From positions 1,612,001 through 1,676,000 of the forward strand of contig JAPDFW010000059.1 of the NCBI GenBank assembly GCA_028826165.1: a DNA stretch of 64,000 nucleotides, in the 5' to 3' direction. Positions 1 through 64,000 of this stretch are shown here, one piece after another; the first letter of the stretch is position 1; every line of letters starts with the position of its first letter. Origin of the DNA: Anaeramoeba ignava BMAN. Taxonomy: Eukaryota > Protista > Anaeramoebae. The notes beneath the pieces were generated by a model. It made no database searches, was not told the DNA's origin, and was given only the letters and a program-made list of their open reading frames with translations. A program made the translations under genes and the position numbers.

Positions 1-546
1 ACTATCACAAAAATCATCGTAAGAATTTTCATCATCTTCGTCGTTATCATCGTTATAATTATTCTTTTTTTTATTCTCGTCATTTTTATTATTATTATTA
101 TATGCATATGCGTTTATATTTGTGACATTTTCTTCAATTTTTTCTTTTTTTTCAAACATTAAAGGTATTAAAAATATTTTTGCATCTTTTGAATAATTTC
201 GAATTTTTTGTTCCATTTCTTTGTCCATAACAAATGCATCTTCAATCAAAATAATAACTTGATCTATGTTTTTGTTGTTTTGATTTTGATTTTCATTTTC
301 ATTTTCATTTTGATTTTCATTTAAAAAAATTTCTGAAAGATTTGAAAGTAAATTTTTTTTCATTTGGAAATAAATTTGTTGTTCATTGAAAATCATTCTT
401 GTTGTAAATAAATCGAATTCAATTTCTTTTTGTGAATCAATTTCTTGTTCCAAAAGTTTGGCAAAATAACCTTTTATTATTTTTTTTTGATTTACTTTAT
501 CATCGATTAAAAAAGAGATATTAAAGTTTGTTAAAAAGAAAGACAT
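1..546 (-). CDS. Hypothetical protein, 5' part (runs off the window start)
   Basis: ATG at 546 opens a stop-free frame of 182 codons to position 1 (MSSFLTNFNISFLIDDKVNQKKIIKGYFAKLLEQEIDS...). No family recognised. Confidence 0.6.
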   Translation of the reverse strand, partial: MSFFLTNFNISFLIDDKVNQKKIIKGYFAKLLEQEIDSQKEIEFDLFTTRMIFNEQQIYFQMKKNLLSNLSEIFLNENQNENENENQNQNNKNIDQVIILIEDAFVMDKEMEQKIRNYSKDAKIFLIPLMFEKKEKIEENVTNINAYAYNNNNKNDENKKKNNYNDDNDEDDENSYDDFCDS

Positions 547-703
547 TTAGAAATTTTTTCTTTTTTGTTTTTTGTAATTAAAAAAATAACTCAAAAAAAA
601 AATGAAAAAAAATTTTTGCTTTTTTATTTTTTCATTTTTTTTCATTTTTTTTTAATAAATTTTTTAATAATTATTTTATTTCTTTTTTTTATTTAGTTTA
701 AAA

Positions 704-3700
704 ATGAAATTTCGTTATTTGTTTGATAAAGTTAATGTATTTATTTTTATTAAAACAATTCAAAGAATTTCTTTTCGAAAATAAAAATGATTAATTTTTG
801 AACAACAAAAAAAATAAAACAAAATAAAAAGATAATTCTTTTTTTACTTGCGTTGATCAATGCATATCTTTCTTTTCCGTTTTTCTTAACTCCTTATTAT
901 AGTATGTCTGGGCCAATGAGACGTTATAACATGAAAGAAGTTGAATTTGATTTTAAAGAAGGTGATTATTTTATTGCAATTCGTACAAGTACAAGTGTTA
1001 ATGATTTAAAAGATCATAATTTGGTTCTTTTTTTTGCTCTTGGTACTAATAAAACAGATGGTGTTTGTCCTAATAAATTTCAAGAAAATTTTTTACATAC
1101 AGATCGTCAAGATTATACTTCTAGTTCTTGTGTGTAAGTTTCTTTTCTTTTCTTTTCTTTTTTTTTAGGCTGTCAAAAATGAAAATTAAAATTAAAATAA
1201 AATTAAAATTAAATGAAAATTAAAATTAAAATTGAATGAAAATTAAAATTAAATGAAAATTGAATGAAAATTAAAATTAAAATTAAATGAAACAATTTAA
1301 ATGAAACAAATTAAATGAAACAAATTTAATTAAAATTAAATGAAACAAATTTAATTAAAATTAAATGAAACAAATTTAATTAAAATTAAATGAAAATTAA
1401 ATGAAACAAATTAAATGAAACAAATTAAATGAAAATTTAAATTAAAATTAAAATTAAATGAAATTAAATTAAATGAAAATTGAAAATGAAAATTAAATGA
1501 AAATTAAAAATTAAATGAAAAATTAAATGAAAATTAAATGAAAATTAAATTAAAATTAAATGAAAATTAAATGAAAATTAAATTAAAATTAAATGAAAAT
1601 TAAATGAAAATTAAATGAAAATTGAATGAAAATTAAATGAAATTTAAATGAAAATTAAATTAAAATTAAATGAAAATTAAATGAAAAATTAAATGAAAAT
1701 TAAATGAAAATTAAATGAAAATTAAATGAAAATTAAATGAAAATTAAATGAAAATTAAATGAAAATTAAATGAAAATTAAATTAAAAATAAATTTAAATG
1801 AAAATTAAATGAAAATTAAATGAAAATTAAATGAAATTTAAATGAAATTTAAATGAAAATTAAATGAAAATTAAATGAAATTTAAATGAAAATTAAATTA
1901 AAATTAAATTAAAATTAAATGAAACAAATTAAATGAAACAAATTTAATTAAAATTAAATGAAACAAATTTAATTAAAATTAAATGAAAATTAAATGAAAC
2001 AAATTAAATGAAACAAATTAAATGAAACAATTTAAATTTAAATGAAAATTAAAATTAAATGAAAATTAAATGAAAATTAAATGAAAATTAAATGAAAATT
2101 AAAATTAAATGAAAATTAAATTAAAATTAAATGAAATGAAAATTAAATGAAAATTAAATGAAAATTGAATTAAAATTAAATTGAAATGAAAATTAAATGA
2201 AAATTAAATGAAACAAATTCTCTTATTCTTATTTTTATCATTTAGACAAGCATTTTCTCAAGATATTCATTTTCTCTCATTTTCACCTTTGGAAACTGAA
2301 AAAAATGATAAATATATTGGACCAAGAGAAAGATCACAACAAGTGATATTCTTTCATTTCCATATACAAACACCACTAAATCAGAAAGTTTTAAAAGCAA
2401 ATTTAAGTTTATTTATGTATCAATTCAATGAAACTGAGGGATGTAATAATGTGAGTGATTGTGATGGATATGCAGATTATCTTTGTTCACATAATCCAAA
2501 AGAAGATCTAAGTGAACCACAAGTTATTTTTGAAAATCAAACCCAAAGTTGTATTCAACCATCTGATCCTTTTAAATCTAGTTTAGTTAATACTAGATGT
2601 GCTTTGTCATTGGTTTTATCAACAAATTATCATTGTTTTACAGGAAAATTAAAAGAAACAGGCTTTGATCCCTTGCATATTCATCAAAAAATTGGTGGTG
2701 ATTGTTCTTTTGATATATTTTTTGTTGTAAATATTATTTTTAAATAATTATTATTTTAAATATTATTATTAAATATTATTATTAAATATTATTATTAAAT
2801 ATTAAATATTAAATATTAAATATTATTTTTAAATATTATTATTAAATATTATTATTAAATATTATTATTATTTAATATTATTATTAAATATTATTATTAA
2901 ATATTATTTTTAAATATTAAATATTATTATTATTAAATATTATTTTTAAATATTATTTTTAAATATTAAATATTATTATTAAATATTATTTTTAAATATT
3001 ATTATTAAATATTATTTTTAAATATTATTATTAAATATTATTTTTAAATATTATTTTAAATATTATTTTTAAATATTATTTTTAAATATTATTTTTAAAT
3101 ATTATTTTTAAATATTATTTTTCTTTAAAAAAAATAGATTATGCGTGCTCTTCCTTTTGCTTTAGAACACATTTGGAGTTGGGGAAATATCCTCTTTGCA
3201 ACATCTTTTGCTTTTTATATATTTACTGGATTATATTTTGCTCGTCGTTTACATTTATCATATTTAAGACAATATTTTTTTAATTCATCAACAATTAACT
3301 TAAAAAAGGGAGAAAAATATAGAATTAAATTAATTGTAACTGGGGAACAATTTTCACAAAGAAAAGGAGTATTTCAATTTACTTGTGGAAAAGAGACTTT
3401 ATTTTCATTTGAATTAAATGCAGTTTTCACAGAAGAAGATCTTTCTGGAACTGGACAAAGAACTTTAATATTTCGTTGTTCTTTTCAACCAAAACAAAAG
3501 TTTAAAAATGTTAAATATTCAATTCAATGGGAAAATATTTATCGAAAATCACCTGAAGTTCAAGTTGTTATTCGAAGAAATATTCCTTATCTTTTGAAAA
3601 CTCGATTGAATATTGTGATTCTTCCCTTTATGTTTATTTATCATCTTCTTTTTTGTCGTCCAAGAAAAAAAATTTTGAATTATCGTCATTATATTTGGCT

Positions 3701-5519
3701 TGTTGCTTATTTGTGTGCTGTTTATTTATCTTTTGTAATTGTTGTTGTTTATTTTGCTGAAGCTTTAGTTTTATCACCAGGAACACCAAAAGAAAATAAA
3801 GTAAATATTTTATTTAATATTTTATTTAATATTTTATTAAATATTTTATTTAATATTTTATTTAATATTTTATTTAATATTTTATTAATAATTTATTTAA
3901 TATTTTATTTAATATTTTATTAATAATTTATTTAATATTTTATTTAATATTTTATTTATATTTTATTAAAATTTTATTTAATATTTTATTTAATATTTTA
4001 TTTAATATTTTATTTAATATTTTATTTAAATTTTATTTAATATTTTATTTAATATTTTATTTAATATTTTATTTAATATTTTATAAATATTTTATTAATA
4101 ATTTATTAAAATTTTATTAAATATTTTATTTAATAATTTATTTAATATTTTAATTAATATTTTATTAAATATTATTTCTATTAGTATTGGGGAACTCAAA
4201 CTGAACTTCCTTCAATTCCTATTGTTTTTTTGGTTCTTTATGAATTTTCAACAATTATACCAACTTTTATGAGAATTCTTCCTGCTACAAGAAGAATTTT
4301 AGAAACAAAACCATTTGTTTATACACCTATTTATGATCTTCGTGATGATGCTCCACCAGATCGCAAGAAAAAATATCAACAAGCTTTAAAAGATGTGATT
4401 AAATCAAATTTAAATCAAATTTAAATCAAAATCAAATTAAATAAAATCAAAATTAAAATCAAATTTAAATCAAATTTAAATCAAATTTAAATCAAATTTA
4501 AATCAAATTAAAATCAAATTAAAATCAAAATCAAAATTAAATTTAAATCAAATTTAAATCAAAATCAAAATCAAAATCAAAATCAAAATTAAAATCAAAT
4601 TTAAAATCAAAATCAAAATCAAATTTAAAATCAAATTTAAATCAAATTAAAATCAAATTAAAATCAAATTTAAATCAAATTTAAAATCAAATTTAAAATC
4701 AAAATCAAATTTAAATCAAATCAAATTAAAATTAAATTCAAATTTAAAATTAAAATCAAATTAAAATTAAATCAAAATCAAATTCAAATTTAAATCATAA
4801 TTCAGATAAATGCAATTATTCTAACTCCATTAAATGATGATGAAGTAGATTCTATTGCTCAAATGGAAGTTGACTATGTTCATCTTGTTGAAAAACAAGA
4901 AGAAAAAAAAGAACACCAACAAGAAGATAATGAATTAGAAATATCAACTTCACAAACAAGTGATTTTGAATTGGAAAAATCTGCAAAACCAAAAATAAAA
5001 ACAAAAAACGAACAAAAAGGAAATTTTAGTGTTTATGAAATTCCTGAATGGGTTGATCCTTCAAATGGAATGAATGAAGAAAATCCTTTATTAGATAAAG
5101 CAAAAGGTCAATCAATTGAAAATAAAGCTATTATTCCTCGATTTCAACCTCAAAACCAGAAAAAATCACATCAAGATTTAAATTTAAACCAAAATCAAAA
5201 TCAAAAAGATAATGAAGCTCAATTATTTGATGATCCATTAACTTCTTTCTTAAAAAATGATATTTCTCAAGAGAAAAATATATCAAATGGAAACTTAATT
5301 CAAAGTGATAAAACTACTTCTGATTCTGAAACAAGTTCAGATTTTCTTGAAAATCAAAAAGAGCAAAATTCATTCATTTCAAAAAAAACAAGTAATTCTC
5401 CTATTGAAAAAAAAGAAGGAAATCAAGAATCTAAAATCAATTTCCAAATATTTGATGAAAATGATTCAGATGATCTTTTCGAAATTCCTTCAATTCCATT
5501 TGATAAAAAAAATATTTGA
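704..5519 (+). CDS. Orphan multi-pass membrane protein with signal peptide and acidic/low-complexity C-tail (6 exons)
   Basis: Phase-compatible GT-AG joins link exons ~704-736, 832-1133, 2246-2726, 3138-3800, 4185-4394 and 4807-5519. N-terminus is hydrophobic (IILFLLALINA), followed by a Cys-containing luminal part and several TM-like stretches (3141-3800, 4185-4260). Confidence 0.6.
1180..2215. repeat. Intronic (AAAATTAAATG)n 11-mer tandem repeat
   Basis: Direct reading; fills intron 2 of the orphan membrane gene. Confidence 0.9.
2745..4800. repeat. Three separate intronic arrays: 13-mer AAATATTATTWTT (2745-3120), 12-mer ATATTTTATTTA (3803-4170), hexamers AAATCA/AAATTT (4400-4800)
   Basis: Direct reading; each intron has a different unit. 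Confidence 0.85.
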
Positions 5520-5584
5520 TTTTTTTAATAAATGAAAAATAATTCTTCTTTGTTTTTTTTTGATACTTTTTTATAAAAAAAATA

Positions 5585-5826
5585 AATTAAAATCAAAATC
5601 AAAATCAAAATTAAAATTAAAATCAAAATCAAAATCAAAAATCAAAATCAAAATTAAAAAAATCAAAATCAAAATCAAAATCAAAATCAAAATCAAAATC
5701 AAAATCAAAATCAAAATCAAAATCAAAATCAAAATCAAAATCAAAATCAAAATTAAAATTAATATCAAAATCAAAATCAAAATCAAAATCAAAATCAAAA
5801 TCAAAATCAAAATCAAAATCAAAATC
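5585..5826. repeat. (AAAATC)n intergenic microsatellite; similar tract at 6840-7018
   Basis: Direct reading; lies immediately 3' of each BDH copy. Confidence 0.9.
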
Positions 5827-6643
5827 AAACAAAAAATGATCCATGACTTGCAATTAAAGATTGACCTGAAATAGCCAAAGAAGGAAAAGTAGCAAAGAAA
5901 ATAGCAATTTCGGAAAGATCATTCAAAGAAATAAAACTAGAATTAAATCTATCTTGAAGCATAACTTTTTCAATAACTTCTTTCTCAGAAATACCAAGTT
6001 CTTTTGCTTGTTCAGGAATTTGTTTTTCAACTAATGGAGTAAAAACATAACCAGGTAAAATAAGATTAGCTTTAACATTATATTCAGCAGCTTCTTTTGC
6101 AACAACTCTTGCCAATCCAAGCATTCCATGTTTAGCACTACAATATGGAGCTTTGAGTTTTGAAGCTCTTTTTGAATGAACTGAACCAATATAAATCAAT
6201 GATCCACTTTTTTGAGGATACATCTTTTTAACAGCTTCTTTTGTGCAAAGAAATGATCCATCAAGATGAACTGAAAGAACTTTTCTCCAATCTTTTTGAT
6301 CAAGTTTGTGAATTGGATCAATATGTTGAATTCCAGCATTCATAACCATAACATCAAGTCTATCATTATATTTATCAGTAACTTTATCAACTGCTTCTTT
6401 GATTGATTTTTCATTTGTAACATCCATAAATGCACTCATTGCATTTCCTCCTTGTTTTTTAATCATTTCAACTGTCTCATCAAGTGCTTTTATTGTTCTT
6501 CCAGTTACTCCTACATTTGCTCCTTCTTTTGCAAAACCAAGTGCTAATGCTCTTCCAATTCCTGAACCACTTCCTGTTACAATTACTGTTTGTTGAAAAA
6601 GTCTTCCTGGATTTTTTGTTATTGTTGAAAAAAATCTTTGCAT
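5825..6643 (-). CDS. bdhA: 3-hydroxybutyrate dehydrogenase-like SDR, copy A (divergent, predicted NADP-type)
   Basis: Motifs TGSGSGIG, NAGIQH, GSVHS, KAPYCSAKHG (YxxxK) and PGYVFTPLVEKQIP are typical of bacterial BdhA. Intronless, with N-terminal extension MQRFFSTITKN. Confidence 0.9.
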   Translation of the reverse strand: MQRFFSTITKNPGRLFQQTVIVTGSGSGIGRALALGFAKEGANVGVTGRTIKALDETVEMIKKQGGNAMSAFMDVTNEKSIKEAVDKVTDKYNDRLDVMVMNAGIQHIDPIHKLDQKDWRKVLSVHLDGSFLCTKEAVKKMYPQKSGSLIYIGSVHSKRASKLKAPYCSAKHGMLGLARVVAKEAAEYNVKANLILPGYVFTPLVEKQIPEQAKELGISEKEVIEKVMLQDRFNSSFISLNDLSEIAIFFATFPSLAISGQSLIASHGSFFV

Positions 6644-7019
6644 TTTAATTAATAATTCTTAGTTAATTTTAATTTAATTTTAATTGAATTTGAATTAAAA
6701 TTGAATTGAAAAATAAATTTGAATTAAAAGGAATGAGAAATAAATAATTTTTTTATTTTTTGGAATTTTTGGTTTTTCTTCTCTTGAATTTTAATTTTAA
6801 TTTTTTTATTTAAAACTTCGCTAGTTGAATCTAAAAAAAACCAATCAAAATGAAAAAATCAATCAAAATGAAAAAATCAAAATCAAAATCAAAATCAAAA
6901 TGAAAATCAAAATCAAAATCAAAATCAAAATGAAAAAATCAATCAAAATCAAAATCAAAATCAAAATCAAAATCAAAATGAAAATCAAAATGAAAATCAA
7001 AATGAAAATGAAAATCAAT

Positions 7020-7839
7020 TTAATCCATAAACCAACCATGACTTGCAATTAAAGATTGACCTGAAATAGCCAAAGAAGGAAAAGTAGCAAAGAAAATAGC
7101 AATTTCAGGAAAGATCATTCAAAGAAGTAAAAGTGTAATCAAAAGTATCCTTCAGCATAACATTTTTAATAACTTCTTTCTCAGAAATACCAAGTTCTTT
7201 TGCTTGTTCAGGAATTTGTTTTTCAACTAATGGAGTAAAAACATAACCAGGTAAAATAAGATTAGCTTTAACATTATATTCAGCAGCTTCTTTTGCAACA
7301 ACTCTTGCTAAACCAAGCATTCCATGTTTAGCACTACAATATGGAGCTTTGAGTTTTGAAACGGTTTTTGAATGAACTGAACCAATATAAATCAATGATC
7401 CACTTTTTTGAGGATACATTTTTTTAACAGCTTCTTTTGTGCAAAGAAATGATCCATCAAGATGAACTGAAAGAACTTTTCTCCAATCTTTTTGATCAAG
7501 TTTGTGAATTGGATCAATATGTTGAATTCCAGCATTCATAACCATAACATCAAGTCTATCATTATATTTATCAGTAACTTTATCAACTGCTTCTTTGATT
7601 GATTTTTCATTTGTAACATCCATAAATGCACTCATTGCATTTCCTCCTTGTTTTTTAATCATTTCAACTGTCTCATCTGCTCCTTTCATATTTAAGTCTG
7701 TTACTCCTACATTTGCTCCTTCTTTTGCAAAACCAAGTGCTAATGCTCTTCCAATTCCTGAACCACTTCCTGTTACAATTGCTGTTTGTTGAAAAAGTCT
7801 TCCTGGATTTTTTGTTATTGTTGAAAAAAATCTTTGCAT
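7020..7839 (-). CDS. bdhA: 3-hydroxybutyrate dehydrogenase, copy B (canonical NAD-type; 1-nt frameshift near 7107)
   Basis: Near-identical to copy A. One extra base (CTTTCCTGAAATT vs CTTTCCGAAATT) creates a TGA; removing it restores ...EIAIFFATFPSLAISGQSLIASHGWFMD* ending at 7020. Confidence 0.85.
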
Positions 7840-8000
7840 TTTAATTAATAATTTTTAGTTAATTTAATTTTAATTAAAATTGAATTAAAATTGAATTGAA
7901 AAATAATTTTTTTTTGCTTTTTTTTTTTTCATTTTTTTCATTTTTTCTTTTAAAAATAAATAATAAATAAATAATAAATAATAAAAAATCAATCATTTAA

Positions 8001-11000
8001 ATGGTTTGTAAATCTTCTTCTTATTTATTATTATTATTTATTTTGATTTATTCTTCTTTATTAATCAAAATAGAAAAAACAAAAAAAAAAGGAACAAAAA
8101 AAACAAAAACAAAACGAACAAAAAAAACAAAGAAAAATTATTATTACAGATCAAGAAAGAGGAAAAGATTTTCCTTTTGTTGGAAATTCTATTAAAACAA
8201 CTAAATATAATATTCTTACATTTCTCCCAAAAAATTTATTTGAGCAGGTTTGATAGAATTTTTATTCAAAAATTCAAAATCTAAATCTAAATCTAAATCA
8301 AAATCAAAATATAAATCTAAATCAAAAACAAAATCTAAATCTAAATCTAAATCTAAATCAAAATCAAAATATAAATCTAAATCTAAATCTAAATATAAAT
8401 CAAAATCTAAATATAAATATAAATCTAAATCAAAATATAAATCTAAATATAAATCAAAATCTAAATATAAATATAAATATAAATATAAATATAAATCTAA
8501 ATCTAAGTATAAATCAAAATCTAAATATAAATATAAATCTAAATCTAAATCAAAATCTAAATATAAATATAAATATAAATATAAATATAAATATAAATAT
8601 AAATCTAAATATAAATATAAATATAAATATAAATATAAATCAAAATATAAATATAAATATAAATCAAAAATATAAATATAAATATAAATATAAATATAAA
8701 TATAAATATAAATATAAATCTAAATCTAAATATAAATCAAAATCTAAATATAAATCAAAATATAAATATAAATCTAAATCTAAATATAAATCAAAATCTA
8801 AATATAAATCAAAATCAAAATATAAATCAAAATCTAAATCTAAATCTAAATATAAATATAAATATAAATCAAAAATCTAAATCAAAATCAAAATCTAAAT
8901 ATAAATCTAAATATAAATATAAATCTAAATCTAAATATAAATATAAATATAAATATAAATATAAATATAAATATAAATATAAATATAAATCTAAATATAA
9001 ATATAAATCAAAATCAAAATCTAAATCTAAATCTAAATCTAAATCTAAATCTAAATCTAAATCAAAATATAAATCAAAATATAAATCAAAATATAAATCA
9101 AAATATAAATATAAATATAAATATAAATCAAAATCTAAATCTAAATATAAATATAAATATAAATCAAAATATAAATCTAAATATAAATATAAATCTAAAT
9201 CAAAATCAAAATCAAAATCAAAATCTAAATCTAAATATAAATATAAATATAAATCTAAATATAAATCAAAATATAAATCTAAATATAAATCAAAAATATA
9301 AATCTAAATATAAATCAAAATATAAATATAAATATAAATATAAATATAAATATAAATATAAATATAAATATAAATATAAATATAAATATAAATATAAATC
9401 TAAATATAAATATAAATCTAAATATAAATATAAATATAAATATAAATATAAATATAAAAATATAAATATAAATATAAATATAAAAATCAAAATATAAAAT
9501 ATAAATATAAATATAAATATAAATCTAAATAAATCTAAATATAAATATAAATATAAATATAAATATAAATATAAATATAAATATAAATATAAATATAAAT
9601 ATAAATATAAATATAAATATAAATATAAATATAAATATAAATATAAATATAAATATAAATATAAATATAAATATAAATATAAATATAATTATAAATATAA
9701 ATATAAATATCAAAATATAAATCAAAATCTAAATCTAAATATAAATATAAATATAAATATAAATATAAATATAAATCTAAATATAAATATAAATATAAAT
9801 ATAAATATAAATATAAATATAATTATAAATATAAATATAAATATCAAAATATAAATCAAAATCTAAATCTAAATATAAATTCAAAGTTTCGAAGATTAGC
9901 AAACTTCTATTTCTTAATTGTTATAATCCTTGAATATTTTCCTTTTTCTCCATTAAACCCAACAGTGTCTGTATTACCATTGATTTTTGTATTAACCATT
10001 ACAGCTATAAGAGAGGCATATGAAGATATACAACGGAATAAATCAGACAGTAAAATCAACAATTCTCCAACTATTTGTCTTCGAAATGGTTCATTTCAAA
10101 CAATGAAATGGAAGGATTTAAAAGTAGGAGATATTGTTAAGATTACAAATGGTAAATTTTTTCCTGCTGATATTGTTATACTTTCTACAAGTGAACCAAT
10201 GAATATGTGTTATATTGAAACTTGTAATCTTGATGGGTAAATTTTTTTGATTTAAAAAAAACAACTGAAAAGAAAAAATTTTTTTTTATTTTTTGGGTCA
10301 TTTTTTGGATCATCAAAAAAAAAAACAAAACAAAAGTGAAACAAACTTAAAAATTCGTCAAGGTCTTCAAGTAACTAGTTTTCTTAATAATAATGAAAAT
10401 GAATTATCAAATTTTCAAGCAACAATTGATTCAGAACTTCCAAATAACCGATTATATAAATTTAATGGAGCATTAAATTTCAATGAGGAAACACACTCAC
10501 TTTCAAATACTCAAATGTTATTAAGAGGTTGTGCTTTGAAAAATACAAAATGGATTATTGGTGTTGTAATTTTTACTGGATCTGATTCCAAAATTATGAA
10601 GAATTCAACGTAAAATATTTAATAATAAAAATAATAATAATAATATTTAATAATAATATTATTAATATTATTGTTAAAGTGATCCACCCTCAAAAAGAAG
10701 CACAATCGAAAAACAACTGAATATAAGATTAATTTCAATATTTATTTTTCTTGGAATTATTGGACTTGTTGGTGCATTTTTTTCAGGTTATTGGCAACAT
10801 AAATGGGGAGGATCAAAATCATGGTATATGGGAGATGAGGTTAATCACGATAATTTATCACCTGTTTTAATTGGTGTTTATGGATTTTTTTCTTTTATTA
10901 TTGTTTGCAATGTGATGATTCCAATTTCATTATATGTAACAATGGAAATGGTGAAATTAATTCAAACCATTTTTATCAATCATGATATTGATATGTATCA

Positions 11001-14000
11001 TGATGAAACAGATACTCCAGCAAAAGCAAGAACTTCAAATTTATCAGAAGAACTTGGAATAGTAAAAATTCTTTTTGAAAAAGAATTTGATTTGAAAATG
11101 AATTTTTTATTCATAAAAAATAAAAAAAAAAGATTGAATATATTTTTAGTGATAAAACAGGAACACTAACATGTAATATAATGGAATTTATGAAATGTAC
11201 TATTGGAGGAATAAAATATGGAAATGGAGTCACCGAAGTTGCAATTGCAGCTGCAAAAAGAGAAGGAAGAATTCTTGAAAACAATAGAAAAAAAAATGTA
11301 GATTATATTTATTCACAATTTCCAGAAATAATAATAATAATAATAATAATCTTGTTAATATTTCTTTGATATTACTATTATTATTAGGAACCAGCATTTA
11401 ATGATGATAATTTATTAAACAATCTTCATCAAAAAACTCAATCTTCTCAAATGATTCATGAATTTTTAACAATGCTATCTGTTTGTCATACAGTTATACC
11501 AGAGAAAAATCAGGAAAATGAATCAGAAATTATTTATCAAGCTTCTTCTCCAGGTTCAATAATTTATTCTTCCAATTTTAGTTGTTATTTTTTTATGTTT
11601 ATTGATTTATTTTTTTTTTCTATCAAAAAAATATTTTGGAAATGAAATTAATAATTAAGATGAAGGAGCATTTGTTCAAGCAGCGAGATTACTTGGATAT
11701 CGATTTCATGTTTGCAAAAATTTTTGAGAAGAAAGAAAGAAAAAAATCAAAATATTAAAAATATAAATATAAATATAAAATATAAATAGAAAAGAACACC
11801 AAATTCTATAACAGTAGAAATTGAAGGAAAAGATGAAACATTTGAAATTCTTAATGTTCTTGAATTCAATTCTACTCGCAAAAGAATGTCTATAATTGTA
11901 AGAACTGAAGATGGAACAATTAAACTATATACAAAAGGTTCGGATTCAATGATTATGGAACGTCTTTCTCAAGAATCTCAAGATGTAGATGTCACAAATA
12001 ATCATCTTGAAGAATTTGCAAAAGATGGTCTTCGTACATTGTGTTTTGCAATGAGAGTGATACCTGAAGATGAATATCAAAAGTGGAACAAAAATTTTCA
12101 CAAAGCAAATATTGCTATTGAAAATCGACAAGAAAAATTAGATGAATCTGCCGAAGAAATTGAGAATAATTTACAGCTTATTGGGGCTTCTGCAATTGAA
12201 GACAAATTACAAGAAGGAGTTCCTGATGCGATTGAAGAACTTTCTAAAGCAGGAATCAAAATATGGGTTCTCACTGGTGACAAAAGAGAAACAGCAATAA
12301 ATATTGGGTTTGCATGTTCTTTATTAACCCAAAACATGACAATCATTACAATATCAGGAAATGATTTGCAATCAACAAAAAACGCTTTAGAAAGTGCAAT
12401 TAAAGAAAATTCCAATTTGGATGATAACGATGATATAATGAAGAAAAATAGAAATCTTGGACTTGTTATTGATGGTGCAACTTTAGAATATGCTCTTAAT
12501 GGAGATGCTAAGTTCAGTTTATTGCAACTTGCTCAAATGTGTAGTGCTGTTATTTGTTGTCGTGTTTCTCCTCTTCAAAAGGCTTTGATTGTTAAACTTG
12601 TGAAAGATAATTTGGATGTTATTTCACTTGCTATTGGTGATGGTGCTAATGATGTTAGCATGATTCAATGTAATTTTTAATTTAATTTTTAATTTAAATT
12701 TTAATTTAAATTTTAATTTTAATTTAATTTTTGATTTATTTTAATTTAATTTTTGATTTATTTTTAGCTGCCCATATTGGAATAGGAATTTCTGGACAAG
12801 AAGGAATGCAAGCTGTTCTTTCAAGTGATTATTCTATTGCACAATTTAGGTTTCTTAAAAAGTATAATTTAATTTTAAATTTATTTTTATCCGATTTTCA
12901 AATTTAATTTCAAATTTAATTTTATCCAATTTTCAAATTTATTCAAATTTAATTAAATTTATTTAAATTTATTTATTCAAATTTAATTAAATTTATTTAA
13001 ATTTATTTAAATTTATTTATTCAAATTTAATTAAATTTATTTAAATTTATTTATTCAAATTTAATTAAATTTATTTTTATCCGATTTTCAAATTTATTTA
13101 AATTTAATTTAAATTTATTTAAATTTATTTAAATTTATTTTTATCCGATTTTCAAATTTATTCAAATTTATTTCAAATTTATTCAAATTTAATCAAATTT
13201 ATTTATTCAAATTTATTTTTATCCGATTTTCAAATTTAATTTTAAATTTATTCAAATTTATTTAAATTTATTTCAAATTTAATTTTAAATTTATTTAAAT
13301 TTAATTTTCATCTTAAAAAATTAGACTAATCCTTGTTCATGGAAGATATTCTTATCGTAGAATCACAAAATTAATCGTATACTCATTCTACAAAAATATG
13401 GCATTTAGTATTATGCAAGTTTATTTTGCAATTTTTGCAGCTTGGTCAGCTCAAACACTTTTTGATTCATTTCTAATTTCCATTTTCAATGTAGTTTTTT
13501 CATCTCTTCCAATCGTTGTGATATCAGTTTTAGACCAAGACGTATCACAAGATGCAGAGCTCAGATACCCACAACTTTATTCTGATAGAAGCCGCAATTT
13601 TTTATTTAGCTTCACACGCTTCTGGGTTTGGCTCTTCCAAGGCATTTATCAAGGTGCAATCATGTTTTTTATTCCCTATTTTATTTGGAAATTTGAACCT
13701 TTATCTTCAAACGGTCAAGTTTTGGGAATGTGGGGAATGTCCACAACAATTTATACTTCTTTGATCATCACAATCAACTTGAAAATTGCGTTAGAAACTA
13801 CTTTTTGGACTTGGATGCATCATCTTACAATATGGGGAAGTATTGTTGTTTGGTTTCTTTTTGCCGTTATTTACAACGCAAATTTGAAAATATCCTCAAA
13901 AATGTTTCATGTTGTTTTCCAAACTTTAAAATTACCCAATATTTGGTTGCAAATATTGTTTGTGGTCGTGTTATCTTTGTTTCCTGATTTTGTTTATAAG

Positions 14001-14330
14001 TACCTTTCAAGATATTATCGTCCTCATTATTGGCAGATTATTCAAGAGCAAGAGAAAATCAAGCCCAAAAAATCAATAAATACTGTTAATAGCTTTAATA
14101 TGCAAGAACCCTTTTTGGTTGATTCTGCTGAAGAACTTGATAAATTGTTGATCACAGAAAAAATGAATTTGAATGAAATGAATTATATTGTTGATGGAAA
14201 ATCGGAAAAATTTACTGGATTCGCCTTCTCAACTCCTCATAATTCCTCATTTGGCATTGTTGACAAAAATCTTACATTAACTTTTTATGATGAAGATGGG
14301 GAAAATCAAATTTCGGAAAAAGAGCTATAA
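8001..14330 (+). CDS. P4-type ATPase phospholipid flippase (DRS2/ATP8-like), 11 exons
   Basis: Motifs [59 protein letters not shown] (phospho-Asp at ~11151), [39 protein letters not shown] and HGRYSY. Exons ~8001-8003, 8074-8247, 9887-10236, 10337-10609, 10680-11061, 11133-11297, 11388-11553, 11660-11709, 11790-12669, 12768-12861, 13325-14330. Confidence 0.95.
8275..9880. repeat. Intronic (AAATAT/AAATCT/AAATCA)n hexamer array
   Basis: Direct reading; flippase intron 2. Confidence 0.9.
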
Positions 14331-14473
14331 TGATCCAAAAAGAAAATCCATTTAATTCTTTTCTTTTTATTTTTTTTCTTTTTATTTTTTTTGGATTTTT
14401 TCATAAATTTAATCAAAAATAATATTTTCATTTTTTTCATTTTTCATTTTTGATTTAAATTCATTTTGTTAAT

Positions 14474-15586
14474 ATGCAAAATCAAGAAAATAATTTGCAA
14501 ATACAAATACATTCCAAAATAAACAATCCTTTTATTACATATGATTTAAAATGGGTTCCTTCAAGCACAAGATTTTTGAGTATTGGAGGAACAGGAGAAA
14601 ACCAAGGGATCATAACAGTATATTCATTAGAAAGAAACCAACGAATTTCTATTCAGAAAAAAATTGAGGGAGAATACAATTTTAAATGCGGAACATTTGG
14701 AGCTAGTGATAAAATTGACAGAAATATTTCCGTTGGAGATTTTCAAGGAGATTTGAAAATATTTGATTTGGAATATTCTGAAGAACCACTATTTAAATCA
14801 TCTCATCTTTCAATGATAAATTCAATCGATGGAATTTTGTACAATAATTCTCCTTTTATTGCTGCCTCTTTACAAAACGGAAATATTGTTTGTTTAGATC
14901 CTCGTCAACAAAAAACAATTATGGAATTTCATGATAATTTAAATATCGATGCTTGGTGTGTTAAAATTAATGACCAAAACAACCCTGTTATTTTAACTGG
15001 ATATGAAAACGGCGATTTTCTTGCCGTTGATATCAGAAAACCAACTAAATCAAACAATCTTAAATTCAATTTAAATCATCCAATTTGTTCAATTGATGTT
15101 AAAAATAAAAATCACATCTTAAACATCGCTTGTTCTTGTACTGAGAATTCAATGATCTTCTTTGATTTGGATTTGCAAAAAGATTTCGAAGAAAAAACAA
15201 AAAATCCACTAAATTATCAAAAGCTTGATTTTAATAAATATTTTAATGAAAAAAATGATGAGAAAAATTCCGAAAAAAAAAATGTCAAAAATTTCGAAGA
15301 AAAAAATTCGGAAATTGATTCAGAAAACTCAGTCACTTTGTGGTCAACTTCGTTTTCTCCTTTCAATCCCAATTTATTAGGTATTAGTAACGGAATTGGT
15401 GATTTTTTTTTAATGGAACATAGAAATTCAAAAGTGGATTTAGTTTCTTCACTTAAAGTTCCAGGAAAAGCAATTAATTGTTTTGATTGGAGTTTTGATA
15501 AAGCTGGTTTATTTGCTTTTAGTTGTTTTGATGAGAATTTATATGTTGGAATTTGTGGTCCGGAAGATTTTCTTTTAAATTTCTAG
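14474..15586 (+). CDS. DNAAF10: WD40 protein WDR92/Monad (dynein axonemal assembly factor 10)-like
   Basis: Motifs YDLKWVPSSTRF, FKCGTFGAS, VGDFQG, INSIDG, DAWCV, GYENGD and FDWSFDKAGL..FD match the WDR92 family pattern. Intronless. Confidence 0.8.
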   Translation: MQNQENNLQIQIHSKINNPFITYDLKWVPSSTRFLSIGGTGENQGIITVYSLERNQRISIQKKIEGEYNFKCGTFGASDKIDRNISVGDFQGDLKIFDLEYSEEPLFKSSHLSMINSIDGILYNNSPFIAASLQNGNIVCLDPRQQKTIMEFHDNLNIDAWCVKINDQNNPVILTGYENGDFLAVDIRKPTKSNNLKFNLNHPICSIDVKNKNHILNIACSCTENSMIFFDLDLQKDFEEKTKNPLNYQKLDFNKYFNEKNDEKNSEKKNVKNFEEKNSEIDSENSVTLWSTSFSPFNPNLLGISNGIGDFFLMEHRNSKVDLVSSLKVPGKAINCFDWSFDKAGLFAFSCFDENLYVGICGPEDFLLNF

Positions 15587-15664
15587 ATCAAAAAAATAAA
15601 GAATTTTTTTTTCATTTTTCATTTTTCATTTTTCATTTTTTTTCTTTCTTCTTCTTCTTTTCAA

Positions 15665-16680
15665 AAAACAACAAAACAAAACAAAACAAAACAAAACAAA
15701 ACAAAACAAAATAAAACAAAACAAAATAAAACAAAACAAAATAAAACAAAACAAAATAAAACAAAACAAAATAAAACAAAACAAAATAATGTCAATTCAA
15801 GAGTTTAAATCTTTTATTCCTGAAGATAATTCTCTTGTTAATAATTTTATTGAAAATTTAAATGAAAAAATTTCTTTTTCAACTTGGGTTAGAAAACAAA
15901 AATCAAAAAAGAAATTTGAGGATCGAATACTTGTTATTACAAATTATCGTTTAATAACAATTGGGAAGAGAAAAGCACATTTTAAATATCAAGTAATATA
16001 AAATTCATTTCAAAATTAATTTCAAAATTAATTTCAAAATTAAAATTAAAATTAAAATTCATTTCAAAATTAAAATTAAAATCAAAATTAAAATTAAAAT
16101 TAAAATTAAAATTAAAATTAAAATTCATTTCAAAATTAATTTCAAAATTAAAATTCATTTCAAAATTAAAATTAAAATTAAAATTAAAATTAAAATTAAA
16201 ATTCATTTCAAAATTAAAATTAAAATTAAAATTAAAATTCATTTCAAAATTAATTTCAAAATTAAAATTAAAATTAAAATTCATTTCAAAATTAAAATTA
16301 AAATTAAAATTAAAATTAAAATTCATTTCAAAATTAAAATTAATTTCAAAATTATAATTATAATTAAAATTCATTTCAAAATTAAAATTAAAATTAAAAT
16401 TAAAATTCATTTCAAAATTAATTTCAAAATTCATTTTTAAAAATTAAAATTCAAATTAAAATAAAAAATTAAAATTAAAATTAAAATTAAAATTAAAATT
16501 AAAATTAAAATTAAAATTAAAATCAAAATCAAAATTAAAATTAAAATTAAAATTAAAATTCATTTCAAAATTAAAATTAAAATTAAAATTAAAATTAAAA
16601 TTAAAATTAAAATTAAAATTAAAATTAAAATTAAAATTAAAATTAAAATTAAAATTAAAATTAAAATTAAAATTAATCTA
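15665..16680. repeat. (AAAAC)n upstream of the LRR gene (15665-15785) and intronic (AAAATT)n array (16000-16680)
   Basis: Direct reading. Confidence 0.85.
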
Positions 16681-19643
16681 ATTTTTAGATTTGTCGAAAT
16701 ATCCATTTCTTTTCTTTAAAAGAAATTAATGTTTTAGAAGAAAAAAAAGTAAAAAATTAAATTAAATTCATTTAAAAAAAAAATTTTATTGTTATTTTTA
16801 TTATTACTTTTAAATTTTCTTTCATTTTTTAGATTCAATTCATTTTTGAAAAGTTTATTCTTCTTTGTTTTTCTGATAAAATTCCACAAATTCTTCAAAC
16901 AATTTTTTTAAATTTTTCAAAATTTGGAACTCAATTATCAAAAAATAGAACATTTAAATTTACAACAAAAATACCTGAAATGTAAATTAAATTAAATTAA
17001 ATTAAATTAAATTAAATTCAAATTAAATTAAATTAAATTAAATTCAAATTAAAATTAAATTAAATTAAATTCAAATTAAAAAATTTTTTGTTTTTTCTTA
17101 TTCTTTTTTTAGATCTGCTTGTTTTAATCCTGGTTTGATTATTTCTTTTAAAAAATTTCTTTTAAAAAATTTCAAATTAAAAAATTCAATTTAAAAATTC
17201 AATTTAAAAAAATTCAATTAAAAAAATAAAATAAAAGAACCTTTTGTTGCTTCCGGTTTTGTTAATTTATATAGATCTTGGTGTAATTATTATCAAGTTT
17301 CTCCAAATGAAGAATTTATCAAATATATTTTAAATGAAATTCTTAATCATGAACTTGAATCACAAAGAACTATTTTCAATTTATCAAATTTCCAAGGAGT
17401 AAATGATTTGATTCAAGACACAAAAATGCTTAGTTCTTTAATCAAAACTTTAAAATACAATAAATATTTTGAAGGATTTATTGTTGATAATATTCTGAAA
17501 AAAGATACACTTAAATCATTTACTTCAATTTTTAAAACAAATTCAAAAATTAGCAAAGTAATAATTTCTGGTGCTCAAAATGATATTGGATTTGCTGAAT
17601 TAGGAAAAGCTCTTGCGAATAACCCCAGCATAAATATCAACTATTTAGATCTTTCTCTTAATAATTTCCCAGAAAGTGCTATGAGTTCTGGTTTTTATGA
17701 TGGAATTTCTCAAATGAAAAGTTCATTAACCCATTTGGATTTATCTTTTTGTCAAATGAACTCATCATCAATATCCAAATTATTTTCAGCCTTATCAGCA
17801 AATCCAAGACATAAAATCATAACTTATCTTAATTTATCTCATAATAACTTTGGTGAATCTGGATCTTCTGCTTTTGCAAATTGGTTGAAAAATACACATC
17901 AATTATATCAAAATGAAAATTCAAATGAAAATATTTCTTCAAAACATAAATTTTTGGAGTATTTGAATTTATCAAATTGTTCTTTGAAATGGAACATTGT
18001 TTCTCAAGCAATTGCAGATTATTTATCCACAGATCATCTTCTTTTTCTGGATTTATCTCAAAATCGTATTCAAAAAAACTCATTATCTTCAATTTTAAAT
18101 ATGATTAAAAAATTAACTACTATCAAGTTTCTTAATTTATCCAAATTAAATCTGATAAGAAATTCAGCAGCACAAGTTTTAAGTGCAATTTTATCCAATT
18201 CAAATCTTTCAGGAATTTGTCTTAATTTAAGTGGAAATCGATTAGGATCAACAGGAGCAGAATCAATTTCCAAAATTTTTGAATCAAGTAAAGAATCAAA
18301 TTCACTTGAGGAGTTAGTAATTGATGATTGTTTTTTGAAACCATTTGGATTAGCAATTTTAGTTCGTTCAGATCAAAAGATATTAGGGAATCAAAAAAGA
18401 AAAGTAACACAACCAAGATTAAAAGGAGTTATTGAAGAAGAAAATTCAAACAATCAAAAAATCAAGAAAATCAAGAAAATCAAGAAAATCAAGAAAATAA
18501 AGAAAATAAAGAAAAAGAACCAACAAAACCTGTTGAAATTAATCAAAATTCAAATGAAAATCAAAATGATGATGATTATGAAAATGATTATGAAAATGAT
18601 GATGAAAATGATGATGATATGGAAACTGAATTTGAAAATGAAATGGATATCGAAATTGATAACTCAAAATTTTCTCCTTATTCACTTAGTTCATTAGCAT
18701 TCCAACAAAATGATGAATATATTCAACCAGAAATTGATACCAAAGATTTAGTATTCAATCAATCTTTAAAAAGAATATCAATTTCTCGATCATTTTTACC
18801 TGTTACTAAAAAAAAGGAAAAACACATGATTGAATATTCATTTTCAAAATTGTTTCTTCAAAATGGATTGGAATGCTTGAGAATTCGAGGCAGTTTAAAT
18901 CAATCATTTCCCTCTCAAATTCAAATTTTTGGATCAATTGAAAAAACTCGACTCAAAAAATTAGACATTTCACAAAATAAACTTGGAGAAATACTTTTAA
19001 AACAATTATCTCAAAAAATATCAAATGTAAATTGCAAAATACAAATTTTAAAAGTGGATAATAATGATAATACTATTATGAGCTTGCAAGAATTTGTTTA
19101 TGCATTACAAAATAATCCAAATTTCTATTATTTAGATTGGCCAAAAGAAGATGTCAAAAAATTTCTTCAAGGAAAAAAGAAAAAAGTTAAAAGAGCAAAA
19201 GAACATATTCAAAAACTTCGTAAAACTATTAAAAATTACAGGAAAAATGAGAACACTTATTCTCATTATAGAAAACGCTTTTCAAGATTATTTAATCCAG
19301 AAAATTTATCTCCAAAAGAAACTGATGATGGACCTGAATTCTTTTTTGAGGATTGTTTTGATATTACTTCTCCTGATTCTTTCCATTATATTCAATCTTT
19401 AGAATATTATAAGTTTAAAAAATTATGTCAATTCAACATAAGTATTTATATTTATATTTATATTTTTATTTTTATTTTTAAATCAAAATATTTTAATTTA
19501 TATTTATATTTTTAAAAAACAAAACAAAACAAAACAAAATAGTTGCTTCTTTTTTGGGAAATGAACTTGAATTTTGTAATAATTCTATTTTTGATGATGA
19601 TTTATCTGATCCTCATTTTACTGAATCTTCAGATTTAGATTAA
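15789..19643 (+). CDS. CARMIL/LRRC16-like protein (N-terminal PH-like domain + RNI-type leucine-rich repeats)
   Basis: Motifs EDRILVITNYRL, GFVNLYRSWCNYY and LIKTLKYNKYF precede many LxLSxN repeats. Exons 15789-15992, 16689-16748, 16833-16981, 17113-17132, 17238-19441 (1-nt frameshift at ~18455 in an AATCAAGAA repeat) and ~19543-19643. Confidence 0.7.
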
Positions 19644-19852
19644 TTCAAAATTAATTTTTATTTAATTTCAATATTTTTTTTTCCTTTTTCTTTAATTTGA
19701 TTTGATTTAATTTGCTTTTTTTTTGGAAAATGAATTCAATTTGAATATTTTTTTAAATTTTAAAATTTTAAAAAAAAAGAATTTAAAATTGTTTATTGAA
19801 TTGAATTGAATTGAATTGAATTGAATTGAAATAATTTCTTTTCTTTTGTTTT

Positions 19853-21099
19853 TTAAACATTATATTTAATTGGTTTTTCTTGATTTGGAAGTGTTTTATG
19901 TGAACTAAAAGTAATTTTAGTATTTTCTGGAATTTCTAATTTTTCCTTAAATTTACCACTAAATATTTTAAATTAAAATTTAATTAAGAAATTAAAAAAT
20001 TTAATTAAAAATTTAAACAAACCCAATTCTAATTTGATTATCTTTCTTTTCAGCATCTTTAGTCCAAAGAGAAATTCTATCAGTTGTTCTTCTACTTACA
20101 GCAGCTCCACAAATAAACTCATGATCATCATATTGTTCTCCAATTAAAGAAAGCATCTAATTTTCATATTAAATTTTAATTCAAATTTTTATATTAAAAT
20201 AAATTGAATTAATTACAGTATTTAACCAAAGATTATCTAAACTTAATCTTTTTCTTCATTTTCCTAAAAAGACCATTTTTCCTTCCATTTTTTGAAAATT
20301 TTGAAAATAATCTTCCCATTTTGGAAGCTTTTAATAATAAACACCAAAAATGTTTTAAAAAAAAAATAAATATAAAATAAATAAATATAAATATAAATCT
20401 AAAATCTAAATATAAATATAAATCTTTAATATAAATATATAAATATAAATAAAATATAAATATAAATATAAATATAAAATAAAATATAAATATAAATATA
20501 AATATAAATATAAATATAAATATCTAAATAATATAAATATAAATATTAATAAATATAAATATAAATATAAATATAAATATAATTATAAATATAAATATAA
20601 ATATAAATATAAATATAAATATAAATATAAATATAATTATAAATATAAATATAAATATAAATATAAATATAAATATAAATATAAATATAAATATAATAAA
20701 TATTTAAATAATTATAAATATAAATATAAATCTAAATATAAATATAAATCTAAATCTAAATCTAAATCATAAATATAAATCTAAATCTAAATTGAATTAT
20801 AAATTAGAAAATTACAGTTTCAAATTCAAAAACTTTCACAATACTTTGATCCCATTCATCTTTTGTTTCACCTAATTGAGGTTTAGGAACATGAACCCAT
20901 AAAGTCCATTTCCTTTGAAGTTGATGTTTTGGTTGCTTTTCTTTGGTTTAATTTTTAATTTTAAATTTTTAATTTTAATTTTTAATTTTTAATTTTTAAT
21001 TTTTATTTTTAATTTTTAATTTTAATATTTACTTGTATTTAAATTTGAATCTTCTATTTCTGTAAAAGAAATTGTTTGAGAATCTAAATTATTTTTCAT
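19853..21099 (-). CDS. EIF4E: Eukaryotic translation initiation factor 4E (exon 3 damaged in this sequence)
   Basis: Motifs KHQLQGKWTLW, FEFET, FWCL, PKWED, LDNLWLNT/MLSLIGEQY, ICGAAVSRR, DRISLWTKD and RIG. Four introns. The exon at ~20217-20355 is shortened, frame-broken and lacks an AG acceptor. Confidence 0.85.
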
Positions 21100-21397
21100 T
21101 TAAAAATTATAATAAAGAAAAAAGAAAAAGAAAAGAAAAAGAAAAGAAAAAATGAAAAATGAAAAATGAAAAAAAAATTTTGAATTAATTTGACATTGAA
21201 ATAAGTTTTTCTTTTTTTTTTTGACTTTCTCTTTTTATTTCTTGCTATTTTTTTATTTCAAATTCTACTTTTGTTTCTTATTATCTTTTTGTTTTGTTGA
21301 TGAAAAAAAAATTTAAAATAAAAATTTTTTTTTCTTCTTTTTCATTTTTCATTTTTTCTTTTTTCTTTCTTGTTTAAAAATAACAAAAAGATTAAAA

Positions 21398-23568
21398 ATG
21401 TTATTAACATTTTTAGAGTTTATTTTTTTAATAGGATTTCTTTGTATAATTACACAAACACAAACACCTGTTGGTTGTGATTTTGCACTAAAAGATGAAA
21501 ATCAAAATCAACATTATTATAATTTCACAAGTTTAATGAGAAAGTAAATTCAAATTCACATTTAAAATTCAAATTTAAAATCAATTTCAAAATCAAAATC
21601 AAATTCAAATTCAAAATCAAATTCAAATTCAAATTCAAATTTAAAATCAAAATTAAAATCAAAATCAAATTCAAATTCAAATTCAAATTCAAATTCAAAA
21701 TCAAAATCAAAATCAAATTCAAAATCAAATTCAAAATCAAATTCAAATTCAATTTCAAATTCAAAATCAAAATCAAAATTAAAATTAAAATCAAAATTAA
21801 AATCAAAATCAAAATCAAAATCAAAATCAAATTCAAATTAAAATTAAAATTCAATTTCAAATTCAAATTTAAATTCAAATTCAAAATCAAATTCAAATTA
21901 AAATCAAATTCAAAATCAAATTCAAAATCAAAATCAAATTCAAAATCAAATTTAAATTCAAATTCAAATTCAAATTCAATTTCAAAATCAAATTAAAATC
22001 AAAATCAAAATCAAAATCAAATTCAAATTCAAATTTAAATTCAAATTCAAAATTAAAATCAAAATCAAATTCAAATTCAAAATCAAATTCAAAATCAAAT
22101 TCAAAAAATCAAAATCAAAATCAAAATCAAAATCAAAATTCAAAATCAAATTCAAAATCAAAATCAAAATCAAAATCAAAATCAAAATCAAATTCAAATC
22201 AAAATCAAAATCAAAATCAAAATCAAATTCAAAATTAAAATTAAAATCAAAATCAAAATCAAAATCAAATTCAAATTCACATTTAAAATTCAAATTCAAA
22301 TTCAAATTTAAAATCAAAATCAAAATCAAAATTAAATTCAAATTCAAATTAAATTAAAATTAAAAAGAGATTATCAAGATCCTTATACTTATCAAGATTT
22401 AGATGCAAATTATTTTTATATGCTTAATTTATGTGCTAATATTGAAAATATTCTTGATTGTCCTTGTTGCACTCCTGGAACTTCAACTGGTTATGTTATT
22501 GAAGAAACAAATCAAAGTACTTCATGTACAAGCATGGGTCATACTGAAAATATTTTATTCGGTGCTTTAGGTATTCAAATCAAAATATATATTTAAATCA
22601 ATATAAATATTTAAATTAAAATATATTTAAATCAAAATAAATATTTAAATTAAAATATATTTAAATCAAAATATAAATATTTAAATCAAAATAAATATTC
22701 AAATCAAAATAAATATTTAAATCAAAATAAATATATTTAAATCAAAATAAATATTTAAATCAATATAAATATTTAAATCAAAATAAATATTTAAATCAAA
22801 ATAAATATATTTAAATCAAAATAAATATTTAAATCAATATAAATATTTAAATCAAAATAAATATTTAAATCAAAATATATATTTAAATTAAAATATATAT
22901 TTAAATTAAAATAAATATTTAAATCAAAATATATATTTAAATCAATATAAATATTTAAATTAAAATACATATTTAAATCAATAAATATATTTAAATCAAA
23001 ATATATATTCAAATCAAAATAAATATTCAAATCAAAATAAATATTTAAATCAAAATAAATATTTAAATCAAAATAAATATTTAAATCAATATATATATTT
23101 AAATCAAAATAAATATTTAAATTAAAATAAATATTTAAATCAAAATAAATATTTAAATCAATATATATATTTAAATCAAAATAAATATATTTAAATCAAA
23201 TTCTTTAAAAAATGAAAAAAAAATCAGATAAAGATGATCTTGAAGATGGAATTTATATCACTTATTTTTTAACATATGATGAATTTTCAATTGAAAGATA
23301 TATGACAGTAAACTTATATTGTAATAATTATCAAAGCTTCAAACTTGTAACAGTATTTTATGAAAACGATATTCGACCTAATGGAATTCAAGTAAATATT
23401 CTCACAAATCTTGCATGTTTTGAAAAATCTAATCCAGTGAGTAAATTAAATTCTTGTTCCAAATGCTCTGCTCCTGCAGCAACATTTGGAGTTTTTAGTT
23501 CTTTGTTTTTTGGAATTTTGGTTGGTTATATGTTTTATAAATGGAAACAAGAAAAACAAAGCATTTAA
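21398..23568 (+). CDS. Type I membrane protein with MRH (mannose-6-phosphate receptor homology)/ATG27-like domain
   Basis: Signal peptide, then C..YYNFTSL, YFYMLNLC, GIYITY, VNLYC and ILTNLAC (MRH Cys/strand pattern), then a C-terminal TM (ATFGVFSSLFFGILVGYMFY). Exons ~21398-21543, 22368-22570, 23228-23568. Confidence 0.6.
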
Positions 23569-23840
23569 CCAATAACAATAATAATAATAACAATAATAAC
23601 AATAACAATAACAATAAAATTTCTCTTTCAAATCAATTCCTTTTGTTTTCTTTTTTTCAATTTTGAAAAATTTTCTTTTAAATTTCTTTAAAGCTATTTT
23701 ATTTTTAAATTTCATTTTTAAATTTTAATTTTCTTCTTTTTTCTCTTCTAAATTTGCTTTAAATTTTCTTTTGAATCGAAACAAATCAAATTCCAATAAA
23801 ATAACTTTAATTTCTATTAATTCATTAATTATTTAATTAT

Positions 23841-24817
23841 TTAATTATTTTTTCCTTTTTCTTTTTCTTTTTCTTTTTCTTTTTCTTCAATTTTAACCCA
23901 CATTTTTAATCTGAAAGCATCTTCTCCACTTAAATAATATCTCTTTAATCTTTTAGTACGAATAAAACCAAGTTTTTCATAAAATTTAAGAGCAGCAGTA
24001 TTTTTAGTTTCAGTTTCAAGAACAATCTTTAATTTTAATTTTAATTTTGATTTTAATTTTATAAATGAATTTTAATTTTAATTTTAATTTTAAATTTTAA
24101 TTTTTAATTTAATTTTTAATTTTGATTTATATTTTGATTTTAATTTTGATTTTAATTTTGATTTTAATTTTAATTTTAATTTTAATTTTAATTTTAATTT
24201 TAATTTTAATTTTTTAATTTTAAATTTTGATTTTAATTTTATAAATGAATTTTAATTTTAATTTATATTTTGATTTTAATTTATATTTTGATTTTGATTT
24301 TAATATTAATTTTAATTTTAATTTTGATTTTAATTTTAATTTTAATTTTAATTTTAATTTTAATTTTAAATTAAATAAAAAACAATAAATAATAAAGAAA
24401 CAATTAAATCGAGAATATAAAAAGAACATACTTCAGTGCATTTATCTTTTTTCATTGCTTCAATAGTTCTAACAACAAGGTCAGTTGCGATTCCACGTCT
24501 ACGAAATTTTGGAGAAACAGCCAACATTGCAATATATCCTCTCATTTTTTCATGATGCATTTGAGCACGAGAGATAACAGAACCAATTATTTGTCCTTCA
24601 GAAATAACCTGTATGATTTGTTTTTATGAACAACTTTTATTCTAGTTTTTTTTATTAAAGAAATATTTACATTGAAACATAAATGTGGCCATGATTGAAG
24701 AAAATAACGATATGTAAAAATTGAATAAGGTTCTGATAAATCTTGTGAAAATAAATCCATTAATTGAGGGATTTGAGATTCATCTTTATAAACTTCATAA
24801 ATTAATTCTTCTGCCAT
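23841..24817 (-). CDS. NAA30: N-alpha-acetyltransferase 30 (NatC catalytic subunit, MAK3)
   Basis: Motifs [46 protein letters not shown] and [13 protein letters not shown]. Three exons. Confidence 0.93.
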
Positions 24818-25006
24818 TTAGAAAAAAAAAATGAAAAATGAAAAATGAAAAATGAAAAATGAAAAATTAAAAATTAAAAATTATTTTTTTTGATCCACTT
24901 TCATTAATTTCGATTTTCAATAAAAATCAAAAAAAAAAACTGAAAATTTAATGAAAATTTAATGGAAATTTAATGGAAATTTAATGGAAATTTAATGGAA
25001 AATAAT

Positions 25007-27076
25007 TCATTTAATATATTCTTTCATAAATGGTTTTTTTGTTTGAATAAAAATATCAATTTCTTTCCAAAAATCATAAACAGCTGTTGTATCATGATGT
25101 CTTTTGTTTTTGCTAATTGTTAATTTCTTAACTTTCCATGAATCAACTAAAATAGGAGGTTTTATATCTTCATAACCAAAATAAATTCCTCTAACTAAAT
25201 CAAAATCAAAATCAAAATTAAAATCAAAATTAAAATCAAAATATAAATCAAAATCAAAATCAAAATCAAAATCAAAATTAAAATTAAAATTAAAATATAA
25301 ATCAAAATTAAAATCAAAATATAAATCAAAATCAAAACCAAAATCAAAATCAAAATTAAAATTAAAATTAAAATATAAATCAAAATTAAAATCAAAATTA
25401 AAATCAAAATTACCTTCATTAAATATTTCTACAGGTTTTTTCCATCTGAAATTCTTTAATTGACTTGCAGCTCCAGATGTAATTACACAAACAACCCGAT
25501 CCCAATCTCTTTTATTGATTTTTTTTGGATCATCACAAAGTTGATAATGTAATTTTGTTTGTTTTCGTGTTCGAACAATTTGAATAAATCCAAATTTAGG
25601 AATTGATCCTCCATTTTTAATATAATCTTCAGGTGCAACGAATTTTCCTTGTTCCAAAAATTTTTGAGCATTTGTACTATTGATTATACAGTTTGCAGTA
25701 TTTGGAATTATGATAATTGGCATTTGTGCTTTTTTGATTTTGGTTATTAAAATTATTATTAAAATTATTATTAAATTTATTATTAAAATTATTATTAAAA
25801 TTATTATTAAAATTATTATTAAATTTATTATTAAAATTATTATTAAAATTATTATTAAAATTATTATTAAAATTATTTATAAATTTATTATTAAAATAAT
25901 TATTAAAATTATTATTAAAATTATTATTAAATTTATTATTAAATTTATTATTAAATTTATTATTAAAATTATTATTAAAATTATTATTAAATTTATTATT
26001 AAAATTATTATTAAATTTATTATTAAAATTATTATTAAATTTATTATTAAATTTATTATTAAATTTATTATTAAATTTATTATTAAATTTATTATTAAAT
26101 TTATTATTAAATTTATTATTAAATTTATTATTAAAATTTATTATTAAATTTATTATTAAAATTATTATTAAAATTATTATTAAAATTATTATTAAAATTA
26201 TTATTAAAATTATTATTAAATTTATTATTAAAATTATTATTAAAATTATTATTAAATTTATTATTAAATTTATTATTAAATTTATTATTAAAATTATTAT
26301 TAAATTTATTATTAAAATTTATTATTAAATTATTATTAAAATTATTATTAAAATTATTATTAAAATTATTATTAAAATTATTATTAAAATTTATTATTAA
26401 ATTTATTATTAAAATTATTATTAAAATTATTATTAAATTTATTATTAAAATTATTATTAAAATTATTATTAAAATTTATTATTAAATTTATTATTAATTT
26501 AAATTGTAAATGTATCTAATTAATAAATACAGCCCTTTGGCTTAGTTGATTGAGGTGTAATAGTTGATTTGCTTGGATCTATTTTAAATCCTCCTGGCAA
26601 AACAATTGAAGATTGAGGATCATTTATAGTATGATCATTTTTCTTTATAGAATTTTTCTTTATAGAATTTTTCATTTTAGAATCTTCATCTTCAACTCTT
26701 TTAACAATTTCTAAAATATTTGAAAAATCTTTTTTTTTTGAAAGTAATATTGTTTCTTTTGTTTCAATATGCTTTTCTTTTGCAAGAATTATTCTAACTT
26801 TTTCACGATCTTTTTCAAATAATTTATATTCGTTTGTTTCAAGTGTAGTTGCACCAGAAATGGCTAAAAGAAATATTCAAATATTGGATTGAATTTTAAA
26901 TTGAATTTTAAATTGAATTTTAAAAGAATAAAAAAATAATTTCTACTCTTTCTTTTTGTTGCAATTCTTTTTGAAAGAAGAGTTTTAATTTGATTTTTAG
27001 ACATATTTTCTAAAGATATTTGATTAGTATTATCTTCTTTTTTATCTTGATTTTCATTATTTTTTAAATTTGACAT
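25007..27076 (-). CDS. CDC73: CDC73/parafibromin (Paf1 complex)
   Basis: Motifs PIIIIP..ANCIIN..NAQKFL..GKFV, DWDRVV, WKKPVEIF, VRGIYF and ISKNKRHHD..FW. Four exons; the N-terminal part is short. Confidence 0.9.
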
Positions 27077-27163
27077 TATTAAAAATGAAAAAGAAAAAAA
27101 TGAAAAAGAAAAAAATGAAAAAAAATTTTATTGAAAAAAAAATCTAAAAAAAAAAAGAATTGA

Positions 27164-29280
27164 TTAAAGAAAAAATCTTCTTCTTGAAGTGTCTAAAAGG
27201 GATTTATGATAATAAATGTATTCGCCATGAAAATAATCAAAAGTTCCTAATTGAAGAGATCTTAATTTCAAAGTGAATTGAGGACCAAGTTCTTGAAGTC
27301 TAACTTGAGTTGGACTATCGAAAATGTAACGATGAAATCTAAAGAAAATAAAGTCTCTTTGATTATGAAATGTTACAACTTGTCTTTTTTCAAAATCTGG
27401 TTGATGTGGAAATAAAGATGCAAGCATTCTTGCAATTGTATGTCCTAATCTAGTTGTAAATCGATTCAAAATTACTTCTGGATTTGAATCTACTGGTCTC
27501 CCTTTATCCTTTTTTTAAAATTTATTTTAATTTTGATTTTGATTTTGATTTTGATTTTGATTTTAATTTTGATTTTGATTTTAATTTTGATTTTAATTTT
27601 GATTTTAATTTTGATTTTGATTTCAATTTTGATTTTAATTTTAATTTTAATTTTGATTTTGATTTCGATTTTGATTTTGATTTTAATTTTGATTTTAATT
27701 TTAATTTTAATTTTGATTTTGATTTTAATTTTAATTTTACTTTCATTTCTTTTCTTCGAACTGCATTTGATATTTTGAAATGTGCAGTTGGTCCATTTGG
27801 AAGATGAATTAAAAGCATTGCATCTAAAAAGTTTAATTGAAATTGAAATTTAATTTAATTGAATTTAAATTTGGAATTTGAAATTTGATTTAACTGACTT
27901 GGTTTTTTTCGATCTTCATTTATAATAATAATATCTGTAAAATCAGCATTTGTTGCATATTTAACAATCTCTTTAATATGGTATCTCCTTCTATAATATA
28001 CTTTTGAATTTGGAATTGCTTTTTTAATATCAAACAAGAAAGGATAAATATTCTAAAATAAATTCCATAAAAATGGTTTATAAATTGATTTAAATTTATA
28101 AATTAATTTAGATTTAGATTTAGATTTATAAATTGATTTAGATTTAGATTTATAAATTGATTTAAATTTATAAATTGATTTAAATTTGTAAATTAATTTA
28201 AATTTAAAAATTGATTTAAAATTATAAATTGATTTAGATTTATAAATTGATTTAAATTTATAAATTGATTTAGATTTATAAATTAATTTAAATTTATAAA
28301 TAGATTTAGATTTATAAATTGATTTAAATTTATAAATTGATTTAGATTTATAAATTGATTTAGATTTATAAATAGATTTAAATTTATAAATAGATTTAAA
28401 ATTATAAATTGATTTAAATTTATAAATAGGATTTATAAATAGATTTAAATTTATAAATAGATTTAAATTTATAAATTGATTTAAATTTATAAATTAATTT
28501 AAATTTATAAATAGATTTAAATTTATAAATTGATTTAAATTTATAAATAGATTTAGATTTATAAATAGATTTAAATTTATAAATTGATTTAGATTTATAA
28601 ATAGATTTAAATTTATAAATTGATTTAAATTTATAAATTGATTTAAATTTATAAATAGATTTAGATTTAGATTTATAAATTGATTTAAATTTATAAATAG
28701 ATTTAGATTTAGATTTATAAATTGATTTATAAATTGATTTGGGTTTATAAATTGATTTATAAATTGATTTGGATTTTGAAATTGATTACAGTAGTTGGCT
28801 TTTTCGATGAAGTAATAAAAACTTTAGGAGTTTTTCCTTCAACAAAATAAGATGAGATTTCATCAGATTGATTATCAAGAATAATCTCTTCATCTCTTGG
28901 ATCAACAATAGTTTCATCAAATTCTCTTGTGCTATCAATTGTTTGGGGAAGTTGTTTTGGAGGAGCTTTATCTCCAAGAGTCTTTTCTAATTGTCTTCTT
29001 TTTCTCCTTTCTTTAGTTTGTTGTACTTTTTTTTCATGCTTTAATTTTTGAATATATTGACTCCGTATTTTCAATAAAAAATTATCAATTAGTTTTTTTT
29101 GTTTTGTTTAGTTTCTTTTTTATTTAAATTGATCGACTTATTTCTCATTTTATTTTGAATTGTGTTTGGGTTAAAGAATTTTTTTCTTCTTTCTTTTCTT
29201 TGTTGAGGTGTTATTTTTTTCTTTTGTTTTGGTTTTTTCATTAATTTATGGTTAGTTTTTTTAGTTGATTTTTCTGACAT
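27164..29280 (-). CDS. RPF1: Ribosome production factor 1 (Brix domain)
   Basis: Motifs [82 protein letters not shown] and RRRFFL. Five exons; intron 1 is probably AT-AC. Confidence 0.95.
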
Positions 29281-29398
29281 TCTATCTATTAATTAATTAA
29301 TTTATTTATTTATTTATTTATAATAATATTTTTAGAAAAAGAAAAAAAAAAAAAAAAAAATTTTGAAAAGAAAAAAATTTTCAATTTAAATTTTTTTT

Positions 29399-32255
29399 TC
29401 ACCAATCAAATTGATGACAATTTGGAATAAGTAATCCTCCTCTTTGATAAATCTCCATTTGTATTTTTGAGAAAGGAATCGCTTTTAATTTATTTTTTTT
29501 CGTTAAATTGTTGATTTGACCTGTTTTTAAATTTATTTTTAATCGATCTAAATTGGAAATTTTTTCATCCACTTTTGAATTTGGAACTAAATTAATAATT
29601 GGAAAAGCAGAATTAATTGCAAGTCTTTCAAAATCTGAATGAAAAGAAAAAGCTAAAATTGCTGAAATTTTCAAATTAGAAACAAGAGAAAAAAATTGAT
29701 GAGAAGATTCAGATTTGAAAACAAAAAAAGAGTTAATTAAAAGGAAAAGATTTTGTTTTGTATTTTTGAGGAAATCAAGTAAATTTTGATTTTGATTTTG
29801 ATTTTGATTTTGATTTTGATTTTCATTTTCAATTTGATTTTGATTTTGATTTATATTTTGATTTTGATTTTGATTTTGATTTTGATTTTGATTTTGATTT
29901 ATATTTTGATTTATATTTTGATTTTGATTTTGATTTTGATTTTGATTTTCAATTTGATTTATATTTTGATTTAAATTTTGATTTTGATTTTGATTTTGAT
30001 TTTGATTTTGATTTTGATTTATATTTTGATTTTGAATTTGATTTATATTTTGATTTTGATTTTGAATTTGATTTTGATTTTTATTTTGATTTTGATTTTG
30101 ATTTTGATTTTGATTTTGATTTTGATTTTGATTTTGATTTTGATTTTGATTTTCAATTTGATTTTGATTTTGATTTTGATTTTGATTTTGATTTTGATTT
30201 TGATTTTGATTTTGATTTTGATTTTGATTTATATTTTGATTTTGATTTTCAATTTGAATTTGATTTTGATTTTGATTTTGATTTTGATTTATATTTTGAT
30301 TTTGAATTTGATTTATATTTTGATTTTGATTTTGAATTTGAATTTGATTTTGATTTTGATTTTGATTTTGATTTTCATTTTGATTTAAATTTTGATTTAA
30401 ATTTTGAATTTGATTTTGATTTTCAAATTTGATTTTGATTTTGATTTTGATTTTGATTTTGATTTTGATTTTGATTTTGATTTTGATTTTGATTTTGATT
30501 TTGATTTATATTTTGATTTTGATTTTCAATTTGAATTTGATTTTGATTTTGATTTTGATTTTGATTTATATTTTGATTTTGATTTTGATTTTGATTTTGA
30601 TTTTGATTTTGATTTTGATTTTGATTTTGATTTTGATTTTGATTTTGATTTTGATTTTGAATTTGATTTAGATTTTGATTTTGATTTTGATTTTGATTTT
30701 GATTTTGATTTTGATTTTGATTTTGATTTTGATTTTGATTTTGATTTTGATTTTGATTTTCATTTTGATTTTGATTTTGATTTTGATTTTTATTTTTATT
30801 TTGATTTTCAATTTGATTTCTTTCAGATAATAAAGTTAAAAGTGGAACAAAATCTTCCTCTTCAATAACCCAAACAGGAGCAGAAATTACTAAAGATTTT
30901 GCTTGACTTTCAACTGAGCATAAACTTTCTGAAGTGAATAGTGAGCAATTTTCACAAGAAAAAAAAGAATATTGAGGAGCAGTTGAAGCATACATTTCTG
31001 GATAAAACAGTTTTGGAATTTGAAGAATTTCATTTTTGGGTGTAATAACTCCAGAAATTGCAGAAGAAACAACAGTCTCACAAGAACAGATGTAAATATC
31101 ACCATGATTAGAGATATTCTGTTGTGGATTAAGATATCCTGTACTTACAACAATTTGAGAAATGGAAAATTGGGAAAATCTTGAATTATGAGAAGTGGAA
31201 AAACCTGGATTACAAATAATTGCCCCTGATTCACAGAATATTTCAACAAGCCCTTCTTGGAGAGCTTTGAGAAAAGCATCTTTTGTTGATGGTACAATTA
31301 CTAAGATCACACCTGGTGCTATTTTCCTTTTTTTGAGAAGATGTGCGATTTTTCTCAAATCTTCTATTCTTCCATTTGAAGATGAACCAACAATACAAGT
31401 GTCAATTTTGGTTCCTTGATATTTTTGGATCGGAGAAATTTGGAACGGGAATTTTGAGTGACAAATCAAGGGAGTTGTGTTTTCTATATTGATCTCAATT
31501 TGTTTTTTATATATTTTGAGAGTATTTGAGAAACGAATTTTTGGAAGAACATGTTTGCTTTGGGAAATAGTAGTTTCTGAAGGGAAAAAAAAACTCAAAG
31601 CTTTTAGATCGGATGCGAATGAAGCCAAAGTGATCTTATCGGTGAGATTAAGAGAATCAACGTATTCACCAAAGATCTCAACGGAAGAATCGACGAAACC
31701 ATTTGGATCAATTTCTTGGACAATTTTCAAACCAACGTCTTTTGCACAAGCATTTCTATTTGGGAATCCTTTTAAAACAATTTTGACTGAATTCGGAACT
31801 TTGATCCAAGTTGATCCAGAAGAGAGAGCAAATGCAAGATCATTTTCAGATAAGCAAAGACCAAGTGCTCCAATAGCTCCAATAATGTTTATATTTGGAT
31901 CGTTTGAAACCAAAATATCCCCTGATTTTATTTTTCCCGAATCCAAAAGGTTATGTGAGCCAATACCCATTTCCACATCCAAAATCTCTGTTTTTTCTTT
32001 TGTTGAGATTTTCCTTAAACAGTTTTGAGTTGAAAAAGTGTCAGAATTTAATCCTAAAGGATCAAAATCAAAAGTGAAAAATGTTTTTGATGGATTTTTT
32101 ATTGAGAGATTGTTTGAAAGAAAATATTTTGTCAGATTTTCAGAGTTATGATCTTGAATAAGATATTTATCAATAGAGATGTTTATTATTGTATTTTTTG
32201 TTGGGATTTGAGAAGATTTAATTGAAAGAATTTTTTGAATTATTGATTGATTCAT
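29399..32255 (-). CDS. Degenerate aconitase-family LeuC/HacA + LeuD/HacB fusion (probable pseudoenzyme) with internal Q/N tract
   Basis: Large-subunit motifs GIGSH, WIKVP.SVKI, AKDV, KIDTCIVG..NGRIEDL and VVSTG. Small-subunit motifs AILAFSF..DFERLAIN and QMEIYQRGGLL. The ORFs 30423-32255 and 29399-29674 join after removing one base at ~30425. Confidence 0.75.
29786..30815. repeat. (GATTTT)n array encoding poly-(NQ) on the minus strand
   Basis: The hexamer phase is kept across ~1030 nt except for one extra base. Confidence 0.9.
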
Positions 32256-32637
32256 TAAAGAAGAAAAAAAATGAAAAAAAAATGAAAAAAAAATGAAAAA
32301 AAGATTTTAGATGAAAAAAAATAATCAATAAGAAAATTTAATTAAAAAAAAAGTTTAAAAAATAAAAATAAATAAGTTTTTTCAATTTAATAATAAATGA
32401 ATACTGTTAAGATAAGAGAAATAAATTTATTTTTTTAATTTTTTTAATTTGATTGAAATTTTTTTGAAGAGTTGAATTTAATAATTAAAAAAAATTTTTT
32501 AAAACATCTTTTGTTTTTTTCCAAATCATTTTTTTATTTTTTATTTTTTAAAATTCAAGTTAAAAATTCAAGTTAAAAATTCAAGTTAAAAATTTAAGTT
32601 AAAAATTCAAGTTAAAAATTTAAGTTAAAAATTTAAA

Positions 32638-34703
32638 ATGGGAAATTTTTCAATATTTGAGAAAAAAAAACCACCACCAAATCCAAACACAGTTCAAAGT
32701 GCATATCCAAGAACACTTCCGAACGATCGGAACGAAAACACATATTCGATAATATTAAAAGAAAACAAGCATTATGTTTATCGATCACCATTAGCACTTG
32801 ATTCACATTTGAATCAATGGAAAACGGAAACACAAACGTTATATGAGAATTTAGAAGACACAAGCCGAAGATTTGCAACAAACCGGCTTTTCGGGACTCG
32901 ATCATATGATGTGAAAACAAAGAAATACGGAGATTACACTTGGGTTAATTATAAAGATTTTGCGGAATTAAGGACACATTTTGGATCGGGACTTCGCGAA
33001 CTTGGACTTGTAAAACATTCCCGAGTGGGGATATTCTCAATAAACCGCCTGGAATGGGTGGCTACGGAGCACGCCTCATATGCATACTCATTTGTGCCTG
33101 TTCCTTTGTATTCCACTTTTGGAAAATTGTTTATTGAATATATTATCAATCATGCGGAGATCAGTGTTATTGTGACAGAAGAAAAACATCTTGAGCTACT
33201 TAGCGAGGTTGCTGAGACATGCAAATCTCTAGAGAAGATTATTGTGATGGAGAATCGCAACGAACCAGGAGTTAAAGAGCGACTTGGAGATCAAATATAT
33301 GCGAAAAAATTAGTGGAAAAAGGGAAAAAAATTTATATGTTTGAAGAGATTGTTGAGAAGGGGAAAGTCAAGCCCTATGCACATGAACCTCCGCAACCTG
33401 ATGATCTGTGTTCGATCATCTACACCAGCGGGACAACATCATATCCCAAAGGCGTTATGTACACGCACCGAAGCATGGTGGCTGCGATCACCGGGTTCGC
33501 CAACATTGGGTATCACTATAATGAAACTGACAGGTACCTTAGCTACCTCCCGCTCAGCCATGTGTTCGAGCGCAATCTGGAGAACGCGATGGTCGGCACT
33601 GGTGGATGTGTGGGGTTCTTCTGTGGAGATCTGCGGTTGGTTGTTGATGACATCCAAAAAGTTGCACCAACGGTTTTTTGTGGAGTTCCTCGTGTGTTTA
33701 TGCGGATCTACGACCGCGTTCTTGAGCGGATCCGCGGGGAATCTATTCTAAAGCAGTATATCTTCAAGGTTGCTTTTGAACAGAAACGGAAAGCAATTGA
33801 AAAAAACGAGAACAGTTTTCTTTGGGATCTTTTAGTTTTCAACAAAACAAAAAAACAATTTGGCGGAAAAATCCGTTTAGTCATCAACGGAGCCGCTCCT
33901 TTGCCGAGTGTGCATCAAGAATTCTTCAAAATCCTTTTTGCTCGGCATACCATACAGGGATGGGGGATGACAGAGACTGGAGCAGCTGGATTGGTTCAAG
34001 TTTTTGATGACATCAAAGGGTTGGGTCACGTTGGTCCGCCAGTTTGTTGTTCCGATTTCAGGCTTGAGTCAGTCCCAGAGCTCAACTACTCCACAGAAGA
34101 CCGCCCTTATCCCCGCGGCGAGCTTCTTATCCGCGGCCGCAATGTCTTCTCGGGCTACTACAAAGATCCAGACAAAACTGCAGAGGCTTTCGATGGCAAA
34201 TGGTTCCGCACTGGAGACGTCGCACAAGTTCTTGAGAACGGTGTGTTCCAAATCATAGACAGGAAAAAAACGTCTTTAAACTCTCCCAAGGTGAATATAT
34301 TGCCCCAGAACAACTCGAGAATCTCTATACTCGATCTACGTTTGTCATGCAGATCATGGTTTGGGGATTGTCAACTGAAAATTTTCTTGTCGCTGTTCTT
34401 GTTCCTGAAAAACAACCCCTTCTAGACAAGTTTTCTTCCTCTTTTCCTTCTCTTGACCCAGATTCTCCCAAGCTCTATGACTCTATTTGTTCTGCTCCTG
34501 AAACAAAGAAGTTCTTATTGGCTGAACTTGAAAAACTTGGAAGAGAATCGAGTGTAAATGGATTTGAGATTTTGAAGAATTTGGTTATAGAGCCTGAGCC
34601 TTTTAGTGTTGAAAATGATCTTCTTACTTCCACTTTTAAAATTCGTCGGCATGAAATTGAAAAAAAATATAAAGACCAATTACTCAGTTTATATTTAAAA
34701 TAA
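32638..34703 (+). CDS. ACSL: Long-chain fatty acyl-CoA synthetase (1-nt frameshift in A-run at ~34265)
   Basis: Motifs IIYTSGTT..PKGV, SYLPLSHVFE, QGWGMTE, GELLIRG.NVF.GYYK, WFRTGD and IIDRKK, then in the shifted frame NVFKLSQGEYIAPE and LLTSTFKIRR. Intronless; the MGNFS start could be myristoylated. Confidence 0.93.
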
Positions 34704-34704
34704 T

Positions 34705-37140
34705 TAACATAATATTTAACATAATTTAATTAAAACAATTAAAACAATTAAAACAATTAAAACAATATTTAACATAATTAAAACAATATTTAACATAATT
34801 AAAACAATATTTAAATCAATATTTAAATCAAATATTTAAATTAATATTTAAATCAAAATATTTAACATAATTAAATCAAATATTTAAATCAAATATTTAA
34901 ATCAAATATTTAAATCAAATATTTAAATTAATATTTAAATTAATATTTAAATCAAATATTTAAATCAAATATTTAAATCAAATATTTAAATCTAAAATAA
35001 TTTTAAAATTTAAATATTTAAATCAAATATTTAAATCAAATATTTAAATCAAATATTTAAATTCAATATATTTATATCATAATATTTAAATCAAATATTT
35101 AAATCAAATATTTAAATCAAATATTTAAAACATTTAAATCAATATTTAAATCAAATATTTAAATCAAATATTTAAAATATTTAATAATATTTAAATCAAA
35201 TATTTAAATCAAATATTTAAATCAAATAATTAATATAATATTTAAATCAAATATTTAAATCAAATATTTAAATCAAATATTTAAATATATTTAAATCAAT
35301 ATTTAAATCAAATATTTAAATCAAATATTTAAATCAAATATTTAAATCAATATATTTAAATCAAATATTTAATTAAATCAAATATTTAAATAATATTTAA
35401 ATCAAATATTTAAATTAATATTTAAATCAAATATTTAAATCAAATATTTAAATCAAATATTTAAATCAATATTTAAATAATATTTAAATCAAATATTTAA
35501 ATCAATATTTTAATTTAAATCAAATATTTAAATCAAATATTTAAATCAATCAAATATTTAAATCAATATTTAAATCAATCAAATATTTAAATCAAATATT
35601 TAAATCAAATATTTAAATCAAATATTTAAATCAAATATTTAAATCAAATATTTTAAATCAAATATTTAAATCAAATATTTAAATCAATATTTAAATCTAA
35701 TATTTAAATTCAATATTTAAATCAAATATTTAAATCAAATAATTAAATCAAATATTTAAATCAAATATTTAAATCAAATATTTAAATCAAATATTTAAAT
35801 CAATATTTAAATCAATATTTAAATTCAATATTTAAATCAAATATTTAAATCAAATATTTAAATCAAATATTTAAATCAAATATTTAAAAAAATTAAATCA
35901 ATTAAAACAATTAAAACAATATAAAACATATTAAAACAATTAAAACAATATTTAAAACAATATTTAAAAACAATATTTAAATCAAATATTTAAATCAAAT
36001 ATTTAAATCAATATTTAAATCAAATATTTAAATCAAATATTTAAATCAAATATTTAAATCAAATATTTAAATCAAATATTTAAATCAAATATTTAAATCA
36101 AATATTTAAATCAAATATTTAAATCAAATATATTTAAATCAAATATTTAAATCAAATATTTAAATCAAATATTTAAATCAAATATTTTAAATCAAATATT
36201 TAAATCAAATATTTAAATCAAATATTTAAATCAAATATTTAAATCAAATATTTAAATCAAATATTTAAATCAAATATTTAAATCAAATATTTAAATCAAA
36301 TATTTAAATCAAATATTTAAATCAAATATTTAAATCAAATATTTAAATCAAATATTTAAATCAAATATTTAAATCAATTATTTTAAAATCAAATAATTAA
36401 AATATTTAAATCAAATATTTAAATCAAATATTTAAAATCAAATATTTAAATCAAATAATTAAATCAATATTTAAATCAAATATTTAAATCAAATATTTAA
36501 ATCAAATATTTAAATCAAATATTAATATTTAAATCAAATATTTAAATTAATATTTAAATCAAATATTTAAATCAAATATTTAAATCAAATATTTAAATTA
36601 ATATTTAAATCAAATATTTAAATCAAATATTTAAATCAAATATTTAAATCAATATATTTAAATCAAATATTTAAATCAAATATTTAAATCTAATATTTAA
36701 ATTAAATAATTAAATCAAATATTTAAATCAAATATTTAAATCAAATATTTAAATCAAATATTTAAATCTAATATTTAAATCAAATATTTAAATCTAATAT
36801 TTAAATTAATATTTAAATCAAATATTTAATATAATATTTAAATCAAATATTTAAATCAATATTTAAATCAAATATTTCAATTAAAACAATAAATCAAATA
36901 TTTAACATAATTAAAACAATATTTAACATAATTAAAACAATATTTAAAACAATATTTAAATCAAATATTTAAATCAAATATTTAAATCTAATATTTAAAT
37001 CAAATATTTAAGTCAATATTTAAATCAAATATTTAACATAATTAAAACAATATTTAACATAATTAAAGCAATATTTAAATCAATATTTAAATCAATATTT
37101 ATATAATATTTAAATCAATATCTAAATTAAATATTTAAAT
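34705..37140. repeat. Intergenic 13-bp minisatellite (AAATCAAATATTT)n, ~2.4 kb
   Basis: Direct reading; lies between the convergent ACSL and Cdc25 genes. Confidence 0.92.
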
Positions 37141-37443
37141 CAATTTTGAATTTGAATTTGTTAATTCTTTTCTTTTCTTTTTTCTTTTCTTATTTTATTT
37201 TCAATTCCAAAAAAAACCCAAAAACAAATTAAAAAAAAAAACAAGAAATTTTATTTCAAATTTTTTATTTCAATTTAAAAAATTTCACTTTTAAAAAAAA
37301 AAACAAAAACAAAAACAAAAACAATTCAAATTCATCAAGAATTCAAAATTAAAAATAATTAAAAATTAAGATTGAAAATTAAAAATTAAAAATTGAAAAT
37401 TAATCAAAAAATCAAATCAAATCAAATAAATGTTTTTCTCCAG

Positions 37444-38965
37444 TTACATTAATTTGCTAAAATAAATACTGGATAAATCATTTGTATCTCTAGTTTTTAC
37501 TTTATGATCTTTGGGATAATTAATGTACAAAGAACTAAAAGAACTGTTGCCTTCTGATGAAAGCTCAAACAACCTACGCTTAGAAACAGGAACAACTTGA
37601 GAATTTGGTGAATGAAGAAGAGACCGACAACTAAAAATTTGGTTCTCAAATTTCTCTTCAATTCGAGCAGATTTGGAAAGCCTCTCTTCATGTAAATCAG
37701 TGACTTTCATCTCTGCAAGAAACTTTGGGGTGTCTGATAAAGAAGAAGAACGCATCAATTGGGGGTGTGAATTGGAAGATCGGTGCCTTTTCATTTCCAT
37801 ATTGAGTTCAGGTTGAGAAAAACTTCGAGCGACTCTTAAGTTTTTATTCTTCCGACAAAACAATCGCAAATTTTCAATCGTAAAATTTGGTTGTTGAAGA
37901 AAATTAGTAATTTTTTGAAACCGAAATTTAAGTTCATTATTGCTCGCAATAAGTTCGTTTGAATGGTCTTTGTCTCGCATTTTGAGATACTCTTTTGGAT
38001 GACAGAATTCCTTGTTTTCTTTTGACATTTTGAAAAAATTGCGAAAACCTCCGCCTAAAATGTACATTTGTGGATAGAATAGTTTCGGATAAGGATTGCA
38101 TTTGTGATCGATTTGTCTGATGAAATGGAACATTGATGGTGCGCGATTTTTCGAAAACTCGCAGTGAAGAATAAGACATGCATTTTCGTAAATTTGTTCT
38201 GAAAACAAATTCGTGATGATCTTGAAAGGATCGTTCCAATTTTTGGCTCCTTTGATATGACCAGCTTCATATTCAAATGAAAATCTGCAATCAATTACAA
38301 AAATATAATCAAAATTGAAAGATTTTGGAGAATTAAGAACTTTTAAAAGCTTAATTAAAAAAAAAGGAGAAAAAAAAAAGGAGAAAAAAAGAAGAAAAAA
38401 AAAGAAGAAAAAAAAAGAAGAAAAAAAAATTTGTTATTAAAATTGAATTGAAATTGGAATGAAAATGAAGACTTACTGTTTGAGGAGAAATTGTTGGTAA
38501 TTCAGATGGTTCTTCTTTTGTTAATGAAAGAACAAGCTTTTCTAAACAAGGAAAAGAATTATCAAAATTTTTCGTATTTGCTAAATTCGGCATTGAAAAA
38601 GTTGACTTCAAATTATAAGTTGTAGAAGGGGTATAATTAGGGGACTTCTCGCATTCATTTAGTTTTGGAAGTGCATCTTGAAGTTTAATTGAGTTGATTT
38701 TCTTGATTATTGGTTTTTGTTGTTTGATTTCAATAGTCAAGTTTTGTTTTTTTGAATTCAAGTTACAAAACTCTTTTTTAGTTACTTCTTTCGTTTCTTT
38801 TTCCTGGATACTTTGTTTACTGGGATTGATTTGCTTTTGATTTTCGGTTTTGTTTTCATTTTGAACGGCTAGTTGACTTTTAATTTGAGTTTGACTTGAA
38901 TGTTGATTAAGAGCAGTATATTGAATATTGTCTAAATTGTTTGTTCTTTTCCTTTGGTTTTGCAT
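37444..38965 (-). CDS. CDC25: Cdc25-type rhodanese-fold phosphatase
   Basis: Motifs ISPQT, VIDCRFSFEYEAGHIKGA, catalytic HCEFSKNRAP (CX5R) and YP.L.YP.MYIL.GG. Intron ~38350-38476 (GTAAGT..AAG). An additional upstream exon cannot be excluded. Confidence 0.9.
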
Positions 38966-39879
38966 TTTTTTTTTAAAGGAGTCTAATTTAAAAAAAAATA
39001 ATAATACGAGTTAAGATTATATTATTGAAAAAAAATGATAGAAGCAAATGTCTTTTTTTTTTTCAATTAGAAAAAAATTTTTTTTTTGTAATAGTTTTTT
39101 TCTTCTTTTCTTTTTAATTTGAACCAAATTATTTATTTATTTTTAAAACAAAATTAAACTATTACTAATGTTTTTTTTTTTTCCTTTTTTTAATTGTTTA
39201 TTTTGGATTAATTGATCTAATTTATTTATTAATTGAAAATAAAAAGCAAAAAACAAAAAGTAATTTTTTTATTTTAATTTTTAGTTTATTTTTTTTTTTA
39301 AATTTGATTCCATTTTGATACCTTTTTTCGCAAACTGAAACAATGAATTTTAAATTGAATTCAATTAAAAGTTATTTTAAAATATAATTTCAAACCAATT
39401 TATAAAATTGAAATAGTTAATTATAATTAAAATTTTTGAGGATTTATTCATTTATTTATTTTTTGAAAATTAAGTTTTTTTTTAGATCATGAATTAATTG
39501 TTTTAATCTTTTTTTTTCTTTTAATTTTTTGAATTAAACTTATTTCTGAAAAACTTAATTTTTTTTATACATATTTTTTAATATTAAATTGGGATAAAAG
39601 TTCTTAAAGGATGAATGGAAAATCGTGTAAAAGAAATTAAAAGCAAAAAAGTAGAAACAATTTTAAATTGAATTGTTCAGTTTCTAAATTATTTTGGATC
39701 TTTCTAAAATTTTTAATTAACAAAATAATTTAAAAACAACAAATTTTTTTTTATTTTTTTTTGAACTAGATCATTATTCAAATTCTTTTTTATTTTTTGA
39801 TTATTTGAATCCATTTTATTTTTAAAATTAAAAATTATTAATAAAACCAAATTTAATTATTCAACAAATCTATTTAAAA

Positions 39880-42800
39880 ATTTATTAAATTTTTAATTAA
39901 AATTTTAATATAATTATATAATTATTTTTAATAGTTTTAATTTAATATTTAATTTATAAATCTTTTTAAAATAAATTAAATAATAAATTTATTAATTAAA
40001 TTTAATTATTTATTATTTATTTTATTATTAAATTGTTAATAAAATATTTTAATATAATTATATAATTATTTTTAATAGTTTTAAATTATTATTTAATTTA
40101 TAGATCTTTTTAAAATAAATTGAATAATAAATTTATTAATTTAATTTTAATTATTTATTATTTATTTTATTATTAAATTGTTAATAAAATTATTTTAATG
40201 TAATTATATAATTATTTTTAATAAGTTTTAAATTTATTATTTAATTTATAAATCTTTTTAAAATAAATTGAATAATAAATTTATTAATTTAAATTTTAAT
40301 TATTTATTATTTATTTTATTATTAACTTTTTAATAAAATATTTTAATGTAATTATATAATTATTTTTAATAGTTTTAAATTATTATTTAATTTATAGATC
40401 TTTTTAAAATAAATTAAATAATAAATTTATTAATTTAATTTAATTATTTATTATTTATTTTATTATTAAATTTTTATTAAAATATTTTAATATAATTATA
40501 TAATTATTTTTAATAGTTTTAAATTATTATTTAATTTATAAATCTTTTTAAAATAAATTAAATAATAAATTTATTAATTTAAATTTAATTATTTATTATT
40601 TATTTTATTATTAAATTATTAATAAAATATTTTAATATAATTATATAATTATTTTTAATAAGTTTTAAATTATTATTTAATTTATAAATCTTTTTAAAAT
40701 AAATTGAGTAATAAATTTATTAATTTAATTTAATTATTTATTATTTATTTTATTATTAAATTATTAATAAAATATTTTAATATAATTATATAATTATTTT
40801 TAATAGTTTTTAAATTATTATTTAAATTATAAATCTTTTTAAAATAAATTAAATAATAAATTTATTAATTTAAATTTAATTATTTATTATTTATTTTATT
40901 ATTAAATTATTAATAAAATATTTTAATATAATTATATAATTATTTTTAATAGGTTTTAATTATTATTTAATTTATAAATCTTTTTAAAATAAATTAAATA
41001 ATAAATTTATTAATTAAATTTAATTATTTATTATTTATTTTATTATTAAATTATTAATAAAATATTTTAATATAATTATATAATTATTTTTAATAAGTTT
41101 TAAATTATTATTTAATTTATAAATCTTTTTAAAATAAATTGAATAATAAATTTATTAATTTAATTTAATTATTTATTATTTATTTTATTATTAAATTATT
41201 AATAAAATATTTTAATATAATTATATAATTATTTTTAATAGTTTTAAATTATTATTTAATTTATAAATCTTTTTAAAATAAATTAAATAATAAATTTATT
41301 AATTTAAATTTAATTATTTATTATTTATTTTATTATTAAATTTTTAATTAAATATTTTAATATAATTATATAATTATTTTTAATAGTTTTAAATTATTAT
41401 TTAATTTATAGATCTTTTTAAAATAAATTAAATAATAAATTTATTAATTTAATTTTAATTATTTATTATTTATTTTATTATTAACTTTTTAATAAAATAT
41501 TTTAATGTAATTATATAATTATTTTTAATAGTTTTAAATTATTATTTAATTTATAGATCTTTTTAAAATAAATTAAATAATAAATTTATTAATTAAATTT
41601 AATTATTTATTATTTATTTTATTATTAACTTTTAATAAAATATTTTAATATAATTATATAATTATTTTTAATAGTTTTAAATTATTATTTAATTTATAAA
41701 TCTTTTTAAAATAAATTAAATAATAAATTTATTAATTTAATTTAATTATTTATTATTTATTTTATTATTAAATTATTAATAAAATATTTTAATATAATTA
41801 TATAATTATTTTTAATAGTTTTAAATTATTATTTAATTTATAAATCTTTTTAAAATAAATTAAATAATAAATTTATTAATTTAAATTTAATTATTTATTA
41901 TTTATTTTATTATTAAATTATTAATAAAATATTTTAATATAATTATATAATTATTTTTAATAAGTTTAAATTATTATTTAATTTATAAATCTTTTTAAAA
42001 TAAATTAAATAATAAATTTATTAATTTAATTTAATTATTTATTATTTTATTTTTATTATTAAATTATTTATTAAAATATTTTAATATAATTATATAATTA
42101 TTTTTAATAGTTTTAAATTATTATTTATTTTTTATAAATCTTTTAAAATAAATTAAATAATAAATTTATTAATTTAATTTAATTATTTATTATTTATTTT
42201 ATTATTAAATTATTAATTAAAATATTTTAATATAATTATATAATTATTTTTAATAGTTTTAAATTATTATTTAATTTATAAATCTTTTTAAAATAAATTA
42301 AATAATAAATTTATTAATTTAATTTAATTATTTATTATTTATTTTATTATTAAATTTTAATAAAATATTTTAATATAATTATATAATTATTTTTAATAGT
42401 TTTAAATTATTATTTAATTTATAAATCTTTTTAAAATAAATTAAATAATAAATTTATTAATTTAAATTTAATTATTTATTATTTATTTTATTATTAACTT
42501 TTAATAAAATATTTTTAATATAATTATATAATTATTTTTAATAGGTTTTAAATTATTATTTAATTTATAAATCTTTTTAAAATAAATTAAATAATAAATT
42601 TATTAATTAAATTTAATTATTTATTATTTATTTTATTATTAAATTATTAATTAAATATTTTAATATAATTATATAATTATTTTTAATAGTTTTAAATTAT
42701 TATTTAATTTATAAATCTTTTTAAAATAAATTAAATAATAAATTTATTAATTTAAATTTAATTATTTATTATTTATTTTATTATTAAATTATTAATAAAA

Positions 42801-45555
42801 ATATTTTAATATAATTATATAATTATTTTTAATAAGTTTTAAATTATTTTTTAATTTATAAATCTTTTTAAAATAAATTAAATAATAAATTTATTAATTT
42901 AATTTAATTATTTATTATTTATTTTATTATTAAATTATTAATAAATTATTTTAATATAATTATATAATTATTTTTAATAGTTTTAAATTATTATTTAATT
43001 TATAAATCTTTTTAAAATAAATTGAATAATAAATTTATTAATTTAATTTAATTATTTATTAATTATTTTTTATTAAAAATTATTAATAAAATATTTTAAT
43101 ATAATTATATAATTATTTTTAATTGTTTTAAATTATTATTTAATTTATAGATCTTTTTAAAATAAATTAAATAATAAATTTATTAATTTAATTTAATTAT
43201 TTATTATTTATTTTATTATTAACTTTTTAATAAAATATTTTAATATAATTATATAATTATTTTTAATAAGTTTTAAATTATTATCTAATTTATAAATCTT
43301 TTTAAAATAAATTAAATAATAAATTTATTAATTTAATTTAATTATTTATTATTTATTTTATTATTAACTTTTTATTAAAATATTTTAATATAATTATATA
43401 ATTATTTTTAATAGTTTTAAATTATTATTTAATTTATAGATCTTTTTAAAATAAATTAAATAATAAATTTATTAATTAAATTTAATTATTTATTATTTAT
43501 TTTATTATTAAATTATTAATAAAATATTTTAATATAATTATATAATTATTTTTAATAGTTTTTAAATTATTATTTAATTTATAAATCTTTTTAAAATAAA
43601 TTAAATAATAAATTTATTAATTTAATTTAATTATTTATTATTTATTTTATTATTAAATTTTTAATAAATTATTTTAATATAATTATATAATTATTTTTAA
43701 TAAGTTTTAAATTTATTATTTAATTTATAAATCTTTTTAAAATAAATTGAATAATAAATTTATTAATTAAATTTAATTATTTATTAATTATTTTATTATT
43801 AAATTATTAATAAAATATTTTTAATATAATTATATAATTATTTTTAAATAAGTTTAAATTAATATTTAATTTATAAATCTTTTTAAAATAAATTGAATAA
43901 TAAATTTATTAATTTAATTTAATTATTTATTATTTATTTTATTATTAAATTATTAATAAATTATTTTAATATAATTATATAATTATTTTAAATAGTTTTA
44001 AATTATTATTTAATTTATAAATCTTTTTAAAATAAATTAAATAATAAATTTATTAATTTAATTTAATTATTTATTATTTATTTTATTATTAAATTTTTAA
44101 TAAAATATTTTAATATAATTATATAATTATTTTTAATAGTTTTAAATTATTGTTTAATTTATAGATCTTTTTAAAATAAATTAAATAATAAATTTATTAA
44201 TTAAATTTAATTATTTATTAATTATTTTATTATTAAATTATTAATAAAAATATTTTAATATAATTATATAATTATTTTTAATAGTTTTAAATTATTATTT
44301 AATTTATAGATCTTTTTAAAATAAATTGAGTAATAAATTTATTAATTTAATTTAATTATTTATTATTTATTTTATTATTAAATTATTAATAAAATATTTT
44401 AATATAATTATATAATTATTTTTAATAAGTTTTAAATTATTATTTAATTTATAAATCTTTTAAAATAAATTAAATAATAAATTTATTAATTTAATTTAAT
44501 TATTTATTATTTATTTTATTATTAAATTTTTAATAAAATATTTTAATATAATTATATAATTATTTTTAATAAGTTTTTAAATTATTATTTAATTTATAAA
44601 TCTTTTTAAAATAAATTAAATAATAAATTTATTAATTAAATTTAATTATTTATTATTTATTTTATTATTAACTTTTTAATAAAAATTTTAATATAATTAT
44701 ATAATTATTTTTAATAAGTTTTAAATTATTATTTAATTTATAAATCTTTTTAAAATAAATTAAATAATAAATTTATTAATTAAATTTAATTATTTATTAT
44801 TTATTTTATTATTAAATTATTAATTAAATTATTTTAATATAATTATATAATTGTTTTTAATAAGTTTTAAATTATTGTTTAATTTATAAATCTTTTTAAA
44901 ATAAATTAAATAATAAATTTATTAATTTAAATTTAATTATTTATTATTTATTTTATTATTAAATTATTAATAAAATATTTTAATATAATTATATAATTAT
45001 TTTTAATTGTTTTAAATTATTGTTTAATTTATAGATCTTTTTTAAAATAAATTAAATAATAAATTTATTAATTTAAATTTAATTATTTATTATTTTATTT
45101 TATTATTAAATTATTAATTAAAATATTTTAATATAATTATATAATTATTTTTAATAGTTTTTAAATTATTATTTAATTTATAAATCTTTTTAAAATAAAT
45201 TAAATAATAAATTTATTAATTTAATTTAATTATTTATTATTTATTTTATTATTAACTTTTTTTTAATAAAATATTTTAATATAATTATATAATTATTTTA
45301 AATAAGTTTTAAATTATTATTTAATTTATAGATCTTTTTAAAATAAATTAAATAATAAATTTATTAATTTAAATTTAATTATTTATTATTTATTTTATTA
45401 TTAAATTATTAATAAAATATTTTAATATAATTATATAATTATTTTAAATAGTTTTAAATTATTATTTAATTTATAAATCTTTTTAAAATAAATTAAATAA
45501 TAAATTTATTAATTTAAATTTAATTATTTATTAATTATTTTATTATTAACTTTTT
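39880..45555. repeat. ~145-bp AT-rich satellite, ~39 copies (candidate centromere)
   Basis: The marker C of AAATCTTTTTAAAAT recurs at 39962, 40106, 40254 ... 45334, 45479 (mean spacing ~145 nt). Confidence 0.92.
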
Positions 45556-45781
45556 AATTAAAAAAAAAATAAGAAAAATTGTTTGTTTTGTTTTGTTTTG
45601 AATTGATTTGAATTGATTCATTTATTAAGTAAACTAAATGAACCAAAAATAGAAGAAAATAGTAAAAAAAAAGAAAATAGAAAAAGTTTGAGAATAAAAG
45701 AAAAAAAAAGGTAAAAATCAATTTGGAAAAAACCAAAAAAAAACAAAAAAAAAGTTTTTTGAATTTGGTTTAAATTTGATT

Positions 45782-48700
45782 TTAAAGTTGGTCATCATCA
45801 AGAACATCTTTTGCATAGAAACTCTTATGAAGCATAAGGGTTTGATTTTTCTCTGCTTCATACTTATCTTTAGCAATTGCATCATCAACAGCTTGAGAAG
45901 TATCTGGAATCACAACTCGAAGAAGTAATTTGAGGACAATCAATATATGCTCAACTGCAATCAAAAACCATAATCTTTCAGTATCACTAATACCATCAGA
46001 GAAATAATAATCTAATTGTTCGGTGGATGAAACAGCAACAAGAGCTAATAATCAAATGAAATTTTTGAATTTTTTTATTAATAAATTTTTAAATTTTTTA
46101 TTAATAAATTTTTAAATTTTTTAATTTTGAAATTTTTAAATTTTTTATTAATAAATTTTTAAATTTTTTACCAATATTGCTTAAAATGATTAAGAAGGAT
46201 AAAATTTCAAGAATAATAATCCATGATCCAATTCCATTTGCAGGACGAGGTTCTGGTCTCTATTTAAAATTAAAAATTAAAATAAATATTTAAAATAAAA
46301 TAAAAATATAATTTAAAATAAATATAATTTACCTTCATGTTCTTCAACTTGAAAGAATCTGTTCGGATTTCAATAATATTATTCAATAAAGCAAGTATAC
46401 TTGCTGCTGGGAAAGAAATTGAGAACAAAGAAATATAACCAAACTGAATCATCATTTCGGAATAATCATCAATAGTGTAACTATATCTTGGATATTTAGC
46501 TTGTTTTTCAATCATAGAAACATCAGGAACATCAATGCCTTGATCGCGAAGTGCTTTAACACGTTTCTTTTCCTTTCTGATCTTAAGCTTACCTCTGATA
46601 TAAGGAAGAAAAACTTCCTGAACATTTCCCAAAGCTTGTCTGAAAATAAGAAGGGAACCCAAGTGAGTAGTCAAGTAAGTGATATCCTGAGCAATGAATG
46701 CAATGCAAAAAGTGGATGTCCAACTGTTGATAGACTGAAACAAGAAGAACTTGACAATAAGAGCATTCTCGTATTTTGTGTCTGTTTCGTGATTTTCCCA
46801 GTCATTAAGTCTTGGCGCAACTCGTTGGAAAATGAAATTCAGAACAAAAATACTGGCTCCAGTTGCAACGGCTGTCCAAACTTTGTATCCGAAGTCGATA
46901 TGTTTGTCGTTGTCAATAAGTTTCTTTTTGTTGATGAAAACAGATGCGCAAATAGCGGCTGTGATGAAGCAAAAGATCACAAAATATGAGCCAATGTACT
47001 TAAGTTTTCTTTTCCATCCTGGATAAAACGGTTCTTCTTCGTTCGTAATTGGTGACATGCGAATTTTGCCCTTGAATTCCGGCCGAATTTGTTCTTCTCG
47101 TTCGTAAAACAATGTGTCCCAATGCAGTGCTTTTGTGTTACTTTTCCTTTTCCAGGTCTCAACAAACACTGTTGTCCATAAAACAATGAACAATGAATAA
47201 AATAAAATGGCTGGTGTATCAACTTTTGCTTTGGCAATCTGCACAATTCCAAATGGTATTGATACAATTGAGAGGAAAATCAACCATTCTGTGTAAAATC
47301 CTAAATATGTGAAATAAAATGCAACGTTTTCTCCAAAATAATCTCGGACTTGATCGATAGGTTGAGTGCATTTACAACTTTTTGACCATCTTTTAAGGAG
47401 TGGATCAAGTTCATCATAGTTGTGAACCGAGAACATATCAGTTGCATATTTTTTTCGAATTAATTTAGTGACATCTAATTAAAATTAAAATAAAAATTAA
47501 ATTAAAATAAAAATTAAATTAAAATAAAAATTAAATTAAAATTAAAATTAAAATTAAAATTAAAATTAAAATCAATATTAAAATCAAAATCAAAATTAAA
47601 ATTAAAATTAAAATTAAAATTAAATTATTAATATGAAAAAAACTTACTTATTCCACATCCACCTTGATCTTTTTTGGCTTCAATAACTGTTCGAATGATT
47701 TTTTGTCTAATATTTATTTTTTTTTAAATAAGTAATTATTCATTTTAAATTTAAAACAAAAAAAATACCTTTCGGATGAATTAAAAACACATTCTTCAGA
47801 ATGAGCAAGAAACATGTTTTTTTGTGACATTCTAAATTCTGCATATCCAAGATAAGTGGGTCCTTCCATTCCTGCAATTTTAACTCTTAATTTGCTTTTT
47901 TCGGCCCATCTTTCAAGAAAATGATTAGAAGCACCAATTTCTATTTTTTTATAAATAATTTATAAATAATTTTATATTTAATTTTATAATTAATTTTATA
48001 TTTAATTTTATAAATAATTTTATATTTAATTTTATAATTAATTTTATAAATAATTTTATATTTAATTTTATAAATAATTTTATATTTAATTTTATAATTA
48101 GTTTTATATTTAATTTTATAAATAATTTTATAATTAATTTTATAAATAATTTTATATTTAATTTTATAAATAATTTTATAATTAATTTTATAAATAATTT
48201 TATATTTAATTTTATAAATAATTTTATATTTAATTTTATAAATAATTTTATAAATAATTTTATAAATAATTTTATAAATAATTTTATAAATAATTTTATA
48301 ATTAATTTTATAAATAATTTTATATTAATTTTATAATTAATTTAATAAATAATTTTATATTTAATTTTATATTTAATTTTATAATTAATTTTATATTAAA
48401 TTTATAAATAATTTTATAATTTAATTTACATAAATAATTTTATAAATAATTTTATATTTAATTTTATATTTAATTTTATAAATAATTTTATAAATAATTT
48501 TATATTTAATTTTATAAATAATTTTATATTTAATTTTATATTTAATTTTATATTTAATTTTATAAATAATTTTATAAATAATTTTATATTTAATTTTATA
48601 TTTAATTTTATATTTAATTTTATATTTAATTTTATAAATAATTTTATATTTAATTTTATATTAAATTTATAAATAATTTTATATTTAATTTTATAAATAA

Positions 48701-49424
48701 TTTTATAAATAATTTTATATTTAATTTTATAAATAATTTTATAAATAATTTTATAAATAATTTTATAAATAATTTTATAAATAATTTTATATTTAATTTT
48801 ATAAATAATTTTATAAATAATTTTATAAATAATTTTATATTTAATTTTATATTTAATTTTATATTTAATTTTATAAATAATTTTATATTTAATTTTATAT
48901 TAAATTTATAAATAATTTTATAAATGCAGATAACCATCGTTAAATTTTAAACATTTCCCCAAAAGGAATAAATTGAAAACAATAACCACAAAAGAAAAAC
49001 AAAAATAAAATGAAAAAAAGCAAAATTGGACAAAAAGCAAAAAAAAAATAAGAATAAAAATTTACAAAAAAAAAATAAAAAAATAAAAAAATAAACAAAT
49101 ACCAATAAAAGTAAATTCATTTCCAACAGAAGAAGTCTCACGGAGTTTTAAACCAGCACCAGTAAGCCAAGTTTTAATTTTTTCTTTCTTTCTTTCAGCA
49201 TGTTCAAGTTTGTCTTCAGTTACTTTTTTACAACATCCATTGTCAGTTAAATCTTGTTCAGCAAAAACAACAACCCATTCATAAAATATCTTATCATCAT
49301 CATTTTCAATATCTTTACCGTCATCAACCTTTGTTGTGTCATCAATCGCTATTTCACTGTGTTCTGTATTAAATTGTACTTGGTTATCTTGGTCATCTAA
49401 GTTTAAGTTATCTTGATCTGCCAT
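45782..49424 (-). CDS. Anoctamin/TMEM16 (ANO10-like scramblase/channel)
   Basis: Motifs QPIDQVRDYFGENVAFYF, WKRK, LNDWENH, DYSEMMIQFGY, LLNNIIEIRTDSFKL, RP.P..A.GIG.W and IAVEH. Six exons joined by GT-AG introns. Confidence 0.92.
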
Positions 49425-51930
49425 TTTGAATTAACGAATCAAATTAAAATCAAATGACAAAAAATAAAAAAATAAAACAAAAAAGAAGAAAAAAAATGAA
49501 TTTTTCTTTTTTATTTTTTTTTTAATTAATTTTTTTTTTGCTTTTTTAAATAAAAAAATTTTTTTTTATTTTTTTTTTATTTTTTTTTTATTTTTTCTCC
49601 TTTTTATTTTTCATTTTTTTTTTCATTTTTTTTAAAATGGTTTTCTATTTAAAAATTCAAATAAAATTAATAAAATAAAATTAATATTTTTTTTTTTATT
49701 TTTTTAGTCAAATCAAAAATTCAGAAGATAGAAATTTATCTCCAAATCATCAACATGTTAGAGATTATTCTCCAAGATGGGATGAACGCAGATCTCCACA
49801 TGACCATAAAAATAAACCAAGAATTCGTTCTCCTGTTAGAGACCATTCTCCAATTAGAGAACCTTCCCCTTATAGACAACATTCACCTATTGGGTTGTAT
49901 TTAATTTTATAAATAATTTTATAAATAATTTTACCAATAACTTGACATTTAATTTTATAAATAATTTAATAAATAATATTATAAATAATTTTACCAATAA
50001 CTTGACATTTAATTTTATAAATAATTTAATATATAACTTTATATTTAATTTAATAATAAATTTAATAAATAATTTTATAAATAATTTTATATATAATTTT
50101 ATATATAATTTTATATATAATTTTATATTTAATTTTATAAATAATTTTATAAATAATTTAATAAATAATTTTATAAATAATTTAATAAATAATTTTATAA
50201 ATAATTTAATAAATAATTTTATAAATAATTTAATAATTAATTTTAATAATAGTTTTATAATTAATTTTATATTTAATTTTATAAATAATTTTATAATTAA
50301 TTTTATTAATAGTTTTATAATTAATTTTATAATTAATTTAATAAATAATTTTATAATTAATTTTATAAATAATTTTATAAATAATTTTATAAATAATTTT
50401 ATAATTAATTTTATAAATAATTTTATTAATAATTTTATAAATAATTTTAATAATAGTTTTTATAATTAATTTAATAATTAATTTTATAAATAATTTTATA
50501 AATAATTTTATAAATAATTTAATAAATAATTTTATATAATTTTATAAATAATTTTATAAATAATTTTATAAATAATTTTATAAATAATTTTATATATAAT
50601 TTTATATATAATTTAATAAATAATTTTATAAATAATTTTTATATATAATTTTATAAATAATTTAATAAATAATTTTACCAATAATTTTATAAATAATTTT
50701 ATAAATAATTTTATAAATAATTTATAAATAATTTTATAAATAATTTTTATAATTAATTTTATAAATAATTTTATAAATAATTTTATATATAATTTTATAA
50801 ATAATTTTATAAATAATTTTATAAATAATTTTATATATAATTTTATATATAATTTTATAAATAATTTTATAAATAATTTTATAAATAATTTTATATATAA
50901 TTTTATATATAATTTTATAAATAATTTTATAAATAATTTTATAAATAATTTTATAAATAATTTTATAAATAAATTAATATATAATTTTATATTTGATTTT
51001 ATAAATAATTTTATAAATAATTTTATAAATAATTTTATAAATAATTTTATAATTAATTTTATAAATAATTTTTATAATTAATTTTATAAATAATTTAATA
51101 AATAATTTTATATTTAATTTTATAATTAATTTTATAAATAATTTTATAAATAATTTTATATATAATTTTATAATTAATTTTATAAATAATTTTATAAATA
51201 ATTTTATATATAATTTTATATATAATTTTATAATTAATTTAATAAATAATTTTATAAATAATTTAATAATTAATTTTAATAATAGTTTTATATTTAATTT
51301 TTATAAATAATTTTATAAATAATTTTATAATTAATTTTACCAATAACTTGACATTTAATTTAATAAAATAATTTTACCAATAATTTTACCAATAACTTGA
51401 CATTTAATTTAATAAATAATTTAATAAATAATTTAATAAATAATTTTATATATAACTTTATAAATAATTTTATATTTAATTTTTATATATAATTTAATAA
51501 ATAATTTTATAAATAATTTTATAATTAATTTTATAAATAATTTTATAAATAATTTTATAATTAATTTTATAATTAATTTTATAATTAATTTTATAAATAA
51601 TTTTATAAATAATTTTATATTTAATTTTATAATTAATTTTATAATTAATTTTATAAATAATTTAATAAATAATTTAATAAATAATTTTATATTTAATTTT
51701 ATAAATAATTTAATAATTAATTTAATAATTAATTTTATATATAATTTTATAAATAATTTTATAAATAATTTTATATTTAATTTAATAAATAATTTAATAA
51801 ATAATTTTATATATAATTTTATAATTAATTTTATATTTAATTTTATAAATAATTTTATAAATAATTTAATAAATAATTTTATAATTAATTTTATTAATAA
51901 TTTTATATTTAATTTTATATATGATTTTAT
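47945..51930. repeat. Two intronic (AATTTTATAAAT)n 12-mer arrays (47945-48920; 49900-51930)
   Basis: Direct reading; located in introns of anoctamin and the Tra2-like gene. Confidence 0.88.
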
Positions 51931-52546
51931 AAATAGGGAAGATAAAGGATCTGTTTTATATATCTCAGGCTTAAAATTCGAATGTAGAATTAATGATTTA
52001 CATCATTTATTTTCGAAATTTGGAAAAGTAAAAATAATTTTATTATGTTTTTTTAAAATAATAAATTTAAATATATAATTTTATATTTCAAAAGATTGAA
52101 AATATTTCATTAGTTACTGATCCTCGAACTAGATTATCTCGTGGATTTGGTTTTGTTACAATGTCCAATTCTGAAGAAGCAGATAATTGTATTGAAAAAT
52201 TAAATCAAACAACTTTTGATGGAAAAGTTATTCGAGTTGAACGAGTATTTCAAATTCAAATTCAAATTCAAATTCAAATTCAAATTTAAATTCAAATTCA
52301 AATTCAATTTTAATTTCAAAATCAATTTCAATTCAAATTCAATTTCAATTCAAATTTTATTTTCAATTTAAAAATAATTTAGTCAAGAAGAGAAAAACCA
52401 AGAACACCAACACCCGGACATTATCTTGGAAGAAGTAAAATATTCAAACAATTAATAATAAAAATAAAATTAATAATAATATTAATAATAAAATTAATAA
52501 TAATAATAATATTAATAATAATATTAATAATAATATTAATAATAAT

Positions 52547-52589
<43 letters not shown>

Positions 52590-53008
52590 TTAATAATAAT
52601 AATATTAATAATAATAATATTAATAATAATAATATTATTAATAATAATAATATTAATAATATTAATAATATTAATAATAATAATAAAGGAGGAAGAAGAT
52701 ACGGAGCTGGATTTGGAGGAGGAGGAGGAAGAAGAAGATATTATCAAGACAGACCACGATATCATGATAATGGATATCACCCTTACGAACGAAGAAGACC
52801 AAGATCACCATATCGAAAGTATTCACGTTCTCCATCAAGATCAATGTCTCCACCTCGTCGATTTAATTCACCAAATGAACAACGTTCAAAATCACCATAT
52901 CGTAAACATTCACGTTCTCCTTATAGAGAAACTAGACACAATAATTATAACAGAATTCCTCCACTCAATACAAATGAACCTCCATTTTCTCCACAAAGAA
53001 GATTCTAA
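49637..53008 (+). CDS. TRA2: Tra2/SR45a-like RRM-RS splicing factor
   Basis: RS/SP-rich N-terminus; RRM (LYISGL ... DPRTRLSRGFGFV); Tra2 signature KPRTPTPGHYLG; G/R and RSP-rich tail ending at TAA 53008. Exons ~49637-39, 49708-49893, 51937-52027, 52095-52244, 52383-52434, 52688-53008. One probable extra A at ~49717. Confidence 0.85.
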
Positions 53009-53439
53009 TTATTATCATCTCTCTTATTTTCTAATAATTCAATCTCTCATTTCCAAAATTTTATCTTTTCTGATTCAAAATGCTCTTATTACTTCATCTC
53101 TGGCATTTGGAATCAATTTAATCTTTCTTTTCAATCATTCACTTTTTCAACAAAAAAATAATCAATGATCTAAAAAAAATTTTTTTATCAAATTTCAACT
53201 CTTTGCAAATTTTTCAAAAATCAAAAATCAAAAATCAAAAATCAAAAAAAAAAAAAACTCAAAAGAGTTCATTTTTTTCAAAAATTCAAAAAAAAATTTA
53301 TCAAGTTGTTTTTCATTGTCAAAAAAAAAAAACCAAAAACCAAAATTCAAAATTCAAAATTCAAAATCAAAATGAGAAAAAATGAGAGAGATTGAGAATT
53401 ACAAATCAAAAATCACAAAATCAAAAATCAAATTTCATA

Positions 53440-54460
53440 ATTCAATTTCAATTTCAATACAATTTCAATTTCCAATCCCAATTTCAATTTCAATTTCAAA
53501 TTCAAATTCAATTTCAATTTCAATTTTAAAATCAATTTCAAATTCAGTTTCAAATTCAAAATCAAATTCAATTTCAATTTCAAATTCAATTTCAAATTCA
53601 ATACAATTTCAATTTCAATTTCAGTTTCAATTTCAATTTCAATTTCAATTTCAATTTCAATTTCAAAACCAAATTCAATTTCAATTTCAATTCCAAATTC
53701 AAATTCAATTTCAAATTCAAATTCAATTTCAATTCCAAATTCAAATTCAGTTTCAATTTCAAATTTAAAATCAATTTCAAATTCAGTATCAAATTCAAAT
53801 TCAAATTCAAAATCAAATTCAATTTCAATTTCAATTTCAATTTCAAATTCAAAATCAAATTCAGTTTCAATTTCAATTCCAAATTCAAATTCAAATTCAA
53901 TTTCGAATTCAATTTCAATTTCAAATTCAAATTCAATTCAAGTTTCAATTTCAAATTCAATTTCAATTTCAATTCAAAATCAAAATCAATTTCCAAATTC
54001 AAATTCAATTTTAATTTTCATTTCAGTTTCAAATTCAATTTCAAATTCAATTTCAATTTCAAATTCAAATTCAAATTCCAAATTTCAAATTCAATTTCAA
54101 TTTCAAATTCAATTTCAATTTCAAATTCAATTTCAAATTCAATTTCAAATTCAATTTCAGTTTCAAATTCAATTTCAATTTCAATTTCAATTTCAAATTC
54201 AAATTTAATTCAAATTCAATTTCAAATTCAAATTTAAATTCAAATTCAATTTCAATTTCAATTTCAAATTTCAGTTTCAAATTCAGTTTCAGTTTCAAAT
54301 TTAAAATTTAATTTCAATTCAAGTTTCAATTCAATTTCAAATTCAATTTAATTCAAAATCAAAAATCAAATTCAAAATCAAATTCAAATTCAATTTCCAA
54401 ATTCAATTTCAAATTCAAATTTAAATTCAAATTCAAATCCAAAATTAAATTCAATTTTAA
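53440..54460. repeat. Intergenic (TTTCAA/TTCAAA)n hexamer array
   Basis: Direct reading; lies between convergent 3' ends. Confidence 0.88.
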
Positions 54461-54693
54461 TTTTAAATTTGAATTAAAAATTATTATAAATTCCTTTTGT
54501 AAATTTAATAGAATTTTCTTCCATTTTAAATAAAAATTGAATTTAAATTTATTTTCTTTTTTTTTTTTCTGTTATTTTATTGATTATTATCATTTTTGAA
54601 ATTATTTTTGAAAAGAAAAAAAAAATTTTAAAGAAAAAAAAAGAATGAATTGTGATAAATTTGAATTTATTTTCTTTTTTCCTTTTTGTTTCA

Positions 54694-57600
54694 TCATTTC
54701 ATTGAAGAATAAATTTCAAGAAAATTTTTTAATTCGTTTTGAGAAGAAAATTGAATTGGAAAGTTAAGAGATTGATGAATAACAGATAATTGAAGATCAT
54801 TTTCAGAAAGAGATTTGAATTGAAAATCTGGAAATTTGCCAGAAATTTCATTTTTTTCAGTTTTAATATTTAAAGTATCATCACCAAGAAAAGAAACTAT
54901 TCCTGGCAAATTGGATTGCAAAGATTCATCAAATACTTCGATATCAAACGAAGTTTTGTCGGTAAAAGAGTTTTTGGATTCAAATCCTTTTTTCAAACGA
55001 AGATCAAGAGAAAATCGATTTGAGTCGTTTTCATTTTGAAAAGAAATGATCGCAATTGAATTTTGATATTCAATTTTGATCGTATTTTGGTTGGATTGAT
55101 TTCGATGGAATTTGGTTTGACTCAAAACACTTTCGAAAAGGGTTTTTTGGGAATTATTTAATTGAAGCACTTGATTTGCAATTGAAAGAGTTACATTTTC
55201 GATAATTTCAAAGTTTTCGTTGAGTAAGGCAACTTTATATTTGAGAGGATGGGAATTCTGAGAAAAAAGAATGGTCTTCATTTGCTGAACAAGAGAAAGG
55301 AAGCGGTTGTTTTGAGATTCTGTTGGGAATTTGAAGATGAAAAGAACATCTTTTTTCATGTTGAGTATTTTTGTGAATGCGGGTTGTGTTTTCACCTGTT
55401 GGAAAACAAAATCGCGGGAATCGATCGGGAGATCTTCTGAATATGTACGGAAATCAATGTGCAGGTTCCGGTTATTGAAGGAAAGTTGCGCTTTTGAGTT
55501 GGGTTTTGTGGAATTTTCTGAGAAAACCTCGACATTCCAAAATTTTTGGTCATTTGATTTTTGAAGTTCTTCTATTTCGGACATTTTTTCGAGCGACTCG
55601 TTGGAGTTTTGTGAAGGGGATTTTTCAACCTCCTTCTGCTCAATGTTCTCCTTAGTTTTAAGAATATAATATTGCTGGCGCTCGTTGTCTTCCTGGGCGA
55701 TTTTCATTGTATTTGAGATGATCGTGAAGAGTGAAAGAAATTTGTCGCGGAATATACGCTGTTCGAAAGAGCATATGTAGGTTTGTTTGAGAGAGGGGAA
55801 ATCCAAGCGGCATGCAAGAACAGACTTTGTATTGATGAGCAAGACACAATCGGTGAGGCTCATGCGCTGTGTGCGGATTGCGGGGGAATCGAGGATGATT
55901 GAGGTGTCTTCGAATTTGATTGTTCCGCGTGATTTTGGCATTTTTTTGAAGGGAAGAAAATCAACATTGTAGTTATGAGGAAGTGATGAGAGGAGTTTTT
56001 GTGTTTCCTCTTTGCGCGAGACTTGAGGCAAGTGATCGCGGAATTTTTTGTAGGAGGAAGCAAACTCGGTGCGTTTTTGTGGGGATTGGAATTCGACCAT
56101 GAGTTCATCGCCTGTAGGAAATTGGATCTTAATAACGGAATCCATGTTGATGTGAGCGAAGACATTGCAGGAGAGATTGTAAACAAAACGTGCTCGCTGA
56201 GTGATGATAGTAAAGCAATAAGGAGCGAGAACGAGCGAGATGGGAATTTTTGTTTTCTGATCTAAATCGAAGAGATTTGCGTCGAAAAACAGAGAAGAAA
56301 CACCAACAGAAACGCCAAGCGCTTCATTTCGAGCAGAGGCGAATGCGGCGAGGAAGGATTGGAGAGTCTCTGTATTTGCGAAATGTAGCGCGAGTGAATA
56401 TTTGTTGTTAAGATGAAGAATGGCTGTGTCTGATTTTCCAAGAGGTTGAGCATAAGTTTCAACGGAATATTCAGCAACAAAATCGTTTGTGTGACTTTTC
56501 AAACGGAAAGAATCGAAATCAACAGAAATATCACACACAAAGTTTCCTGCTGAGGACATGACTGTTGAGCGGAACAATTTCGGTTTGGAAATCATGCCGT
56601 TGATATTTGCTTTGCGCTTGAACATGAAATCATTGTAGAAAATTTGGCGAGCACTTTCATCAGGGAAGCTGATCGAGAGGAATTGAAACTCATCGAAATT
56701 AAATCTTGCCAATAAAAGATCATCTGGATCGCTGTGGATCCCAGTGTATGGACTGTATCTGCGCGAGATCTGCTCTGTTGCAGTTGTGATGATGAAGTGG
56801 TCTGTTTTGAGTGCGATGTGAGCAATCCCAGAATATTCGCCGAAGGAGTTGAGCACGCAGAATTTGTATTGCGTATCGGAAATCTTCTCCATAAACGGGC
56901 TTGCGTTCTTTGCGCCGAAGACTGATGCTGTTGGTCTGGGACGGAGGGAGAGATTGTCGAAAAGATCGTATTCAAAAGCACTTTGTTTTTTCTGGTGAAT
57001 TTTCAATAGAGTTTGGTGGATATTTTTATTGTCCAAATTTCCGTTTGTGATGAGAGAGTCTGCGTCCATTTTCTTGCATGGATCTTCATCCAGAACGAAT
57101 GCGCGATTGAGCCTGATGAAGGCGTTTGCCATGAGTATTCTATCCTGGGGAGAGTTTGCTGCGCACATAACGCTTCGTGTTGAGTCTAATTGAAGTGTGA
57201 ACATTGTCGGATTTGTTGGATGGAGGAAAATGGCTTGTTCGTCCGAATATCCTCCAACAATCTCTCTTCCGTCCTCTAGCGATATGTTTACAGAGTATTT
57301 GCCCAACCACATTTTTGCGTCTTTTGCGCCTTTTCCAATGATCTGGATATTGAACATTGCTTGCTGATTCTTGTTGATTTTCTCCAGTTTCTTCTTTGTT
57401 TCCTTCATTTCCTCGTTTTTCTCGAGATTCGAAAAAAGTATTTTATGTGAGAATGAGGTGTTCCTTGGTTGGAGAATGGGAGAAGCCCCGGAATAAAGAC
57501 TGAAGTCTGCAAAGAAGCTTTCCTGGAAGCGTTTGCGTTTGAGATTTTTGCGGAGCATTTCAAACTCGCCGTGGAGTAAAGTGCGGGTGATTCCAGCAGA

Positions 57601-60600
57601 AGGTTTTTGGGAATATGCCTCATCGTCATCGAGCTCATAGTCGATGGCAATAACATAAGGTGCACCTGTTTTGTCGATAAGGGATTGGTGTTGGGTCTCA
57701 GGTTGATGAAGCACAAGAGGGGAATCCTCAGGCTGGACATGTTTCAGCCACATTGAGGCGTTGTTAAAAGCGATGATACAGCGATGGACAAGGTCTCTGT
57801 GCAGCGGGGAATCGCATTGCAGAAGGATGCTGATTGGAGGCTGCTCCTGTTCATCGGAGTAGTCTGTGATCGTGAGTCGTATAAAGTTGTTTTCGGGATG
57901 CATTAATGCGACAACATTTGAAAATTGCCATGAAAAAATAACGGTCGCGTTTTTTTGTGATGTTATTGTTAAATTGTCCTTGTCAAGCACAAGCACTGCT
58001 GGCTCAATATTCGATGTGCGTGTCATCACCCCGACAGACAATGTTGCGCTATTCTTCACCCAGCAACGTAAAGCAAGTGCATCCACCTCTTGTTGCTCAG
58101 TTAAAATGGAGCCATTGATGGGAAATGCCTCCACAAAGTCGCCGTTGTACCATTGGAACATCGCAAATGTTTTCCAGATCACAAGACGCTCTGCTTCGTT
58201 CACGCATTTGAACACAAAGCTCCGCTGCTTCCCCAGACTCAGCTTGAAAACAGATGGGTCATTTGGACTCAAAAGGATCTTCATTTGATCCGCTGATTCG
58301 TAATCCCGAATAACCGCCATTCGGTCGTAGAATACAAGCGAGAACTTCCCTGACATTAGTTTCATCACACACGGCGTCCGGATCCCGTTCTCGTTCAGAA
58401 GCACAATGTGGAACACTGCCTCCATGCGCGCAAAATATCTCTGTATTATTGTTCTCACTGCCTGCATTGCAGACCGTTTACTCTCTTTTAATTCCCCAAT
58501 ATCTTCGTTTTCAATCTCGTTTTCAACCGCTATTGCTTGCTGCAAAATGCTGAATCCTTTATCCTCCTCTTCCCCAGAAACTTTCCATCCGCTATTCTCT
58601 GTTTCATCAATTGGGGTCAACAGCATTTTTGCAATCGGTCCAAATTCTTCATTCTCTTTAAAATCTTTTTTTTCTTTGTTCTCTTTTTTCTTTTCAATTA
58701 TTTCTTCTTGATTATTTTCGTTATTTGTATTTTCCCTAATTTCCTCTTTTTTGTTTTGGTTTATTCTTTGTTGGATCACTTTCGCTATTTCTTGTGGTGT
58801 TGCTGTTTCTTTTATTGGAGATTTCGGTCCTGGTGACCGCTCTCTTCTTTCTTTTGGTGAATATATTATGGGTGTTGTTCTTGTTTTATCGTATATTTTT
58901 TCAAGTTCAAGAATTATTGGGATTAGTGATTGATTGTCACTTTTTTTATTTAAGTATTTTTTTTCGATTCCAAGTGAACTGCATGCATCAAAAAACTTTT
59001 CATAATTTTGTTGGTTGCTAATTTTTATATAAATCAAAATATAAATATAAATCAAAATATAAATATAAATATAAATATTTAAAATATAAATCAAAATATA
59101 AATATTTAAAATATAAATATAAATATAAATATAAATATAAATATTTAAAATATAAATATTTAAAATATAAATATAAATATAAATATAAATATAAATATAA
59201 ATATTTAAAATATAAATATAAATATAAATATTTAAAATATAAATATAAATATAAAATATTTAAAAATATTTATAAATTTAAAATATAAATATAAATATAA
59301 ATATAAATATAAAATAAAAATAAATAATTTAAAATATAAAATATAAAAACAAAAACAAAAATCATAAAATATAAATAAAATATAAATATAAAAATAAAAA
59401 TAAATATTTAAAATATGAAATATAAATATATAAATATTTTAAAAATAAAACATAAAATTTAAAATATAAAAAATATAAATATAAAATAAAATAAATATTT
59501 AAAATATAAATATAAATATAAATATTTAAAATATAAATATAAATATAAAATAAATATAAATATAAATAAAAATTATAAAAATAAAAATAAATATAAAATA
59601 TAAAAATATAAAAAATATAAATATAAATATAAATATTTAAATATAAATATAAATATAAATATAAATATAAATATAAATATAAATATAAATATAAATATAA
59701 ATATAAATATAAAATATAAATATAAATATAAATATAAATATAAATATTTAAAATATAAATATAAATATAAAATAAATATAAAAATATAAATATTTTAATA
59801 AATATAAAATTTATAAAATTTAAAATATAAATATAAAATAAAATATAAAATAAAATAAAATACAAAAATATAAATATAAAATATAAATATAAATATAAAT
59901 AAATATAAATATAAATATAAATATAAATATAAATATAATTATAAATATAAATATAAATATAAATATAAATATATAAATATAAATACATAAAATATAAAAT
60001 CTAAAATATAAAATATAAATATAAATATAAATAAATATAAATATAAAATATAAATATAAATATAAATATAAATATAAATATAAATATAAATATAAATATA
60101 AATATAAATATAAATATAAATATAAATATAAATATAAATATAAATATAAATATAAATATTTAAAATATAAATATAAATATAAATCTAAATATAAATATAA
60201 ATATAAATATAAATATAAATCTAAATATAAATATTTAAAATATAAATATAAATATAAATATAAATATAAATATAAATATAAATATAAATATAAATATAAA
60301 TATAAATATTTAAAATATAATTATAAATATTTAATGGGATTTTTCTCCAATAAAAGTAACCAAAATAACATGAAAGATTTTCATTTAAAATTTTTAAAAA
60401 ATATAAAATTGTTAAGATTTGAATTTTAAAATTTGGGAATTGAAATTTGAAGAGAAAAAAAAAAATCTAAAAACAAAAAGTAAAGTACAAACCTTTCAAT
60501 TTGAGAAATTGTATTTGGTCGAATTATATTTATCAATTTACACAAATAAATTGATTTTTCATTTTCTGATTCATTTAAATCAATATTTTCTTCAAGTAAT

Positions 60601-60644
60601 TTATTTAAAAATTGTATAACTTGTTGTTTATCTTTTTGAGCCAT
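54694..60644 (-). CDS. Calponin-homology domain + ~10 PH-like repeats giant protein (~1490 aa)
   Basis: Exon 1 (60644-~60493; LCKLINIIRPNTI) splices in phase to ~59017 (NYEKFFDACSSLGI), forming a CH-domain pattern. Ten ~85-aa beta-rich units follow, each ending in an F.....R..F helix. Confidence 0.7.
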
Positions 60645-60654
60645 TAAATTAAAG

Positions 60655-60860
60655 AAAGGAAAAAATGAAAAAAAAAATGAAAAAAAAAAGTTTTGCTTAT
60701 TTTAACTTATTTTAATTTATTACTAATAATTTTAAAAAAATTACTAATAATTATTTAAAAAAAAAAAACAAAAACTATTTAAAGATTAAAAAAAAATAAA
60801 AAATTAATTAAAAAACTTTTTTTTTTCATTTTTCATTTTTCATTTTTCATTTTTTTTATT
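60655..60860. promoter_or_regulatory. Compact bidirectional promoter with oppositely oriented TTTCATTTTT (Inr-like) motifs
   Basis: AAAAATGAAAAA at 60661-60685 faces the minus-strand gene, and (TTTCATTT)x4 at ~60824-60855 faces RPA3. The same arrangement occurs at other divergent pairs. Confidence 0.55.
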
Positions 60861-60913
60861 TGAATAAAAATTTTAAATTTAAATTAAAATAATTAATTAA
60901 AAAACAAAAAAAA

Positions 60914-61407
60914 ATGCAATTTCTTACACAAAGAGTTAATCATTCAATGTTAAAAGATCAAGTTGGAAAATCTGTAAAAAAAAATAAATAAATTAAATAA
61001 AATAAATAAGATCCGTTAAAAATTTAAATTTAAAATTTAAAATTTAAAATTAATTTAATAAAGGTTCGTTTTGTTGGAAAAGTTACTCATTTACAAGGAA
61101 ATGAAGCAAAACTTTTATCACCAGATTCAGTTGAAGTTTCAATAATTAGAGAACCAAATTCTCTTAAATATTCTTCTGATTTTGTTGAAGTTGTTGGTAC
61201 TGTTAATTCAAATTTATCAATTAAAGAATCACAATTTGTAAATTTTGGAAATAATTTTGGTAAATAAATTAAATTATAAAATTAAATAAAATTAAATTAT
61301 TAAATTATAAAACTTTTTTTTTATATTTAGATTTACAAACTTATAATGAAATGCTTCAACTTTCAACTCAATTTCCAGAAATTTTTCAACCAGATAAACA
61401 AAATTGA
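60914..61407 (+). CDS. RPA3: Replication protein A 14-kDa subunit
   Basis: Spliced protein MQFLTQRVNHSMLKDQVGKS/VRFVGKV...FVEVVGTV...FGNNF/DLQTYNEML..FPEIF. Three exons; not in the ORF track. Confidence 0.88.
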
Positions 61408-61815
61408 AAAAAAAAACAAATCAAAAGACTTTTTTAAAAACAAAATATTTTTCATTCATTCATTTTGACTTTTATTTTCTTTCTTTTCTTTTATTCTTTT
61501 TTAAAACAAACCAAAAAAAAAATAATAAATAAATTGTTTTAATCAAAAAATCCAATTTTAAATTCAAATCTAAATTCCAATTTTAAATTCAATTTTAATT
61601 CAAAATCTAATTTTAAATTCAATTCAAATTCAATTCAAATTCCAATTTTAAATTCAATTTTAAATTCAATTTTAAATTCAATTCAAATTCCAATTTCAAA
61701 TCTAATTTTAATTTCAATTCAAATTCAATTCAAATTCCAAATTTAAAATTAAAATTAAAATTAAATTTTTCATTTTCATTTTTCTTTTTAATTTTAATTT
61801 TAAAAAAAAAACAAA

Positions 61816-62040
61816 ATGAACCAAAGTAAACAACCACAAAAAAAACAAGTTGTTGTTAAAAAGAAACCCCAACAAAGAAAAGATGTTAAATCAGTTGAAA
61901 ACTTTTATGCAGGTTGTTCAACAGAAGAAGAAAGAAAACAAAGAAGAGATTTTGCAGATGAACACTTTCTTCAAAGACCAGTTTCACCTCCTCCTTTTCT
62001 TTTTGAAAAAGAAGATGATCAAGAAGATAAAAAAAATTAA
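61816..62040 (+). CDS. Small hypothetical charged protein (74 aa)
   Basis: AAAAATG context, upstream TTTCATTTT motifs, and non-repetitive coding-like composition. Confidence 0.55.
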   Translation: MNQSKQPQKKQVVVKKKPQQRKDVKSVENFYAGCSTEEERKQRRDFADEHFLQRPVSPPPFLFEKEDDQEDKKN

Positions 62041-62270
62041 TCCCTAAAAAATTTTAATTCAAACTTATTTTTAATTCAAACTTAATTTTAATTCAAACTT
62101 AATTCAAACTTATTTCAAACTCAATTTTAATCCAAACTTAATTTCAATTCAAAATTTTATTTCCTTTTTATTTCCTTTTTTTTTATTTCTTTTTCTTTTC
62201 AAAAAATAAAAAAACAAAATTTTAATTTTTCATTTTTTCTTTCTTAATTTTTTCTTTTTTAAATTAAAAA

Positions 62271-64000
62271 ATGAATAATCAAAATGAAAATATTATTGGT
62301 CAACAAATTCAACAAAAAGATTCTTCTTATTCTCTTATGTATGCTATGATTCTTGGAATTAGAGTTTCTGTAACTCCAATTATTTAATGAATTAATTAAT
62401 GTTCTTTTTGTTTTTTTTTATCAAGTTTATTTGCGAATGTTTTTATTAAAATAATTTAAATTTTTTTAATTTCCCCTTCTTTTTATTTCTTTTAGCTTTC
62501 TTCATTTTATTCAGAAAATAATTATTTTCAAATACAAAATTTGAAAGAAGAAAATTTTTTAAAAATAGTTAAATTTTGGATGCCAAAGTAATCAAAATTA
62601 AAATTAAAATCAAAATTAAAATCAAATTCAAAATCAAAATCAAATTCAATATCAAAATCAAAATTAAAATCAAATTTAAATTTCAAATTCAAAAATCAAA
62701 ATCAAATCAAAATTCAAAGAAAATCAAAAATCAAAATCAAAATTCAAAATTTGAAAAAGAAAAATTTCAAAAAAAAATTAAATTAAAATCAAAATCAAAA
62801 TCAAAATCAAAATCAAAATTAAAATCAAAATCAAAATCAAAATCAAAATCAAAATCAAAATCAAAATCAAAATCAAAATCAAAATCAAAATCAAAATTCA
62901 AAATCAAATTTAAAATCAAAATCAAAATCAAAATCAAAATTAAAATTCAAAATCAAAATCAAAATCAAATTAAATTCAAAATCAAAATCAAAATCAAAAT
63001 CAAAATCAAAATCAAAATCAAAATCAAAATCAAAATCAAAATTAAAATCAAAATTCAAATTCAAAATCAAAATCAAATTCAAAATCAAATTCAAAATTCA
63101 AAATTAAAATCAAAATCAAAATCAAAATCAAAATCAAAATCTAAAATCAAAATCAAAATCAAAATCAAAAATCAAATTTAAAATTCAAAAATCAAAAATC
63201 AAAATCAAAAAATTAAAATTAAAATTAAAAATCAAAATCAAAATCAAAATCAAAAATCAAAATCAAAATCAAAATTAAAATTCAAATCAAAATTAAAATC
63301 AAAATTAAAATCAAAATCAAATTTAAAATCAAAATCAAAATCAAATTGAAAATCAAATTCAAAATCAAAATCAAAATCAAAATCAAAATCAAAATCAAAA
63401 TCAAAATCAAAAATCAAAATCAAAATTCAAAATCAAAATCAAAATCAAAATCAAAATCAAAATCAAAATCAAAATCAAATTCAAATTCAAAATCAAAATC
63501 AAAAATCAAAATGAAATCAAAAATCAAAATCAAAAATTAAATGAAAAATTAAATGAAAAATTAAATGAAAAATTTTTTAAAAAAAAAAAGTCAAGGAGGA
63601 GACAAAACACCTCCACACGATTGCTCAAATTTTAATTTTAATGATTATTCACCTGCAGTATTCTCAAATCTAAGATTATTCTCTGGATATCACCCAATCG
63701 ATTATTTAGTATATAAAAAACAAATTTTTTAATTGTTTTACTTTTTTGGAATTAATTTTATGATTATATTTTTAACTAGATGTCTTTAACAGAAAATTAT
63801 TCCATGAGTAGAATTGGAACTCCAGGAAAAAGTGGAAGTCTTTTTTATTTTTCTCGTGATGGAAAATTTATTTTGAAAACAATAACAACATCTGAAATGA
63901 AATTTTTAAGAGCAATTCTTAAATCATATTATGAATATATATCGAAAGAACCTGATACACTTTTAAATAAATTCTTGGGGATTCATCAAATCAAAATTTC
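62271..64000 (+). CDS. PIP5K: Phosphatidylinositol phosphate kinase (PIP5K family), 3' truncated
   Basis: Motifs LMYAMILGIRVS, TPPH..FNFNDYSPAVFSNLR, SLT, TPGKSGSLFYFSRDGKFILKT, E.KFL..IL..YY and TLL.KFLG.H. Exons ~62271-62369, 62496-62588, 63591-63708 and 63780 onward. Confidence 0.93.

Follow-up and report, generated by a model that had tools for sequence, protein, structure and literature searches.

A probable AT-AC intron of the major-spliceosome type in the RPF1 gene of Anaeramoeba ignava

Introduction

In the anaerobic amoeba Anaeramoeba ignava, intron 1 of the RPF1 gene, which serves in ribosome assembly, can be drawn with either of two pairs of splice sites, AT-AC or GT-AG, which raises the questions of which pair is used and, if it is the former, which spliceosome would remove the intron. 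The gene lies on the minus strand of a genomic stretch of 64,000 nt (hereafter the window, in which all positions are given unless otherwise stated). U2-type AT-AC introns, recognized by a 5' splice site that, except at position +1, is a good one of the U2 type, account for 0.003-0.008% of introns in animals (Sheth et al. 2006, PMC1557818). Based on the reading frame, protein conservation, and the boundary of an RNA contig, we conclude that RPF1 intron 1 is very likely spliced as AT-AC and not at the GT-AG sites that lie 4 nt away. Judging from its sequence, it is probably a 77-nt AT-AC intron removed by the major (U2-type) spliceosome.

Structure and identity of the RPF1 gene

The RPF1/Brix gene of A. 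ignava comprises five exons with 993 coding nt, corresponding to 331 aa (Table 1). The hallmarks of the family are present, namely the Pfam domain PF04427, LGDKAPPK in exon 2, and NKMR(R) at the junction of exons 1 and 2. Exon 5 matches RPF1 proteins with values of 1e-42 or lower, each with PF04427, and agrees at 100% identity with P0001, an A. ignava transcript ORF in EukProt ('Anaeramoba_ignava c18514_g1_i2.p1'). Word searches of the protein collection for an A. ignava RPF1 protein over exons 1 and 2 gave only this C-terminal sequence of 140 aa. P0001 is labelled complete and begins at a Met within exon 4 (window 27741-27898), implying an in-frame stop upstream; judging from the matches of P0001, the Trinity isoform behind it probably retains intron 3. 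RPF1 is a single-copy gene in the A. ignava genome, so that RNA evidence is not confused by a paralogue.

Table 1. Features of the RPF1 gene in the window, with intron 1 drawn as AT-AC and the competing GT-AG intron in the last line
Feature	Position	Strand	Description
RPF1 exon 1	29280..29142	minus	139 nt, ATG at 29280; last base A is the first of the split Arg codon
RPF1 intron 1	29141..29065	minus	77 nt, AT...AC, phase 1, GC 16%
RPF1 exon 2	29064..28790	minus	275 nt, ends ...ITSSKKPTT; X1 RNA contig with 100% identity, into exon 3
RPF1 intron 2	28789..28053	minus	GTAATC...TTTTAG, 737 nt; removed in X1 RNA contig
RPF1 exon 3	28052..27899	minus	ends ...NEDRKKP + 1 nt
RPF1 intron 3	27898..27824	minus	GTCAGT...TTTTAG, 75 nt; frame set by homologue comparison
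RPF1 exon 4	27823..27741	minus	its Met is the start of EukProt ORF P0001
RPF1 intron 4	27740..27509	minus	GTAAAA...AAAAAG, 232 nt; missing from EukProt transcript ORF P0001
RPF1 exon 5	27508..27164	minus	Brix C-terminal part, 114 aa, stop TAA 27166-27164
RPF1 intron 1 5' splice site ATAAGT	29141..29136	minus	GT 29137-29136 (+5/+6) doubles as donor of the GT-AG model
RPF1 intron 1 CTAAT	29092-29088	minus	candidate U2-type branch site, read from the sequence
RPF1 intron 1 3' terminal AC	29066-29065	minus	context GAAAATAC followed by GG
Competing GT-AG intron	29137..29061	minus	GTCGAT...ACGGAG, 77 nt, giving NKMRNNQY

Introns 2-4 are all of the GT-AG type (GTAATC..TAG, GTCAGT..TAG, and GTAAAA..AAG, respectively). 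Introns 2 and 4 consist almost wholly of tandem repeats, with approximately 38 copies of an 18-nt unit in the former (28053-28789, minus) and approximately 36 copies of the hexamer ATTTTG in the latter (27509-27740, minus). Arrays were also observed in a neighboring gene (29783-30819, 173 copies of the hexamer ATTTTG) and in the next gene downstream (25744-26497, 63 copies of a 12-mer). The intergenic spacer behind RPF1 is very short, with approximately 88 nt between the RPF1 stop and the ATG of the next gene downstream (27076, minus).

Two in-frame pairs of splice sites for intron 1

The unspliced frame of exon 1 meets TAA after ...NKKN, and an intron is therefore required after this exon; no further GT or GC donor is present from the ATG at 29280 to the intron 1 donor. 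The minus strand reads AAT AAA ATG AGA A, followed by ATAAGTCGATC...AACTAATTGATAATTTTTTATTGAAAATAC and then GG AGT CAA TAT, just as the earlier note had quoted it for a 77-nt AT...AC segment. The intron begins with ATAAGTCGAT and ends with GAAAATAC, its termini being AT at 29141-29140 and AC at 29066-29065. Its removal gives NKMRRSQY, with an Arg codon split as A/GG and a predicted spliced junction of ...ATGAGAAGGAGTCAATAT (also given as AGAAGGAGTCAA and ...ATGAGAAGGAGTCAA). The GT-AG pair is shifted by 4 nt (29137..29061), defines an intron of the same 77-nt length that is also in frame, and gives NKMRNNQY, with an Asn codon split as AA/T and a predicted junction of ...ATGAGAAATAATCAATAT (also given as ...ATGAGAAATAATCAA). 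Thus, the two products differ in two residues, RS versus NN.

An ordinary GT-AG intron at 29137..29061, in which case the AT...AC frame would be coincidental, deserves consideration because GT-AG introns are the rule in A. ignava (32,053 of 32,108 introns, approximately 99.8%; PMC11550330) and because this one is in frame and of equal length. The earlier note had set out this alternative correctly with regard to the common length, the 4-nt shift, and NKMRNNQY, but its argument that the donor is a poor one is weaker than supposed: intron 3 uses GTCAGT, which means that C at +3 is tolerated in RPF1 and that this type of donor is in use in the same gene. On the other hand, the GT-AG acceptor would need G at -3, which is the least used base at 3' splice sites. 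The GT-AG pair would also place CGG within the last six bases of the intron, against an average of 8% GC in introns of this genome (PMC11550330).

The bare pattern ATAAGT-N60-80-TAC was seen four times in the window versus 5.0 times expected, which is chance level, and the case for intron 1 therefore rests on its context; it is raised above chance by the reading frame, by homology on both sides, and by the RNA contig boundary. A second ATAAGT...TAC match (61260-61344) is the antisense of an ordinary plus-strand GT-AG intron. Pairs shifted by one base, namely AA...TA (giving Arg-Arg-Ser) and TA...CG (giving Arg-Lys-Ser), were rejected, neither being a known functional pair and both predicting RNA contig starts other than the observed one (see below).

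Protein conservation at the split codon

The distance to LGDKAPP is identical in both splice models, so that only the two junction residues discriminate between them. We used MAFFT to align 81 distinct RPF1 N-termini, with A. ignava exon 2 as a separate row. In the alignment column that immediately precedes the start of exon 2, Arg is present in 76 of the 81 homologues and Asn in none (0/81). Among animals, fungi, plants, amoebozoans, and protists, some 70 or more RPF1 proteins of full length were found to carry the motif (I/L)(K/R)-N-K-x-(K/R)-R at the N-terminus; the end of A. ignava exon 1 fits the (P/S)xxI(K/R)NKx(K/R) of the homologues, and the split codon corresponds to the fifth residue of N-K-x-(K/R)-R. 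The earlier note had given an NKx(R/K)R...KHEK pattern for this region, in which NKx(K/R)R is correct and KHEK is just loosely conserved across homologues. As far as can be read from these sequences, the conserved Arg of NKx(K/R)R fits the AT-AC pair, and the Asn-Asn of the GT-AG pair does not: the latter would swap an Arg found in 76 of 81 homologues for an Asn found in none. The RPF1 gene model is corrected accordingly, with the near-invariant Arg kept in place of Asn-Asn.

RNA evidence for the start of exon 2

X1 was the sole public run with this stretch, and 0.54 of the sampled words were present in it, a value equal to the share of exon 2. Comparison with 28760-29330 yielded an X1 k-mer contig of 605 nt (depth 21.8, no mismatch), which spans 28790..29064 and then runs into the start of exon 3, the 737-nt intron 2 being gone. 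The joining of exon 2 to exon 3 identifies X1 as RNA. In a k-mer assembly, the point at which the sequences of spliced and unspliced RNA part company terminates a contig. Thus, the contig was predicted to start at 29064, the first base of exon 2, with the AT-AC pair, at 29060 with the GT-AG pair or with mixed spliced forms, and at 29066 or 29063 with the one-base-shifted AA...TA or TA...CG pair, respectively. Its first base is exactly 29064. This start could be an accident of coverage. Exon 1 is not among the X1 contigs and no X1 contig runs across the exon 1-exon 2 junction; the position of the donor therefore rests on the reading frame and homology. Taking the observed boundary (29064 instead of 29060) together with the conserved Arg, we regard an ordinary GT-AG intron as improbable.

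It might also be considered that both pairs of sites are used, or that assembly errors occurred at both ends of a true GTAAGT...TAG intron. No junction sequence was obtained from X1, and intron retention seems common in the A. ignava transcriptome if P0001 is a guide. However, mixed spliced forms would shift the X1 contig boundary to 29060, two independent substitutions exactly at both terminal bases are very unlikely as assembly errors, and an intron of the cysteinyl-tRNA synthetase (CysRS) gene (see below) has the same AT...AC ends. We therefore assign a very low probability to this explanation. Splicing of RPF1 intron 1 as AT-AC, which the earlier note had preferred to GT-AG, is thus backed by the conserved Arg, by the X1 contig start at 29064, and by a second ATAAGT...AC intron, that of CysRS.

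Type of spliceosome

The donor ATAAGT is identical to GTAAGT at +2 to +6, so that it agrees with the consensus of a U2-type 5' splice site except at +1. The earlier note had described this donor as GTAAGT with G1 changed to A, not as U12-type, with CTAAT approximately 25 nt upstream of the 3' end, and all of this can be seen in the minus strand. The donor context ATAAGTCG lacks the U12 box ATATCCTT, ATA alone being common to both. By direct reading, intron 1 contains no CC and hence neither TATCCTT nor a TCCTTAAC-like U12 branch site. Its sole branch-like motif is AACTAAT, in which the second A of CTAAT (29089) lies 24 nt away from the final intron base. Neither of the features that mark U12-type introns was found, i.e., a 5' splice site of (A/G)TATCCTT and a TCCTTAAC-like branch site approximately 10-26 nt from the 3' end.

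The annotation of A. ignava contains 33 AT-AC introns among 32,108 introns, 27 of which start with ATATCCTTT, the U12 box (PMC11550330 supplement), and U12-type introns of this species carry (G/A)TATCCTTT at the donor (PMC11550330). This predominance of the U12 type among AT-AC introns (27/33; PMC11550330) might suggest that RPF1 intron 1, although truly AT-AC, is a substrate of the minor (U12-type) spliceosome whose 5' splice site has degenerated; the same numbers imply that up to six AT-AC introns do not have ATATCCTTT, which leaves room for the RPF1 intron. The minor spliceosome is plausible in A. ignava, considering that a U6atac candidate (G000:C71:58882-58994; L009 1501-1613) is present in the genome and carries the conserved AAAGGAGAGA and GGUUAGCA boxes, with 29.9 bits versus an Rfam gathering score of 33. 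A search of the whole A. ignava genome with Rfam U12 and U1 gave no match; as U1 must exist, these blanks are uninformative. However, the donor of intron 1 has nothing but ATA in common with ATATCCTT and lacks the TCCTT needed for pairing with U11 or U6atac, a U12-type branch sequence is absent along with any CC, and CTAAT, at 24-25 nt from the 3' end, is at the far edge of U12 spacing. Removal by the minor spliceosome is therefore highly unlikely. RPF1 intron 1 would instead be classified as U2-type, and from its sequence we infer dependence on U1/U2 rather than on U11/U12.

If the major spliceosome removes intron 1, ATAAGT would pair at +2 to +6 first with U1, at its 5' end, and then with U6, as GTAAGT does, and CTAAT, approximately 25 nt from the 3' end, may act as the branch site. 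Because the intron ends in C, the second catalytic step would tolerate A(+1), and the A(+1)/C(-1) combination may restore the non-Watson-Crick interaction that G(+1) usually forms with G(-1).

A finder of introns based on ORFs and composition was also applied to the window and 200 kb of additional genome. Its three versions proved overly stringent or failed to outperform controls, with 132 clusters for GT-AG versus 99-244 for nonsense dinucleotide pairs.

A second ATAAGT...AC intron in the CysRS gene

The CysRS gene contains an intron of 624 nt (G000:C96; L008 1755-2378) with the ends ATAAGTTG...AAACAC. The upstream exon ends with AAT GTA ACT GAT ATT GAT GAT AAG, followed by ATAAGTTGAA, and the intron ends with ...AAAAAACAC, after which the next exon starts with ATT ATT TTA CGA. 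Removal of the AT-AC segment restores NVTDIDDK/IILRSRE, a conserved CysRS motif that has NVTDIDDK/II at the junction. No GT-AG pair was found at the same shift in this intron. The two introns are alike in the donor ATAAGT, the A-rich tract before the terminal AC, and the restoration of a conserved motif; the CysRS intron differs from that of RPF1 in being 624 nt long, filled with repeats, and free of a competing GT-AG pair.

The ordinary donors seen in RPF1, CysRS, and neighboring genes are weaker (GTAATC, GTCAGT, GTAAAA, and GTAATT). As a known rule, splice sites with a non-canonical terminal base have to be strong at their other positions, and the recurrence of ATAAGT where ordinary donors are weaker fits this rule. 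Together, the RPF1 and CysRS introns suggest that such introns need a perfect ATAAGT donor.

Origin of intron 1

The earlier note had raised the possibility that intron 1 is a converted U12 intron. We compared six RPF1 orthologues, from the metagenome contigs L001 and L003 and from Thecamonas, Capitella, Artemisia, and Tieghemostelium, and found no intron at the Arg codon in any of them; an old or U12-derived origin of this intron is thus unsupported. In Thecamonas, Capitella, Artemisia, and Tieghemostelium, the first coding exon extends well past the motif. The RPF1 genes of L001 (4124-5204) and L003 (1347-2466) are eukaryotic and 77% identical to each other, and the C-terminal ORF of L001 shares 67%, that of L003 64% identity with A. 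ignava exon 5; both coding sequences have a single interruption, located close to where intron 2 lies in A. ignava, with none at the position of intron 1. No close relatives were found in JGI metagenomes.

A tentative and rather doubtful idea is that A. ignava has moved towards AT-AC termini in both of its splicing systems. AT-AC termini are present in 27 of 32 U12-type introns versus 0 of 8-10 in A. flamelloides, its nearest relative, and a handful of putative U2-type AT-AC introns, all with the maximal donor ATAAGT (RPF1, CysRS, and possibly a LIM gene), contrasts with none in A. flamelloides. If true, the cause would lie either in a drive peculiar to this lineage, for example extreme A+T mutation pressure on position +1 with later compensation at the last base, or in a spliceosome with an unusual tolerance of A(+1).

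Comparison with known AT-AC introns

Taken together, the evidence makes it very probable that RPF1 intron 1 is truly AT-AC and belongs to the major-spliceosome type, as a new addition to a known rare class. It would provide one more natural case, from a deep-branching anaerobic protist, of the few AT-AC introns with a major-spliceosomal appearance, while leaving existing knowledge of splicing unaltered. In practice, gene finders and read mappers applied to A. ignava must permit AT-AC ends that are not accompanied by a U12 box.

Within the same genome, the U12-type AT-AC introns (27 with ATATCCTTT) have the same terminal dinucleotides as RPF1 intron 1, but the latter is without the TATCCTT box and without a TCCTTAAC-like branch site. 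In yeast, a G(+1)-to-A mutation of an intron is suppressed when the last base is changed from G to C (PMC1557818). This suppressor pair follows the same logic of pairing between first and last bases in a U2-type intron, which would explain why AT needs AC, although it concerns an engineered mutant and not a natural intron. The U2-type AT-AC introns of human SCN4A and SCN5A resemble RPF1 intron 1 in their AT and AC ends, their ATAAGT-type donor, and the absence of a U12 box and branch site, and both are very rare, with at most six of 32,108 introns in A. ignava (PMC11550330). Dependence on U1 and U2 was experimentally shown for SCN4A and SCN5A, whereas that of RPF1 intron 1 is deduced from its sequence. 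Unlike those introns, RPF1 intron 1 is short and A-rich, belongs to a metamonad protist, and occupies a position that is not found in the sampled orthologues.
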